A DNA stretch of 64,000 nt. Origin: an uncultured delta proteobacterium. Its GTDB lineage: Bacteria; Desulfobacterota; RBG-13-43-22. The notes below the pieces were generated by a model. It had not been told where the DNA came from. It made no database searches and saw nothing but the letters and a program-made list of their open reading frames with translations. Location: the NCBI GenBank assembly GCA_963802945.1, contig CAWDKY010000029.1:160001-224000 (forward strand), written 5' to 3'. Positions 1 through 64,000 of the stretch are shown here, in pieces (position 1 is the first letter of the stretch; every line of letters begins with the position of its first letter). Both the position numbers and the translations under genes were made by a program.

Positions 1-92
1 AAGAGGGAATCCTGAAAATTAATGATTACTGTTTGAAATGTGCACAAGAAAAGGTAGAGCCCGCCTTATCTCTCTCGTCTTCTTTAATTGCA

Positions 93-531
93 TTAGTGTG
101 GCATGATCAGGTTAAAAAGTTTGTCGGCCTTTTTCGGATCGAGGCTCTGCAGTTTCCGGACGGCATCCAGGGCGGCTGACCGGTTGCCGGAAACTATATA
201 AGCGTATCCGAGGCCGTACCAAGCGTCGGCATTTTTCGGACCAATCCTGACGGCTTGGCGATAGGCCTCGACGGCGTCATCGTAGCGCTTGAGGTTGAGA
301 TAAGTGGCCCCGAGGTTGTCCTAGGAGCTGAAATTCTTCGGATCGATTACGCAGGGCCTGGCGATAGGCCTCGATTTCGTCGTCGTAGCGCTTGAAGTAG
401 TCGTAAGCGAACGCAAGTAATCTCCAACAGCCGGCATCCTTTGGTTCGCTTTTCGTACACCGCTGGGACGAATCAAGCATCAATAGAGAGAAAAATTTTT
501 GGGACATCAACGGGTTCGGGCTTTTGTTCAA
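93..531 (-). pseudogene. Tetratricopeptide-repeat protein remnant (frameshift plus in-frame stop)
   Basis: Minus strand reads TPR units 'CWRLLAFAYDYFKRYDDEIEAYRQALR', then in another frame 'DPKNFSS*DNLGATYLNLKRYDDAVEAYRQAVRIGPKNADAWYGLGYAY...LFNLIMPH*' ending at 93. Confidence 0.7.
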
Positions 532-665
532 ATTTAAAATTTGGCCCCATTTTAAATCCCAGAAAGAACGTTTACGAAAACGATTTGCAATACCTCCGGA
601 TAGGACTTATAATAATAAACAGAGTTAACTTCTCACAACACACAGTTCTAAAAAGATGGAAAAGT

Positions 666-1238
666 ATGAATCTTAAGCTTTCTGGAGATAGACTGTTGGG
701 CTGGACTGTTTGCATCGTTCTAACCCTTTATTGTTCCATCGGTTTTCCAACTGAGGCCCTAGCCCCGAGAAGCACGTTGCCTGGGTTTCAAATAAAAATG
801 CCCAATTCGCCTGAAATAAACAGTTACTTAGGGCTTAAGCGTGCCAAGACTTTTTCTTTGTCCCAGGTTCAGGCCAAGTTCCTGGTGGTTGAGTTCTTTG
901 ACGTTTTTTGCCCGGTCTGTCAGGGAAATGCCCCCTCGGTCAACCGGCTTTTTGAATTCATTCAAGAAGACAAAGAACTAAAGAAAAAAACAAAAATGTT
1001 GGGTATCGCTCTCGAAGGCAAGTCCGGTGATTTGGCTGTTTACAAACAGGGATTCAAAGTAGAATTTCCTCTGTTTTCAGATGACGATAACGAGATCAAG
1101 ACCCTTTCAAAAGTGAAATATGTCCCACTGTTAATCATAGTTGATAAGAATGGGAAGATCCTTATGAGCCACGCCGGTCAGATAAAAGATTTGGACCCTT
1201 TTTTGGCGGAACTCAGAAAACTTAGTAAGGCCTTTTGA
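666..1238 (+). CDS. TlpA/redoxin-family thiol-disulfide oxidoreductase (exported)
   Basis: FDVFCPVCQ CxxC motif, later 'YVPLLIIVDKNGKI' thioredoxin-fold strand, hydrophobic N-terminus. ATG at 666 preferred over the ORF-track start 441. Confidence 0.8.
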   Translation: MNLKLSGDRLLGWTVCIVLTLYCSIGFPTEALAPRSTLPGFQIKMPNSPEINSYLGLKRAKTFSLSQVQAKFLVVEFFDVFCPVCQGNAPSVNRLFEFIQEDKELKKKTKMLGIALEGKSGDLAVYKQGFKVEFPLFSDDDNEIKTLSKVKYVPLLIIVDKNGKILMSHAGQIKDLDPFLAELRKLSKAF

Positions 1239-1273
1239 CAATTTGACAGAAGAAAAGGGAAATTCCTTCCAAT

Positions 1274-2185
1274 ATGGCCGAAGAGGAAAAAGACAAAAAT
1301 TTTAAGGCCCTGGCCGAAAGCCGCCTGTTCGAAAACTTGAACCGGGAAGCCCTTGAGGCCATTGCCGCTATTGCTCTGGAAGTGACCTTGCCTCCCGATA
1401 CGGTCTTCGCCCGGATGGGAGATACCGGAGGAAGCGGCTGCCTTATTGTCTCCGGAGGGGTGAAGATTTTCAGGCCTGGGAAAGACGGCGCCGAAATTGA
1501 AATCACCCGATTGGGGCCGGGAGAAAGTTTCGGAGAAGCGAACCTTTTAGCTGAGGAACCTATCCCGACTTCCGTTAAGACCTTGGAAGAATCCCGTCTG
1601 ATCGTCATTCAAAGGGAACCATTCGGTCCGATTATGCAGAAATATCCTGAGGTGTCGGCGGCCATCGGAAAAGCTGTTTCCCACTGGCTGGATCGTGCCA
1701 GTACCAATATCGAACGTCGCATCAACCCTCAGGCTGCATCTTTGAGGTGGATTGACTTTATTCCGATCATCGGCATCAGTCTGGTTTGTGCCTTGGCTTT
1801 TAATGCCTCAAATCCCAAGGGTATCCCCATCATTCCAAAAAGTTTTGCCAGAGAATCCCTTTCTTATATAAGCCCTTCAGCCGCTTATGATAAATATAAA
1901 CAAGGCAAAATTCTTGTAATAGATGCCATGCCCTCCATTTTTTATGATCAGGAGCACATCGATAAGGCCCTAAGTCTCCCCCTAGACATCTTTGACTTTA
2001 TGTATGACATCGACCTGGCGAAAATTGACAAAGATAAGGAAATCATCGTCTATGGGAGATCCATCAGTAAACATTACGATGAAGAAGTGGCCAATAAACT
2101 CGTCCTCAGAGGGTTCAAGGATGTAAAAATTCTGAAGGGCGGGCGGGCGGGCTGGGAAAAAAATCATTATCCGGTGGTTCCATGA
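1274..2185 (+). CDS. cNMP-binding domain - TM helix - rhodanese-like domain fusion
   Basis: N-terminal cNMP motif (IVSGGVKI...LGPGESFGEANLL), TM segment, C-terminal rhodanese fold (VIDA...HIDKALSLP...ILKGGRAGW). Confidence 0.8.
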   Translation: MAEEEKDKNFKALAESRLFENLNREALEAIAAIALEVTLPPDTVFARMGDTGGSGCLIVSGGVKIFRPGKDGAEIEITRLGPGESFGEANLLAEEPIPTSVKTLEESRLIVIQREPFGPIMQKYPEVSAAIGKAVSHWLDRASTNIERRINPQAASLRWIDFIPIIGISLVCALAFNASNPKGIPIIPKSFARESLSYISPSAAYDKYKQGKILVIDAMPSIFYDQEHIDKALSLPLDIFDFMYDIDLAKIDKDKEIIVYGRSISKHYDEEVANKLVLRGFKDVKILKGGRAGWEKNHYPVVP

Positions 2186-2673
2186 AGTCTATCCTGATCT
2201 TAACGAAAAAATTATTGACCCATCGATATCTTTCCCTTGCCTTTAGAACTTACATCGGATGGATTTTCATCTATGCCAGCTTAAGTAAAATACCCGATCC
2301 CCTTATTTTTGCCGAAAATGTGGCCAATTATCAGATCATTCCTTTTGTGGCTATTAACTTGGTGGCTGTTATCCTGCCCTGGCTGGAACTGGTCTGCGGC
2401 TTTTACTTTGTCCTTGGTCTGAGGACAAAGGTCACGGCCTCGGTTTTAATCGGTCTCCTTTTTTTATTCACACTTTTTATCATTATTAATATATTTTGGG
2501 GATCTAAAATGAGCTGCGGATGTTTTGACACCGTTGGGGATCCGATCGGTTGGAAGAAGGTCATTGTAAATATTATCTGGCTTCTCATGACCATTCAGGT
2601 ATTTTTCTTTGACCGGATTCATTTTTTTCGCCAGCACGAACTTTCTTTTAGAAAAAGTTCCGGTTCCTATTAG
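2182..2673 (+). CDS. MauE/DoxX family membrane protein
   Basis: 'FIYASLSKIPDP..FAENVANY', 'LPWLEL', 'SCGCF' motifs; overlaps upstream stop (ATGA). Confidence 0.85.
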   Translation: MKSILILTKKLLTHRYLSLAFRTYIGWIFIYASLSKIPDPLIFAENVANYQIIPFVAINLVAVILPWLELVCGFYFVLGLRTKVTASVLIGLLFLFTLFIIINIFWGSKMSCGCFDTVGDPIGWKKVIVNIIWLLMTIQVFFFDRIHFFRQHELSFRKSSGSY

Positions 2674-2680
2674 GGGGAAT

Positions 2681-3025
2681 ATGTCAGAATTAAGAAGATA
2701 TTTTTCTTGTTTTTTCCTTCTGTTAATTGTCACGATGTTATTAATTGGTGCCTGTTCTAAAGAAAAAGAAATCCTCGGGACTTATCAAGCTGTACCAGAC
2801 AGCCCGCCAAGGTTTGCAGGCCTCTTGGTGGAATTAAAAAAAGGGGGGGAAGGTATCCGCCGGATCAAAAACGGAGAAGCATTAACCTTCCAATGGGTCA
2901 TCAAGGGAGACGAAATACGTATCCATACCAGATCCGGAGGAATTATTGTGGCCAGACCGAAAGGCGACCTGTATGAGGTTATATTTCCCGGCCCTCAAAT
3001 CGTCTATTTCAAAAAAATCAAGTGA
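2681..3025 (+). CDS. Hypothetical lipoprotein
   Basis: RBS GGGGG before ATG 2681; signal peptide with lipobox LIGA-C. Confidence 0.65.
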   Translation: MSELRRYFSCFFLLLIVTMLLIGACSKEKEILGTYQAVPDSPPRFAGLLVELKKGGEGIRRIKNGEALTFQWVIKGDEIRIHTRSGGIIVARPKGDLYEVIFPGPQIVYFKKIK

Positions 3026-3100
3026 CTTAAATGTTACATCGCGGTTCTCTAACAAAATTTCCTCGCACATGGCCTCATAGCACTGAATTTAACGATTTCG

Positions 3101-3846
3101 GTAGAGTAGAGAGCTGGCGCCGAGCTGGAGCCGCTTTTGAACTTTTCGATGCACGCATCTATTTAGAACTATAGCGGTCAGAGGTTTCCAGCTCCCCCTC
3201 GTCAAACCGTACGTTCGGTTTTCCCGAATACGGCTTACCGATCATCTTCTTCCAGAGGCTTTCGCCTAAACTTGGCACTCTGATATAGTTTCCACCAAAG
3301 GTTCCGAATCTCTCGGAGTTAAGAGCGCTTCTGCAATCTCCTTTTCTTCCCTTCTTCAGAAACATGATGAAAGTATTGCCCCTTCCCTCTCCCAAGGTTA
3401 TGCTGTCCTTGAGATACCATCGGTACTATGGGCAACTCCGACTCCCTGGCCGACCTGGTAAAACTTCATCTCCTTATATTTACCCGTTGCTCTCCTGTTG
3501 AGCATCGACCAGGGTCTCCCGTGCTCATTGTCGTATGGCTTCCCCTGTGTGTCACCCTTGTTACTCCGGGAGTCCACCTGTCGGTTCTGGCAGTTATGGT
3601 TAGGATAGATGCACCGGTCTTCCCCAGTGTAGGAGGGGGTCGACAACTCCATTGAGAATTTCGAGGCTACATATAGGTTCGCTTGCGCTGCAACCCGCAG
3701 GTTTGCTCAACTCCCTTATTGGAGCCTTCGTCAGGAAATTTAGTGCTTCAGGTTACCCCTTACACCTCCCTCAAGCTATGTGGGCGAACTGCCGAACTCC
3801 CACCATCGGACTTTAGCCGACCAGTCATACGTTTTACACGGCATAC
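3101..3846 (-). mobile_element. Group II intron RNA with RT ORF deleted (non-autonomous)
   Basis: Minus strand starts GTATGCCGTG (GUGYG-like). Domain V AAGCCGTATTCGGGAAAACCGAACGTACGGTTT at 3236-3204; domain VI GAGGGGGAGCTGG...CCAGCTCTCTACTCTAC ends at 3101. Domain IV holds only ~15 codons resembling an IEP N-terminus. Confidence 0.88.
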
Positions 3847-4014
3847 CCTACAAATCTTGTTTGGGAACTGGACTGAAGGGCAATGGTTACGGATTGAATG
3901 CTTGCGTAACGATTTAATTCACCGTCCTGCACGGCTTTTCTTCTTTTCGGCCGTATTCGTAAGGCAGTAAGCGAAGCAGATTATAGTTAGGCGGAAAAGA
4001 CTTTTCAACCACCA

Positions 4015-4779
4015 TCAGAACTGAAGGCCTAATTCCAACAAGGGTCCGCTGAATCGAACATCAGACTTGATATCAAGCGTATCAAAAACGACTTCCTCAT
4101 AGCGGTATCCGGCACTCACAAAGGCAAAGCTAAAGAAGTTATATTTTATTCTTCCGATGAGGTCATAAAACTGATTGCCATTATAGGCAATACCGCGGAT
4201 TTCTCCCTCCAGAGAAAGGGATTTAACAGGCCTGACCTGGATACCGAGGTAAATCATTGGTACCGGCAGATAAAAACTCTCGGATTGCATATTGCCCCCC
4301 TGAGTAACCTTGGCCTGGACATCAAAAACCCTCATGTTGAATCCTAAATCTACATTTAACATCCCCTGGGTGGCTGACTTAATAAAGGGGACCCCATAGT
4401 AGAGTGCCAAATCATAGTGGTCCAGTTTGACGTTGGAAGTAAAAGAGGTGCCAGCAACAAAGGTTTGATTACCAAAGGTGAAGGAAGTATTTTTTGCAGC
4501 AGTGCCATCGTAGCTAAGAGGAGTAGCCATTAAGTAAATATTAGGGAATAAACGTGGCAATTCAACTTTAGCCCTTCCAAAAAATTTTACTTCCGAGGAG
4601 TAATTCAAATCATTTTTCAGATCTAGGGAATCCCCTTCATAGCCTATCCCTCCCCCTGGTTCGGCATACCAGACCCCAAAGGCCGCTTCAAAGCCCACTG
4701 CTTGGACAACTTGAGGAAAATCCATTAAAAGCCAACCTAAAAATACGATTGTCAAAAGCCAGGTATGCTTTTTGCCCAT
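4015..4779 (-). CDS. Outer-membrane beta-barrel protein (TIGR04219-like)
   Basis: Signal peptide, 'HYDLALYY' and 'PVPMIY' motifs, alternating strands, C-terminal Phe. Confidence 0.75.
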   Translation of the reverse strand: MGKKHTWLLTIVFLGWLLMDFPQVVQAVGFEAAFGVWYAEPGGGIGYEGDSLDLKNDLNYSSEVKFFGRAKVELPRLFPNIYLMATPLSYDGTAAKNTSFTFGNQTFVAGTSFTSNVKLDHYDLALYYGVPFIKSATQGMLNVDLGFNMRVFDVQAKVTQGGNMQSESFYLPVPMIYLGIQVRPVKSLSLEGEIRGIAYNGNQFYDLIGRIKYNFFSFAFVSAGYRYEEVVFDTLDIKSDVRFSGPLLELGLQF

Positions 4780-5655
4780 TCTAAATCGATCCTTCTTTTG
4801 TGGAAAATTGATAAAAACGATCTAATGCTTGTCATAAGGGTCTATGAAGGTTGCCGTGTATATTTTCAGACCTTTTGAGACACATTCACCTGATATGAGT
4901 TTGCGCTTTGTTCTTGGCCTGGGTCGTTGTTTTGGTTAATATTCCTGCCTTGCAATTTATACTTCTTCCTGCGTTCTAAGGTCAACTGTTTCTTTTCCTC
5001 ACCCCTCATAAATGATATCCCCTTTCTTTGGGACTGTATGAATAGCAAAAATATACCGGCTGAAATTGTGAAAACATAGCTCCATATAAATAAAACCTCT
5101 TAAAAGAAACTAGACATCTACTTCCTCTATTCCATCCTTTCTCCTAATTCGGACTAATCTCATTACTTGGTCCCGGTACTTACAGTGTTACCGATTTTCA
5201 GAAAATATCTTGAGAGCTGAAAATAGCCTTTTTTTGATTTTTCCAAATTTCATTCCAAAAAATTGACCCCAAAAATAAGGCTTCAAAACCTGTGTTTGAA
5301 GGCTTAAAACAGTCAAAAGAAGCCTAGGATTGAGGCCCATTTTGCTTGACTGTATAAAATATAAGAAGATGCATGGTTTTTCTCTAGATCGGTTAAAACT
5401 ACAATTAGAAGCCGTTTTTGAGAGTTTTGTTTTGGTATGGAATATTGGCTATAATTATTGATCGTTGGAAGTTATTCCGGCGATCTTTCTGTTTTGACAG
5501 CATGATGCTTAAAGATTGCACATACTCTTCAAAAAAACTGGTCCCAAACATTGAGGATTACGGATTGAAATATGGAATAAAAGGTTGGACTACCCCGGCC
5601 TTGAACTTGAGGTATCATTGCTCTTTTTTGGTTATAATCACTTCCTCCCTTGTGG

Positions 5656-6114
5656 CTAACTCAGGACATCCCCTTTCCCTATTTTATTATCCTTTATCTT
5701 CTTTAAGGTTTCTGCTTTGAGCAGAACCTTTCTCGAAGCAATGGCTTCCCGTTTAGTAATTTTCTTGGAACTGACATTAACCATCTTGGCCCGGCCCTTT
5801 GCATCCACATGGGTCCACTCTTTAAAATCCAGAGAAGCATTTGGGCCGTCCGTTTGACCAGGCAAGGTATCCTCGCCTTTTTTCTCACTATTCTTTCCTA
5901 ATCCTTTTGGTTCCAAGAGTAATTCTTTTTCGAAAGGAAAATCCACTTTGCCGGCAGCGATTTCTCGAAGGGCCACAACCACTTCTTTGTTATTGCTTTG
6001 GACCCTTGGGGCATCTCCGGCCCGCAGTTGCTTAACTCTTTGAAATGCTAAATGAATTAATGAAAAACGATTAGGAACTTGTTCGAGGCAATCCTTTATA
6101 GTGACTCTTGCCAC
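5656..6114 (-). CDS. rpoZ: RNA polymerase omega subunit fused to an N-terminal fragment of MoaC
   Basis: aa 1-58 'MARVTIKDCLEQVPNRFSLIHLAFQRVKQL...ALREIAAGKV' is omega. aa ~98-152 'THVDAKGRAKMVNVSSK..TKREAIAS...KGDVL' is the MoaC N-terminus. Confidence 0.8.
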   Translation of the reverse strand: MARVTIKDCLEQVPNRFSLIHLAFQRVKQLRAGDAPRVQSNNKEVVVALREIAAGKVDFPFEKELLLEPKGLGKNSEKKGEDTLPGQTDGPNASLDFKEWTHVDAKGRAKMVNVSSKKITKREAIASRKVLLKAETLKKIKDNKIGKGDVLS

Positions 6115-6161
6115 GTTTGGTCCTCCAAAAAGTAGTTAAAATTAAATTGAATAATATAACT

Positions 6162-6189
6162 CATTTCTTATCCCTAATGAGAGGTTGCC
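6162..6189 (+). repeat. 28-bp direct repeat, copy 1 (copy 2 at 11451-11478)
   Basis: CATTTCTTATCCCTAATGA[G/A]AGGTTGCC, 27/28 identical. Confidence 0.8.
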
Positions 6190-6254
6190 AACAAGAAAAT
6201 GATGACCCACATAAAATAAATGATGAATCACCTTTGACAGCTATCTCAATTAGC

Positions 6255-6606
6255 TCATTTTTTGATAAGAACTTCAAGCCCCTTGATGCACGCTTGGGCT
6301 ACAGAAGTGTCAGCCTTTTCTTGCCCGGGCATTTTATCCCAGCCCCCTTTTTCAATGAATTCACCTTGCTTTTCCGCAATCTAATCCCCCTAATTCTTTA
6401 AGTTTCTCTTCATGGTTCGGTTGCTTCATAAACTGAGCGACACAGATCGCCGCCTGACTCGCCAAGACCGCCTCGTCGGCCGTCTTTTGGGTAGTGCCCT
6501 TGGTTGACCAACCACCCCAGGCAAAGCCGATGATCATTGCGATGACGGCGCCACAAATAAGGCCCCAAACTCCATACTTAACCTTCCCTGTAGTTTCTGG
6601 TTTCAT
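6255..6606 (-). CDS. Small membrane-anchored hypothetical protein (frameshifted near 6370)
   Basis: 'GAVIAMIIGFAWGGW...AAICVAQF' continues in a shifted frame as 'EFIEKGGWDKMPGQEKAD..VAQACIKGL...*' to 6255. Confidence 0.65.
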
Positions 6607-7208
6607 TACTACCTCCCTAAATTATGGTGACATCCTTATTTAATTAGACAATGGCATATTACCATAAGACAATTGAAAACCTAACAGAAAATAACGTAGT
6701 ATAAATATCGAATAAGCCCCCAAAGAAATTTATTTCCCTCTTTGGAGGCTTTATATTGGTACCTTCCGGTAATTCCTTCTCATGTCTTTTTCCGAAAAGT
6801 TAGAGGTTAGGTTGTTAGATTGATGCTGATTGGAAAGAGTATCAACCAACTTCATTTCGCTCTTTTCCATGTTTTATCTACCTACACGCCCTACACTAAT
6901 TTTGCAAGGGGTAGGTGTCTCACTATTATTGGCACAGAGGGTTTGGTCTGTCTGCAAGACCGATTCTCTTGTATTTAGGTTTAATCGGATGTATGGTGAA
7001 GTGAATTAGTTGCCAAGAGCCTTTTAAAAATTGATGCCTGGCCCGCTAAGAACTCTAAACAACTTCTTTGCGGGTTTTTTATTATTCATGGCAGGCATTA
7101 CCTTACCACTGCTAAAGTCGAGGCTGCCGCAGATTCTCGGTTGCCGGGGTGTATGATCACACGGTGTTTATGGAGTAAGGATTACTCTAATAGGAGGTAT
7201 GAGGTATA

Positions 7209-7475
7209 ATGAACAAAAAGATTTACATCGCCAATTTATCCTTCCAAACCAGCGAACCTGAGATCAGAGTCCTTTTCTCCAAAGCGGGAGATGTCACCTC
7301 GGTTAAGATCGCCAAAGACAGGCAGACTGGTCAACCAAAAGGTTTTGCCTTCGTGGAGATGTCCACTCAGTGGGAGGCCCGGAGGGCTATCTCCATGCTT
7401 AATCAAACCGAGTTCAAGGGAAATACTTTGTTGGTAAAAGAGGCCATAGTCAGACGTGGCTTCGGTGAAAGATAA
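7209..7475 (+). CDS. RRM-domain RNA-binding protein
   Basis: RNP2 'KIYIANL' and RNP1 'KGFAFVEM'. Confidence 0.92.
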   Translation: MNKKIYIANLSFQTSEPEIRVLFSKAGDVTSVKIAKDRQTGQPKGFAFVEMSTQWEARRAISMLNQTEFKGNTLLVKEAIVRRGFGER

Positions 7476-7628
7476 TAAACCTCGGTGTAGGAAAAGTCGA
7501 GGGTGCCGAATTTCCTTTGTTGTCCAAGACTTGCAGTAGATGTATACAGCTTCGCCTTGGACGCCTCGGATCTGCAATCTCCGAAACTTTGGCAACATCG
7601 AGATCTGCTTTACAATGTTCCTCATACT

Positions 7629-7692
7629 ATCACTCCCGTGAAAGTGGGAATCAAGGTTGAAAATACAAGATTCCGGATCAAGTTTGATATGA
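7629..7692. repeat. Degenerate palindromic repeat (GTCATTCC...GGAATGAC family)
   Basis: Similar to 29378-29444 (shared AGGTTGAAAATAC...ATTCCGGATCAAGT). Confidence 0.6.
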
Positions 7693-7739
7693 ATCTCCTT
7701 GTCGAAAGGCTTGCCCTTGACATTTAAAGGGAAAAAACA

Positions 7740-9326
7740 ATGAAAGTGCTTCTTGTCTACCCCAACTGCCCGGATACCTTCTGGAGTTTCAAGTATGCGC
7801 TGTCCTTCATATCCAAAAGGGCCGTTCAGCCACCACTCGGCCTGCTCACTGTGGCCGCCATGCTTCCTGAAGAATGGGGAAAAAGACTGGTCGATATGAA
7901 TGTTGCCGAGTTAAAAGACCAGGACCTTCAGTGGGCGGATTATGTGTTTATCAGCGCCATGACGGTCCAAAAAAAATCAGCCAAAGAAGTCATTTCCAGG
8001 TGCAAGGCATTGGGCGTTAAAATCGTGGCCGGCGGACCGCTCTTTACCGCTGCCTGCGAAGATTTCCCGGAAGTGGACCATCTGGTGCTCAATGAAGCCG
8101 AGATTACACTTCCTCTCTTTTTAAAAGATTTGGGTGAAGGCCACGCCGAAAATCTTTACACTTCCAAAGCATTTCCGGATTTGGAAAATACCCCGAGCCC
8201 TCTCTGGAAACTGGTTGAGATGAAAAGATATGTCTCCATGAATATTCAATATTCCCGGGGGTGTCCCTTTAGTTGTGAGTTCTGTGATATTACCACCCTT
8301 TTCGGCCACAGGGCTCGAATCAAAAGCGCAAGCCAGGTACTGGATGAATTAGAGACGCTCTATTCGCTTGGCTGGAGGGGCGGCGTCTTTTTTGTGGATG
8401 ATAATTTCATAGGCAATAAGAAGAAACTTAAGGAAGAGGTCTTGCCGGCCATGATCGACTGGATGAAGAAAAGAAAGTACCCCTTTAACTTTGCTACGGA
8501 AGTGTCCATAGATCTCGCCGATGATGAGGAATTGTTAAGACTGATGACCCGGACCGGTTTTGATAATGTTTTTGTCGGCATTGAGACGCCGGACGATCAG
8601 GCCCTGAAGGAATGCCGCAAATTCCAGAACAGAAACCGTGATCTCATCAGCAGTGTGGAAAGAATTCAGAAGTTCGGTTTAAATGTGCGAGGAGGCTTCA
8701 TCGTCGGATTTGATAGTGATTCTCCTGAAATATTTGATAGACAGATCGAATTCATTCAAAAAAGCAAAATTATTACAGCCATGGTGGGTATGCTGAATGC
8801 CCCGCGCGGTAGCCGGCTCTATGAGCGCCTTCAAAAAGAAGGCCGGTTGTTGAAAGAGGTAACCGGAGACAATACTGATTTTTCAACCAATATCATTCCC
8901 AAAATGGGTTACGAAAAGCTGGTCGAGGGATACAGAAAAATAGTCAGCCAAGTCTATTCTCCCAGATTATACTACGAGCGGGTGAAGGTATATCTAAGGG
9001 AGTACCGGCCTCCGGAAAAGAAAAAAATACACTTCCATTTCGGGTACCTCCGCTGGCATTTTTTGTATCTCGCCGCCCCTTTCAAGACCTTTGTATCATT
9101 AGGCATAAAGGATAAGGCCCGGTTCTATTACTGGAAGCTTCTTTTTTGGTCTTTGTTCAGGCGGCCTCAGCTTTTGCCTTTGGCCATAACGTATTCGATT
9201 TATGGATTTCATTTCCGAAAGATATTCAGATTAAATTTCGGGATCGATCCGATCAATCGGGGGGAAAGGGGGACTGGATTTGAACAGCGAAGTCAACCCC
9301 AGTGTCCTGTTAAGGGGAATACATAA
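7740..9326 (+). CDS. B12-binding radical SAM protein (DUF4070-type C-terminus)
   Basis: N-terminal 'PPLGLLTVAAMLP' B12 domain; SRGCPFSCEFC radical SAM motif; 'FFVDDNFIG'. Confidence 0.92.
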   Translation: MKVLLVYPNCPDTFWSFKYALSFISKRAVQPPLGLLTVAAMLPEEWGKRLVDMNVAELKDQDLQWADYVFISAMTVQKKSAKEVISRCKALGVKIVAGGPLFTAACEDFPEVDHLVLNEAEITLPLFLKDLGEGHAENLYTSKAFPDLENTPSPLWKLVEMKRYVSMNIQYSRGCPFSCEFCDITTLFGHRARIKSASQVLDELETLYSLGWRGGVFFVDDNFIGNKKKLKEEVLPAMIDWMKKRKYPFNFATEVSIDLADDEELLRLMTRTGFDNVFVGIETPDDQALKECRKFQNRNRDLISSVERIQKFGLNVRGGFIVGFDSDSPEIFDRQIEFIQKSKIITAMVGMLNAPRGSRLYERLQKEGRLLKEVTGDNTDFSTNIIPKMGYEKLVEGYRKIVSQVYSPRLYYERVKVYLREYRPPEKKKIHFHFGYLRWHFLYLAAPFKTFVSLGIKDKARFYYWKLLFWSLFRRPQLLPLAITYSIYGFHFRKIFRLNFGIDPINRGERGTGFEQRSQPQCPVKGNT

Positions 9327-9661
9327 CTTCCATGCCTAATTAACGATTTCCGATTGAAATCTTGTCTTTTTTCCAAATAGGAAATTTGACGCTTTCAGGA
9401 AGTACTTCTCAAGTTTCCTCGAACATGGCCGCACCGCACTGAATTCAACGAGTACACTTACAACTATTCTAATTGAAATGTGCATAAAAAAAGGCAGGAC
9501 CATTGCGTCCCTGCCCTAATAAGTTTATGGTTTCCATAGCCTCTTTTTTCCTGGGATGGATTCGGGAGCCGCAAAAGACTTGAATAACAACTCGCCGGCA
9601 AACACCTTACTTATGCGAACTTGATTCAAAATATCAAAAGCCTGATAGCGAATTGGTTTTT

Positions 9662-10264
9662 TCATGTTTTAGAATAAATAATAGCGGCGCTTGTTTTATC
9701 GGGATATTTGCCCTTAACAGTCAGATAAAAATTACTAATGGTCCGCATGTCTTGATCCAGATCGCCAGTGGGATATATTAGCGGTCCTGCTCCACCGGTT
9801 TTGCTAGCATAATCGAGAAACGCAAGCTGAATGGGAACATGGGCACTAACCGCAATATGATAAAACCCTGATTTCCAGTAACCTGTTTTATGACGGGTGC
9901 CCTCTGGAGTCAGGGCAAGAATAAATTTCTTGCTTTCATTGAAAGTAGATATCATTTGATCCACGATACGGCTTGCTAATGCCCTGTCGATCGGGATGCC
10001 TCCCAGCCACTTCATAAGTGGGGAGAAAGGCCAGCGGAACAATTCTTTTTTTGCTATAAAGCGGACGTCAAGGTTCAACGCGAAGGCCAGGATAATTCCA
10101 TAGAATAAGTCCCAGTTAGATGTGTGTGGTGCAAGAACAATGACATATTTGGCCTGACTGGGTAACGGCCCTTTTTTCTTCCAGCCGAGTATTTTTAAAA
10201 GAAACAGGGAGATACCAAGGAAAAATGCTTTTAAGACCGGTGTATTAAAAATGGTGTAACGCAT
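9662..10264 (-). CDS. PlsC-family lysophospholipid acyltransferase
   Basis: 'APHTSNWD' (HxxxxD) and 'PEGTR' motifs. Confidence 0.92.
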   Translation of the reverse strand: MRYTIFNTPVLKAFFLGISLFLLKILGWKKKGPLPSQAKYVIVLAPHTSNWDLFYGIILAFALNLDVRFIAKKELFRWPFSPLMKWLGGIPIDRALASRIVDQMISTFNESKKFILALTPEGTRHKTGYWKSGFYHIAVSAHVPIQLAFLDYASKTGGAGPLIYPTGDLDQDMRTISNFYLTVKGKYPDKTSAAIIYSKT

Positions 10265-10382
10265 AACGTTTCACCCCTAATTTTTGATAGAACTTGCTTT
10301 TTGATGGGAAGAGTATAAGGCAAGAAAAGGACTGGGGCAAGGAGAAAAACAGGGCGGAAGAAAAAGGAGCAGGCACTTCAAT

Positions 10383-10423
10383 AAAAAAGGGGGGGAATGT
10401 TCATTCATCCCCCTTCCTTTTTT
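10383..10423 (-). terminator. Probable intrinsic terminator downstream of the csp gene
   Basis: G-rich/C-rich stem flanked by A and T runs just past the stop at 10440. Confidence 0.5.
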
Positions 10424-10439
10424 GATGATTAACGAAAGG

Positions 10440-10643
10440 TTACAGAATCGTCACATTGGCTGCGGCTGGGCCTTTTGGGCCCTGCTCAATATCAAAGCTT
10501 ACCCGCTGGCCTTCTTGCAAGGTTCTAAATCCAGCCATACTGATGGCTGAGTGGTGGATAAAAACGTCTTTATCCTGACCGTCCACATCAATAAAGCCAA
10601 AACCTTTGTTCTCGTTAAACCACTTTACGCTTCCTTCTGCCAT
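10440..10643 (-). CDS. cspA: Cold-shock protein
   Basis: '[15 protein letters not shown]...DVFIHHSAI...[10 protein letters not shown]'. Confidence 0.95.
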
Positions 10644-11246
10644 AGTCTTATCCCTCCTCCTGAATTATTTCTCAAGTTGGGATACGACATGCCAAAAAAA
10701 AAGCATCGAAGATAAATTCTCCGATGCCTGTGCTCACCGAATTGTTCACCAACTTCGACCGTCATTTACACCGTACGGAGTCCATAACGGGTTTCTTGTA
10801 TATAAGATAAGCCCTTTATTCAGATAAGTCAAGTACTCTTTTTCGCCGGCCTCTTTTCGTAAAGTGCGAATGTCAAACCTGAAGGAACAATGCCCATTCT
10901 TTTGGGCTGTTTGTTTCCTCACCAGAGCCCGGAATTTCTTGGGCCACGTCTTTAGCCTCCTCTTCCAGGGATTGGGCCTTGTTTAAGTGGGCGGCTAACG
11001 ATTATCGATTGAAATCTTTTCTTTTTATAAAAATTGAGATTTGAGGAGTTTAGGAAGTTATAATTATTTTCTCTACCAGTTTGCCCATACCAAATGAAGG
11101 CTGTTGGATCTTCCTTTTTCAGGGGTTCATAGTGGATTTGGATATTCAGTCTGCCAGCGACATATTCAATTTGGATCAGAAGTTCATTGTGGGTCAGAGA
11201 TTAAAATAACCATCAACCCACATAATATTCCAATAGTAGGCAATGT

Positions 11247-11453
11247 CTAAACTGGGCTAAGTATACTAAACATTTCTATCACTAAAGGACATGGCGATGT
11301 ATTTTTATCTACGTATTGACATTCTTCCTGATTGCATTTAACAAAATAATCTTTTTTATATTTGAGACCAAAATTAACTTTATTTTTTAGACAAATTTTA
11401 ACATCTTCACTGATCACTTTACAATAATAATCTTGAATGTTTCTTTTTGCCAT
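11247..11453 (-). CDS. Small Cys-containing hypothetical protein
   Basis: 68-aa ORF with RBS and spaced cysteines (C..C..CNQEEC..CPL). Confidence 0.5.
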   Translation of the reverse strand: MAKRNIQDYYCKVISEDVKICLKNKVNFGLKYKKDYFVKCNQEECQYVDKNTSPCPLVIEMFSILSPV

Positions 11454-11478
11454 TTCTTATCCCTAATGAAAGGTTGCC
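11451..11478 (+). repeat. 28-bp direct repeat, copy 2
   Basis: Matches 6162-6189; contains the RBS and start of the 11247-11453 ORF. Confidence 0.8.
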
Positions 11479-11552
11479 CTTAAAAAAACTTAATAAAATT
11501 ATTTAAATATTTTATCTCTTATCTACTCAAAAGTCAATTGAGTTCAATCCCC

Positions 11553-12490
11553 GGTAGTGGGTCAGTTTGAAAAGAAGAGCTTTTATTTGCATATCTCATT
11601 CCCCTTGATAGTATATTTATTATGGGGATCGTTTTTACTGTCATCCTTGGCCTTATTCAATTATTTTTGGCCGGATTGGGGGTTTTTGTGTCTCTAAAGC
11701 CCCCACAACCACGATATCATCGTTTATTAATTATTCTTTTTTTATTTTTAGGGATAGGAGGGATTATAATAGGAATATGCCAACAATACCAAAATAATTT
11801 AACATCAGAACAACTGATGGCCAAAATTATTAATATTGATAAAACGGCAGCAGAGATAGCGACAAATATTAAAAATTTTAAACCAAAAGAAACAGAAATC
11901 AGTAAAACTATTATTTCATCCCTAAAAATAAAAAAAGAACCTGAGATCCCAGAAAAATCCAAAGTTACAGAAAAGGAATCTATAAAGGATATTGAAAAAG
12001 GCATAACAGACCTAAAAAGAATGATCGCAGGACAAACATGGGGACTAAATGCGGAACAATTAATTAAATTATCTAAGCGGATGACACCGTTTGCAAAGAC
12101 GGAAGATAGGGGTGATTTAATTTGGTGTGTCTTAGGTGATTCCGACAGTACCAAGTTCGCTGTTAGTTTGGTGGCTGCTTTTAGGACTGCGGGATGGCAA
12201 CTTAAGGGATATTATGGCATGAATCAAGCTCTTTTTCCTGGAAACCCAACCGGAATAATAATAATTCTTAATTCAAAAGATGCAAACCCCGCAGGTGTAC
12301 GAGAGTTGATAATTACTTTGCGAGAATCTGGAATTGAACCAACCGAGGAAATTGATACCGATATTCCTCCCAACCATTTTCGCATCATTGTTGGAAGAAA
12401 GCCTTAGGAGAGACTATAATAATCCAATAATATCCTCAATCTCCCAAAGCCGTCACCCCCGCTTCCATTGCCGGAGTGTTCACGCCTCAC
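11553..12490 (-). mobile_element. Remnant of an IS1-family-like element carrying a passenger gene
   Basis: Terminal sequence GGTAGTGGGTCAGTTTGAAA (11553-11572). Degenerate transposase C-terminus 'TPAMEAGVT / WEIEDIIGLL*' on minus strand ending at 12414. Confidence 0.6.
11622..12407 (+). CDS. Hypothetical membrane protein (two N-terminal TM helices), AT-rich passenger gene
   Basis: 261-aa ORF with two hydrophobic segments, lying between the IS end and the transposase remnant. Confidence 0.7.
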   Translation: MGIVFTVILGLIQLFLAGLGVFVSLKPPQPRYHRLLIILFLFLGIGGIIIGICQQYQNNLTSEQLMAKIINIDKTAAEIATNIKNFKPKETEISKTIISSLKIKKEPEIPEKSKVTEKESIKDIEKGITDLKRMIAGQTWGLNAEQLIKLSKRMTPFAKTEDRGDLIWCVLGDSDSTKFAVSLVAAFRTAGWQLKGYYGMNQALFPGNPTGIIIILNSKDANPAGVRELIITLRESGIEPTEEIDTDIPPNHFRIIVGRKP

Positions 12491-12534
12491 ATACAGCCTT
12501 CCTACCCACCTTAACGTTTTTATCAACTGTAGCC

Positions 12535-12669
12535 AAAGTGTAACTGTCTTAACCGAAAATAACCCAATGTAACCCAAGCTAATCCAATTTGGTCTCTGTA
12601 ACTGATTGATATTTAAGGAGTTGAAATTTAACGGGAAATCGCCTTAGACAGTTCTTGACTATAAATCCC
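12535..12669. repeat. att-like direct repeat copy 1 (displaced 3' end of the tRNA methyltransferase gene plus arm/IHF region)
   Basis: Ungapped 135-bp similarity to 23950-24084; identical core ACGGGAAATCGCCTTAGACAG; IHF consensus TATCAATCAGTTA on minus strand. Confidence 0.85.
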
Positions 12670-13063
12670 ACGACCCTCACGGTCACGTCGATTGAATTCT
12701 GACCTCCGGTGCCAACAGAAAAAATACAATGGGGTCCTTTGGGGCCCTTGCTTATAGATTCTATTGGCTGTTGCGCCTACCATCTTTCAGAATTCCTTCT
12801 TGCTGTCCATGTAATACCGGCCTGTCTTCTAAGTCTATTTTAGGCGCCTGTGCCCATGCTGTGCCTAACTTGTGCCGGTTGTCTTTTGTAATCCGATCTT
12901 GCTCGATAATATTGCCCCTCTCTTGATGGTACTCAACAACTTTTTTGGATGCCTCCCCAGAAACGACTCCGCATAAGCAATACAAGATCAGCTAACTCAA
13001 GAAAATTCTTCCCTAATGGGACTTCGAAAGAATTCATCTGTTGAATACCATATAATTCTAGGT

Positions 13064-14365
13064 TTATTTATTTTTCAGATAGATAGTCTTAAGCTTATCC
13101 AGGCGATCCTTGGAGAAGAAGATGCAGTCCGTTTTTTGGGCCTCACCGGAAGCAATATCTAAGGCCAAGGTTCTGCAATTCGGTGTACCGCACAATCCGC
13201 AGTTAATTCCGGGCAGTGCGGCCAGCACGGTTTCAGCCTCCTGTCTTTTCTTGATACGCTCCTTTAAACTGCCCCCATCTTCTTTGAGTGGTCTTGGCAA
13301 AAGAGGTGCTTTAATGAAAAAATCTTCGTTGGGGTAACGTTTTTGTACTTCCGCTTCGATCCACGGATCCCTTCCGGGAAGTTCGGTAATCAAACGTTGT
13401 AGCTTGTTGACCGAAGCGTAGAAATTATCAACGGTCAGGTTCCCATTGATACATCCGGCCCAGCAGCTATAGCATTCCATGAAGTCTATGTTGCGCAGTT
13501 TCCCCTTTTCTATATCGTCGAAGACGCGAATGATATTCGACAAGCCGGTTAAAGAAAGATAACGATAGCCGTGAAGATTATCGAGTTGCCCTCTGGACAG
13601 TGACCACTGGAGCATCTGCCTGTCGAGATGAAAATCCTTTGATCGAAGCGTTTGATCGTTTTCCTTATGGGCATAGGTTGCCTCCAAAATGCCGTTGTAG
13701 ACATCGTGAAAAGAGATCGCCCCATCCAGATTGCTTTTAACTCCCTCGGCCGGGGTAAAAATAGACATGGTTTTCGCTTGACAGGAAGTTATATAGATGG
13801 CCGCCACCTCATCTTGGCTGATGCCCAGCTTGTCAGCGTATCTTAACTTTACCTCTCGGCCGGCGAGTTCACGGGGCGGCAGGATGGGGATAAGTTGTTC
13901 GACCATCTCAGGATAGGAGACTTGGATCAGCCTGACGACAACCGGGCAGGAGCTTGATATCAGGGGAAGGCGGCCTTTCCATTTTTCCACATAATCCCGA
14001 ATGGCCCGATTAATAAGGGCTACTTCGACCGCGAATGGCCAGACGGCATCAAAGCCGAGAGATTTGAGGCCCTCAACAATATGAGCGGGCGATACACCTG
14101 GTGGGAACTGGCCGAAGAGAACAGGCGAGGGGACAGCGACTTTATATTTGAAATCCCAGACTTCCTTTAGAGGGCGCGTTGCCGCCGATATCGCCCCGGA
14201 AGGGCAGGCCTTCAGGCAGGAGCCGCAATCAATACACAGTTCCGATAAAAGACTGGCCTTGCCTTCTTTGACCCGGATTGCCTGGGTAGGACAGACCCGC
14301 ATACAGGCCAGCTTACCTTGGCATTGGTTATAATCAATATTGAAGCTGTAGCTCTTTTCAGACAT
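13064..14365 (-). CDS. [FeFe]-hydrogenase-like protein with N-terminal 2x[4Fe-4S] and C-terminal FeS domain (putative sensory/regulatory type)
   Basis: Ferredoxin motifs; divergent H-cluster motifs SSSCPVV, TSCQAK, ECYSCWAGCING; C-terminal LPGINCGLCGTPNC. Confidence 0.85.
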   Translation of the reverse strand: MSEKSYSFNIDYNQCQGKLACMRVCPTQAIRVKEGKASLLSELCIDCGSCLKACPSGAISAATRPLKEVWDFKYKVAVPSPVLFGQFPPGVSPAHIVEGLKSLGFDAVWPFAVEVALINRAIRDYVEKWKGRLPLISSSCPVVVRLIQVSYPEMVEQLIPILPPRELAGREVKLRYADKLGISQDEVAAIYITSCQAKTMSIFTPAEGVKSNLDGAISFHDVYNGILEATYAHKENDQTLRSKDFHLDRQMLQWSLSRGQLDNLHGYRYLSLTGLSNIIRVFDDIEKGKLRNIDFMECYSCWAGCINGNLTVDNFYASVNKLQRLITELPGRDPWIEAEVQKRYPNEDFFIKAPLLPRPLKEDGGSLKERIKKRQEAETVLAALPGINCGLCGTPNCRTLALDIASGEAQKTDCIFFSKDRLDKLKTIYLKNK

Positions 14366-14795
14366 TCAGATTGTGCCTAATACGGGCCGAAAGCGTCGTT
14401 CCTTCCCCTACAGAGGATTCGATGATTAAATGGTCCGCATTCTTCCTAATGTTGGGCAATCCCATTCCAAAGCCAAAGCCCATCTCCCGCATCTCATCCG
14501 AGGCAGTCGAATAGCCTTCCTGCATGGCCTGGTCGATATCGGCTATGCCCGGACCTTTATCGGCAATTTCCAGATCGATTTCTTCGTCGGTGATGATAAA
14601 ATTCAGGGTTGCGGACTTGGCATACATGACGACATTCATCTCAGCCTCAAAGGCCACCACAACCGTCCGGCGTATGATGCCGGGATCGATATTGAGCCCT
14701 TTGAGTATTTCTTTTATTTCCGTCGAGGCCTCTCCTGCTCCATCAAAATTGCGGCCGTAAATCTTGAAAGCCTTTCTGAACAATTCTTCGGCCAT
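14358..14795 (-). CDS. RsbT/RsbW-like anti-sigma Ser/Thr kinase (HATPase_c)
   Basis: 'FEAEMNVVMYA', 'DKGPGIADIDQAMQEGYSTA', 'GFGFGMGLPN'. Confidence 0.88.
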   Translation of the reverse strand: MAEELFRKAFKIYGRNFDGAGEASTEIKEILKGLNIDPGIIRRTVVVAFEAEMNVVMYAKSATLNFIITDEEIDLEIADKGPGIADIDQAMQEGYSTASDEMREMGFGFGMGLPNIRKNADHLIIESSVGEGTTLSARIRHNLNV

Positions 14796-14797
14796 GA

Positions 14798-15142
14798 CTA
14801 CATGGCCCCTTTCAGGCCATGTTCGCGCAAGATGCCGCAAACGTCGAACATCCCCAGCTCGGTCGCCAGGACGGGTATTCCCTTTTGCTGGGCAAAGTTG
14901 ATGGTCTTCTCATTCGGCCGCTTTCCGCGGATATAGACTATGGCTCGAACATCAGCCACATCAGCCGTCCTGACCGACTGGATATTGGTCAGACCGGTGA
15001 TCATCAGCGCCCCCGGGCAGTAAAAGGCTAAAATTTCACTCATCCCATCGGAGGCCACGACGCTATCTACTTCAAAGGACAGATCCGGATCGGGCGTCAG
15101 CAGTTCGCATTGTAAAATTCTTTTGATTTCTTTGAGCTTCAT
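14798..15142 (-). CDS. DRTGG-domain protein
   Basis: 'ASDGMSEILAF..GALMITGLTNIQSVRTA...IVYIRGKRP'. Confidence 0.85.
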   Translation of the reverse strand: MKLKEIKRILQCELLTPDPDLSFEVDSVVASDGMSEILAFYCPGALMITGLTNIQSVRTADVADVRAIVYIRGKRPNEKTINFAQQKGIPVLATELGMFDVCGILREHGLKGAM

Positions 15143-15158
15143 CTTGTCTTCGGCTTCT

Positions 15159-16553
15159 TCAGATTTTTAAAAGGGTTTCGTGTATCGATTTGGCCGCCTT
15201 CCTTCCGGCACCCATGGCACTGATAACCGTGGCTGCCCCGGTGACCACGTCGCCTCCGGCCCAAATTCTGTCGCGCGAGGTCTTTCCGGTCGCTTCATCG
15301 GCTTCAATATTCCCTTTCTTACCGACGGCCAGGCCCGGTGTGGTCATGGGAATCAGTGGATTCGGGCTGTTGCCGATAGCACAAACGACGGCATCGGCCT
15401 TCATTCTGAATTCAGAACCTATGATGGGTACAGGGCTCCGGCGTCCCGAAGCATCCGTTTCACCGAGTTCCATTTTTTGGCACTCGATTTCGGTCAGCCA
15501 GCCTTGCTCGTTACCGATAAGTCTTAAAGGTAAAGTCAGGAAGTCGAAAATAACCCCTTCTTCTTCGGCATTCTCCACTTCTTCCAGCCTGGCCGGTAAC
15601 TCTTCACGACTTCGACGATAGACGATGTGGGCTTCGTCCGCCCCCAGTCGTAAGGCGGTCCTGGCCGAGTCCATGGCCACGTTCCCGCCGCCGAAGACCG
15701 CCACTCTGGTCGGGCGCTTCATCGGGGTGTCACTGGCCGGAAACCGATAACCCTTCATCAGATTGCAGCGGGTAAGATACTCATTGGCCGAGTAGACGCC
15801 GTTCAGGTTTTCTCCCGGTATCCCCATAAACCAGGGCAGACCGGCTCCGGCTCCGATAAAGATGGCCTCGAACTCTTGTAGCAGGCTTTCGATCGTTCTG
15901 GTCTTGCCGATGATATAGTCCAGATAGAGTTTTACCCCCAGGCTTTTGACATATTCAACTTCGCGTTTGACAATGGCTTTCGGCAGCCGAAATTCAGGAA
16001 TGCCGTAAGTCAAGACGCCGCCCGCTTCGTGAAGGGCTTCATAGATATTGATTTCGTACCCGAGCAGCGCCAGATCATTGGCTACGGTAATGCCCGACGG
16101 GCCGGAACCGACTACGGCGATTTTTTTGCCGTTGAGAGGGGCCATTTCGGGTCTTTCACTCTTTCCATCAGCCGCTTCACGGTCCGATAAGAAGCGTTCA
16201 AGGCGTCCTATGGACACTGCCCCGCCCTTTTTGCCCAGAACACAACGACGCTCACACTGCTCTTCCTGCGGACAGACACGGCCGCAGACGGCAGGAAGGG
16301 CGTTCGTTTCTTTGATTTTTTTTATACCACCAATATAATCCCCTTCAACGATACAGTGGATAAAAGCCGGAATATTGATCCCCACCGGACAACCTTGACT
16401 GCACATGGGTTTTTTACAGTTCAGGCAGCGGCCCGCTTCTTCACGGGCCAGGACATCCGTATAACCCAGGGCAACCTCATCGAAATTTCTAATGCGTTCG
16501 AAAGGCTCCTGCTTCGGCATGTCCCGACGTTTATAATCGATCTCTTTGGCCAA
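15159..16553 (-). CDS. nfnB: NfnB / GltD-like NADPH-dependent flavoprotein
   Basis: 'RCLNCKKPMCSQGCPV', 'CGRVCPQEEQCE', GSGPSG and GGGNVAMD Rossmann motifs; adjacent to nfnA. Confidence 0.88.
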   Translation of the reverse strand: MAKEIDYKRRDMPKQEPFERIRNFDEVALGYTDVLAREEAGRCLNCKKPMCSQGCPVGINIPAFIHCIVEGDYIGGIKKIKETNALPAVCGRVCPQEEQCERRCVLGKKGGAVSIGRLERFLSDREAADGKSERPEMAPLNGKKIAVVGSGPSGITVANDLALLGYEINIYEALHEAGGVLTYGIPEFRLPKAIVKREVEYVKSLGVKLYLDYIIGKTRTIESLLQEFEAIFIGAGAGLPWFMGIPGENLNGVYSANEYLTRCNLMKGYRFPASDTPMKRPTRVAVFGGGNVAMDSARTALRLGADEAHIVYRRSREELPARLEEVENAEEEGVIFDFLTLPLRLIGNEQGWLTEIECQKMELGETDASGRRSPVPIIGSEFRMKADAVVCAIGNSPNPLIPMTTPGLAVGKKGNIEADEATGKTSRDRIWAGGDVVTGAATVISAMGAGRKAAKSIHETLLKI

Positions 16554-16623
16554 CGCGCTCTACCTCCAAAATTAAAATGAGGGCTTGGAAATCAGTTCGA
16601 TCCTACAATTTTTCAATAAGGTA

Positions 16624-17457
16624 TCAAAAGTGAGAAGCGCAACCGCTTTTGCGTAACGGATGAACTTCTTCGGGATTGTAAGTCCGACGCCTATTCAGAA
16701 ATTCATCCCAGTCGACTTCATGACCGTCAAAGTCAGGACCGTCGACGCAGGCAAACTTGGTCTTACCGCCAACCGTAAGCCGGCAGACTCCGCACATCCC
16801 GGTCCCGTCGATCATGATGGGATTCATATTGACCATGGTCTTGATGCCCATCGGCTTGGTGACCTGCGAGACCTTCATCATCTGGAAAGTGCACCCGTTG
16901 ACGATGACCCGATCCGGCTTGATTTTTTCCAGGGTCAGTATCTCGGGCAGCCGGTTGAGATGCCCTTTGTACCCGGCCGTACCGTCACGGACGATCTCAA
17001 TCACCCGGTCCGAAACCGCTTTAAACCGATCCTGCCAATAAAGAAGATAGGAACTACGCGCCTCCAGGAGGGTATAAACCGTATTCCCCCTCTCCTTCAA
17101 GGCGCGGGCAATGGGATAAATACTTCCGATGCCGTAACAACCGCCGATGCAAAGCACGGTTCCGAAGTGATTGATTTCCGTCTCTCGACCGAGAGGTCCG
17201 GCATAAGTGGGAATCTCGTCACCGGGTTTGAGTCTGGCCAACTTGGCGGTTGATGCCCCTACTTGCATGAATATGCTGGTTACTAGGCCGGTTTCTTTAT
17301 CCCAATCGGCAACGGAAAGAGGAATGCGCTCACCGTTTTCATCCGGCCGGACTATGACGAAATTGCCCGGACGAATGGATCCGGCGACGTCCGGTGCTTC
17401 GATTGTAAATTCGTGCAGGTTGGGAACGATCATCCGGCGTTCGATTACTCGATACAT
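16624..17457 (-). CDS. nfnA: NfnA / PyrK-like FAD and [2Fe-2S] subunit
   Basis: 'GERIPLSVAD', 'MIDGTGMCGVCR...FACVDGPDFDGH'. Confidence 0.88.
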   Translation of the reverse strand: MYRVIERRMIVPNLHEFTIEAPDVAGSIRPGNFVIVRPDENGERIPLSVADWDKETGLVTSIFMQVGASTAKLARLKPGDEIPTYAGPLGRETEINHFGTVLCIGGCYGIGSIYPIARALKERGNTVYTLLEARSSYLLYWQDRFKAVSDRVIEIVRDGTAGYKGHLNRLPEILTLEKIKPDRVIVNGCTFQMMKVSQVTKPMGIKTMVNMNPIMIDGTGMCGVCRLTVGGKTKFACVDGPDFDGHEVDWDEFLNRRRTYNPEEVHPLRKSGCASHF

Positions 17458-17527
17458 CTTTTACCTTCCCCAAATGGTTTACAAATTAATAAGGGGCTTG
17501 GCTGAAAGCCCACTTCTTTGCAAATTA

Positions 17528-17598
17528 CGTCATGCCGGACTTGATCCGGCATCCAGGGATTTGGGTTTTTCTGGACCCCGGCTTTCGCCGGGGTGACG
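17528..17598. repeat. Palindromic REP-like element
   Basis: CGTCATGCCGGACTTGATCCGGCATCCAG...CTGGACCCCGGCTTTCGCCGGGGTGACG; same family at 26257 and 29378. Confidence 0.8.
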
Positions 17599-17694
17599 GC
17601 AATACATGATCTGAAAAATTTAGGCCTGGTTTACATCGTTCTTTTAAGGTCCCCGTAGGGCGGACAAATTAAACCCCGGTCCTATCGGGGCCAA

Positions 17695-20236
17695 TTATTT
17701 ACTTTTCTGATCCATAGCTTTCCCTGCCGGCCGCACAATGACCTTGATCGGATTGGCTTTTAACCGATAGAGCGGCTCTAAGTTTTGGCGAGCGGTTAAA
17801 CCTCCAAAACTGGACGGCTTATAAAAATAGATCACCCCTGCCGGGCAATCCGCATCGGCCTTGGCCATCACGGCGATCTCAAGACCGGTTACTGAAATAG
17901 CCATCTGATCTCCATCCTGGATACCCAGCCTGATGAGATCGTCGGGATTCATCCGGAAGCCTTCTTCCAAGGCCAGTTCGGAAAGCCCTTCCACGACATA
18001 GGAAAGATCAATACCGCGATGCCTGAAACCGGCCGGCTCGGCGATGAGCAGATAATCACCTGGTCCTTTGACAGGTTTCTTGAAACGGTCGATCGGAAGA
18101 TCGATCCGTGGTCTAAGGAGACGCGGCTCTCTATCCGGCATCTCAGGAAATTCTGGAACGGTTTGATGGATCTCCTTCCGGATGTCCTCCGCCTTAGTGT
18201 ATGGCAGGGCCGTGCAATCAAGCTTTTGGGCCAATTCGGAAAAGATGGTCCAATCAGGTCGGACAAAACCGGTAACGGCGCTGTCCGGAAGGTCCTCGAT
18301 CTTTATCAGCTCCTGGACTCTACCCTCTATGTTGGTAATGGTCCCTTCGGCTTCAGCAAAGCTGGCGGCTGGAAGGAAGGCATCGATCTCAAATGGCGGA
18401 TAGTAAATATCCTGGGCAATGACATATTCACAATCCGGCCGCTCAAAGAAAGGGACTTCTCCCACCAGGTAAATCACCTTCGGTTTTTTGCGCTTTTCGA
18501 TGACCTCGGCCAAGGAAATCCCTTTGTTTTTCGAGGGTCCGATCCCAGGAAGCAGTTCACCGAAGACCCCAAGTTCAAAGGCGCCTCTGACATTCGTCCC
18601 GTTGTATAGAGGCATAAAGATCGTCTCCGGGCGCTTGGCCAATCTCAAAACCGCCTCGAACATTTTTTCATTGCGGTCATATCCCAAAACTGTCGGCCCG
18701 ATGATGACCGCCAAATTTTTGCCTGAGGCGATGGCTTCTATGGCTTTTTGGAGCTGGTCTTTATCAACCCCGGCCTGGAGAGCAATCTTTTTGAGATCGC
18801 ATTTCTCTTTCTCTAAGCTTTGGGCTAGTGTCTCAAGGATGAGCCCTTCCTGAGTAGGAGTCGGCTTTAACGAAAAATCCGTATAACGGACCAGGTTCGA
18901 ATCACGGGCGTCGACGGTGATCAGCTGAGCCCCTTTCTGCAAGGCACGCCGGATTTGGACTCCGATCACGGAGAAATAAAAGCGGGAATCAAGACCGATG
19001 GCGATAATGGAATCGGCCTCGGCTATACCCTTGATCGAGATGGGCAGAGAGAAGAGTTTGGTCCACAGGCCCAGTCCGCCCGGCAGGTTAAGACGGGCGG
19101 TGGAATCGATACTATCACTGCCCAGGCACTCTCGGACAAACTTTTGGGCGCTGTAAAGACTTTCGTTGGTCAGATCGGCTGAGACGACCATCAGGAATTC
19201 CTCGGGTTTGAGGCCTTTGAGCCTGCCGGAAACCTCCTCCAGGGCTTCGTTCCAGGTTACTTCGCGGAAATATTTTCCCTTCCTGAGCATCGGCTTTTTA
19301 GTCCGCTCGTGATAATGGGTCGTCTCCGGCAGGGAGAAGCGACCGCGCACACAGAGTTGGCCATCGTTGATCTCGGCCTCCAGGTTGGGAAGGACTTTTG
19401 AAAGCCGTCCGTCCTTGTGAACCAGTTCAAGGCGGCATCCGATCCCACAGAAGGGACAGGTCGAGACCAAGGTCCCATCGGGCTTTCCGTCCCACTTTGA
19501 GCTCTTCTCGGCCAAGGCCCCGGTCGGACAGACCGAAACACAGGCCCCACAGAACTCGCAGCCGGCCTGAATGTGGCTTTTACCAAAGGCCGGGCCGATC
19601 TGAACCTTTGGCCCTCGGTATTTAAAGGCCAGGATCGAGGTCCCGCGCACTTCCTGACACATTCGTACACAGCGGCCGCAAAGGATGCATATATTATAGT
19701 CTCGATCGAAAAAAGGATCATCATGCTCGGCTTCATAACCGCGGTAATACACCGGATAGGTTATTTCGGTTACCCCCACTTTTTCCACGACGGTTTGCAG
19801 TTCACATTGGCCGTCATTTGGACAATAGCGGCAGCCGGTGGCCACGCCGGTTTTCCGGATGGTGTACTGATATTGCTTGCACTCCTCTTTTTCAGAGCAA
19901 ACCAGACAGACTCGAGGGATGTTCGCTGAGGATGAGTTGGAGGATCTCCTGGCGCATATCTCGCAACGTGGCCGTATCGGTAAGAACTTTCATGCCTTCC
20001 TGGGCGACGGTGCTGCAGGCCAAGGGATAGCCCCTCATGCCCTCGATCTCCACCACACACATCCGGCAACCGCCGAAAGGAGAGAGATCTTTATGGGAGC
20101 AGAGCGAGGGAATATAGATATGGTTTAATTCCGCAGCCCTCAGAACGGTAACCCCTTCCGAAAAATGGATCGGGCGATGGTCGATTTCCATTTTCAAAGC
20201 AGGTCTAATGTTGGCTTGGGTTTCTTTGGCAGTCAC
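17695..20236 (-). CDS. NuoG/FdhA-like FeS subunit (HydA/BfuA-like), split by a 1-nt frameshift near 19910
   Basis: 'IPSLC...GGCRMCVVEI...ACST' [2Fe-2S], HxxxCxxC, CILCGRCVRMC, CEFCGACVSVCP, STCPFCGIGC, and molybdopterin-oxidoreductase-like C-terminus. Confidence 0.85.
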
Positions 20237-20243
20237 GGTAGCC

Positions 20244-22115
20244 TCACGATTCAATAACGATGGCGTCGCCGGCAATAGCGTCAAAACGGCAGATTTCATA
20301 GCAGGATCGACATTTGATGCATTTACTCTCGTCCAGATTGTGCGGCTCCGAACGTGGACCGACGATAGCCCCGGTCGGACAGACTTGGACGCAACGCTGG
20401 CAACCCGTACATTTTTCTTTAATGATTCGATAAACAACCAGATCCCGGCAAACGGCGGCCGGACAGCGTTTGTTCATGATGTGGGCCAGAAACTCTTCCC
20501 GGAAATATTTCAGTGCACTTAAAACAGGATTCGGGGCCGTCTGACCCAGCCCACAGAGAGAGGCCCCTTTGATGGCGCCGGACAAGCGCTCCAGTTTGGC
20601 CAGATCTCCGATCTCTCCCTTGCCCTGACATATTTTGGTCAGGATATGGACTAAGTGTCGGGTCCCGATACGGCAGGGAACACATTTCCCGCAGGATTCG
20701 GCCTGGGTGAAGCTGAGGAAATATTTGGCCGTATCGACGATGCAGGTGTCTTTATCGATGACGATCAGACCGCCCGATCCCATAATGGAACCGGCCGCAG
20801 CCAGATTCTCGTAGTCAATAGGCGTATCCAGAAATTCTTTTCCCAGACACCCCCCGGAAGGGCCGCCGGTTTGGACCGCTTTGAACTCCTTGACCAATCC
20901 ACCGCCGATATCGTAAATCACTTGGCGCAAGGTACTGCCCAGCGGAACTTCGATCAGACCGGTGCGCCTGACCTTACCGACCAGACTGAAGGTTTTGGTC
21001 CCTTTGGATGTTTCCGTCCCATACTTCGAATACCATTCGGCGCCGTTGCGGATAATGTTCGCCAGGGTCCCTAAGGTTTCAACGTTGTTGATAACCGTGG
21101 GTTGCCCCCATAGCCCCGATACGGGCGGGAAGGGCGGACGGGTGCGCGGCATCCCTCTTTTCCCTTCAATACTGGCCATCAAGGCTGTCTCTTCTCCACA
21201 AACAAAAGCGCCCGCGCCCTCCTTGATCTTGATATCAAAGCTGAACTCGCTTCCCAGTATGTTATCGCCGAGAAGGCCCATTTCACGCAGGACGGCGATA
21301 GCCCCCTTCAGCCGCTCGATGGCCAGCGGATATTCCGACCGGATATAGATGTAACCCTGGCTGGCGCCGATTCCATAGGCGGCGATCAACATACCTTCCA
21401 GCAAGGCATGGGGATCCCCTTCTATTAGGGATCGATTCATAAAGGCCCCGGGATCACCTTCGTCGGCATTGCAGATCAGATAACACTGTAGGCTTTCGGT
21501 TTCCCGGCAGAATAGCCACTTGCGCCAGGTGGGAAATCCGGCACCACCGCGTCCACGCAGGCCGGAATTTTTAACGATCTCCAGGACCTCCTGCCAAGAC
21601 AAGGACAGGCATTTTTCAATCGCTTTGTATCCGTCACGGGCCAGATAGTGATCGATATCTTCGGGATCGATGATACCGCAATTTCTCAAGACGATGCGCA
21701 CCTGGTGAACCAGCATCGGATGCTCAAAAAATTTGGGTAGACCATCGATGGGTTCTTGGCCGAAGTGGCCTATCAGGCGGGGTTTATACACTTCGCCTTT
21801 TTCGAAAAATGATTCCAGAATGCGGCCGACGCTATCGGGATTAACATTCGAATAACTGATGCGCGGTTTCCCGGGCATCTGGATATCGACCAGCGGTTCC
21901 AGATAGCAGGGCCCGATGCAGCCGACTTTAATGAGGTCCGCCGTCAGCTTCTTAGCGCTTAGATAGGATTCCAAGGCTCCGATGACTTCGGTGGCTCCGG
22001 CCGCAAGTCCGCATGAGCCGGCTCCGACAAAGATGACCGGGCGTTGGTTGTTTTGAAGTTCAGCCCATTTCTTTTCGGCTTTTCTGCGACGTTGCTCAAG
22101 TTTTTTTATGTTCAT
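20244..22115 (-). CDS. NuoF/HydB(BfuB)-like NADH/FMN-binding subunit
   Basis: N-terminal thioredoxin-like FeS domain, GLRGRGGAGFP, NADEGDPGAFM, ESCGKCVPCR, C-terminal 2x[4Fe-4S]. Confidence 0.92.
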   Translation of the reverse strand: MNIKKLEQRRRKAEKKWAELQNNQRPVIFVGAGSCGLAAGATEVIGALESYLSAKKLTADLIKVGCIGPCYLEPLVDIQMPGKPRISYSNVNPDSVGRILESFFEKGEVYKPRLIGHFGQEPIDGLPKFFEHPMLVHQVRIVLRNCGIIDPEDIDHYLARDGYKAIEKCLSLSWQEVLEIVKNSGLRGRGGAGFPTWRKWLFCRETESLQCYLICNADEGDPGAFMNRSLIEGDPHALLEGMLIAAYGIGASQGYIYIRSEYPLAIERLKGAIAVLREMGLLGDNILGSEFSFDIKIKEGAGAFVCGEETALMASIEGKRGMPRTRPPFPPVSGLWGQPTVINNVETLGTLANIIRNGAEWYSKYGTETSKGTKTFSLVGKVRRTGLIEVPLGSTLRQVIYDIGGGLVKEFKAVQTGGPSGGCLGKEFLDTPIDYENLAAAGSIMGSGGLIVIDKDTCIVDTAKYFLSFTQAESCGKCVPCRIGTRHLVHILTKICQGKGEIGDLAKLERLSGAIKGASLCGLGQTAPNPVLSALKYFREEFLAHIMNKRCPAAVCRDLVVYRIIKEKCTGCQRCVQVCPTGAIVGPRSEPHNLDESKCIKCRSCYEICRFDAIAGDAIVIES

Positions 22116-22554
22116 TTAAAATCCCCTGAAGCTTCAAGACCGACATCTGGGCGTAGGTTTTTTCATTCAGTGTGACTACCGGGGCCAGCGCGCAACAACC
22201 CAAGCAGACTACCCGTTCAAGGTCATACTCGCCGTCGGCCGTAGTCTCCCCCGGGTTTACCTCGAACCGCCGTTTGATGACCTCAAGCATCTGTTCTCCG
22301 CCTTTGACATGACAGGCTGTTCCCAGACATACTTTAATATGATTTTTACCTCTTGGTGTGAAGCGAAATTGGGCATAAAAAGTGGCCACGCCATATATTT
22401 CGTTTTCCGAAATCTTGAGCCATCTCGATATGCGCTCGATCGCCTCCCGGGGAAGATATCCGTAAATGGACTGTATCTTATGAAGGACAGGAACGATATC
22501 AGCACGCTCTCCTTTGAATTCCTGCTTAAGGTCGGCTAATGGGTCTTTGGGCAT
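22096..22554 (-). CDS. NuoE/HydC-like [2Fe-2S] subunit
   Basis: 'YGVATFYAQF', 'VCLGTACHVKG', 'VCLGCCALAP'. Confidence 0.92.
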   Translation of the reverse strand: MPKDPLADLKQEFKGERADIVPVLHKIQSIYGYLPREAIERISRWLKISENEIYGVATFYAQFRFTPRGKNHIKVCLGTACHVKGGEQMLEVIKRRFEVNPGETTADGEYDLERVVCLGCCALAPVVTLNEKTYAQMSVLKLQGILNEHKKT

Positions 22555-22645
22555 AAACACAACCCTCCTCAGGACGCTATTCGCCCCAGTCAAATATGGA
22601 ATTCATCGTTGTCTAAAGAAAAGGATCGATAATCCAGCCTAGGCT

Positions 22646-22975
22646 CTATTTTATCCCGAGTTTTGTGAGCTTTGAGGCGAGGGTCCAGGCATCAACCGAA
22701 GTAGTAAAAAGTCCGATTCCGACCTTATTGGCCAGTTCGATTAAGTCAGGAGCGGGCTTTTTACCTTTGACAAAAACAACCGCCGCAACATCGACCAAGT
22801 TGGCGGCCGCAATAAGGCTCTTGTTGGTCTGAAGGGTTATCAAAAGCAAATTGGCTTTGGTCAAAGTGATTAAATCGGAGACCATATCCGAAATATAGAC
22901 TCCTTCGATTTCTTTGTCTTTATAGACATTGACTGCTTTAAGACCGCATTTTTTACTGACCTCCGATAGCTTCAT
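22646..22975 (-). CDS. DRTGG-like small protein
   Basis: 'EGVYISDMVSD...LITLQTN..LIAAA.L' pattern typical of DRTGG proteins in hydrogenase-linked operons. Confidence 0.75.
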   Translation of the reverse strand: MKLSEVSKKCGLKAVNVYKDKEIEGVYISDMVSDLITLTKANLLLITLQTNKSLIAAANLVDVAAVVFVKGKKPAPDLIELANKVGIGLFTTSVDAWTLASKLTKLGIK

Positions 22976-23009
22976 GTTTCCCCCTTTTTCTTTTACTGGT
23001 GACTCTGTA

Positions 23010-23552
23010 TTAATACATATCAGTAAGTCCCTTATCGGCTATCATTATTCCTTCACATCTATCGATTTTGCAGCATTGATTACATGGGACGATCACGATC
23101 TTCTTGCCCAAAGTTTTTATGTTTTGGTTGAAGTATTCATTGAGGGCCTTGATCCCTTTGCCGCTTACACATTTGCCTTTGGGGTGACTGCTGTCGGCGC
23201 AGAGGGCCACATAGACCATTGTCCCTGGCCCTTCGTTTATCCTAATCTGGGCGACCGTACATTCAGGGTCTTTGCAGGTCGATATCATCAGTCCCATCAT
23301 ATCGTTAAGATTGATGAGCCTTTGACATTTTGTGCATTTAAGATTGAATTTAATCGATTGTGAGCTTCCTAAATAAATCCAGAAGTGGTCTCCTTCCCGA
23401 TATTCGTCGACCGGTGCGACGGGTTCCTCGGAAAAGAATGAAATCCGACCTCCGCATTTTGGACAGCCTTCAACCACGAAGTATCCATAGCGGATATCGG
23501 CCATTTCCCATTTATGTTTACAACTACCCATTGATCCTCCAATGCTTCTCAT
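23010..23552 (-). CDS. Cys-rich hypothetical protein
   Basis: Long ORF heading the operon with CPKC, CTKC, CKDPEC, CNQCC motifs. Confidence 0.65.
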   Translation of the reverse strand: MRSIGGSMGSCKHKWEMADIRYGYFVVEGCPKCGGRISFFSEEPVAPVDEYREGDHFWIYLGSSQSIKFNLKCTKCQRLINLNDMMGLMISTCKDPECTVAQIRINEGPGTMVYVALCADSSHPKGKCVSGKGIKALNEYFNQNIKTLGKKIVIVPCNQCCKIDRCEGIMIADKGLTDMY

Positions 23553-23949
23553 TATATTAAGGGGCTAATAATATCGACAAAATTTTTTACCAGGGAACTG
23601 AAGGTCTTCTTTTCGATCAATCCAAAAATCTCGCTGAATGAAACAAAAAACCCCACCTCTCTATCGGGAAATGGGGTCTATTATTCTTCCATCGACACTC
23701 CTTTTTACAAAAGTTGCCAAAAAGAAAAAAAGATTATATTCAAGTTGTTAATATTTAATCTAAATATTTTTTAAAGTCAACTAATTTTATGGATTTTTAT
23801 TAATTACCATTGAACTCTTGCGTTTTTAAAAAATGGAAGTTTGAAAATTTTAGGAAGAAATGTTTTTACCTTAAACCACAAATGAATCTAACAGCAAATT
23901 CCATTTTGATCCTTCACTGTTTATATCCTGATTTTCTTCAAGTGTAACT

Positions 23950-24084
23950 AAAGTGTAACCGTCCTAACCGAAAATAACCCAAAATAACTCACGCTATTCC
24001 AAGATGGTCTCAGTAACTGATTGATATTTAACGAACTGAATTTAGACGGGAAATCGCCTTAGACAGGTCTTGGCTATAAATCCC
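23950..24084. repeat. att-like direct repeat copy 2
   Basis: See 12535-12669; tandem AAGTGTAAC arm-like repeats at ~23940-23959. Confidence 0.85.
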
Positions 24085-24807
24085 CTTCTCCTGGTAAACG
24101 GTAAGGGTTGGAAGGATCTTGAGGTCTTCCCGTCCCTGATAAACGGCTTCCATCAACACCCATTCCGCCTCTTTATCCTGAAAAGAATGAACCATTCGGA
24201 TTTTCTTGGGTTCCAGACGGTTTTGTCTGGCAAGGGCCAGAAGAGAAACCAATCTCCAGGCCGGATAAATAACGAACCATTTCCCACCATCCTTTAAGGT
24301 GTGGGCTACGGCTTTGAGCAGTTGAGGTAAGGTGACCCGAATCTCATGGCGGGCCATGGCCTTCTGTGGATTAGGATTGATTCGGCCTCGGTGCAAAGGG
24401 CGATAAGGTGGATTGGAAACGACGGCATCAAATCTCCCTTTTTTGAAAAATCCGGGGAGTTGACAGAGATCTCCCTGAACAATGAAAATACGTTCCTGAA
24501 ATTGATTGAGGACGATATTACGGCGGGCCAGATCAATGGATTCAGTCGCCAATTCCAAGGCCATGATTCGAGCAGTGGGATAAACCTTAGCCAAGAGAAG
24601 GGCCAGGATCCCGCTGCCTGTTCCCAGGTCCAATATGAGAGATGGATCTTTCAGCCGGATAAATTCAGACAGGATTAAAGAGTCAATGGAAAAACGGTAA
24701 CCGGTTTTCTTTTGGATAATCCGCACAGCCCCCTTCCCCCAGGAATCGAGGGTTTCATCGGCTTTTATCGATACGGATTTCTCAGAGGATAGCGGATTCA
24801 TTCCCAT
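24028..24807 (-). CDS. tRNA1(Val) (adenine37-N6)-methyltransferase (YfiC/TrmN6-like)
   Basis: 'QKKTGYRFSIDS', 'LDLGTGSG', 'SNPPY', 'AMARHE'. Confidence 0.88.
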   Translation of the reverse strand: MGMNPLSSEKSVSIKADETLDSWGKGAVRIIQKKTGYRFSIDSLILSEFIRLKDPSLILDLGTGSGILALLLAKVYPTARIMALELATESIDLARRNIVLNQFQERIFIVQGDLCQLPGFFKKGRFDAVVSNPPYRPLHRGRINPNPQKAMARHEIRVTLPQLLKAVAHTLKDGGKWFVIYPAWRLVSLLALARQNRLEPKKIRMVHSFQDKEAEWVLMEAVYQGREDLKILPTLTVYQEKGIYSQDLSKAISRLNSVR

Positions 24808-26134
24808 TCAAGGGGTTCATCACCAGGCCAGTCAAGGTTTTAGGATAAAAATAAGTGGATTTTCTGGGCATGACCAGAGAAGCCTCAGCAATCTGCCGAA
24901 CCTGTTCGATCGGGGTCGGGTTTAAGATAAACCCCATTTGACCCTGTCCCTTTTCCACTAATTTTATGGCCTCAAGACTGTCATGCAGATATTTGATCAT
25001 ATTTTCCTGATCTAATTCTTCTCGCTGGATTCCCAGGATTTTTTGAAAAACCAGACGGCTTAAAATCATGACATCCAGTCCGCGTAATAAAGGATGCAAA
25101 CCTTCTCCCCAGTCGCCATCCAAACTATCTTTCTTAAGAGTCAGCAGATAAAACCAGGAAGTCTGGGCCATAAAAAGACCAAAGGCATGGGACTGGTCGG
25201 CTTTTTGGTTGAGTCGGGACAGGAATTCCACGGTAATCCGTTTTTTATCTTCATGACGGAAGGGGAATTTTTCAATAATAAAATACGATCCCAGTTTTTT
25301 TTCCAACAACAAAGGATCCAATTCAGGAACGCGGTTCAAAACCCGGTGAACCGGGAAAATGGTTAACCCGGGATCCTCCATGGGGCAGAGAAACATCAAG
25401 GTATAATTAAAGGGCGCGGTCATCGGAAGCTTCGGATGCTTTTTAAGCATATCCGACTGATAGGCCAAACTGGTTTCATAACGATGATGTCCGTCGGCGA
25501 TATAAACGGTTTTGTCCAAAAAGCTTTTCTGAATTTTATTTAAGGCCGAAGGGTCGGTCACTCTCCAAAGTTGATGACGAATGGATTCCTGATCCTCAAA
25601 GTCCATAAAGGGTTCTTTCGGAGCTTGATCGGAAAGAAGGGAGATGATTTCCCCTTCTCGGTCAAGATAAAAAGAAAAAATCGGACAAAACTGCATTTGA
25701 CAATGTTGGAAAAGCTGATAGCGGTCATGCTTAAAATAGGAAAAAGTCTTTTCATGTGGCCGGACTTGGCCGGAATCAAAGGATTCCAGACCAAGCAGGG
25801 AAATAAAACCAGTGCGGATACGAACATCTTGCCCGGGAATTTGATAGTGAATTTTATAAAGATAGATTGCAGGTTCCCGATCCCGGATAAGGATCTGTTC
25901 CCTTTCCCATATCTTTAAAATCCGGGCGGCCCGGGTGTATCGATTGTCTTCAGAGGTATCGCTGGGGAAATTTTTGCCGAAATCCAGGCGGATGATGTTA
26001 TAGGGATGCAACTGATAAAAATGTTCCTGTTCCGCAGAATTGATCACATCATACGGCGGGGTCACCACCTGGGAAAGGTGGTCGATGATTTGCGTATTAT
26101 AAATTATCCCCCGAAAGGGGGCGATGCGTGCCAC
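24782..26134 (-). CDS. DUF1015 family protein
   Basis: 'PPYDVI', 'PHEKT', 'YIADGHHRYE', 'MPRKSTYFYPK'. Confidence 0.9.
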   Translation of the reverse strand: MARIAPFRGIIYNTQIIDHLSQVVTPPYDVINSAEQEHFYQLHPYNIIRLDFGKNFPSDTSEDNRYTRAARILKIWEREQILIRDREPAIYLYKIHYQIPGQDVRIRTGFISLLGLESFDSGQVRPHEKTFSYFKHDRYQLFQHCQMQFCPIFSFYLDREGEIISLLSDQAPKEPFMDFEDQESIRHQLWRVTDPSALNKIQKSFLDKTVYIADGHHRYETSLAYQSDMLKKHPKLPMTAPFNYTLMFLCPMEDPGLTIFPVHRVLNRVPELDPLLLEKKLGSYFIIEKFPFRHEDKKRITVEFLSRLNQKADQSHAFGLFMAQTSWFYLLTLKKDSLDGDWGEGLHPLLRGLDVMILSRLVFQKILGIQREELDQENMIKYLHDSLEAIKLVEKGQGQMGFILNPTPIEQVRQIAEASLVMPRKSTYFYPKTLTGLVMNPLNGNESAIL

Positions 26135-26256
26135 CGGACTATCTATTCCTTTCTATCGAAAAAATTATCAATTTTAATAACACGTTCTTGTTAGCCGGTA
26201 AAGTAAATTTAATACGAGAATAGCCCCAAATTAACCTTTTGAGTGGTTTGTTCCCC

Positions 26257-26356
26257 GTCATGCCGGACCCCGTATCAAGTACGGGGCAGGCCCGATCCGG
26301 CATCCAGGGTATTTGATGCATTATTTTACCTGGATTCCGGCTTTCGCCGGAATGAC
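26257..26356. repeat. Palindromic REP-like element with inner CCCCGTATCAAGTACGGGG hairpin
   Basis: GTCATGCCGG...CCGGCATCCAGG...CCTGGATTCCGGCTTTCGCCGGAATGAC. Confidence 0.8.
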
Positions 26357-26651
26357 ACCTATCCCACGGGAAGGCAATATTTTCATATTTCGTGGCGGCC
26401 CATAGGGGCCTGAGGGTTTAGTACGAAAATAGGATTCGAGGATTCCAGGATTCGAGTCCCGCCTGCTAATGGGATTGACCTCTGGACCCCTTGAATCCTC
26501 TGCTTAATTTTAATGTTTCCAGGATCCCGCCTTAAACAAGTTTGAGAGTTTAATATCAAAGAGAGGATGCAAAAAAGATATCATGGGGAAAATCTGAAGG
26601 TTGGAGGGCAGCGGGTATTACTCAGCACCCGGATGGGTCAACGAATCTGAT

Positions 26652-26698
26652 ATACTCAAAGATCCCTTTAATGGCCAAGAAAAGGGATCTTTGAGTAT
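26652..26698. terminator. 18-bp perfect hairpin downstream of the HU-adjacent gene
   Basis: ATACTCAAAGATCCCTTT / AAAGGGATCTTTGAGTAT. Confidence 0.55.
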
Positions 26699-26769
26699 TG
26701 AATAAATGCAAGTGATAAAAAGCTTCGGACTTTAGAGGTTTTCTGTTCGGCCAAGACGGACTATTTTTT

Positions 26770-27003
26770 CTAAGGAAGGGGCTTCACCTTTTTCCCTTTA
26801 AGATATAATTTCAATGCCTCATCGACTACCTCTTTAATCCCTTTTTTCTCCCAATAGGTAATAGACTTTATCTTCTTATGATTCATTTCCCGAATCATGA
26901 CCGTCGTCCTGATCCATTTTTCTTGTGCTTTTTGAGGTTGTTTGGCCTTGCTGGAAACGGCAACTTTTATTTTTTTTATGGCCGTTCTTTTGCGGATCAC
27001 CAT
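26770..27003 (-). CDS. Small basic hypothetical protein (possible ribbon-helix-helix)
   Basis: 'RTTVMIRE..HKKIK.I.YWE...IKEVVDEAL..YL' strand-helix-helix pattern. Confidence 0.55.
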   Translation of the reverse strand: MVIRKRTAIKKIKVAVSSKAKQPQKAQEKWIRTTVMIREMNHKKIKSITYWEKKGIKEVVDEALKLYLKGKKVKPLP

Positions 27004-27093
27004 GATCTTTGCTCTCTTTCAATAAGAATTGGGTCAATGATCGGGTATACTTCCTTGACTCTTTCTCTTCCTTTCCTGAAGGTAATGAAAAAC

Positions 27094-27396
27094 CTATTTT
27101 TTGGGAGGAACTACAGCATCTTTAAAAGCTTTGGCGATCCTCATTTTGGTAACGGTCTTGGCTGGAATCTTGATCGGCTCGCCAGTTTGAGGATTTCTGC
27201 CGGTTCGTGCTTTTCTCTTGGAAAGAACGATCTTGCCAATGCCCGGAATGATAAAAGCCCCGGATTTCTTGGTCTCGGCAACCGCCAACCGGGCCAATTC
27301 ATCCAGGATCTCCTTTGAAGAATTTTTAGTGATCATGAACTTTTCCGCCAGAAAAGAAACTAATTGGTTTTTGGTAAGGGGTTTTTTGGTAGCCAT
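27094..27396 (-). CDS. HU family DNA-binding protein
   Basis: 'IPGIGK...RKARTGRNPQTGEPIKIPAK'. Confidence 0.93.
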   Translation of the reverse strand: MATKKPLTKNQLVSFLAEKFMITKNSSKEILDELARLAVAETKKSGAFIIPGIGKIVLSKRKARTGRNPQTGEPIKIPAKTVTKMRIAKAFKDAVVPPKK

Positions 27397-27565
27397 AACC
27401 TTTCTCCTCCTTTTAAAGTTAGTTTTTGTTACGTTTTATAAAGGAAAAATTAGTATGGGTCAAGAGAAAAAGACAATATGAGCCAAAAAAATGCAATTAA
27501 TTTCATTTTTTTTTTACCTGTACTCTTATCTTGAGACGTTTAGACCCCAAATTTGAGCTTATGAT

Positions 27566-28400
27566 TCAAATCAATTTTAAATTCTTCTGACAGGAAGGAC
27601 AATAATGGGTGCCGCGACCGGCCACCCTTATTTTTTGAATCGGAGACCGGCAGGAAGGGCAGGGCAGTCCGGTTCGGCCGTACACTTGATGATAATTTTG
27701 AAATCCTCCGGTCATTCCATCCGGTCTCCGATAATTTCTTAGAGTGGATCCTTGCTTTGAAATGGCCTGGGATAAGATTTTTTTAATAATCCGATGGAGG
27801 TTTTTAATCTGGGCTAAAGATAAGGACCCCGATTTGCTCAGGGGATGGATTTTGGCCTTAAATAAGGACTCGTCCACATAAATATTACCCAATCCACTGA
27901 TCAAAGACTGATCCAGGAGAAGGGATTTGATGGATTTTTTCCTCGAAAGGACGATCCGGGCAAATTGATTGGAGGATATTTCAAAGGGGTCAGGACCCAG
28001 GCGGCTGAGATAGAGGAGACAAGCTCTGGAATCGGCTTGAAATACATTAAAAAAGCCGAATTTTCTTATGTCCCGATAGCGCATTTGAAAATCCACATGA
28101 ATCAAAATGAAAAATAACCTGGGTGTGCCGGTCGACAGGGGTTGAATGGGGTTCAATCAATACCTGTCCGGTCATTTTGAGGTGGAGGATCATGGTCCAA
28201 CCGGGCTCAAGATCGATGAGGATCAACTTGCCTTTACGCCTTATTTCTCGTATGATGGCTCCGGTTAATGTTTGAACAAAAGCTTTTTTGGAACATCGAA
28301 GAATTTTGGGATTGAGAACCTGAACCGATCGAATTTTTTGGCCGATCAGGCTCAGACGAAGACGTCGAACAATGGTTTCAACTTCCGGCAGTTCGGGCAT
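27566..28400 (-). CDS. mutM: Formamidopyrimidine-DNA glycosylase (frameshifted near 28100)
   Basis: N-terminal PELPEVE, RKGK, HLKMTG; then D.RKFG, GLGNIYVDE, and CPSC...CPSCQ zinc finger in the second frame. Confidence 0.93.
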
Positions 28401-28409
28401 AGTTTTGAT

Positions 28410-29298
28410 TCAGCCTTCAGAATTCGGGGGTCGGAGAGGGTCTTGTTGAGGTCGATAACGGGTGATAAACCATTTCAGTTGGCGGCAGACACCGCGGATC
28501 ATGCGGACTTCATTGGAATAGAGGCCTATCCGGGAAAAAAAGCGGCGCAGGCTCATCATCCAGAGTTCAGGATTTTGTTTGTCCAAAAAGTCCATCATCT
28601 GAAGGGCTTCCGATAGGTGCCGGTACATCCCTTCCAGCTCAAAGGAAGAGGCCAAGGTATTTCGGATTTCGGATTTCGGATTTCGGATTGCGGAATTTGA
28701 GGAATCGAAAGACGAGGGTTCAAAGGTTTGGGGTGACAGGAAGGTTGGATTTTTCATCATTCCGCAATCCGCCAATCCGACAATCCGAAATGGTTCATGC
28801 TGGTGGGCTAAAAAAATTTCATAACTCATGAATCAAAACAGCCTGAGCCAGATTAAGGGAACCGGCTGAAGCTGTGGGGATGTGGACCGTACTATGGCAG
28901 AATCGCAGTTCTTCGTTACTGAGTCCCCGGTTTTCAGGGCCGAAGAGGACGGCAATACGATTCTGACGGCCCAGGGATCGAATTTTTTCGGCTGCCTGGG
29001 CTGGGTCGATAACCTCTTTCCGTTGGCCCCCCAAACGGGCCGTGGTTCCCACGATGTAGTTAAAAGGGGCCAGGGCCTCGGCCAGTGAGGCATAGGTTTC
29101 CATTTTTTCCAGGAGCCCTCGGGCCACATGCGTGGAAAGTTTGGTCATTCGCTCCCAGTCGGTATCCTCGGGGTTGACCAGAATGATATGGGACAAGCCC
29201 ATATTCCAGGCTGCACGGGCCGAGGCCCCGATATTTTCCGCAAACCGGGGTTGATGGAGGACCAGGGTGATGTGGTCGAATAGAGCGTTTTCAGGCAT
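28410..29298 (-). CDS. trmJ: TrmJ/LasT-family tRNA methyltransferase (frameshift near 28825; repeat insertion in linker)
   Basis: 'ENIGASARA', 'FGPENRGLSNEEL', 'SLNLAQAV', then 'YEIF...LEGMYRHL...LRRFFSR...EVRMIRGVCRQ'. Confidence 0.85.
28659..28791. repeat. Inverted heptamer tandem repeats inside trmJ
   Basis: (ATTTCGG)x4 ATTGCGGAAT ... ATTCCGCAATCCGCCAATCCGACAATCCGAAAT. Confidence 0.85.
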
Positions 29299-29317
29299 GG
29301 GAGTTTTTTTTCAAAAA

Positions 29318-29539
29318 GAATTCAGAATCCAGAAGTCAGTGTAGTGTCTCAATAACAGATTTACAATAGTCTTAAGCTGTCATTCCTGCGAAAGCAGGAA
29401 TCCAGGTTGAAAATACTGGATTCCGGATCAAGTCGGGAATGACAACGTTGTAAAGCGAATACTGTAACAGTACACTAACAGTCAGAATTCAGAATAAGAA
29501 AAAACAAAAAAATTTATGTTGATTCTGGATTCTGAATTC
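29318..29539. repeat. Inverted CAGAAT(T/C) heptamer arms with no ORF between them
   Basis: GAATTCAGAATCCAGAA (29318-29334) is the perfect reverse complement of 29523-29539. Confidence 0.8.
29342..29477. mobile_element. MITE-like element containing a palindromic repeat
   Basis: Ends TAGTGT...TTTACAA / TTGTAAA...ACACTA; inner TGTCATTCC...GGAATGACA palindrome (29378-29444); interrupts the heptamer tract. Confidence 0.65.
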
Positions 29540-31767
29540 CATATTTTTTCTTATCACAAAACTGAGACCAACACAATCAGCCATTATGGTTTAAACGCAC
29601 GAATTATTTTACTCTTGATCGGCTTGGTTTTCATGCTTTTCGTGGCCGGATGCACGAAAGGAACCTGGAACAACCCCTATCCGCTTCAGGAACGGGGCCG
29701 TAATATTCTCTACTCGGCTTTTTCCGAGCGCCCCAAACATCTCGACCCGGTACAGTCTTACAGCGAGGATGAGGCGGCCTTCAATGCCCAGATCTACGAG
29801 CCTCCTTTGCAGTACCACTTTTTTAAACGGCCCTATACCCTGGTTCCAGCTACCGCCGAAGAAGTTCCACGTCCCCAATTATTTGATGCCGCCGGGCATC
29901 GACTCCCGGATGATGCCGAAGCGGGTAGGGTGGCTTACAGTCTGTACGAGATCAGAATTCGCCCCGGGATCCGTTTTCAACCTCATCCCGCTTTTGCCCG
30001 GGATGCAGCCGGCAATCTGCTTTATCACCATCTGAAGCCCGTTGACCTGAATCCTATCCATACCCTCTCGGACTTCAAATATCAGGGCACCCGCGAACTG
30101 ATGGCCGCTGATTATGTTTACCAGATCAAGCGGCTCGCTCACCCGAGACTGCAATCCCCGATCTTCGGTCTCATGAGTGATTACATCGTGGGACTCAAGG
30201 CCTATGCCGCCCTGCTTAGAAAAGCCAATCAAGAGCTGTTAAAGGCCGGGAAAGGCAATGCCTATCTGGATCTTGACCGGTTTTCTCTGGAAGGGGCAAC
30301 GGTTGTGGATCGATACACCTACCGGGTGAAACTCAAGGGAAAATATCCCCAGTTCGTTTACTGGCTGACCATGCCTTTTTTCGCCCCGGTTCCTCAAGAA
30401 GTGGACCGCTTCTTTTCCCAACCGGGCATGGCGGAAAAAAATTTGACTTTGGATTGGTACCCGGTGGGCACCGGTCCCTATATGCTGACCAAGAATAACC
30501 CCAACCGGCAGATGGTTCTGGAACGTAATCCCTATTTCCACGAAGAGGCCTATCCTTCCGAAGGAGAACAAGGGGACCAAGAGGCGGGGCTTCTGACTGA
30601 TGCGGGCCAGCCTTTGCCCTTTATCGACAAAGCGGTATTCAGTTTGGAGAAGGAAGGAATCCCTTACTGGAACAAGTTCCTGCAAGGTTATTACGACGCT
30701 TCCGGGATCAGTTCCGACAGCTTTGACCAGGCGATCCAGATCTCCAGCACCGGGGATATCGCCCTTACCGATAAAATGAAGGAAAAAGGGATACACCTTT
30801 CCACCTCGGTGGCCCCTACCTACCTTCTATATGGGATTCAATATGTTGGATCCGGTGGTCGGAGGGCATTCGGAGCGGGCCCGCAAATTGCGTCTGGCTA
30901 TTTCCATTGCGGTGGATTATGAGGAGTACATCAGCATCTTCGCCAACGGCCGCGGTATTGCGGCCCAGGGCCCGATTCCGCCGGACATTTTCGGCAACAG
31001 GTCTGGTAAGGATGGGATCAATCCCTATGTGTATGACTGGGTAAACGGCCACCCTAAGCGTAAATCCATAGAGGCGGCTAAAAAATTGTTGGCCGAGGCC
31101 GGTTATCCGGATGGGATCGATAAGGAAAACGGTAAGCCTTTGGTGCTTAACTTCGATGTCACCGCCCACGGCCCTGACGACAAGGCGCACCTTGATTGGT
31201 ATCGAAAACAGTTCAGCAAACTCAATCTTCAACTGGTGGTCCGGGCTACGGATTACAACCGATTTCAGGACAAAATCCGAAAGGGTAATGCCCAGATCTT
31301 CAACTGGGGATGGAACGCCGATTATCCTGACCCAGAGAATTTCCTTTTCCTACTGCATGGACCCCAGAGTCATGTCAAAAGCCAGGGAGAAAACTCGGCC
31401 AATTACGCTAACCCTGAGTACGACCGGCTGTATGAGAAAATGAAAAACATGGAATAACGGGCCGAGTCGCCAGGCTATCATCGATCAGATGATCGAAATT
31501 GCCCGCCATGACGCCCCGTGGCTGTGGGGCTTTCACCCCAAGGAATACCGACTTTATCATTCTTGGATGCTCAACCAGAAACCGAATAAGATGGCGCGCA
31601 ACGGGCTTAAGTACCAGCGCATCGATGCGGGGATGCGGGAACAGAAACGGGCCGAATGGAACCGGCCGGTGCTCTGGCCGATGTTTCTGGTCCTGGCCGT
31701 GTTGGTGGTCACTGCCCTGCCGGCGGTTATTGCCTTTCGTCGCCGGGAAAGGAAATCGGCCCTCTGA
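29516..31767 (+). CDS. Peptide/nickel ABC transporter substrate-binding lipoprotein (two frameshifts; start uncertain)
   Basis: Lipobox VAGC, 'PKHLDP', 'PVGTGPY', 'GWNADYPDPENF'; pieces 29516-30922, 30831-31457, 31489-31767. Confidence 0.85.
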
Positions 31768-32744
31768 TGCTGAACTATATCATCCGACGTGTACTCTATG
31801 CCCTTCCGATCCTGATCGGGGTCAATATCATCACCTTCAGTCTGTTTTTTGTGGTCAATACCCCGGATGACATGGCCCGCATCCATTTGGGGGTGAAGCG
31901 GGTGACGCCGGAAGCCGTTGCCAAATGGAAACAGGAGCGGGGTTACGACAAGCCGCTTTTGTTCAGTGCTTCCGCTCCGGGTACGGCCAAGGTGACCGAT
32001 ACCATTTTCTTTGAGAAATCGATCAAGCTGTTCGCCTTTCGATTCGGCCCGGCCGACGACGGACGCGATATCGCCTATGAGATCAGGAACCGTATGGGAC
32101 CAAGCCTGGCTATCGCCCTGCCAGTATTTCTCCTGGGCCTCATCTGCTATATCTCTTTCGCCCTGATGATGGCCTTTTTTCGGGCCACCTACTTGGATTT
32201 CTGGGGGGTGGTATTGTGCGTGGCCATGATGTCCATTTCCAGTCTGTTTTATATCATCGGCGGTCAATATCTGTTGAGCAAACTCTGGAATCTGGTGCCG
32301 ATTTCCGGGTTCGGCACAGGGATCATGGCCGCCAAATTTCTGATTCTGCCGGTGCTGGTCGGGGTGGTGAGCGGAATCGGCTCCGGCGCCCGCTGGTATC
32401 GCACCATCTTTCTTGAAGAGATCGGCAAGGATTATGTGCGCACCGCCAGGGCCAAGGGTCTGTCGGAATGGCGGGTGCTGTACAAGCATGTCCTGCAAAA
32501 CGCCATGATCCCCATCCTGACCGGGGCGGTAGTGGTCATTCCGGTTCTTTTTATGGGCAGCCTGATCACCGAATCTTTTTTCGGCATCCCAGGGCTCGGC
32601 AGTTATACCATCGATGCCATCAACTCTCAGGATTTTTCGGTGGTCCGGGCCATGGTTTTCCTGGGCTCGGTGCTTTACATCATCGGACTTATTTTGACCG
32701 ACATTTCTTATACCTTAGTTGATCCGAGGATTCGATTAGAATGA
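31767..32744 (+). CDS. Peptide ABC transporter permease (OppB/DppB-like)
   Basis: 'MLNYIIRR', EAA motif 'DYVRTARAKGL', 'DISYTLVDPRIR'. Confidence 0.92.
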   Translation: MLNYIIRRVLYALPILIGVNIITFSLFFVVNTPDDMARIHLGVKRVTPEAVAKWKQERGYDKPLLFSASAPGTAKVTDTIFFEKSIKLFAFRFGPADDGRDIAYEIRNRMGPSLAIALPVFLLGLICYISFALMMAFFRATYLDFWGVVLCVAMMSISSLFYIIGGQYLLSKLWNLVPISGFGTGIMAAKFLILPVLVGVVSGIGSGARWYRTIFLEEIGKDYVRTARAKGLSEWRVLYKHVLQNAMIPILTGAVVVIPVLFMGSLITESFFGIPGLGSYTIDAINSQDFSVVRAMVFLGSVLYIIGLILTDISYTLVDPRIRLE

Positions 32745-33157
32745 AGGATAAAAGAGCAGAATCTAGAATTCAGGAGTCAGAATCCAGAATGAAAAGGCAA
32801 CCGTCAAAAAACTTTAGAGACTTAATTGTCTGGCAAAAGGCCCATCAATTTGTTTTGGCCGTTTACCAGTACAGTGAATTATTTCCCAAGAATGAGATTT
32901 ACGGATTGACATCACAAACAAGAAGGGCTGCGGTTTCGATCCCTGCGAATATTGTAGAGGGTTTCAAGAAGAAAACAAAACCAGATAAAGTGAGATATTT
33001 CAACATAGCCCAAGGGTCACTTGAAGAATGCCGCTATTATTTAATTTTAGCCCAAGACCTTAATTATGGGGATGCCTTACATCTCATAACAAAACTTGAA
33101 GAAGTGAGCAAATTATTGGAATCCTACATTTCTTCTATTCTGGATTCTGACTCCTGA
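32741..33157 (+). CDS. Four-helix-bundle protein (23S rRNA-IVP / bAvd-like); probable true start 32789
   Basis: 'FRDLIVWQKAH', 'FPKNEIYGLTSQTRRAAVSIPANIVEG', 'IAQGSLEECRYYL'. Confidence 0.92.
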   Translation: MKDKRAESRIQESESRMKRQPSKNFRDLIVWQKAHQFVLAVYQYSELFPKNEIYGLTSQTRRAAVSIPANIVEGFKKKTKPDKVRYFNIAQGSLEECRYYLILAQDLNYGDALHLITKLEEVSKLLESYISSILDSDS

Positions 33158-33168
33158 CTTCTGGATTC
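32757..33168. repeat. Inverted heptamer-repeat arms delimiting the four-helix-bundle gene
   Basis: TCAGGAGTCAGAATCCAGAAT (32770-32790) and ATTCTGGATTCTGACTCCTGA (33137-33157) are a 21-bp perfect inverted repeat within 7-mer tracts. Confidence 0.88.
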
Positions 33169-33173
33169 GATTT

Positions 33174-34649
33174 ATGGTCTTTTCATTCAAACCCATCATA
33201 CTCTGGACTGATGCTCTGATTGCTGTTTTGATTTTGGCCGGATTGACTTACGGCTGGACGGTATTGAGACACGAACACTTGCGGGCCCCTTGGAAACGGG
33301 TAGTCCGAAACGCAAGCGGCTTGGTGTCCATGATCGTACTGGCCGTGTTTCTGGTGATCGGTTTGCTCGATACCCTGCATTTCCGCCCGGCTATGGAAAC
33401 CCCAAAAAACGGCGAGAAAGCTTATGCGGTTGAGGTCTTAAGCCTTTTGGATGTGATAGTCGGCCGCTTAAGGCAGAATACCGAAAAGACTTATTCCGCC
33501 CCTTTGGCCACCCATCTTTTTTCCAGAGAAACCGTTGAGCTTCCCGACGGCCGGCAGGTGCGGACCTTTCCCCGCCTGGTTTACGGTGGGGCCCATCTGA
33601 AAAATCCCGATCAGGACAAGGGTAGCGATATCGCCAAACGGGGGGCCTTCGGTTTAATCCTGGCCCTGGTGTTATGGTGCCTGGCCGCGTGTGTTTTGCT
33701 TGGGATTCTTGCCCGCCGTCGAAAAATCGGATTGGCCTCATGCCTCAAGGGCGTATTCCGCGGTCAAGAGGAAATCCCCTGGAACGCCGTCTTATGGACC
33801 GTGCTGGGGCTTTTTCTATTGGCTGTGCCCACAACAGTTCTCAGCCTCAAGTATCATGTTTTCGGCACCGACAAGGTGGGGCAAGATGTGCTCTATTTGG
33901 CCTTGAAGAGTATTCGTACCGGGTTGGTCATCGGCACCCTGACCACCCTGGTGATGTTACCCTTTGCGGTTTTGCTCGGGATCATGGCCGGGTATTTCCA
34001 GGGCTGGATTGACGATATCATCCAGTACATCTACACCACCCTGAATTCCATTCCTGCCGTGCTATTGATCGCCGCCGCTGTTTTGATGATCCAGGTTTAC
34101 ATGGACAGCCACCCCGAACTGTTTGAAACCGCCAGCGCCCGGGCCGACCTGCGCCTGTTGTTTTTGTGCCTCATTCTCGGTGTCACCAGTTGGACCGGAC
34201 TGTGCCGCCTGATGCGAGGGGAATCGTTAAAGCTCCGGGAGATGGAATACATACAGGCCGCGCAGGCCTTCGGCGTTTCCGACTTCAAGATCATCATTCG
34301 ACATATCCTGCCCAACGTCATGCACATCGTGCTGATCGCCATCGTCATGGATTTTTCCGGTCTGGTGCTGGCCGAGGCCGTATTGTCCTATGTGGGTGTC
34401 GGCGTCGATCCAACAATGATCAGTTTCGGTACTATGATCAACAGTGCCCGTCTGGAAATGGCCAGGGAGCCGATGGTCTGGTGGTCTCTGTCCGCCGCAT
34501 TCGGCTTTATGTTCCTGCTGGTGTTGTTTGCCAATCTGTTTTCGGACGCTGTGCGGGACGCCTTTGACCCGAGGGTCCAAACTAGGGCCGTACGACTCCA
34601 GCTCTTTAGGAGACGACCTAAACTCATGGAGAAAGAGACGCATCTATGA
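33174..34649 (+). CDS. Peptide ABC transporter permease (OppC/DppC-like)
   Basis: 'HVFGTDKVGQD', 'EYIQAAQAFG', 'DAVRDAFDPR'. Confidence 0.92.
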   Translation: MVFSFKPIILWTDALIAVLILAGLTYGWTVLRHEHLRAPWKRVVRNASGLVSMIVLAVFLVIGLLDTLHFRPAMETPKNGEKAYAVEVLSLLDVIVGRLRQNTEKTYSAPLATHLFSRETVELPDGRQVRTFPRLVYGGAHLKNPDQDKGSDIAKRGAFGLILALVLWCLAACVLLGILARRRKIGLASCLKGVFRGQEEIPWNAVLWTVLGLFLLAVPTTVLSLKYHVFGTDKVGQDVLYLALKSIRTGLVIGTLTTLVMLPFAVLLGIMAGYFQGWIDDIIQYIYTTLNSIPAVLLIAAAVLMIQVYMDSHPELFETASARADLRLLFLCLILGVTSWTGLCRLMRGESLKLREMEYIQAAQAFGVSDFKIIIRHILPNVMHIVLIAIVMDFSGLVLAEAVLSYVGVGVDPTMISFGTMINSARLEMAREPMVWWSLSAAFGFMFLLVLFANLFSDAVRDAFDPRVQTRAVRLQLFRRRPKLMEKETHL

Positions 34650-36706
34650 CCGCGCCGTTACTTAAAATCGATCACCTGATCACCCGGTTGATCACGGACA
34701 ACGGTGTGGTTCGGGCCGTGGACGGCCTGTCGCTGTCCATTAATCCAGGGGAGACCTTCGCCCTGCTGGGCGAATCGGGTTGCGGCAAGTCCATGACCGC
34801 TCTTTCCATTATGCGTCTTTTGCCTGAGGCAGGCCTTATCCTTGACGGCAGCATTCATTTGAACGGCCGTGATCTTTTAACCCTGTCGGAATTGGAAATG
34901 CGTAACGTCCGAGGCAGACGGATCGGTATGATTTTCCAGGAGCCGATGCTGAGCCTGAATCCGGTCATGACTATCGGGAACCAGGTGGCGGAAATTCTCA
35001 TTCAACACCTCAAACTGCCGGGCCAGGAGGCCATGAAACGCGCTATGGCCATGCTCGAGGCGGTGGGAATTCCCGATGCGGCCCGACGCAGCGGCTATTA
35101 TCCCTTCCAATTTTCCGGAGGCATGAAACAGCGGGTGATGATCGCTATGGCCTTGGCCTGTGAGCCAGCCCTTTTGATCGCCGATGAACCCACTACGGCC
35201 CTGGATGTTACGATTCAAGCCCAGGTCCTCGATTTGTTGCGGCAAATGCAAAAGCGCAGCCGCATGTCGATATTGCTTATCACCCATGATCTTGGGGTGG
35301 TTTCGGAAATGGCCCACCAGGTGGCGGTGATGTATGCCGGCGAGGTGGTGGAAACGGCCGACCGCAAGCGTTTCTTCGACAGCCCGGCCCATCCTTATTC
35401 AAGAAAACTCTTTGAATCTCTGCCCATGCGGAATAAGCGTGGCCGGGCCTTGGCCATGATCAAAGGCAGCGTACCTCCCCTTACCCAAGAATTTTCAGGC
35501 TGTCGCTTTGTAGAACGTTGCGATTTTGGTTGGGATCGTTGTCTTTATCAGGTGCCTCGCTGGAACGAATGGAACCCGGGTCGCTTTGTGAGATGCCATC
35601 TTTATGATGCGGAGGTGAGGGATGAGGGACGAGGGACGAGAGATGAATTTAAGCTCGGACAAGGCCATATTGCTTCAAAAGGCCAAGTTCCAAGCGAGGT
35701 TCTATTCCTCTAAATCGAGTTCAAACCTTCTGACAGTGGAAGATTTACGGATCCACTTTCCAATCCGTAAAGGTCTCCTGAAACGTACAGTGGGGTCCAT
35801 CAAGGCCGTGGACGGGGTATCCCTTTCGATTCCCTTCGGCAGGACCCTGGCCCTGGTGGGCGAATCCGGCTGCGGCAAAACTACTCTGGGCAAGGGTATC
35901 TTGCGCCTCATCCCTTTAACCGGCGGTTCTGTTCTGTTTCAAGGAAAAGATATTTCGTCACTGTCGTCCGCTGAACTAAGACCTTTGCGCCGGGAGTTTC
36001 AGTTCATCTTCCAAGACCCTTATGCCTCGCTTAATCCCCGCCTGCGAATTGCGGAAATCATCGAAGAGGGTATGGCCGCCCTGAGAATCGGTACCGGGGA
36101 AATGGAGATCGAATGGCGCGTATCGACAGCTTGCTTACGAGGTGGGTCTGTCTGGGGCGATCAAATTTCGTTATCCCCATGAGTTCTCGGGCGGGCAACG
36201 TCAGCGTATTGCCATCGCCCGCGTCCTGTCTGTGAACCCTAAACTCATCATTTGCGACGAGCCGACCAGTGCGCTGGATATCTCAGTACAAGCCCAGATC
36301 CTGAATTTGCTCAAAGAACTGCAAGACAGGCACGGCCTGGCCTATCTATTCATCACTCACAATATTTCCGTAGTCGAGTTTCTGGCCCATGAAGTGGCAG
36401 TGATGTATCTGGGGCGCATTGTCGAGCGGGGAACGGTGGATGAGATCCTGGACCATCCACAGCATCCTTATACCAGGGCGCTCCTGTCGGCCGTACCGGT
36501 CATAGATCCGGATACCCATCGGGAGGTGATTCGGCTTCAAGGGGACTTGCCGTCCCCGGCTGATCCCGCCGGCCGGCTGCCATTTCCATCCCCGTTGCCC
36601 CGAGGTCATGCCGAAATGCAAAGTGATCTATCCGGCCCAAAGCCGTTTCAACACCACCCATTCCGTCCACTGCCATCTATACGAGTCTTTTTATAAAGCC
36701 CTTTGA
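34646..36706 (+). CDS. Peptide ABC transporter ATP-binding protein(s), OppD+OppF, probably one fused gene with frameshifts
   Basis: Two Walker A motifs ([16 protein letters not shown]), FSGGMKQR and FSGGQRQR signatures, two oligo_HPY Cys tails; pieces 34646-35713, 35622-36182, 36142-36696. Confidence 0.85.
36584..36690 (+). repeat. 107-bp direct repeat copy 1 (3' end of ABC ATPase gene)
   Basis: 8 mismatches versus 37424-37530. Confidence 0.9.
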
Positions 36707-36721
36707 AGTTTATTTTCTTTC

Positions 36722-36750
36722 TTGACAAATGTAACCTTCTCGGTTACAAA
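36722..36750 (+). promoter_or_regulatory. sigma70 promoter with palindromic operator for higBA
   Basis: TTGACA-17-TACAAA; operator TGTAACC-N5-GGTTACA (36730-36748); ATG follows 6 nt after the -10 box, so likely leaderless. Confidence 0.75.
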
Positions 36751-36756
36751 TTAATT

Positions 36757-37035
36757 ATGATTAAATCTTTTAAGCATAACGGCCTTGAAGATTTTTTCTA
36801 TTCCGGAAAGAAGAAAGGCATAAGGCCTGAACATGCCGACCGACTTGTGATCATTCTTGATAGATTAAATGCTGCCAGTGAACTCAAAGATCTAAGTTAT
36901 CCTGGTTCCGACCTGCACAAGTTGACGGGAGACAAGAAAGGCCAATATGCAGTAAAAGTATCGGGAAACTGGAGAGTTTTTTTCGAATTTTTTAACGGTG
37001 ACGTTTATAGGGTTGATTACAATGATTATCACTGA
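36757..37035 (+). CDS. higB: HigB (RelE/ParE superfamily) toxin
   Basis: 'MIKSFKHNGL', 'LHKLTGD..GQYAVKVSGNWRVFF', 'YNDYH'. Confidence 0.92.
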   Translation: MIKSFKHNGLEDFFYSGKKKGIRPEHADRLVIILDRLNAASELKDLSYPGSDLHKLTGDKKGQYAVKVSGNWRVFFEFFNGDVYRVDYNDYH

Positions 37036-37046
37036 GAGGTAATAAG

Positions 37047-37361
37047 ATGAAAAGAATGGAAAGAAAGCCGACACATCCGGGAAAAATTATTAAAGAAGAT
37101 TATTTAAAACCGTTGTCTATAACGATAAACGACTTGGCCTCAACGCTCGGTATTTCAAGAAAGACCTTATCAAAAATTGTAAACGAGAGAGGGGCTGTTA
37201 CTCCTGGTATGGCCCTTCGACTATCTCGGGCTTTTGAGACTACCCCCGATCTATGGCTTAATTTGCAAAAAAATTATGATTTATGGCAGGCAGAGCATAC
37301 TTCCGTTGAATGGCGAACCGTAAAGCCGATTTCTTCACACTTGATTCACTCCCAGGGATAG
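37047..37361 (+). CDS. higA: HigA antitoxin (HTH-XRE)
   Basis: 'PTHPGKIIKEDYL', 'MALRLSRAF.TTPDLWLNLQ..YDLW'. Confidence 0.93.
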   Translation: MKRMERKPTHPGKIIKEDYLKPLSITINDLASTLGISRKTLSKIVNERGAVTPGMALRLSRAFETTPDLWLNLQKNYDLWQAEHTSVEWRTVKPISSHLIHSQG

Positions 37362-37423
37362 AAAAAACGATGGCTCATTCTTTCCTGACTTCCTGTCCCG
37401 TTTTGATCTCAAGGAGAAACAGA

Positions 37424-37530
37424 TTCCATCCCCGATGCCCCGAGGTCATGCCGCAATGTAAATTGACCTATCCGGCCCAAAGCCGTTTCAACGCCACCCA
37501 TTCCGTCCACTGCCATCTGTATGAGTCTTT
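37424..37530 (+). repeat. 107-bp direct repeat copy 2 (orphaned ABC ATPase 3' end)
   Basis: Encodes [12 protein letters not shown]...SVHCHLYE, duplicating 36584-36690. Confidence 0.9.
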
Positions 37531-37784
37531 GGAAGGGGAGGGTGATTGATATTACATGGGAGGTTTTAGAAATCCAACAGAATGAAAACTTAAAGGGTTA
37601 GAAATTCATTTGTAAAGAAAATGTTTATCATTTATAATGGGTTATCTGGAATTTGACAGGGTTGTCGTGCCATTGGACATTTACCAACAGCCATTGGTCT
37701 TTGTTGCCCACCTCAAGGGAATCCTTTGGGGAGGGCGATTATATAGAAAATTTTTGAATAGCTTATTAGGCTTGGGAGGGACGG

Positions 37785-38978
37785 ATGGTACGAAGAGCTT
37801 TAATTGCGACATTATTCAAAGGCTTTTTTATTCAACGATGGAATGATAAAATTCGCCCTGTAGTGCTTACGGAAATTGATAAAAATGCCCACAAAATGGT
37901 TATTGCTTACTGTCTTGCGAAATATGAAGAAAAAAACCAAGAAGTTAATTGGCATAATATTATCAAAGGGGGAATCTTCGAATTCCTCAGGAGGGTGGTT
38001 ATCTCAGATATAAAATCTCCTATCTACCGAAGCATTAAGTCAGATTATCCTAAGGAGTTTGAAAAGTTAAATGAGTGGGTTTTCTCAAATCTTAAACATG
38101 CATTGGATGAAGGAGAATTCAAGAAAGAACTCCATCAATACCTTCTTAGTGATAATTTAATTGATTCTCATAGCTCAAGAATTCTTGAAGCTGCACACAT
38201 ATTAGCAAGTTACTGGGAGTTTAGGATAATCAAACAAACCAGTCCTGAGGGCTACCAAATTAAAGAAATAGAAGATCTAATGCTGAAGAATATTGGTGAA
38301 TATTTAGATTTAGAAGGCATAAAAAGAATAATAACTAAACAGATGCCGAATGATTTCATTGACCTCGTTGGGCAATTGAGGTTTCAAATTAGGTGGAGTC
38401 AAACACCCAGAATCCCTGAAACTTCCGTCTTAGGGCATAGCATGTTTGTTGCAATCTTGGCGTATTTGTTTTCGAGAGAGATAAATGCCTGCAATAGAAG
38501 ATTAATTAATAATTTTTTTGGCGGCCTTTTTCATGATCTACCAGAAGCCCTTACACGGGACATCATATCGCCCGTCAAGACGGCAACACCCGAGTTGCCA
38601 AACATAATTAAGAAGCTTGAACTAGATTTGGCAGAAAAAGAATTATATAAGACTATTGAACCAGACTGGAAAAAGGAAATACAGTATTACATAATTGAAG
38701 ATGACAAAAACAAAATAACCAAAGACAACAAAACAGTGTATGTTTCAAGTGAAGACATTCAAAGTCAATATAATAACGATACCTACAATCCAATCGATGG
38801 TGAACTTGTCAAAGCAGCTGACCACTTAGCCGCATTTGTTGAAGCCCGTGTCGCCCAAGATGCTGGCATTAGTTCTAAAGAATTAGAAGAGGGCTTACAC
38901 AAACTGAACGAAGATTATAAAGGTAAAATTATCGCGGGAATTGATATTGGCGCAATCTATGCCGATTTTTCAACTTAA
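37785..38978 (+). CDS. HD-domain phosphohydrolase (YfbR-like, tandem domains)
   Basis: 'IQRWND', 'RWSQTPRIPETSVLGHS', 'LFHDLPEALTRDIISPVK', 'VKAADHLAA'. Confidence 0.85.
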   Translation: MVRRALIATLFKGFFIQRWNDKIRPVVLTEIDKNAHKMVIAYCLAKYEEKNQEVNWHNIIKGGIFEFLRRVVISDIKSPIYRSIKSDYPKEFEKLNEWVFSNLKHALDEGEFKKELHQYLLSDNLIDSHSSRILEAAHILASYWEFRIIKQTSPEGYQIKEIEDLMLKNIGEYLDLEGIKRIITKQMPNDFIDLVGQLRFQIRWSQTPRIPETSVLGHSMFVAILAYLFSREINACNRRLINNFFGGLFHDLPEALTRDIISPVKTATPELPNIIKKLELDLAEKELYKTIEPDWKKEIQYYIIEDDKNKITKDNKTVYVSSEDIQSQYNNDTYNPIDGELVKAADHLAAFVEARVAQDAGISSKELEEGLHKLNEDYKGKIIAGIDIGAIYADFST

Positions 38979-39041
38979 GCTTAACAAAGGTTCCAGACGA
39001 CGCGGTCTAAGATCGCCGTGCGCCTGAACTTGTTGTTGGCG
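38979..39041 (+). other. Integron attC-like site 1
   Basis: GCTTAAC-AAAG-GTTCCAGA-CGACGCGG...CCGTGCG-CCTGAAC-TTGTT-GTTGGCG, 63 bp, directly after the stop codon. Confidence 0.7.
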
Positions 39042-39113
39042 CCGCCTTCGACGTCGCCAATGCGGCGTTGCCCCTATCGGGTCCATGTCCCGGTCGGCTC
39101 CGCCGCAGGCGGT

Positions 39114-39203
39114 CGCCAACCAGGCCATTGGACCGCGATGTCCCTCGCTTGCATGGCCTTTGGCCCCGCAAGCTTCGGGCCACGGGTCAACGCCGCATTA
39201 AAA
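39114..39203 (+). other. Integron attC-like site 2 (core G mutated)
   Basis: CGCCAAC-N6-ATTGGACC...GCTTGC..GGCC-TTT-GGCC..GCAAGC...GGTCAAC-N5-ATTAAAA, with a one-base L-box bulge. Confidence 0.65.
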
Positions 39204-39257
39204 AACAGAAAAAAGAATTATATACAATACTCCTGCCAAGTAAGGTAAAATAGTAAG

Positions 39258-40124
39258 ATGGAAAAACTATGGAAGAAAGAAGTCGAACAGAGGTTTTTTA
39301 TTGAAGCACAGAAATTTGCTACGCCTGAACAGTTATTTTATGTTTCTGATTCTGGAAAATATTTAGCTTATTGGCCAAAGAATTATGATGGAAAGAAAAG
39401 CACTTTACAAAGCAGAAATTCACTTATCGGAAATTTTACAGAAAAATGGACGACAGACTTAATTCAGGGGATCGTTAAAGAAAAGGGATTATTCGCAGTC
39501 CAAGGGGCAATCTGTGATGAGATTGCCCTATCAAATATGTCTCCTGCCGATGTAGTTATTTCCAGAAAGAATAATCTTAAACAAAATCCGGAAGATATTT
39601 TGACAATAATAGAAGTCAAAATGTCTATCGTCTGGAATTGGGAACTTAAAAAGGATAAATTAATTTGTATTGGAGACTACAAAACACATCAGGGGAACCC
39701 TGGCCTTTTACGTTCCGATTCAATGCTCAAGGCAATTGGCAAGAGCATAAATATAAGAGTTTCAAGTTCTAAAGCCTCTATTATACCGATTATTATTATG
39801 GGAAATACCCCAATCACAAATAGCTACTATTCCAAAGTCGATCACCTAAAAAGTGCTGGAATTATACAAAGCTTCTGGTCTGTTAATCCCCAACCATTAG
39901 ATAATGATAGAGAGAATATCAAAAAAACTGACAAACAAGGTTTTTTCAGGTTTGACAGTTTCAATGAGTTAAAAAATGCTTTTGAAAGACTTTTGTCCGA
40001 AGAAAGAAATTACTTTTCGAGTATGAAAAGCAAAAAGGAATTGGGTCAAATCATAGAGAAAGCAAATAAAGAACAAACCTACGAGAAGAAAGCAGAGGTT
40101 TTTTTAAAATTAATCGATGAGTAA
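39258..40124 (+). CDS. Putative type II restriction endonuclease (PD-(D/E)xK)
   Basis: 'PADVVI...IIEVKMS' motif; overlaps the downstream DNA methyltransferase. Confidence 0.65.
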   Translation: MEKLWKKEVEQRFFIEAQKFATPEQLFYVSDSGKYLAYWPKNYDGKKSTLQSRNSLIGNFTEKWTTDLIQGIVKEKGLFAVQGAICDEIALSNMSPADVVISRKNNLKQNPEDILTIIEVKMSIVWNWELKKDKLICIGDYKTHQGNPGLLRSDSMLKAIGKSINIRVSSSKASIIPIIIMGNTPITNSYYSKVDHLKSAGIIQSFWSVNPQPLDNDRENIKKTDKQGFFRFDSFNELKNAFERLLSEERNYFSSMKSKKELGQIIEKANKEQTYEKKAEVFLKLIDE

Positions 40125-41061
40125 TCAAGGCGAAATTTTTAAGATTTATAAACGTAATGGCACCAAAACGAGTTCCTTTGGGACTCCGGGCAGAATAAAT
40201 CATGATTCATCGGAATTTTACAACAGTAAATTATATGGTGACAAAAAAGTCCCTGAACACGTTAAGTTTATTGAAAACCCAATCCCATCAGACAATCTCG
40301 ACAAAATATATTGTAAATCCAGCGAGGTCATGACGGAACTCCCTGATTACAGTATTCATTTGATGGTTACTTCACCACCATATAATGTGAAAAAAGAATA
40401 TGACGAAGACCTATCCCTTGAGGAATACAGAGCATTATTAAAAAAAGTATTTAAGGAAACTTACAAAAAACTGGTTACAGGTGGTAGAGCCTGTATCAAT
40501 GTTGCCAATCTTGGGAGAAAACCATATATTCCATTACATAGCTGTATCATTGAAGATATGGCTGATATTGGTTTTCTAATGAGAGGAGAAATCATCTGGA
40601 ACAAGGCATCAAGTGCCAGCCCTTCTACTGCATGGGGTAGTTGGTTGTCCGCTGGAAATCCAGTATTAAGAGACATTCATGAATATATTTTAATTTTCTC
40701 CAAGGAATCCTTTTCAAGAAAAAAAGGGCATAAAAAAGATACAATCACTAAGGAAGATTTTCTTGAATGGACAAAAAGCGTTTGGACATTCCCAGCAGTT
40801 TCTGCAAGAAGTATCGGCCATCCCGCACCATTTCCAGAAGAATTACCGCATAGATTAATCCAATTGTATACATTCAAAGACGATGTTGTTTTAGACCCAT
40901 TTTGTGGCAGCGGCACTGCTTGTCTTACCGCATTGAAAGATAAAAGACATTATATCGGATATGATATAGAACCTTCCTATGTTAAATTAGCAAATCAGAG
41001 AATTAAAGCACACCAAAGCCAATTGAATATTTTTGAGAATAAACAGCCTACTCCCTATTGA
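40117..41061 (+). CDS. Site-specific DNA methyltransferase, beta class (probably N4-cytosine)
   Basis: TSPPY precedes HPAPFP and VLDPFCGSGT. Confidence 0.92.
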   Translation: MSNQGEIFKIYKRNGTKTSSFGTPGRINHDSSEFYNSKLYGDKKVPEHVKFIENPIPSDNLDKIYCKSSEVMTELPDYSIHLMVTSPPYNVKKEYDEDLSLEEYRALLKKVFKETYKKLVTGGRACINVANLGRKPYIPLHSCIIEDMADIGFLMRGEIIWNKASSASPSTAWGSWLSAGNPVLRDIHEYILIFSKESFSRKKGHKKDTITKEDFLEWTKSVWTFPAVSARSIGHPAPFPEELPHRLIQLYTFKDDVVLDPFCGSGTACLTALKDKRHYIGYDIEPSYVKLANQRIKAHQSQLNIFENKQPTPY

Positions 41062-41293
41062 TGAAATAGGGGTCGAATCTTTTACTTTTACATTTCGTGT
41101 TAAGCCAAAGGGACATAGTTGAAAAATGACATTTTACAGATAGGATGTTGGGGGCAGGTCTTGTAATAGCACATTAAAGGAAATTGCCGAACATCTGTGT
41201 TTCTGCCTTACAAATATGAGTCGGGCAATAGAATGATGGGAGGTGGTCGCTATCCGCAGCGTAGTTGATGGCGAACTTTATACGAAGAAAATA

Positions 41294-41698
41294 ATGATGA
41301 AAAATTTTGAAATTGAGCATATAGGAATCACAGTAGTGGAACCTATTGAAATGGCCAGATGGTATCAGGAAGTATTGGGATTCAATATCAGGTTTTCCGC
41401 TCAGGACGAAGAGAAGGGAGTGGCCTTTATCACGGATGGCAATAATAGGGTTATGCTTGAGTTTGGGAAAATTCCAGATGTCTCCCCTTTGGCTGACAGA
41501 ATCAACCACCACCTGCAATTGCATATTGCCTTTAAAAGTGAAGACCCAGATAAGGATGCCGAATATCTCGTCTCCAAGGGAGCTATATTTATTGAAAAAT
41601 GCCCCATTACCTTACCCGGAGAAAATCTGATAGTCTTGAGTGATCCGTGGGGCAACACCATTCAACTGGTAAAAAGAGCCGTAGCTTCTCTTGGGTAA
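41294..41698 (+). CDS. VOC/glyoxalase family protein
   Basis: 'IEHIGITV...WYQEVLGF', 'HIAF', 'DPWGNTIQLV'. Confidence 0.88.
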   Translation: MMKNFEIEHIGITVVEPIEMARWYQEVLGFNIRFSAQDEEKGVAFITDGNNRVMLEFGKIPDVSPLADRINHHLQLHIAFKSEDPDKDAEYLVSKGAIFIEKCPITLPGENLIVLSDPWGNTIQLVKRAVASLG

Positions 41699-41733
41699 AC
41701 CCCCAGCTTTGCCGGGGGATTCCCAAAGTTTGA
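41694..41733. mobile_element. IS200/IS605-type end hairpin remnant
   Basis: GTAAACCCCCAGCTTTGCCGGGGGATTCCCAAAGTTTGA; no transposase nearby. Confidence 0.5.
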
Positions 41734-41813
41734 ATCCTAACTCTGGACCTTTTTATTCAGGAATTTAGGGACGTCCCCCGGTTTCGATTTGTGATTTGTA
41801 CTACTTGCACTAG

Positions 41814-42143
41814 TTACTCTTCAAACATTTCCCGAAGGACGGCGAGGACTTTATTCTGGGTAGGTTTGTCGATCCGGCCCAGCCTTTGTGAAAGCCGGAT
41901 CTTGTCCACCGTCCTGATCTGATCCAAGACCACTTGACCCTGCTTGCCCTGAAAGGTGCATGGGATACGCGTTGGATATTCCCGGCTCCTGGTGGTCATC
42001 GGAGCGATGATAACTGTGGAGATAAAACGATTCATTTCATCAGGGGAAATGATCAGACAAGGCCGAGCTTTTCGGATCTCACGGCCGACGGTCGGATCCA
42101 GGTTGACCAGAAAAACATCAAAACGTTTGACTACCATTCCCAT
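41814..42143 (-). CDS. mazF: MazF/PemK toxin
   Basis: 'LDPTVGREIRKARPCLIISP', 'LDQIRTVDK.RL'. Confidence 0.92.
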   Translation of the reverse strand: MGMVVKRFDVFLVNLDPTVGREIRKARPCLIISPDEMNRFISTVIIAPMTTRSREYPTRIPCTFQGKQGQVVLDQIRTVDKIRLSQRLGRIDKPTQNKVLAVLREMFEE

Positions 42144-42385
42144 TCACCCTGGTCGAATTGGTTTTTGATCGGTACGTCTCCATGGATCAACCTGTCCTCT
42201 TTGTTTTCGGCCATGAGCTTGAACTTCTGGTTCCATCCCTGACGGGAACGAGCAATGGGGTGAATCACGATTCTTTGATCTTTTACTTCCAATTCCACTT
42301 CTTTCCCAAGCCTGGTTTGCTCCAGGAGAACTTTCGGGATACGAATCCCCTGGGAATTCCCTATTTGGATGATGCTCGCTTTCAT
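42131..42385 (-). CDS. mazE: MazE/AbrB antitoxin
   Basis: 'IGNSQGIRIPK'; overlaps the toxin start. Confidence 0.9.
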   Translation of the reverse strand: MKASIIQIGNSQGIRIPKVLLEQTRLGKEVELEVKDQRIVIHPIARSRQGWNQKFKLMAENKEDRLIHGDVPIKNQFDQGEWEW

Positions 42386-42410
42386 TAAAAAACCTCCATA
42401 CTTACTTTAA

Positions 42411-42452
42411 TCTAAGTAATTACATTGTAATTACTTAGAAACGTTTTGTCAA
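42411..42452 (-). promoter_or_regulatory. mazEF promoter and operator
   Basis: Minus-strand TTGACA-17-TACAAT overlapped by a perfect 14-bp-arm palindrome TCTAAGTAATTACA-T-TGTAATTACTTAGA. Confidence 0.8.
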
Positions 42453-42678
42453 GACAATAAAATCAACTTGGTTTTTTCCCCAATTAGTTGGGAGAAAGGG
42501 GTCAGGAAATTAGGGACACTATGTGTAACATGGGGAACACCTTATAAGCGACTATTGTTTTAGCATTGCATTTTGTGTATATCATAAAGGGGGAAATGTG
42601 TTGATGTCCTAAAATATTATGTGGATCAAAAAGAATTAACGGGAATAAATTATTAACAGTTTGCGGAAAAATCCCTAT

Positions 42679-42810
42679 TTTACAGGTTGCTGAAAAAGGT
42701 CCAGATACAAGGCGCCAGAAATTCTGGGAATGAGGCATACATATAAGTACGTCGCAATGACGAAGAATGAGGGCAACGAAGTAGATGGGCCTTTTTCAGC
42801 AACCTGTAAA
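42679..42810. mobile_element. MITE with 21-bp perfect terminal inverted repeats
   Basis: TTTACAGGTTGCTGAAAAAGG ... CCTTTTTCAGCAACCTGTAAA with no ORF. Confidence 0.75.
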
Positions 42811-42845
42811 TCGGTTTATGAACTTATAAAAAAAGGAGAACATTA

Positions 42846-43640
42846 ATGAAACTGAGCGAGCTAACCGATGTGTTGTATGAAGTGGATCGCGGTCTGGCCT
42901 GGATCACCATTAACCGGCCGCATCGTTACAATTCCTTTACCAACCGGACCATTGACGAGTTGATCTGCTGTTTTAAGGCGGCCTGGGCCGATCCCAAAGT
43001 GGGCGTCCTCGCTTTTACGGGATCGGGTGACAAGGCCTTTTGTACGGGAGGAGATCAAAAGCAACGACAGGAGACCGGAAATTACGGGCCCATGGAAACC
43101 GGAGTATCGGAAATCGAATATTTCCATCGGCTCATTCGGGATGTGCCGAAGCCGGTTATTGCCGCGGTTAACGGCTATGCCATCGGCGGCGGGCAGGTAC
43201 TGCATGTCCTGTGCGATATCACGATTGCCGCTGACCATGCCCGTTTCGGCCAGACAGGCCCCCGGGTCGGGTCATTTGACGCGGGTTATGGCAGTGCTTA
43301 TCTGGCTCGAATCATCGGCGATAAAAGGGCCAAAGAGATTTGGTTCTGCTGCTGGCAGTACGATGCGGCCACGATGAAAGATTGGGGCCTGGTTAACCAA
43401 GTGGTGCCCTTGGCCGAATTAAAAGAAGAAGTGCGCCGCTGGGCCGATGAGATGCTGGACAAGAGCCCGACAGCGCTCCGAGCGCTCAAATGCTCCATCA
43501 ACGCGGACAGCGATTCCATAGCAGGGATCGGGGCCTTGTCCCATATCAACCTCGAGCTCTTTGTCAAAACAGATGAAGCCAAAGAGGGCCTTAATGCCTT
43601 TAATGAAAAACGTCCGCCGGTTTTTTCCCGGTTTCGTTGA
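42846..43640 (+). CDS. Crotonase, BadI/MenB-like (2-ketocyclohexanecarboxyl-CoA hydrolase-like)
   Basis: 'AFCTGGDQK', 'GYAIGGG.VLHVLCD', 'FGQTGPRVGSFDAG'. Confidence 0.8.
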   Translation: MKLSELTDVLYEVDRGLAWITINRPHRYNSFTNRTIDELICCFKAAWADPKVGVLAFTGSGDKAFCTGGDQKQRQETGNYGPMETGVSEIEYFHRLIRDVPKPVIAAVNGYAIGGGQVLHVLCDITIAADHARFGQTGPRVGSFDAGYGSAYLARIIGDKRAKEIWFCCWQYDAATMKDWGLVNQVVPLAELKEEVRRWADEMLDKSPTALRALKCSINADSDSIAGIGALSHINLELFVKTDEAKEGLNAFNEKRPPVFSRFR

Positions 43641-43648
43641 TAACTAAT

Positions 43649-44419
43649 TTATTTGCCTTTAAACCGCGGTTCCCTTTTCTCAATAAAGGCATTGATGGCC
43701 TCTTGCCGGTCCTCGCTCAGTTCCTGGGGTACAACATAGTCCACATATTCTCTTTCCACTTTTCGTCCGGATCGTTCCGTCTGAGTGTAATATCCGTATT
43801 TCACCGACCGGACAAACATCGGTGGGACCTGCTTCAACAGGTTCGCCCATTTTTCGGCTTCATTCATAAGCTCGGCATCGGGTACGACATCGTTGACCAA
43901 GCCGAATCCCATAGCTCGCTTGGCGCTCATCAGGCGTCCGCCTTTCCAGGAGAGGAGCATGAATTCCAGGGCGATCTTGAAAGGCATATAGGGGGCATAT
44001 TGAGGCGGGATCTGGGCCACACCGACTTTGCCTTCTGGATAGCCGAAAAAGGCATTTTCGGAGGCAATGGTGATATCACAACCCGTCACTGAAATGATGT
44101 ACCCCAATCCGAGGGCATAGCCGCGGACGGCCCCGACGATCGGCTTGAAAAGGGCGGTGCCGTTTAATGGGTAGGCCTCATGGTATTCCCAGGGTTTTCC
44201 CATTTTCCGGTCTTCATCGGTCAGGTCGACCCCGACGGAAAAAGATTTTCCATTTCCGCTTAGGATAGCGACTTGGGCCGCATCATCTTTTTCAAAACGT
44301 TTCCAGGTGTCCCGCAGGGCAAAGCTCATTTCCAGGTTGAAGGCGTTTAATTTTTGGGGTCGATTGAGAGTGATGTAGGCGATATGGTTTTTGACTTTAT
44401 ACAAAACTGTGTCGGGCAT
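43649..44419 (-). CDS. Enoyl-CoA hydratase/isomerase family protein
   Basis: 'ITLNRPQKLNA', 'FSVGVDL', 'KPIVGAVRGYALG'. Confidence 0.88.
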   Translation of the reverse strand: MPDTVLYKVKNHIAYITLNRPQKLNAFNLEMSFALRDTWKRFEKDDAAQVAILSGNGKSFSVGVDLTDEDRKMGKPWEYHEAYPLNGTALFKPIVGAVRGYALGLGYIISVTGCDITIASENAFFGYPEGKVGVAQIPPQYAPYMPFKIALEFMLLSWKGGRLMSAKRAMGFGLVNDVVPDAELMNEAEKWANLLKQVPPMFVRSVKYGYYTQTERSGRKVEREYVDYVVPQELSEDRQEAINAFIEKREPRFKGK

Positions 44420-44511
44420 GATGGATTCCTCCTTATTAAATCTTACATAAGATTATCTGAAAATTTATCTCTAACTTTTTATCATCTCGGAGTCAACAAG
44501 TCTTTCGGAGT

Positions 44512-44674
44512 GATGCTGGATACTGGATAACCCCAAAACCGATATTAGATACTTGATAACCTAAAAAACTGAGATTGGATACTGGATAAAGATGAATCTC
44601 TGTATCGATTATCAAGAATCCAACATCCAGTATCCAGAATCCAGTATCGGCCGTTTGATCGAGCATCCAGTATC
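44512..44674. repeat. Inverted GGATACT / AGTATCC heptamer arms, no ORF
   Basis: GATGCTGGATACTGGATA...GGATACTGGATA facing ATCCAACATCCAGTATCCAGAATCCAGTATC...AGCATCCAGTATC. Confidence 0.8.
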
Positions 44675-44747
44675 TGCCGATGGGACTTTAGAAGCCATTT
44701 ATTGCCGATAGATCTGATTGAAAAAGAGAAATTTCGAATTTCTTTGG

Positions 44748-45608
44748 TTATTTTTTCCCGCTCAGGCCTGCTTTTTTCAGCCAGGGCAGAGAAAGTTCAA
44801 AATGTTTTTTGGCCACATTGGTCCTGGCAAAACCGCCTTCACTGGGCGGCGCCATGGTTCTATCCCGTGTGGCCGTCATAAGACAGAAATTATTGAAGGA
44901 CGATTCGACCTCGGCATTTAGACCCATGGTTTCTTCCATGTGATTGATGGAGAATTTACACAACCTGACCCAGTAAGGAATATCCAGGTAGTTTTCCGCT
45001 ACACGTTCGGCGTAGGCCATGGTCTCCTCTTCCAGTTTTTCAGGATCAAAAACCCGATTCACAAATCCATAGGTGTAAGCCTCCTGGGCGGTCATGAAGC
45101 GGTGTTCAAAAAGGATTTCCTTGGCCCGCCGCGGTCCTATGTCATAGGGTGCGGAAAAATACTCGACGAAGCCGGGCAGGAATTGGGCGTCCTCAGCAGC
45201 AAAAATAATGTCCATGGAGGCAGCCACCATCCATCCGCCGAAGATGCAGTATCCATGCACCATGGCTATGGTGGGTTTAGGCAGGTTCCGCCAGGCCAGA
45301 CAAAATTCGATGTACATTTTTCGCATGTCTTCAAACCAGGGAGTTAAACCCTGTTCGGCCCGGACGGCATATCCCTGCTGTCGTTTGTATTCTTTGTCTT
45401 CCTCGGTCCCGATGTCGTGCCCGGCCGAAAAAGCCCGGCCAAGGCCGGAAAGGACAATGGCCCCGCATTCCGGATCCTTGGCAGCGGTTTTGAGGGCCGA
45501 ATCAAGCTCTTCCAGTAAAAGGTAACTCTGGGCGTTAAGAAACCTGGGCCGATTGAGGATGATTCGAGCTACTTTGCCCGGCTGATAAATGACATGTTTA
45601 TACTCCAT
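44748..45608 (-). CDS. Enoyl-CoA hydratase/isomerase family protein
   Basis: 'LNRPRFLNAQ', 'FSAGHDIG', 'PKPTIAMVHGYCIFGG'; RBS GGAGG before ATG 45608. Confidence 0.88.
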   Translation of the reverse strand: MEYKHVIYQPGKVARIILNRPRFLNAQSYLLLEELDSALKTAAKDPECGAIVLSGLGRAFSAGHDIGTEEDKEYKRQQGYAVRAEQGLTPWFEDMRKMYIEFCLAWRNLPKPTIAMVHGYCIFGGWMVAASMDIIFAAEDAQFLPGFVEYFSAPYDIGPRRAKEILFEHRFMTAQEAYTYGFVNRVFDPEKLEEETMAYAERVAENYLDIPYWVRLCKFSINHMEETMGLNAEVESSFNNFCLMTATRDRTMAPPSEGGFARTNVAKKHFELSLPWLKKAGLSGKK

Positions 45609-45773
45609 GCTTGTACCTCCTTTGTTTTTGAAAACCTGTTCTCTATTTAATCTCGTATCATCTAAAATAAATGATGTCAATCCATCGTATATTGCCCTTC
45701 CCTTTAATGGCGGCGAGCCTGTCGTCAAAAATCCTTGCTAAAAAATCGTTTTTTCTTTAAAATAAATAACCAT

Positions 45774-47123
45774 ATGGATTTTCCGGAAAAAGTTTATACC
45801 GTTACCCGACTGACCGAGGAGATTAAAGACCTGCTGGAAGAAGAATTTCCCTTCATCTGGCTGGAAGGGGAAATCTCTAATTTTCGGATTCCTCCCAGTG
45901 GGCATTGCTATTTTACCTTGAAGGATGCCTCCAGCCAGATCCGGGCGGTTTTTTTTAAATCCGGGCAGTCGGGCTTATCGTTCAGGCCCGACAACGGGCT
46001 TCAGGTGCTGTGTTTTGGCCGCCTGAGTGTATATGCCGGCCGGGGTGAGTACCAGATTATTATTGAAAGAATGGAATTGAAGGGTTGGGGGGCCCTTCAA
46101 CTGGCTTTTGAACAGTTAAAAGAAAGGTTATTTAAAGAAGGGTTGTTTGATCCGGAACGAAAGAAACCCCTGCCCCTTCTGCCCAGGCGGGTGGCCGTGG
46201 TTACCTCTCCGACCGGGGCCGTGATCCAGGATTTTTTAAGGATCCTGTATCGTCGCTTCCGCAATATTCAGGTCTCCATCTTTCCGGTTTTGGTACAGGG
46301 TGAGACCGCCTCTTTGGAAATTGAAGAGGCCATAAAATGTTTAAACCGGTCTTCTCTGGGGATCGAGGTAATTGTATTGGCCCGGGGTGGAGGTTCCCTT
46401 GAAGATCTTTGGCCTTTCAATGAAGAACGGGTGGCCCGGGCCATAGCGGCTTCTTCCATTCCGGTTATCTCGGCCGTCGGGCATGAAGTGGATTTCACCA
46501 TCGCCGATTTTGTAGCTGATCTGAGGGCCTCGACCCCTTCGGCGGCAGCCGAATTGTTGATCGAGCCGCAACGAGAATGGGAATCCAATATCAAGGATCT
46601 CCGGGATCGTCTGATTCAGCAGGTTTTTCAGAAAATAGATCCTTATAAAGAAACGTTATTCCATTTTCAGAAGCGGCTCGGAGATCCCCGCCGGCGTTTG
46701 GTTGACCTCACCCTTCGCCTGGATGATTATGGTGTCCGTCTTCGGCTGGCCCTTCGAGGGATCCTGGGAAAAAAGAAGGATGCCTTGGGTTGGAATCAGG
46801 AAAAATTGGCGATGAGGAACCCGCAGGATAAGATCTTGGCCGGGAGCAACAGTTTGGAAATCCAAAAATTGAAATTAAAAGGTTTGTTTTTGAGAAAACT
46901 GGAACAAGTGGAAACAGGTCTGAAGGCCCAGAATAAAACCCTTCAGGCCTTGAACCCCTGGGGAGTTCTGGATCGGGGTTATGCCCTGGTTCGGACCTTG
47001 CCGGAGTTAAGCTTGGTAAAAAAATGGGAGGACGCCCCTCCCGGGCATGAAATCCGGGTCTCTTTAGCCCACGGGGAATTGGATTGTTTGGTCGAACAGA
47101 CGCGGGAAAGGGCATCCAGGTAA
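45774..47123 (+). CDS. xseA: Exodeoxyribonuclease VII large subunit
   Basis: 'GEISNF..SGHCYFTLKD', 'ARGGGSLEDLWPFN', 'SAVGHEVD'. Confidence 0.95.
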   Translation: MDFPEKVYTVTRLTEEIKDLLEEEFPFIWLEGEISNFRIPPSGHCYFTLKDASSQIRAVFFKSGQSGLSFRPDNGLQVLCFGRLSVYAGRGEYQIIIERMELKGWGALQLAFEQLKERLFKEGLFDPERKKPLPLLPRRVAVVTSPTGAVIQDFLRILYRRFRNIQVSIFPVLVQGETASLEIEEAIKCLNRSSLGIEVIVLARGGGSLEDLWPFNEERVARAIAASSIPVISAVGHEVDFTIADFVADLRASTPSAAAELLIEPQREWESNIKDLRDRLIQQVFQKIDPYKETLFHFQKRLGDPRRRLVDLTLRLDDYGVRLRLALRGILGKKKDALGWNQEKLAMRNPQDKILAGSNSLEIQKLKLKGLFLRKLEQVETGLKAQNKTLQALNPWGVLDRGYALVRTLPELSLVKKWEDAPPGHEIRVSLAHGELDCLVEQTRERASR

Positions 47124-47224
47124 TAGAAAGATTTGTTGGGACTTTCGGAAAAGCAAACCTAAAAAGGAGGCCCCCGGCGTCCCTGAAATGACAAGTTCAT
47201 TAATCATTAAGGAGGAACTTCCTT

Positions 47225-47470
47225 TTGTCAAAAGAACGAAAAGAACGATTTGAAGACACCTTTAAAAAATTGGAAACGATCGTCAATAAATTAGAAGGCG
47301 GTGATCTTCCCCTGGAAGAAACCATGAAACTGTTTGAGGAAGGGATGCGGCTTTCGCGCCTCTGTTCCGAGCGGCTGGCCGAGGTCCAAAAAAGAGTGGA
47401 GATTCTGCTTAAAACCGAGGGCGGGGAGTTAAAACCACAGCCCTTTTCTTTTGAAGAAGAGAAAGACTAA
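47225..47470 (+). CDS. xseB: Exodeoxyribonuclease VII small subunit
   Basis: 'FE....KLETIV..LE.GDLPLEE...LFEEG'. Confidence 0.93.
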   Translation: MSKERKERFEDTFKKLETIVNKLEGGDLPLEETMKLFEEGMRLSRLCSERLAEVQKRVEILLKTEGGELKPQPFSFEEEKD

Positions 47471-47471
47471 G

Positions 47472-48368
47472 TTGACCGATAGGTTGCAAAAAGAACTTAA
47501 AAAAATTCAGGGACTGGTTGATCGGGCACTCCTGACCTATTTTCCTCCTGCGGTTACAACTACCCGCCGGGTGCGAAAGGCCATGGAATATAGTTTATTC
47601 GCCGGAGGGAAACGGATCCGTCCGATTTTGTGTTTGAAGGCTTGCAAGGCCGTAGGGGGACGGATGATCAAGGCCCTTCCCGCAGCCTGTGCCTTGGAAT
47701 ATATTCATACCTATTCCTTGATTCATGATGACCTTCCGGCTTTGGACAATGATGATTATCGAAGAGGACGCCTCAGCTGCCATAAAAAATTTGATGAGGC
47801 CACAGCTATCCTGGCCGGAGATGCCCTGCTGACCGAGGCCTTTTCTTTGCTGACGCATAGAGAGGTCATGAAGAATGTCCCGGCCAAAATCCGAATCCAG
47901 GTGATCCGGGAGATTGCCGAAGCGGCCGGCATCCAGGGTATGGTGGCCGGGCAGGAGGCCGATCTGGAGGCCGAGAAAAAAAAGGTCTCTCTGACCTATT
48001 TGCAATATATCCATACCCACAAAACCGGGGCCTTGATCAAAGCCTCTCTGGTCTGTGGGGGCCTTATTGGAGAAGGCGCTGCTGAGGAAATCAAGGCCTT
48101 AAGAAAATTCGGGGAAAAGATCGGCTTAGTTTTTCAAATTAAGGATGATTTATTGAATGTGGAAGGGCAAGCCAAAGTCATGGGAAAAAGAACGGGCACG
48201 GATGAAAAAAAGGCCAAAGCCACGTATCCGATGCTGGTGGGACTGGAACAATCTAAATCCCTGGGAAAACAATTGCTGGATGAGGCCAATCAAACCATCC
48301 AATTTTTCGGGAAGAGGGGACAAGCTTTGATGCAAATTGGGAATTATATCCTTTCCCGGGATAGGTGA
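47472..48368 (+). CDS. ispA: Farnesyl/geranyl diphosphate synthase
   Basis: GGKRIRP, SLIHDDLPALDNDDYRRG, FQIKDD. Confidence 0.93.
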   Translation: MTDRLQKELKKIQGLVDRALLTYFPPAVTTTRRVRKAMEYSLFAGGKRIRPILCLKACKAVGGRMIKALPAACALEYIHTYSLIHDDLPALDNDDYRRGRLSCHKKFDEATAILAGDALLTEAFSLLTHREVMKNVPAKIRIQVIREIAEAAGIQGMVAGQEADLEAEKKKVSLTYLQYIHTHKTGALIKASLVCGGLIGEGAAEEIKALRKFGEKIGLVFQIKDDLLNVEGQAKVMGKRTGTDEKKAKATYPMLVGLEQSKSLGKQLLDEANQTIQFFGKRGQALMQIGNYILSRDR

Positions 48369-48445
48369 GCTTGACCTAAACAAGATTGAATCTGTAAAAA
48401 AAGTTTTTCTTCATCCTGATCATAAATGAATTTTTCAAAGAATCA

Positions 48446-50374
48446 TTGACGATGAAAAAAGAAATTAAAATTAACACCGCTAAAAACCAGCACTATCTGT
48501 TAGACAGTATCCATGATCCAAAAGATCTGAAATCCTTATCCATGGCCCAACTGAAGCAGTTGGCAGAAGAGGTCAGGCAGCTGATCATTGAAACGGTTTC
48601 TAAAAATGGAGGCCATCTGGCCCCCAATCTGGGCGTGGTTGAATTAACCATTGCCCTCCATTATGTTTTCAAAAGCCCTGAAGACCAAATTATCTGGGAT
48701 GTGGGACATCAAGCCTATACCCATAAAATTTTAACTGGGAGGAAGGATCAGTTTCCGACGCTAAGAACCTTTGGAGGATTGAGCGGTTTTCCCAAACGGC
48801 AGGAAAGTCTCCATGACGTCTTTAATTCCGGCCACAGCGGGAATTCCATCTCGGTGGGATTGGGGATCAGCGCGGCTAAAGCATTAAAAAAGGAACCCTC
48901 CAAGATCATAGCCGTGATCGGTGATGGATCCATGACCGCTGGTGAGGCCTTTGAAGGATTGAACCAGGCCGGACATCTTGAAAAGGATCTTATTGTCGTT
49001 TTGAACGACAATGAAATGTCCATATCCAAGAATGTGGGGGCCCTTTCCTCTTTTTTGAGTAAACGATTGACCCGTAAGGGCTTTGTGCAGTTCAAAAAAG
49101 AAATGGAGTCCATTTTAAAATCCATTCCCGGCATTGGAGAGAATTTAATCCAGTTGGCCAAAAAAAGTGAGGATTCCTTCACCGGTTTTTTTACCCCAGG
49201 GATGCTTTTTTCCGCCTTGCATTTTGATTATGTCGGACCGGTGAAAGGCCATCAACTGGAGGATCTGATCACCACTTTTGAAAATATCCGTCATATCCAA
49301 GCCCCGGTCCTGGTGCATGTTTTGACCACGAAAGGCAAAGGGTATCCGCCGGCGGAAAAAAACCCCAGCTATTTTCACGGCGTCGGTCCTTTTAACCTGG
49401 AGGCCGATGATCCAACGCTGAAGAAACCTTCTGAAGTTCTCACGTATACTGAAGTGTTCGGTAAAACCATGCTGGCCCTGGCGGAAAACGATCCGAGGAT
49501 AGTAGCCATTTCCGCGGCTATGCCGGAAGGAACCGGATTAAACCTCTTTGCTCAACGATTTCCGCAACGTTTTTTTGATGTGGGAATCGCCGAGCAGCAT
49601 GGCGTTACGTTTGCCTCCGGTCTGGCCTTAGAGGGTCTAAAACCTGTGGTAGCCATTTATTCGACCTTTATCCAAAGGGCCTATGATCAGTTGATGCAGG
49701 ATGTTTGTCTGCCGAATGTCCCGGTCATCTTTGCTTTGGATCGTGCCGGGATTGTCGGTGAGGACGGGCCGACCCATCAAGGTCTTTTTGACCTGTCGTT
49801 TTTGCGATCCATACCCAATCTGGTGGTCATGGCCCCAAAAGACGAAAGAGAATTGAGGGATATGCTCTATTCGGCCCTGAAATATAACCGGCCGGTAGCC
49901 ATCCGCTACCCCAGGGGGGCCGGAGTTGGGGTGCCTTTAGATGGAGAAGCCCAGGCGATTTCTTTGGGGAAATGGGAGACTCTCAGGGAGGGGGAAGACC
50001 TGGCTGTCCTGGCTATCGGGAATACCGTTTATCCGGCCATGGAAGCGGCCGAACAATTGACTTTCAAGGGAAAATCGGCCACGGTGATCAATGCCCGATT
50101 TTTAAAACCTATGGACGAAGGGCTTTTGGCCGAGACAGCCGGAAAATTTTCCACCATCATCACTGTGGAAGAGAACGTAACCCAGGGAGGATTCGGCAGT
50201 GCAGTCATGGAGAAACTTCATCAAATACAGGCCGAGGGGATACGGGTCCGCTCGTTGGGTATTCCCGATTGTTTCGTGGAACAAGGTCCTCCGAAAAAAA
50301 TAAGAAATTTATATAACCTGGATGCTGAAGGGATTTTCAGGGTTATGATGGAAGAGCTTCATGGGACTGAATAA
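48446..50374 (+). CDS. dxs: 1-deoxy-D-xylulose-5-phosphate synthase
   Basis: GGHLAPNLGVVEL, WDVGHQ, GDGSMT, DRAGIVGEDGPTH. Confidence 0.96.
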   Translation: MTMKKEIKINTAKNQHYLLDSIHDPKDLKSLSMAQLKQLAEEVRQLIIETVSKNGGHLAPNLGVVELTIALHYVFKSPEDQIIWDVGHQAYTHKILTGRKDQFPTLRTFGGLSGFPKRQESLHDVFNSGHSGNSISVGLGISAAKALKKEPSKIIAVIGDGSMTAGEAFEGLNQAGHLEKDLIVVLNDNEMSISKNVGALSSFLSKRLTRKGFVQFKKEMESILKSIPGIGENLIQLAKKSEDSFTGFFTPGMLFSALHFDYVGPVKGHQLEDLITTFENIRHIQAPVLVHVLTTKGKGYPPAEKNPSYFHGVGPFNLEADDPTLKKPSEVLTYTEVFGKTMLALAENDPRIVAISAAMPEGTGLNLFAQRFPQRFFDVGIAEQHGVTFASGLALEGLKPVVAIYSTFIQRAYDQLMQDVCLPNVPVIFALDRAGIVGEDGPTHQGLFDLSFLRSIPNLVVMAPKDERELRDMLYSALKYNRPVAIRYPRGAGVGVPLDGEAQAISLGKWETLREGEDLAVLAIGNTVYPAMEAAEQLTFKGKSATVINARFLKPMDEGLLAETAGKFSTIITVEENVTQGGFGSAVMEKLHQIQAEGIRVRSLGIPDCFVEQGPPKKIRNLYNLDAEGIFRVMMEELHGTE

Positions 50375-51119
50375 TCCCAAGGTCCGTTTGGACCGGCTCT
50401 TGGTGGAAAAAGGCCTGGCCCCTTCTCAAGAAAAGGCCAGGGCCTTGATTTATGCCGGGATGGTTAGGGTCAATCAGATACCGGCAGTAAAACCCGGCAA
50501 GGCCATCGATTCCAATTTATCGGTCGAGGTCAAACAAGCGAGTCATCCTTATGTCAGTCGAGGGGGAGTCAAATTAGAAAAGGCCCTGGAAAGCTTTCAG
50601 CTCGAAGTCAAAGACAAGGTGGCCCTGGATGTCGGGGCTTCCACCGGTGGGTTTACCCATTGCCTGCTTTTGAGAGGTGTAAAACGGGTCTATGCCGTTG
50701 ATGTGGGCTATGGCCAACTGGCCTGGGAAATTCGTCAGGATTCCCGGGTAAAGGTCATGGAAAGAAAGAATGTCCGGTTTCTCAGCCTGGCCGACATCGG
50801 CGAGCGGATGGATTTAATTGTGGTTGACACCTCTTTTATATCTTTAAAACTGGTTATCCCGCCCTTGATTTCCATCTTGAAGGATCAGGGAGATTTCGTG
50901 GCCTTGATCAAACCCCAATTTGAAGTGGGTAAAGGGAAGGTCGGCAAGGGGGGCGTGGTAAGAAATGAAGAGGATCAAAAAACGGCGATCGAAAGTTTAA
51001 GTCTTTTTTTTCAGGAAAAAGGCCTTAGGGTTTTAGGAACCATAGAATCCCCTATTCAAGGGGCCAAAGGTAACCGAGAATTTTTTATTCATTTGTTTAA
51101 AGGGAGATTGATTATATGA
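50361..51119 (+). CDS. tlyA: TlyA family rRNA methyltransferase
   Basis: S4 domain, YVSRGG.KL, DVGASTGGFT, LIKPQFE. Confidence 0.94.
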   Translation: MGLNNPKVRLDRLLVEKGLAPSQEKARALIYAGMVRVNQIPAVKPGKAIDSNLSVEVKQASHPYVSRGGVKLEKALESFQLEVKDKVALDVGASTGGFTHCLLLRGVKRVYAVDVGYGQLAWEIRQDSRVKVMERKNVRFLSLADIGERMDLIVVDTSFISLKLVIPPLISILKDQGDFVALIKPQFEVGKGKVGKGGVVRNEEDQKTAIESLSLFFQEKGLRVLGTIESPIQGAKGNREFFIHLFKGRLII

Positions 51120-52309
51120 AATTGGCAGATCGTATAGGAGAGATTAAACCATCTTTAACCTTAGCGGTTGACGCCAAGGCCAAGGCCATGATGCAAGCCG
51201 GTCAGGATATCGTCAGCTTTGGAGCCGGAGAACCGGATTTTGACACCCCGGAACACATTAAAGAGGCGGCTATTCAAGCTATAAGAGAAGGATTTACTAA
51301 ATACACCCCGGTTAGTGGAATCGACGGACTTAAAGAAGCCGTGGCCTTTCGCTTCAAGGAGGACCTGGGTCTCGATTATGGACTTAAGGAGGTTGTGATA
51401 GGCTGCGGAGGGAAACATGTGCTTTATAATATCGCCCAGGCCCTTTGGGGTCCTGGGGATGACATCATCGTGCCGGCCCCTTATTGGGTTTCCTATCCCC
51501 CAATGATCCTTTTGGCCGGTGCTAATCCGATTATTTGCCCCACCCAGGAAGTCAATGGATTTAAATTAACACCGGCAGAACTGAATTCGGCCCTGACGCC
51601 CAACACAAAGGCCATTATCCTGAACAGCCCCTCCAATCCTACCGGGTCCGTCTATTCAAAAAAAGAACTGGAGGCTCTGGGAGAGATCATCTTGAAAAAC
51701 GACTTGACCGTGATCAGTGACGATATTTATGATAAGATACTCTTTGATCATCTGTCTTTTTTCAATTTGGCCATGCTAGGACCTCAGTTTAAAGAAAGGA
51801 CATTGGTCGTCAATGGGGTTTCTAAAACCTATGCCATGACGGGCTGGCGAATTGGTTATCTGGCGGGACCCCAAGATATCATCGGGGCCATTAATAAGAT
51901 ACAAAGCCACAGTACCTCCAACCCGACCTCGATTGCCCAGAAAGCCAGTGTGGCGGCCTTGATGGGACCACAAGACTTTATTAAAAAAATGGTGGCTGAG
52001 TTTGATCAACGTCGGATCTATATCGCCGAACGTCTGAAAGCCCTGCCGGGGGTGAAAACAGCCCTTCCACAGGGGGCTTTTTATATATTTCCTAATTTCT
52101 CAAGCTACTTCGGCCGAAAAACCGGGGACCGGATATTAAAGAATTCACTGGATTTAGCCGAATATCTATTAGAGAATGGTCGGATCGCCGTAGTGCCCGG
52201 AGCGGCCTTTGGGGAAGAGGACTGTTTACGCTTTTCCTATGCCACATCTTTGCAGCAGATTGAGAAAGGAATGGATCGGCTGGAAAAGGCCCTTGGAGTG
52301 CTTTTATAA
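51116..52309 (+). CDS. Class I PLP-dependent (aspartate) aminotransferase
   Basis: GEPDF, NSPSNPTG, SKTYAMTGWRIG. Confidence 0.93.
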   Translation: MKLADRIGEIKPSLTLAVDAKAKAMMQAGQDIVSFGAGEPDFDTPEHIKEAAIQAIREGFTKYTPVSGIDGLKEAVAFRFKEDLGLDYGLKEVVIGCGGKHVLYNIAQALWGPGDDIIVPAPYWVSYPPMILLAGANPIICPTQEVNGFKLTPAELNSALTPNTKAIILNSPSNPTGSVYSKKELEALGEIILKNDLTVISDDIYDKILFDHLSFFNLAMLGPQFKERTLVVNGVSKTYAMTGWRIGYLAGPQDIIGAINKIQSHSTSNPTSIAQKASVAALMGPQDFIKKMVAEFDQRRIYIAERLKALPGVKTALPQGAFYIFPNFSSYFGRKTGDRILKNSLDLAEYLLENGRIAVVPGAAFGEEDCLRFSYATSLQQIEKGMDRLEKALGVLL

Positions 52310-52386
52310 TGTTTAAAGGGGGGAAGAAACGTCCCGAAAGAGGCAGAATCTTGGGTTTAAGGCGGTTTCCTTGATTCTCTTTTTCT

Positions 52387-52767
52387 TTAAGCGGTTATAT
52401 TTTTTCTGGTGAGAGCCTTCTTGAACCGGCAAGAAGGCTCATGGCACCAGGGGTTTTTCTGGTTTCCAGAGGGAAACCTTAGTCGGGCACTGCGCTTGGA
52501 GGCCTTCAATGGATTGATCTTGGCGGCGGTTTGGACCGAGGATTTTTTAATATGAGTGGCTAAGTTGCAGTTTCCCAATTTCCATTTTTGGGAAGGATCG
52601 GGATAGGAAAGGCAGTATATTCCACTGTCGAATTCCTTGCCCCGGTCACAGCCTTCACATTGTTCGATTACAGGATGACAGGATCCTCCATTAAACGAAC
52701 ACCCCTTGGGGCTCATGAAGGTACAGGCGACGCCGGATTTTACGGTTGAACAAACCATGGGAATCAC
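52387..52767 (-). CDS. PxxKW family cysteine-rich protein (C-terminus possibly extended by an indel)
   Basis: 'C.FM...GCSFNGGSC', 'PSQKW..GNCNLATH', 'KINPLKASKR'. Confidence 0.85.
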   Translation of the reverse strand: MIPMVCSTVKSGVACTFMSPKGCSFNGGSCHPVIEQCEGCDRGKEFDSGIYCLSYPDPSQKWKLGNCNLATHIKKSSVQTAAKINPLKASKRSARLRFPSGNQKNPWCHEPSCRFKKALTRKNITA

Positions 52768-53032
52768 CCCCTTTCTATAAATTTTTGGATAGTAATGTTA
52801 AATTTTTATTTTGTCAACTATTTTTTTAATTAAAAATAATCGTGATCGAAAAAAACAATGTCCCTTTGGGGTATAAGGTGATATAAAAAATTTTAGAGAC
52901 CAGAGGTTCAGAGTACAAGGATTAAGGCTGAAGGGAAAACTTATCCTTTTTACCTTAGACCAACCCATCCCTTGACTCCTCGAACTCTTGACCTCTTTCT
53001 CCCTAGACCACTAAGCAAAAGCCGTCACTTTT

Positions 53033-54728
53033 ATGTTTAAAAGCAACCGTATTGGCGAATTATTACTCCGGGAACAAAAGATCACTTCCAAACAGTTGGA
53101 AGAGGTTTTGGCCGAACAAAAAAGCCAAGGGGGGGGGCTAAAATCGGCAACCTTTTAATTCAGAAAGGATTTATCGACGAAGAAACCCTTTTAGGTTTTT
53201 TATCCAAACAATTCGAATTGCCGATTATCGATCTTTCTCGGCTTGAGTTTGATGCGACCTTGGCCAATTTGATCCCGGACAATATTGCCCGAAAATATGA
53301 GATCTTGCCCATCGGTAAAGAAGGGAGCACTTTAAAGATAGCTATCTCCGATCCTTCCAATATTTTTGCCTTGGATGATCTGAAATTTTTAACGGGAAGC
53401 AATATCCAGTTGTTTCTTTCCACTGAAAAACATCTCAGGGAAGCCCTGGACAAACACTACAAACTTGACTTCCACACTGAACCAGGCCTTTAAAAGATTA
53501 AAGGAAGAAGTCGATTATATCCAGCCTGATGAAGAAATGGATGAGACTCAATTTGGGAAATGCCGCCAAAGAGGCTCCGGTAGTTAAACTGGCCAATCTT
53601 CTCCTTATCGATGCCATCAAAAGGGGGGCCAGCGATATCCATTTTGAGCCCTATGACCGCGCCTTCCGCGTACGATATCGAATTGACGGGCTCTCTCTAT
53701 GAGATTATGAATCCCCCGGCTAAACTGAAAAATGCCCTGGTTTCCCGTTTAAAGATTATGTCTAATCTCAATATTGCCGAAAGAAGGCTCCCCAAGATGG
53801 TCGGTTAAAATTGCGTTTTGGAGAAAACCGAGAAATGGATTTTCGAGTTTCGGTATTGCCGACCCTGTTTGGAGAAAAAGTGGTTTTGCGCCTTCTGGAT
53901 AAGACGAACCTCCAGGTTGATTTGGAACGACTTGGTTTTGAACCGGAGGCTCTGGTCAAATTTTATGAGGGAGTCCATAAACCCTATGGGATGATCTTGG
54001 TAACCGGTCCTACGGGGAGCGGTAAAACGACGACCCTTTATTCCACCTTGGGTGAATTGAACAAAACCACCGAAAACATTTCTACCGCCGAGGATCCGGT
54101 TGAATTAAATATTTTCGGGATCAATCAGGTTCAGGTTCACGAAGAAATCGGCTTGACCTTTTCCAATGTGTTGCGTTCCTTTCTTCGTCAAGACCCAGAT
54201 ATCATTATGGTGGGTGAGATTCGGGATAAGGATACGGCTGAAATTTCCATCAAGGCGGCTTTAACCGGACATCTGGTCCTGAGCACCCTTCATACCAACG
54301 ATGCCTCCAATACCGTTACCCGATTATTGGATATGGGAGTCGAACCTTTTTTGGTCGCTTCTTCGATCAATTTGGTGGTGGCCCAGAGACTGGTTAGAAA
54401 ATTATGTCCCAACTGCAAAAAAAAGGTTGAAAAATCCACTGATCTTTTTAAAGAGTTCAATCTAGATCCTACCATTCATACACTTTCGGAAAAAGTCGGC
54501 TGCCCCGCCTGCAATTTTTCAGGATTTAAGGGACGAATTGCCATCTATGAAGTCTTGCCTTTTTTTGAGAAACTCAAAGAACTGATCTTCGAAAGGGCCT
54601 CGGCGGCCGAAATAAAAAGAATGGCCCGTATCGAGGGGATGAAGACTCTTCGGGAGAGCGGATTAACCAAAGTACTGGAAGGGGTAACCACTTTGGAAGA
54701 AGTCATCAAGGTTACGGATAAAGATTAA
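53033..54728 (+). CDS. pilB: Type IV pilus assembly ATPase (several frameshifts)
   Basis: 'RIGELLL' start; MshEN-like pieces; [39 protein letters not shown]. Confidence 0.9.
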
Positions 54729-54731
54729 CTC

Positions 54732-55940
54732 ATGCCGAACTATACCTGGGAAGGAAAATCAAAACAGGGAGAGACGAAAAAAGGGGAACTGGTGGCCGAT
54801 AATCTGGCCATTGCCCGTTTACAACTTCGGAAATTGGGTATCCTTCCTAATCGTATTCAGGAAAAACGGGAAAAGTCTGCTAAAAAAGTTACTGTCCGTA
54901 AAAAAATTCCCAAAAAATTGATCGTTGTTTTTACTCGACAGTTCGCTACGATGATCAATGCCGGTCTCCCTTTGGTCCAATGCTTAAATATTCTGGCCAA
55001 TCAACAAGAGAATGCCGCTTTTTCAAATGTCATCACTCAAATCAAAGGGGATGTGGAAAGCGGTAAATCATTAGCCGAAGCCTTAAGAAATCATCCCAGA
55101 GTCTTTGATCAGCTTTATACCAATCTGGTGGAGGCCGGTGAAACAGGCGGCATATTGGATGTGATATTAAATCGGCTGTCCAGCTATATTGAAAAGACCG
55201 AGAAACTTAAAAAGAAAGTCAAAGGGGCTATGGTCTACCCGGCTGTTGTTTCAGGGATTGCGGTGGTGGTTACGGCGATTATTTTACTTTTTGTTATCCC
55301 GATTTTTGAAAAAATGTTTTCCGAAGTCGGGCAAGCCCTGCCGGCCCCCACCCAATTTGTAATCGCCCTCAGCCGTTTTGTAAGTAATAATTTTATCTAT
55401 ATCATTTTAGGATTTGGGGCCTTTATTTATCTTCTACGCCGCTTTTATCGGACCGACAAAGGCAAATACTTAATGGACGATCTTTTTTTGAAATTGCCGA
55501 TTTTCGGCATTCTTCTTAGGAAGGTGGCTGTGGCCAAGTTTACCCGGACCTTTGGGACCATGGTTAGCAGCGGGGTACCTATCCTGGAAGCCATGGATAT
55601 TGTAGCTAGGTCGGCCGGAAACAAGGTGGTAGAAAAGGCCATTTTTAATGCCAGAGGAAGTATCGCTCAAGGAAGAACGATTTCAGAACCGTTGGCGGAA
55701 AGCAGGGTGTTCCCCCCTATGGTGACCCAGATGATCGGGGTTGGGGAGGCCTCCGGTGAACTGGATACCATGCTTAACAAAATCGCTGATTTTTATGACG
55801 AAGATGTGGATGCCGCCGTCAATACGCTCACTTCCATGATGGAGCCGATTATGATGGTCGTTCTGGGGGGGATTGTCGGTGGGTTGGTCATTTCCATGTA
55901 TCTGCCGATCTTTAAAATGGGGGAAGCTATTAAAGGATAA
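54732..55940 (+). CDS. pilC: Type IV pilus inner-membrane platform protein
   Basis: 'FTRQFATMINAGLPL', 'AGETGGILD', 'MYLPIF'. Confidence 0.94.
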   Translation: MPNYTWEGKSKQGETKKGELVADNLAIARLQLRKLGILPNRIQEKREKSAKKVTVRKKIPKKLIVVFTRQFATMINAGLPLVQCLNILANQQENAAFSNVITQIKGDVESGKSLAEALRNHPRVFDQLYTNLVEAGETGGILDVILNRLSSYIEKTEKLKKKVKGAMVYPAVVSGIAVVVTAIILLFVIPIFEKMFSEVGQALPAPTQFVIALSRFVSNNFIYIILGFGAFIYLLRRFYRTDKGKYLMDDLFLKLPIFGILLRKVAVAKFTRTFGTMVSSGVPILEAMDIVARSAGNKVVEKAIFNARGSIAQGRTISEPLAESRVFPPMVTQMIGVGEASGELDTMLNKIADFYDEDVDAAVNTLTSMMEPIMMVVLGGIVGGLVISMYLPIFKMGEAIKG

Positions 55941-56007
55941 TCATTTTCTGATCGCTGGGCTGACCCCACCCCGACTTTTGGCCATAGTATCTTGAGTTAA
56001 CCAGTCT

Positions 56008-57738
56008 ATGAAAATTGCTTTTCCCGTTATTTACCCCAGTACATCCGAGGAAGTCTCTTCGAGGAACTGGTTTTATATCGAAGAAGACTTCTTGAGAAAA
56101 ATGAGGTGGCTTGTTTTATGGCGGTTGGTTTTTATTTCATTCTTTCTCTTACTGACTGTGTTGCTTCCTGAAAAAGAGGATCTTTTTCTCTTTCCTTTTT
56201 CTTCTTCCCCATTATATGTCCTGATTGCTCTCCAATATTTTTTTTCGATCCTCTATCTTCTTTTTCTGTTGAGGGCCGAGACCGGCCAATGGATTGCTTT
56301 TGTTCAGTTGTTCATAGACGGATTTTTTGTAACGGCTGTAGTCTATGTTACCGGTGGCATAGAGAGTTTTTTCTCCTACCTCTATTTTTTAGTCATTTTG
56401 GCTGGCGGTATCCTCTTTTTTCGGCTGGGGGGATTATTAACCGCTCTTTATGCCTTGGTTTTATATGCCGTTCTTCTTTTGCTTCAAGGTTTAGGGAAAA
56501 TCCCATTTTATTATGGACTGACCAATCCGTCTTATTTCTATTCTCAAAAATATCTTTTATATCAAATTGTCATGAATGGGATAGGATTTTTGGGGGTGGG
56601 CTATCTGAGTAGCATCTTTTCCGAACAGGTTTTAAAACAAAGGGGCCAGATAGAAATTCAGAAAAAAAATATTAATCAACTGGAAGCCATGAATCGACTG
56701 ATTATCGAGAACCTGGATATGGGATTAATCACTCTGGACCATGAAGATAAAATACAGAGCATTAACCGGGCCGGTGAGAAAATTCTTGGCCGTGATTCGA
56801 GTGATTTAAAAAATAAGCCCTTGATCACCATATTTCCTGATTTGGATAATGAACCCGGCCTCAATATGACTGCGGAGAGGAAACGTCTGGAGACCTCCTA
56901 TGTTAATCCTGATGGCTTAGTTTCAACGATAGGTTTTTTCTTTAATCGGGTAAAAGAAGATCAATCTTACGGGATTGGGAAAATATTTTCTTTTAAAGAT
57001 ATATCTCAAATCAAAGCCATGGAGGAGCGCCTGCGACAGGTAGATCGTTTGGCCTTGATGGGAAAAATGGCCGCCGGAATCGCCCACGAAGTTAGAAACC
57101 CCTTGGCTTCGATCAGTGGATCGATCCAGGTTTTGAAGGATGATTTTAAAGAAAAAGAGACAGGGGAACGCCTTTTACAAATTATTTCCCGGGAAGTAAC
57201 CAAACTGGATTCATTGATGAGTGATTTTTTGACGTTTACCCGATCGGTTCAAGTGATCGAATCCCCGATCAATATTTCAGATGTCATTTTAGAAACGGTT
57301 GAACTAATTAAAAATAGTAGAGAAATACCCACGAGTATGACCTGGAAATTAGATATCGAATCTAATCTTTTACTTAAAATTTCAGCCGGCGAGTTGTCTC
57401 AGGTTTTATGGAATCTTCTGATGAATGCCCTGCAGGCTGTTCCTTCAAACGGCGAGATCTTCGTTGAGGCTCGATATGGTCTGACAGAATTGCATGAGAA
57501 TGGGGTTGAAATCAAAGTAAGAGACAGTGGCCCCGGTATCAGCGAGATGGATCAGGTTAAAATTTTTGAGCCTTTTTTTACGACCAAAGATCGAGGGACA
57601 GGTCTTGGATTAAGTATTGTTCAAAAAATTATTTCCGATCGGGGGGGTAAAATCCAGGTGGACAGTTCTCCGGGAAAAGGGACGGAATTCGCCGTTTTTT
57701 TTCCAAAAGGGGCCGATAAGTTTAAGGTGGGACATTGA
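56008..57738 (+). CDS. pilS: PilS-like sensor histidine kinase
   Basis: TM region with 'TGGIESFFSYLY', PAS, 'IAHEVRNPL', 'GTGLGL'; follows pilC. Confidence 0.85.
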   Translation: MKIAFPVIYPSTSEEVSSRNWFYIEEDFLRKMRWLVLWRLVFISFFLLLTVLLPEKEDLFLFPFSSSPLYVLIALQYFFSILYLLFLLRAETGQWIAFVQLFIDGFFVTAVVYVTGGIESFFSYLYFLVILAGGILFFRLGGLLTALYALVLYAVLLLLQGLGKIPFYYGLTNPSYFYSQKYLLYQIVMNGIGFLGVGYLSSIFSEQVLKQRGQIEIQKKNINQLEAMNRLIIENLDMGLITLDHEDKIQSINRAGEKILGRDSSDLKNKPLITIFPDLDNEPGLNMTAERKRLETSYVNPDGLVSTIGFFFNRVKEDQSYGIGKIFSFKDISQIKAMEERLRQVDRLALMGKMAAGIAHEVRNPLASISGSIQVLKDDFKEKETGERLLQIISREVTKLDSLMSDFLTFTRSVQVIESPINISDVILETVELIKNSREIPTSMTWKLDIESNLLLKISAGELSQVLWNLLMNALQAVPSNGEIFVEARYGLTELHENGVEIKVRDSGPGISEMDQVKIFEPFFTTKDRGTGLGLSIVQKIISDRGGKIQVDSSPGKGTEFAVFFPKGADKFKVGH

Positions 57739-57767
57739 CAAGCTAAGAGGTTTGAGATAAAAAATCT

Positions 57768-58406
57768 ATGATCAGTATTATCGACTACAAAGCAGGCAAC
57801 CTGACCAGCGTGGAAAGGGCTTTGAAAAAATTGTCCATCCCCTGCCGGATTACCCATGATCCAAAATTAGTCCTGCAATCGGATCGGGTGATTTTCCCGG
57901 GGGTCGGTGCTGCCGGCGAGGCCATGAAAGCCCTCAGGGCCACAGGAATGGATGAAGCCCTCAAGGCTTTTTTTCTTTCCGGACGTCCCCTGCTGGGGAT
58001 CTGCCTGGGAACTCAGGTTATTCTGGATTTCAGCCAAGAGAATCAAACCGCCTGCTTGGGGATCCTTCCCGGGGAAGTGATCCGTTTCCCCAACCCGCAT
58101 TTAGACGAGCAGGGGAAGACATTAAAAATTCCTCACATGGGCTGGAACCGGGTGGAATGGAATCGGGATCATCCCCTGGTTCGGTTCATACCGCCGCAGA
58201 GCACTTTTTATTTTGTCCATGCCTATTATCCTGTTCCCCGTGAAGAAAAACATGTCTTGGGTCGGACTCATTACGGCTTTTCTTTCCCTTCGGCCCTAGC
58301 TTGTAGGAATTTAGTGGCCCTTCAGTTTCATCCCGAAAAGAGCGGATCTTCGGGACTGGCCTTGTTAAGGGCCTTTTCCCAGTGGGAGGGCCGAGATGCT
58401 GACTAA
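57768..58406 (+). CDS. hisH: Imidazole glycerol phosphate synthase glutaminase subunit
   Basis: IIDY..GNL, PGVG, GICLG, QFHPEKS. Confidence 0.94.
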
Positions 58407-59175
58407 GCGCATTATTCCCTGCCTGGATGTACGGGATGGAAAAACCACCAAGGGGATCCGTTTTAAAAATAATATTGACATCGGAGACCCGGTGGAAATG
58501 GCCCGCTTTTATTATGAAGCAGGGGCCGATGAACTGGTTTTCTACGATATCACGGCCTCAGCGGAAAAAAGGGGGATTATGATCGAAGTGGTTCGGCGCG
58601 TGGCTGAGGAAATATTTATACCTTTTTCCGTGGGCGGAGGAATTTCCTGCCTAGAAGATATGCGGCAGGTCCTTCTGGCCGGTGCGGAAAAGGTCAGCAT
58701 TAATTCGGCGGCGGTAAAAAATCCAGCCTTGATCCAGGAGGGGGCCCAGGCCTTTGGCGGGCAATGCATTGTATTGGGGATGGATGTGAAGAAAGTACCG
58801 GCCAAGGCCTCCCTTTCTTCGGGCTATGAAATAGTCATTCATGGAGGTCGGACGTTTACCGGTATTGATGCCTTATGGTGGGCCAAAGAGACTGAGCGGC
58901 TGGGGGCCGGTGAAATTTGTTTAAATTCCATTGATGCCGATGGTACCCAAAAAGGCTATGAAATGGCCTTGACCGCCTTGATTTCTGATGCTGTTTCCAT
59001 ACCCGTCATTGCTTCCGGCGGGGCCGGCTCCCCAGAAGATATTTGTCAGGTTCTTGGGCAAGGGAAGGCAGATGCCGCCCTGATCGCCTCTATGACCCAT
59101 TATGGGACCTATACCATCCGGCAAATCAAGGACTATTTAAAAGACCATGGGGTGCCGGTGAGGACTCTCTGGTAG
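58396..59175 (+). CDS. hisF: Imidazole glycerol phosphate synthase cyclase subunit
   Basis: [31 protein letters not shown]. Confidence 0.95.
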
Positions 59176-59229
59176 GCCCTTGAGGATCATGGGTTTGGAT
59201 TCAATTTGTTGGGAACAGAGGAAATGATA

Positions 59230-60027
59230 ATGTTTGAGCCAAAAAGTTTTTTCGATTTTTCGGATTGGGAACATCAAGAACTTTTCTCCGGCGTTGAGCA
59301 GATCTGGGAAGTTGTGCCGAGGATAAACCCCTATTTGCAATCCAGGATTCGTTCCAATTTGGAAGGCGTTTTCCCTGAAGGATCGTTTTTAACCCGGATG
59401 ATTATTTTGCACCAAGGGCGGGTTTTGGAAAAGGGCTTCTCCATTATCCCCGGAGATGCCACCAAAGGACAATTTAAGGTTTTTTATGAAAACCAGGAAC
59501 TGAAAGATGCCATTGTATTCTTTGCCGGGGTTACCCTGGTTGGAAAAGCTATTTTTGTAGGCCAGGGGACGGTGGTAGAAACGGGGGCTTATATCCAAAG
59601 TCCGGCCTTTATTGGTCGACAAACCGAGGTACGCCAGGGGGCTTATCTGCGAGGCGGTTGCTTGGTGGGAGATCGTTGTGTCGTGGGCCATGTGACTGAA
59701 ATGAAAAATTCGGTTATGCTGGACGGGGCCAAGGCCGGTCATTTCGCTTACATCGGAGACAGCCTTGTGGGAAAAGACTGCAATCTGGGGGCCGGCACCA
59801 AACTGGCCAATCTTAAAGTGGTTAATAGTACCATCAAGGTGAAGAGTACCAATAAAAAAATATATGACACTGGCCTCAGGAAATTTGGTGCAGTTCTGGG
59901 GGATCATACCGAGACCGGGTGCAATTCCGTCACCAATCCCGGAACATTGTTAGGGCCGAAATGTATTGTGGGGCCTAATGCCACGGTTAAGGCCGGATAT
60001 TATCCTCGTCGTTCGGTTATTCGGTAA
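59230..60027 (+). CDS. GlmU-like left-handed beta-helix (hexapeptide) acyltransferase
   Basis: 'HFAYIGDSLVG..CNLGAGT..ANL', 'TGLRKFGAVLGD...GCNSVTNPG'. Confidence 0.8.
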   Translation: MFEPKSFFDFSDWEHQELFSGVEQIWEVVPRINPYLQSRIRSNLEGVFPEGSFLTRMIILHQGRVLEKGFSIIPGDATKGQFKVFYENQELKDAIVFFAGVTLVGKAIFVGQGTVVETGAYIQSPAFIGRQTEVRQGAYLRGGCLVGDRCVVGHVTEMKNSVMLDGAKAGHFAYIGDSLVGKDCNLGAGTKLANLKVVNSTIKVKSTNKKIYDTGLRKFGAVLGDHTETGCNSVTNPGTLLGPKCIVGPNATVKAGYYPRRSVIR

Positions 60028-60131
60028 TTCCGATTTCGATCCTAGTGGATAGCTAAAAGGCTATTGCTTATAGGAAGCAGGGATGCTTTTGTCTTTTATC
60101 GAAGAAAAAAATATTTTTTGGAAGTGACCTA

Positions 60132-60911
60132 TTGAACGGATCTTTGATCGCCTTCAGCTATCGGTTTAAAGAATGTCCGGACGTGGCGATTATTCAGGCC
60201 CGGCCCAATTTTTCCGATTTTAGTCCGGAGGAGAAACAGCAAATAAGGGAAGCCGAAAAGGTCTATTATCCGACACAGCTTTATGTGGATCTGTTTATTA
60301 CCATGGGAAAAAAAATTTTCCCCAGCCGTGAAACCTATGTTTATTCAGGCGACAAGATCAAACAGACCGCCCTGTTTCAATTTTTACGAATTCCTCATCC
60401 TCGAACCCAGGTGTATTTCGGGCGCCAAAAAAAAAGGATCAAAAACGATTTTTCCTTTCCTTTCATCGCCAAGATTCCCCGTGGATCCTCCATGGGGCAG
60501 GGAGTTTTTCTGATCCATAACGATGAAGAATTGAGACGTTATCTGCATCGATCCCCGGTGGCTTATGTTCAGGAATATCTTCCTCTGGATCGAGATCTGC
60601 GCGTGATCCTTATTAATCATCAGATCATTTTAGCTTATTGGAAAATTGCCCCAGAGGGAGAGTTCCGGAATAATCTGGCCCAAGGAGCTTCCATCCGATT
60701 TGATGTTGTTCCGGATGAGGCCTTGATTTTTGCCGAACATGTGACCCAGAGGTGTAATTTTAATGACGTAGGACTGGATTTGTGCCATACTTTCGATAGG
60801 GGATGGATGATCCTGGAGGCCAATATGAATTACGGCCTTCAGGGTTTAAAAGAAAAAGGGATGGATATTCGGCTGGTGTTGAGGGACTTAAAGTTGGAAG
60901 GGAAGATTTAG
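60132..60911 (+). CDS. RimK-like ATP-grasp protein
   Basis: 'FPFIAKIPRGSSMGQGVFL', 'YVQEYL...DLRV', 'FRNNLAQG', 'LEAN'. Confidence 0.85.
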   Translation: MNGSLIAFSYRFKECPDVAIIQARPNFSDFSPEEKQQIREAEKVYYPTQLYVDLFITMGKKIFPSRETYVYSGDKIKQTALFQFLRIPHPRTQVYFGRQKKRIKNDFSFPFIAKIPRGSSMGQGVFLIHNDEELRRYLHRSPVAYVQEYLPLDRDLRVILINHQIILAYWKIAPEGEFRNNLAQGASIRFDVVPDEALIFAEHVTQRCNFNDVGLDLCHTFDRGWMILEANMNYGLQGLKEKGMDIRLVLRDLKLEGKI

Positions 60912-60940
60912 CGAAAACTATTTGAAATTATTTAACTTGT

Positions 60941-61057
60941 AATTCACCGTAGCTTGCTACAGGGCACCAAAAAGGATGAGTTCGAGAAACCTTTGGTTTC
61001 TCGATCAAAGAAGAATTACCATTTGATACCCTGCAGCTTGCTGCGGGGAGGTTCATT
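60941..61057. mobile_element. IS200/IS605-derived palindrome-associated miniature element
   Basis: Two hairpins CCGTAGCTTGCTACAGG and CCCTGCAGCTTGCTGCGGGG, with an inner TCGAGAAACC-TTT-GGTTTCTCGA hairpin. Confidence 0.6.
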
Positions 61058-61227
61058 TAATGAGTTAGAAGGTAGTTAACAGAATTGGGATGACCCGTAA
61101 AAAGATTTAAAGTTTTCACATTGACTTCTGTCTTCTGACTTCGGGGTTCTAAAGATTGTCTTAAGAAGACCCGATTAATAAAATGATTAGAGATGAATAT
61201 TCAAACTAAACTTAGGTAAAAATTTTT

Positions 61228-61638
61228 ATGATGGTCCTTGATTTACAATGCGCCAATGAGCATTTTTTCGAAGGCTGGTTTGCCAATTCGGAGGCCTTTT
61301 ATCGACAAAAGGGGGCCGGTGAAATCCGCTGCCCGGTTTGTGAAGATAATCGAATCAGCCAGGCCCTGTCACCTGTGGCCATTAAACGACATTCACGAAA
61401 CTTCAATAAGGAAGAAGAGACGAATCCCCTTATCGTTAAATTACAGCAATTTTATAAATATGTTGAAGAGAACTTTGAAGAAGTAGGGACCGATTTTTCT
61501 AAAGAGGCCTTGAAAATACACTATGGGGTTGCCGATCAACGTAATATCCGGGGGACTTCGACGGCTGATGAGGAAAAATTATTAAAAGAAGAGGGTGTGG
61601 AATTTTACAAAATCCCTTTCCCCAAGGGGGATCATTAG
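61228..61638 (+). CDS. DUF1178 family protein
   Basis: 'DLQC..EH.FEGWF', 'CPVC', 'VG..F.KEALKIHYG...RNIRG'. Confidence 0.88.
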   Translation: MMVLDLQCANEHFFEGWFANSEAFYRQKGAGEIRCPVCEDNRISQALSPVAIKRHSRNFNKEEETNPLIVKLQQFYKYVEENFEEVGTDFSKEALKIHYGVADQRNIRGTSTADEEKLLKEEGVEFYKIPFPKGDH

Positions 61639-61645
61639 ACCGTTT

Positions 61646-62329
61646 ATGGGCCTGAACTTGTTAAAGCAATGGAGTACGGGTGCCCTAATTGCTTTGGCCA
61701 CCGTTTTCATAAAAGCCTGGTTCGGTACCTGCCGCCCAAGGATCCTGCACGATGAGTTTCACAAAGAGTTTTTACTGGGTACCCGGCAATTCATAGGCGT
61801 CACCTGGCACCGGGCCTCCATTTTTTTCTGCTACTATTACGGTCCGTTTCACCCCATGATGATGTTCAGCCAAAGTCCGGATGGGGAATATATGGCCCGT
61901 TTTGCCCAGAAATGCGGCGTTATTCCGGTCAGAGGGTCATCCACCCGTGGGGGAGAGAGGGGTTTGATCCAAATGATCCGATCTATTCAAGAAGGGAAGC
62001 GGATATGTTCCACAGTTTTGGATGGCCCCCAAGGACCTCGTTTTAAGGCCAAAAAAGGTCTCCTTTTTTTGGCTAAAAAGACCGGCCTTCCCTTGCTTCC
62101 TGTCATCTGGTCGGCTCGACGAACCATCACCCTTGAAAAAACCTGGGATAAGACCCTGATTCCCTGGCCTTTTAGCGAGGTGGTTATTGCCTATGGTTCC
62201 CCAATGATGGTTCCTGAAGAGTGCACCGAATCGGAAATGGAAGCATTGCGGTTGGAGTTAGAAAATCGCTTAAATACGATTATGACGGAGGCTGACCAAG
62301 CTTGCAGTTATCAGACCCGATGGGATTGA
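61646..62329 (+). CDS. DUF374 / lysophospholipid acyltransferase family protein
   Basis: 'WH', 'SQSPDGE', 'VRGSSTRGG', 'DGPQGP', 'WDKTLIPWPFS'. Confidence 0.85.
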   Translation: MGLNLLKQWSTGALIALATVFIKAWFGTCRPRILHDEFHKEFLLGTRQFIGVTWHRASIFFCYYYGPFHPMMMFSQSPDGEYMARFAQKCGVIPVRGSSTRGGERGLIQMIRSIQEGKRICSTVLDGPQGPRFKAKKGLLFLAKKTGLPLLPVIWSARRTITLEKTWDKTLIPWPFSEVVIAYGSPMMVPEECTESEMEALRLELENRLNTIMTEADQACSYQTRWD

Positions 62330-62330
62330 A

Positions 62331-62515
62331 GAATGCGGATTGTGAAATCATGAACTCGAGAATTCGATTCCAGAGACCCGATACCGGATGCCGGATGAAA
62401 GCCTCTATATCCATCCGGCAGGGGGCCTCTTGTATCCGAGATTGGTCAACTTATAAACCTTTTCTTTTCATCCCTCGTTTTTCAATCCACAATCTGTAAT
62501 CCGAAATCAGAAATC
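62331..62515. repeat. Degenerate nested inverted heptamer arms between convergent genes
   Basis: AATGCGGATTGTGAAAT ... AATCCACAATCTGTAATCCGAAATC enclosing GATACCGGATGCCGGATG ... CATCCGGCA. Confidence 0.55.
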
Positions 62516-62516
62516 G

Positions 62517-62792
62517 TTAGTGGTAATAACCGTTATGGATCTTGCCTAATTTTTTCATATGGAAAATTTTAGCCAATTCCCGAAGGAGGTGATTGGTGGA
62601 TTTTTCAATTTTTTCCAGATCCCGGTCGTTGAGAAGATCGGGTTGAAAGTCAGCGATCAATTCTTTCAAATTTTCCAGTTGTTGAAAGATATCCAGATGG
62701 ATAGCCTGTCCTCCCATAAACGCATGCACTTCCAGAATGGTCTCGAGGCAATTCTGTAACCGCAATTGTTTTTGTTGGGCTTTTATATTCAT
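62517..62792 (-). CDS. Hypothetical protein
   Basis: 91-aa helical ORF co-oriented with upstream pil-associated genes. Confidence 0.6.
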   Translation of the reverse strand: MNIKAQQKQLRLQNCLETILEVHAFMGGQAIHLDIFQQLENLKELIADFQPDLLNDRDLEKIEKSTNHLLRELAKIFHMKKLGKIHNGYYH

Positions 62793-62906
62793 GGATTGCT
62801 GTAGTTCATTTTAAGGTTAAGGACTAATCGATTTAAGGGGTTAGTAAAAAAGCCATTTTTGATACTTGAACCCTCAAGTCATCGGCTTGGGTTGAGTTCG
62901 TTAAAT

Positions 62907-63374
62907 TTAATATCTGAAAATTTGGAGGCGGGTCTGAATAAAAACCAGGTATAGATCCCTCCAAAGGGACCATGATTTTTTTATTTGTTTGGTGATTTCC
63001 GGCAATTGGTCGGGGTGAATTACTAAATTGACGCTATAAGAAAAGGCGGACAACATGTCTCCGGATTTGATATTTGTGCCGACCCAGACCACAAAAGTTT
63101 CTCTTCTTTGGCTCGTGGGCATATTTTGAATATATTCCAGCAAGGGGTTTGGTTGGGAATTTTTGCTACCAAAATCCTCTGCCAGTATAAAAAATTCAGG
63201 TTGTTCAAATTGAAGGACAGGAAGCACCTCCTCCACTTTGTTGACTAATAAAGGGTGTCCTCCTTCTTTACGGATGGCATTGACCAAAGGTTCAACCCCT
63301 GGGGATTGACCAGCGATTAATACCGTTCGATCGGACAAAGGGTTATTTTCAGATGCTGTCCATAATAGGCCCAT
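62907..63374 (-). CDS. Hypothetical protein with receiver-like alpha/beta pattern
   Basis: 'MPTSQRRETFVVWVG..IKSGDMLSAFSYSVNLVI'; downstream of pilT-like gene. Confidence 0.6.
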   Translation of the reverse strand: MGLLWTASENNPLSDRTVLIAGQSPGVEPLVNAIRKEGGHPLLVNKVEEVLPVLQFEQPEFFILAEDFGSKNSQPNPLLEYIQNMPTSQRRETFVVWVGTNIKSGDMLSAFSYSVNLVIHPDQLPEITKQIKKSWSLWRDLYLVFIQTRLQIFRY

Positions 63375-63401
63375 GAAGTTATTCTTCCTGATTCGTGAAA
63401 A

Positions 63402-64000
63402 TTATTTTCGATATTCCTGATCCAAGGCAAGATCTTCGATATCGGTTGTTTTTTCACCTCGACGGCTTTTAATCTGATCAATACCCCTTTGGGTGATGGC
63501 CCGCCTTGAGGCATAGAGTACAGCCGTTTCTTCGGAAATAAGATTTTGATTAAATTTAGAAAGAATATCTTGATCAAAGGTTTGACATCCAAAGGGCTGG
63601 CTGGTCTTCATAATTTCATAAAAGGTTTTATCTTCCGATTCTCCGTGCAAGATGAGATCTTGAACCCGAAGATTATTGATCATGACTTCAAAAACAGCCA
63701 CACGACCCAGATCGATCCGAGGCAGGAGTTTTTGGCTGACTATCCAACGAAGGGCGCCGGACAGACGGATCCGAATCTGCCTTTCCTCCTCCTGGTCGAA
63801 AAAACCTAAAATACGGTTCAAGGTCTGAGTGGCATCGATCGTATGAAGGGTGCTGAGAACCAGATGACCGGTTTCGGCGGCGTTTAAAGCGATTTCCATG
63901 GTCTCTCGGTCTCTGATTTCTCCCACCAGGATGACCTTGGGTGCCTGCCGCAAGGCCGCCCGCAGTCCATGGGCAAACGTGTCAAAATCAGTACCTAATT
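63402..64000 (-). CDS. pilT: PilT/PilU family retraction ATPase (5' part outside window)
   Basis: '[19 protein letters not shown]...[14 protein letters not shown]', 'QTFDQ'. Confidence 0.88.

Follow-up and report, generated by a model that had tools for sequence, protein, structure and literature searches.

Within the window (the whole 64,000-nucleotide stretch analyzed, from the genome designated G000), a short ORF annotated as 23S_rRNA_IVP (PF05635; here IVP) was found between two genes predicted to encode ABC permeases, enclosed by two facing arrays of tandem repeats. The features of the locus were as follows:

31656..32744, plus strand: oppB-like ABC permease gene, the upstream host gene (PF00528, 108 bits; PF19300; ORF list)
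32757..32790, plus strand: 5' arm, approximately five tandem heptamers, CAGAATC TAGAATT CAGGAGT CAGAATC CAGAATg (TRF, inverted repeat, sequence)
32789..33157, plus strand: IVP or four-helix-bundle gene, 122 amino acids (PF05635, TIGR02436)
33137..33168, plus strand: 3' arm, ATTCTGG ATTCTGA CTCCTGA CTTCTGG ATTC, the reverse complement of the 5' arm (inverted repeat)
33174..34649, plus strand: oppC-like ABC permease gene, the downstream host gene (PF00528, 89.3 bits)

The IVP ORF extends from 32741 to 33157 on the plus strand (138 amino acids), with ATG 32789 as the probable start, giving 122 amino acids. The alternative in-frame ATG at 32741 is overlapped by the oppB stop codon (TGA, 32742 to 32744), and the oppB C terminus, DPRIRLE followed by the stop, was kept in 13 of 13 relatives. 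The 5' arm is a purine-rich array of period 7 (4.9 copies of the unit CAGAATC by TRF) that includes AGGAG and runs into the start codon. As the original prediction had read from the sequence, the last 5' unit (CAGAATG) ends with ATG 32789 and the TGA (33155 to 33157) falls within the 3' arm, which encodes the last IVP residues as well as the stop. The inverted arms (32759 to 32790 and 33137 to 33168) are 32 nt long, lie 346 nt apart, and are complementary at 30 of 32 positions (94%); because both mismatches fall in the outer 11 nt, the inner 21 nt form a perfect inverted repeat, the length first reported for these heptamer arms. The arm score was 26, compared with a mean of 7.7 (standard deviation, 0.9; maximum, 10) in 200 shuffles. 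The arms and the ORF fill the entire 429-nt oppB-oppC spacer, which therefore has no room for another gene, and the predicted lack of a transposase held for the spacer. The GC content of the cassette was 0.38, versus 0.54 to 0.57 in the flanks, in agreement with the earlier description of an AT-richer, IVP-like gene between oppB and oppC.

RNA folding of the cassette gave a minimum free energy (MFE) of -134.6 kcal/mol (z = -6.3), which none of 100 shuffles equaled, and the MFE structure closed the arms, consistent with the proposal that they are able to pair into a long stem whose loop is the ORF. No Rfam match was found in positions 32300 to 33600 at E values up to 1. No promoter-like site was present on the plus strand at the cassette, where promoter and terminator counts equaled shuffle expectation, and no T-run terminator-like site was present at the arms. 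The sole flanking direct repeat, the 10-bp GGATTCGATT at 32728 to 32737 and 33163 to 33172, was considered as a target-site duplication and rejected, because oppB coding sequence makes up its left copy and the cassette in genome G010 does not preserve the match; no target-site duplication was found at the cassette ends.

The ORF matched PF05635 over profile positions 1 to 105 of 106 (122.2 bits; cut-off, 33.8) and the NCBIfam model TIGR02436, "four helix bundle protein" (115.4 bits; cut-off, 24). The predicted likeness to a 23S IVP was upheld. The Pfam bAvd model (PF22296) scored only 25.3 bits, under its cut-off of 40; the NCBIfam Avd equivalog (NF033474) reached 27.8 bits, under its cut-off of 80. 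No catalytic, nuclease, or transposase fold was detected in the 138-amino-acid ORF, for which Pfam returned PF05635 and bAvd only, and no family among the PADLOC antiphage defense models matched the protein at E values up to 0.01. The gene is intact and under purifying selection (dN/dS = 0.06 against the G010 copy). Its sequence relatives with solved structures were 2gsc (E = 9e-18) and 2rld, with five chains each. Modeling of self-association gave a score of 0.59 (best control, 0.00), a value that 20 of 30 proteins with structures solved as one-chain pairs attained, compared with 1 of 23 single-chain structures; at least 89% of contacts agreed between runs, with pLDDT of at least 81. The models comprised up to four copies, so that ring size itself lies outside their range, and the pass may reflect likeness to 2gsc and 2rld, since similar oligomers are already solved. 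By its dN/dS and on these models, respectively, the IVP protein is predicted to be functional and self-associating. Genes of the PF05635/TIGR02436 family are very common in bacteria, and we know of no function established for the family since it was first sighted in rRNA intervening sequences (IVSs) approximately 30 years ago.

The oppB-oppC junction was compared across 13 congeners of G000. It was empty in G001 (where stop and start overlap, ATAGTG) and G002, carried gene-less hairpins of AGCT-type or AAGGTT-type families in seven genomes, contained an intact cassette in G010, and contained 3'-deleted cassettes in G011 and G006. These states were interleaved on the flank-gene tree: in an 820-nt oppC tree, cassette-bearing G006 was sister to G007, which carries other hairpins (support, 100/100), and G011 was sister to G012 (support, 100/98). 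Because the same spot in relatives is empty or holds other such hairpins, the element looks like a mobile cassette. Alignment of the operon with relatives bore out the predicted insertion, which comes and goes at the junction and is not fixed there; it is also present in other operons and phyla. The cassette was horizontally acquired and placed exactly in the oppB-oppC spacer. In relatives, the gene was lost in time by internal deletion, leaving gene-less heptamer hairpins; such derivatives were the junction copies in G011 and G006 and an IVP remnant elsewhere in G000 (contig C16, 276616 to 276781).

Armed IVP genes were widespread. All five strong PF05635 genes in G000 were bracketed by facing arrays, as a predicted genome-wide link between such arrays and four-helix-bundle genes would have it, and so were 55 of 72 IVP cassettes in the genus and 58 of 80 IVP loci from many phyla, versus 1 of 70 displaced controls. 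The repeat period in the 58 armed loci was 7 in 41, 8 in 16, and 10 in 1. Cassettes of the same type occurred at further loci in G011, G012, and G009. With a three-sequence alignment as the query, proteins 68 to 75% identical, with CAGGAGY/CAGAATC arms, were found in Nitrospirota, Verrucomicrobiota, Betaproteobacteria, and Cyanobacteria, where they occupy unrelated gene pairs or other operons. The neighbor upstream of the IVP gene was co-stranded in 64 of 71 loci, and flanks on the same strand as the gene on both sides ("++") were found at 47 loci, versus 2 with both opposed ("--"). Cassettes lay inside housekeeping operons, including opp, pilB-pilC, dprA-topA, and mutase-meaB. The median distance from the arm end to the first profile-matched codon was 30 nt. 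The structure of Avd is pentameric. For the IVP arms, one unit per pentamer subunit was only loosely supported, because the number of units per arm peaked at four (31 cassettes), followed by five (17).

Gene-less hairpins in the window included the following:

28659..28791, no strand assigned: (ATTTCGG)x5 facing CCGCAAT/CCGAAAT, loop of approximately 66 nt, a different family (TRF/arrays)
29318..29539, no strand assigned: CAGAATC family, 17-nt perfect arms, 188-nt loop (contig C29, 189318 to 189539)
44512..44641, no strand assigned: GATACTG family (TRF/arrays)

The empty copies in the window had been taken as scars of the cassette. This was overstated: only the hairpin at 29318 to 29539, just upstream of an oppA-like gene, shares CAGAATC, and its loop includes another small palindromic repeat of the GTCATTCC...GGAATGAC type; most other arrays in the window belonged to other families (ATTTCGG, GATACTG, and AGGATTCG) and are not its scars, and families foreign to the CAGAATC cassette also included AGGATTCA and AGCAGTC. 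The IVP gene on contig C36 of G000 has arms of the GATACTG family. Across G000, 37 of 58 gene-less hairpins matched the arms of one of the five resident IVP genes, and 11 were of the CAGAATC family. Arrays of period 7 numbered 859 in this genome, versus 247 of period 6. The loops of gene-less hairpins were unlike each other, so amplification from a single gene-less copy is without support, and no junction-type preference was seen (29/5/3 observed versus 25.9/5.7/5.4 expected; P = 0.46). AGTTCGG-type arrays were present in 14 of 14 genus genomes (28 to 385 pattern hits, with 102 in G000; reversed-pattern control, 0), and among the 70 of 101 PF05635 places examined, only G005, G008, and G009 had an IVP of the AGTTCGG type. 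Since these arrays abound and their cognate IVP is rarely seen, hairpins are not obviously in need of a resident cognate gene, and no dependence of hairpin number on such a gene was seen for the AGTTCGG family. The cargo between facing arrays in G000 consisted of IVP genes and the one IVP remnant; the suggestion that other small genes might be carried in this way turned up only rpmE and a gene with a B12-binding domain, both of them ordinary host genes, each of which more likely sits between two separate hairpin remnants.

Arm units were compared with the proteins that they enclose. At 60 to 80% protein identity, arm unit identity was 0.79 to 0.83, compared with a background of 0.51 to 0.59, a relationship that shared descent could inflate, since the pairs are not independent. 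Four-fold sites were saturated over the same range (0.28 to 0.30), and arm period differed in just 6 of 317 pairs. Arm similarity fell sharply once protein identity was below 60%. Conservation of the unit along with the protein clade extends far past the reach of neutral decay, and the protein should therefore bind its own units. In 60 of 70 cassettes, the 5' arm matched its own 3' arm better than it matched, on average, the 3' arms of other cassettes in its clade (19.8 versus 14.5), which supports active maintenance of arm complementarity within each cassette. Stem mismatches comprised 50 G.U and 44 A.C; with no excess of G.U over A.C, constraint on the sense RNA alone was not visible. What appears to be new here, as judged from these comparisons, is the conservation of unit and period with protein clade, together with the best matching of a cassette's own arms to each other. 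The earlier reading of the locus had considered the pairing and had missed that the unit sequence itself is conserved in this way.

Other properties of the arms were also examined. The 5' arm was purine-rich in 22 of 25 protein clusters. The 5' arm of a hairpin reads alike on both strands, so purine richness reflects the hairpin itself rather than the direction of the gene, and polarity relative to the gene was rejected as an explanation. Shine-Dalgarno-like motifs were found in 44 of 101 5' arms, versus 3 for the complement. An apparent stop-codon asymmetry, with open 5' arms and TGA-rich 3' arms (52 versus 24 arms stop-free over 101 cassettes), failed when counted per protein cluster (fewer stops in 10, more in 12, equal in 4).

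The reading that we favor, with modest confidence, is that of a free-standing, promoter-less cassette of the IVS type whose ring-forming IVP recognizes the units of its own arms. Two inverted arrays of approximately four to five tandem 7-nt units enclose the IVP gene, abutting its start and overlapping its stop. The cassette would be transcribed by read-through from the opp operon, in line with the co-orientation of such genes with their upstream neighbors and the missing plus-strand promoter, and its arms could pair in the transcript or in single-stranded DNA into a stem of at least 32 bp. Such a stem would conceal the ribosome-binding site and start codon and, by analogy with rRNA IVSs, may be a substrate of RNase III, an enzyme that G000 encodes. 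The IVP oligomer is proposed to recognize heptamers sequence specifically, both in the arms around its gene and in gene-less hairpins belonging to that family, and its binding would thereby control the folding, processing, or copying of hairpins. From the conservation of units, it is probable that the cassette protein reads its own repeats.

rRNA IVSs with an S23p/IVP ORF are known from 23S and 16S rRNA of Leptospira, Coxiella, and others (PMC4990558, citing Ralph and McClelland 1993). As described in the portion of PMC4990558 available to us, they resemble the cassette in having a PF05635 ORF within terminal inverted repeats, a stem of approximately 28 to 32 bp, a size of approximately 430 nt, a GC content below that of the host, no promoter of their own (the host transcript carries both), a sporadic distribution suggesting horizontal transfer, and no known means of movement. 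The cassette differs in its position, in an mRNA operon spacer between PF00528 permease genes rather than in rRNA helix 9, 25, or 45, and in its arms, which are tandem 7/8-nt arrays with a clade-specific unit, a feature of which no mention was found for rRNA IVSs in that portion of PMC4990558. G000 also carries dozens of gene-less copies, and rRNA IVSs are excised by RNase III, a step that is only predicted for the cassette. A purely structural RNA element, in which pairing suffices, RNase III excises a selfish ORF as in rRNA IVSs, and the units are meaningless and simply inherited with the gene, would fit the long and stable stem, the RNase III gene of G000 (contig C11), and a promoter-less cassette co-oriented with its host operon. 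A stem kept for pairing only is not expected to keep periodicity or letters, and yet the period was 7 or 8 in 57 of 58 armed loci, units were conserved despite saturated four-fold sites, the 5' arm was purine-rich in most protein clusters, and an excess of G.U was absent; we consider this explanation rather improbable.

A DNA-level system like that of REPINs and RAYTs, in which IVP, bound to the tandem units of DNA hairpins or cruciforms, would promote the copying or insertion of hairpins with and without a gene, the gene-less ones being nonautonomous partners and RNA folding as incidental, is credible but unlikely. In the parts of PMC3116915 and PMC3337134 available to us, the RAYT gene is likewise a single-copy gene flanked by short palindromic repeats that are spread intergenically as inverted doublets, with an own repeat family for each gene clade. 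In G000, similarly, a few genes flanked by repeats coexist with dozens of inverted doublets that have no gene (37 of 58 hairpins match one of the five resident IVP arm families), and repeat families are specific to protein clades. The strand-symmetric mismatches and the lack of junction-type preference also accord with this explanation, and arm matching within a cassette could be achieved by repair in a DNA hairpin. RAYTs, as described in those parts, are tyrosine (HUH, IS200/IS605-like) transposases and act with single REP palindromes, in contrast to a 122-amino-acid four-helix bundle with no nuclease or transposase fold, in cassettes that are horizontally mobile and often decayed and that are armed with tandem heptamer arrays. 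Further points against it are the lack of a target duplication at the locus, hairpin loops unrelated among themselves, AGTTCGG arrays that are plentiful with no cognate gene detected in G000 and G006, and co-orientation with host operons (47 versus 2 loci), which demands an extra assumption, selection for expression. The gene-less hairpins also recall miniature inverted-repeat transposable elements (MITEs), in that internal deletion of an element with a gene yields gene-less derivatives that retain the inverted ends; they differ in that the cassette is without a transposase or target-site duplication and the gene-less copies are without a common loop sequence. The idea that IVP is an Avd left over from a diversity-generating retroelement, or that it partners some reverse transcriptase by binding RNA, is close to refuted for G000: the homology is distant, with both Avd models below their cut-offs, the neighbors are opp genes, no template or variable repeat is present here, no PF00078 reverse transcriptase was found in G000 (100% complete by markers, 72 contigs), and none was found among 103 neighbor ORFs scanned at other loci. 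The four-helix-bundle fold of Avd is nonetheless homologous to that of IVP, and its nucleic acid-binding oligomer is of the ring type predicted for IVP, according to the portion of PMC10053308 available. An explanation by chance, or by an ordinary hairpin (a terminator or REP-like) beside an unrelated small gene, gains something from heptamer arrays that fill the genome and from the two host genes between same-family arrays, and was rejected on the arm score (above every shuffle), the bracketing of IVP genes in G000 and elsewhere versus displaced controls, the covariation of arms with protein clade, and the lack of a T-run terminator-like site at the arms.

Heptamer tandem repeats have been reported from Cyanobacteria, Beggiatoaceae, and Bacteroidetes, mostly as direct, one-unit arrays (TAACTGA; TTTTGAA) (PMC4679880; bioRxiv 10.1101/2022.06.06.494920). 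In the parts of these sources available to us, such arrays resemble those of G000 in being abundant and intergenic, with two to six heptamers, near start codons; their patchy distribution across phyla is taken to suggest horizontal spread with "no mechanism evident" (PMC4679880), and an unidentified binding protein has been postulated for them (bioRxiv 10.1101/2022.06.06.494920). The arrays described here differ in their facing orientation and in the IVP gene that lies, or once lay, between them. No mention of four-helix-bundle or IVS genes was found in the available parts of the heptamer-repeat papers ("four helix" and "intervening" occurred 0 times in the available part of PMC4679880), and our literature searches found no paper describing a hairpin-armed IVP cassette architecture.

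The locus and related genomes tie together two orphans, the PF05635/TIGR02436 family and tandem heptamer arrays. TRAP protein, which reads spaced triplets, offers an analogy for a ring reading successive units. A broader proposal, which we hold tentatively and think somewhat more apt to fail than to stand, is that IVPs are sequence-specific readers of tandem 7/8-nt arrays, with ring subunits on successive cognate units, and that IVP genes and heptamer arrays are halves of one self-propagating system. If so, thousands of genes annotated as "four helix bundle protein" would be linked to the arrays of Cyanobacteria, Beggiatoaceae, Bacteroidetes, and Desulfobacterota, with rRNA IVSs as a special case of this system, and each protein clade would have its own 7-letter "address." A 32-bp stem inside housekeeping operons may alter operon expression. 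If the protein does bind its own units, the family would gain a function and the arrays an explanation, rRNA IVSs would become one niche of a general cassette, and IVPs could be small, natural, sequence-specific nucleic acid binders.

The original prediction described an AT-richer four-helix-bundle gene bracketed by inverted heptamer repeats between oppB and oppC, and every observed detail was confirmed by profile matching, repeat searching, and shuffling. Window positions 32741 to 33175 contained a single ORF on the + strand, flanked by an oppB-type and an oppC-type ABC permease gene. The ORF is a member of PF05635 (Pfam 23S_rRNA_IVP, 23S rRNA intervening-sequence protein [IVP]; 122.2 bits versus a cutoff of 33.8) and NCBIfam TIGR02436 ("four helix bundle protein"; 115.4 bits). 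A bAvd profile matched only under its cutoff. The protein is not a DGR Avd (27.8 versus a cutoff of 80 with the Avd equivalog model), and no reverse transcriptase match (PF00078) was found in the genome. GC content was 0.38 within the cassette (the IVP gene and its two arms) and 0.54 to 0.57 in the flanks.

Features of the cassette (window positions)
32741, + strand: alternative in-frame ATG, overlapping the oppB stop (ATGA)
32759 to 32790 and 33137 to 33168: arms of 32 nt, 94% complementary and 346 nt apart (inverted-repeat search)
32789, + strand: ATG, likely start, the end of the last heptamer unit (CAGAATG)
33155 to 33157, + strand: TGA stop, within the right arm

Both mismatches lay in the outer 11 nt of the arms, so that the inner 21 nt formed the perfect inverted repeat that had been predicted, and the predicted overlaps of the start and stop codons with the arms were seen directly. 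The left arm was a period-7 array of 4.9 copies (Tandem Repeats Finder [TRF]), and the arm score of 26 compared with a mean of 7.7 and a maximum of 10 in 200 shuffles. The frame from the longer start was also open in congeners G010 and G011 and closed in G006.

Other features of the opp region were recorded. A TGAGGGA array (4.4 copies, 35616 to 35646) lay exactly at the end of the oppD-like and the start of the oppF-like ORF, both frames of which read through it; its facing partner, about 60 nt downstream, was degenerate only, and the array may have originated as an arm that decayed and became part of the coding sequence. The oppA-like binding-protein gene (29516 to 31767) was broken into at least two frames that overlap (29516..30922 and 30831..31457), and the oppF-like ATPase gene (35622 to 36696) was likewise divided, Walker A lying in 35622..36182 and the LSGGQ motif in 36142..36696; the cause is either frameshifting as the operon decays or error in the draft assembly. 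Directly 3' of the opp genes, a 110-amino-acid ORF (36703 to 37035) may encode a HigB/RelE-type toxin.

The opp genes were present in all 13 other genomes of the genus (G001 to G013), and the oppB-oppC junction was cut out from each.

States of the oppB-oppC junction in congeners
G001: oppB stop overlaps oppC start (ATAGTG)
G002: plain spacer of 34 nt
G012: empty hairpin with ATAGCTC/GAGCTAT units
G005 and G008: ATAGCTC/GAGCTAT arms as in G012, enclosing a loop that contains an additional small palindromic repeat
G009, G013, G003, and G007: AGCT-type units and an AAGGTTY array
G010: intact cassette
G011 and G006: cassette in which a deletion has removed the 3' part as far as the right arm

Empty junctions, which the original prediction had proposed to seek in relatives, were found in G001 and G002. 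The gene was not fixed at this position, the junction varying among the 13 congeners, and the insertion reading survives. The G010 and window IVPs were 84% identical as proteins (dN/dS, 0.06; dS, 1.4). In a phylogeny of the initial 820 nt of oppC, a single gene for which flank recombination could blur the branching, occupant types were interleaved: G006 (cassette) and G007 (other hairpins) were sisters (100/100), as were G011 and G012 (100/98), and this genome (G000) grouped with G005 (82/88). The segment replaced between G006 and G007 ran from just past the oppB stop to just short of the oppC ATG. The interleaved states and this swap indicate that the spacer has been occupied and reoccupied several times.

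The predicted association of facing arrays with such genes was borne out across G000 (assembly GCA_963802945.1; 4.37 Mb in 72 contigs, 100% complete by markers, 6.7% contamination). Six PF05635 matches were present, and all five strong ones (contigs C29, C33, C14, C36, and C8) lay between tandem arrays of 7- or 8-nt period that face each other, the unit differing from gene to gene: CAGAATC (the window cassette, on C29), AGGATTCA, AGGTTCA-type, GATACTG-type, and TCGAATA-type. The C14 copy was without its N-terminal part. The sixth match (C16:41197-41409, - strand, 38 bits, profile positions 8 to 73) lay inside a 249-amino-acid ORF, was not flanked by arrays, and shows the fold in another, longer architecture. 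TRF arrays numbered 859 for period 7 and 355 for period 8, versus 247 for period 6 and 346 for period 9; 199 of the 1,214 period-7/8 arrays had a reverse-complement 10-mer within 3 kb, 104 of them with a spacer of <100 nt. Copy numbers in facing arrays ranged from 2.5 to 5.5, and the interval from 5.5 to 6.5 was empty. A stricter pass returned 67 hairpins. Among the 58 that were gene-less and not AT-only, 37 matched the arm family of a resident IVP gene (one of the five), and 11 of these 37, including window positions 29318 to 29539, belonged to the CAGAATC family. The other 21 were of AGTTCGG, AGCGATC, and TAGGCAA types, whose IVP genes were found in sister species only; of a TGGAGTA-type family, for which no IVP gene was found; or, in a few cases, ordinary palindromes. 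A tblastn remnant (C16:276616-276781) retained only the first and last IVP codons between CAGAAGC-type arms. Cassettes decay by internal deletion into gene-less hairpins. AGTTCGG-type arrays gave 28 to 385 pattern hits per genome across the genus, in about equal forward and reverse numbers, with most in G006 (385), where no AGTTCGG-type IVP was among the places fetched; for this family, no dependence of hairpin number on a cognate IVP gene was seen.

Loops of heptamer hairpins contained a second, small palindromic repeat (GTCATTCC ... GGAATCC / GGAATGAC type), for which a loose motif search of G000 gave 86 hits over the two strands. It appears to be a further family of miniature repeats, nesting in these loops.

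Locations of the second palindromic repeat
Window positions 29380 to 29450
oppB-oppC junctions of G005 and G008 (loci L003 and L004)
G000, C16:240270-240330

A scan of genome contigs identified 427 relatives among 600 candidate stretches, and the best 80 of the 427 were kept. Proteins 68 to 75% identical to the window IVP came from metagenome-assembled genomes (MAGs) labeled Thermodesulfovibrionales, Nitrospirae, Verrucomicrobia, Betaproteobacteria, Okeania (Cyanobacteria), and Planctomycetota. Among these best 80, arms beat the best of 20 shuffles at 68 loci, and arm scores of ≥13 were reached at 58 loci versus 1 of 70 controls with the right flank displaced by 600 nt (best period 7 in 41, 8 in 16, and 10 in 1 of the 58). 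Within the genus, 101 PF05635 places were found, of which 70 were fetched, the 31 weakest or most truncated being omitted, and four other G000 loci were added; 55 of 72 cassettes had arm scores of ≥13. The element is a discrete cassette that moves horizontally. IVP genes were also seen clustered, with three within 7 kb (G012:C118, 1154-7855), three within 6 kb (G004:C18, 179135-185215), two pairs each within 2 to 3 kb (G008:C6, 181088-183182 and 235797-238838), and five within 80 kb (G010:C31, 56445-136905).

Cassettes are located in operon spacers and co-oriented with host genes. With neighbors called crudely (stop-to-stop ORFs of ≥110 amino acids), the upstream neighbor was on the IVP strand at 64 of 71 loci and the downstream neighbor at 57, the flanks being "++" in 47 and "--" in 2. 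Pfam scanning of 103 of the 138 neighbor ORFs revealed no transposase, integrase, or reverse transcriptase among those 103; they were ordinary, functionally paired genes, including pilB-pilC type (five loci), dprA-topA, pmbA-tldD, methylmalonyl-CoA mutase-meaB, UDG-mutS, mlaE-mlaF, and sugar-nucleotide enzymes. An IVP cassette occupied the junction between a T2SSE (pilB-like) and a T2SSF (pilC-like) gene at L038, L044, L050, L057, and L078, in MAGs labeled Pirellulaceae, Planctomycetaceae, Acidobacteriota, and Sulfuricella; either this junction is a preferred target, or some of these groups have inherited the cassette vertically from long ago. Arms ended a median of 30 nt 5' of the first profile-matched codon and began a median of 30 nt past the last one. 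These distances are too short for a promoter to fit, and they put the ribosome-binding site within the arm. Shine-Dalgarno-like 4-mers occurred in the 5' arm of 44 of 101 cassettes (versus 3 for the complement), and that arm was rich in purines in 22 of the 25 protein clusters; since the 5' arm of a hairpin is identical read on either strand, this richness is a feature of the hairpin itself.

Arms preserve both pairing and a clade-specific unit. Among 101 pooled intact, armed cassettes, compared pairwise (nonindependent pairs, which inflates counts and leaves the contrast unaffected), arm similarity tracked protein identity with a sharp step, an arm motif being shared by 68 to 97% of pairs at ≥60% protein identity and 0 to 6% below. 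At 60 to 80% protein identity, 4-fold degenerate sites were 0.28 to 0.30 identical, as in pairs at 30 to 60%, and hence saturated; consensus units were 0.79 to 0.83 identical versus a background of 0.51 to 0.59, and period was unequal in just 6 of 317 pairs. Unit letters, not pairing alone, are therefore conserved with protein clade. Across six clades of at least five members each, a cassette's own 3' arm complemented its 5' arm more than sister-cassette 3' arms did (mean, 19.8 versus 14.5) and, in 60 of 70 cassettes, scored above the average for foreign arms; pairing is kept within each cassette. Units per arm peaked at 4 (31 cassettes) and 5 (17 cassettes).

Sequence relatives with solved structures were 2gsc (E = 9e-18) and 2rld, each deposited with five chains. 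A four-copy model passed a self-association test (0.59 versus 0.00 for the best control) at a mark that 20 of 30 proteins with structures solved as pairs of one chain attained, compared with 1 of 23 solved as single chains; since similar oligomers have been solved, the pass may only reflect likeness to them. Runs agreed in at least 89% of contacts (pLDDT, ≥81), and the modeled interface was head to tail (residues about 19 to 60 against 76 to 91), as in a ring. No PADLOC model matched the protein.

Transcription of the host operon would read through the cassette, and the stem of at least 32 bp would hide the start region and be an RNase III substrate, as rRNA intervening sequences (IVSs) with the same ORF family are known to be; G000 has one RNase III gene. 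Such an IVS has a 28-bp stem cut in its middle by RNase III (PMC4990558). The cassette resembles IVSs in its proposed working but does not share the rRNA location that defines them. A ring-shaped IVP would bind, sequence specifically, the tandem units in its own arms and in hairpins of the same family, and this binding may serve autoregulation, guarding of cut host mRNA ends, or DNA-level copying of the element. We lean slightly toward the combined account of a mobile, co-oriented cassette with read-through, an RNase III-type stem, and an IVP reading its own units.

A DNA-level system resembling REPIN-RAYT shares the genome-level layout, and stem mismatches at 58 loci (50 G·U and 44 A·C) gave no sign of selection on sense RNA alone, the spectrum being explained equally well by repair or selection acting on DNA or both strands; the cassette has no transposase, and we judge such a system unlikely. 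That the stems are purely structural RNA would accord with the kept pairing, yet the conservation extends beyond pairing to the unit letters, and we find this explanation more doubtful still. Heptamer arrays of Beggiatoaceae, Cyanobacteria, and Bacteroidetes (PMC4679880) resemble those here, and the terms "four helix" and "intervening" are absent from that paper. The literature searched, which includes few subscription journals, yielded no paper that ties IVP genes outside rRNA to heptamer arrays flanking them. New here are the one-junction series of states, the saturation-controlled conservation of unit and period, the own-versus-sister arm test, and the negative findings for G·U bias, for reliance on a cognate gene, and for reverse transcriptase. 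The feature is real, an insertion, and is best filed as an operon-borne, heptamer-armed IVP cassette of the IVS kind, a reading that yields a specific, cheap biochemical prediction.
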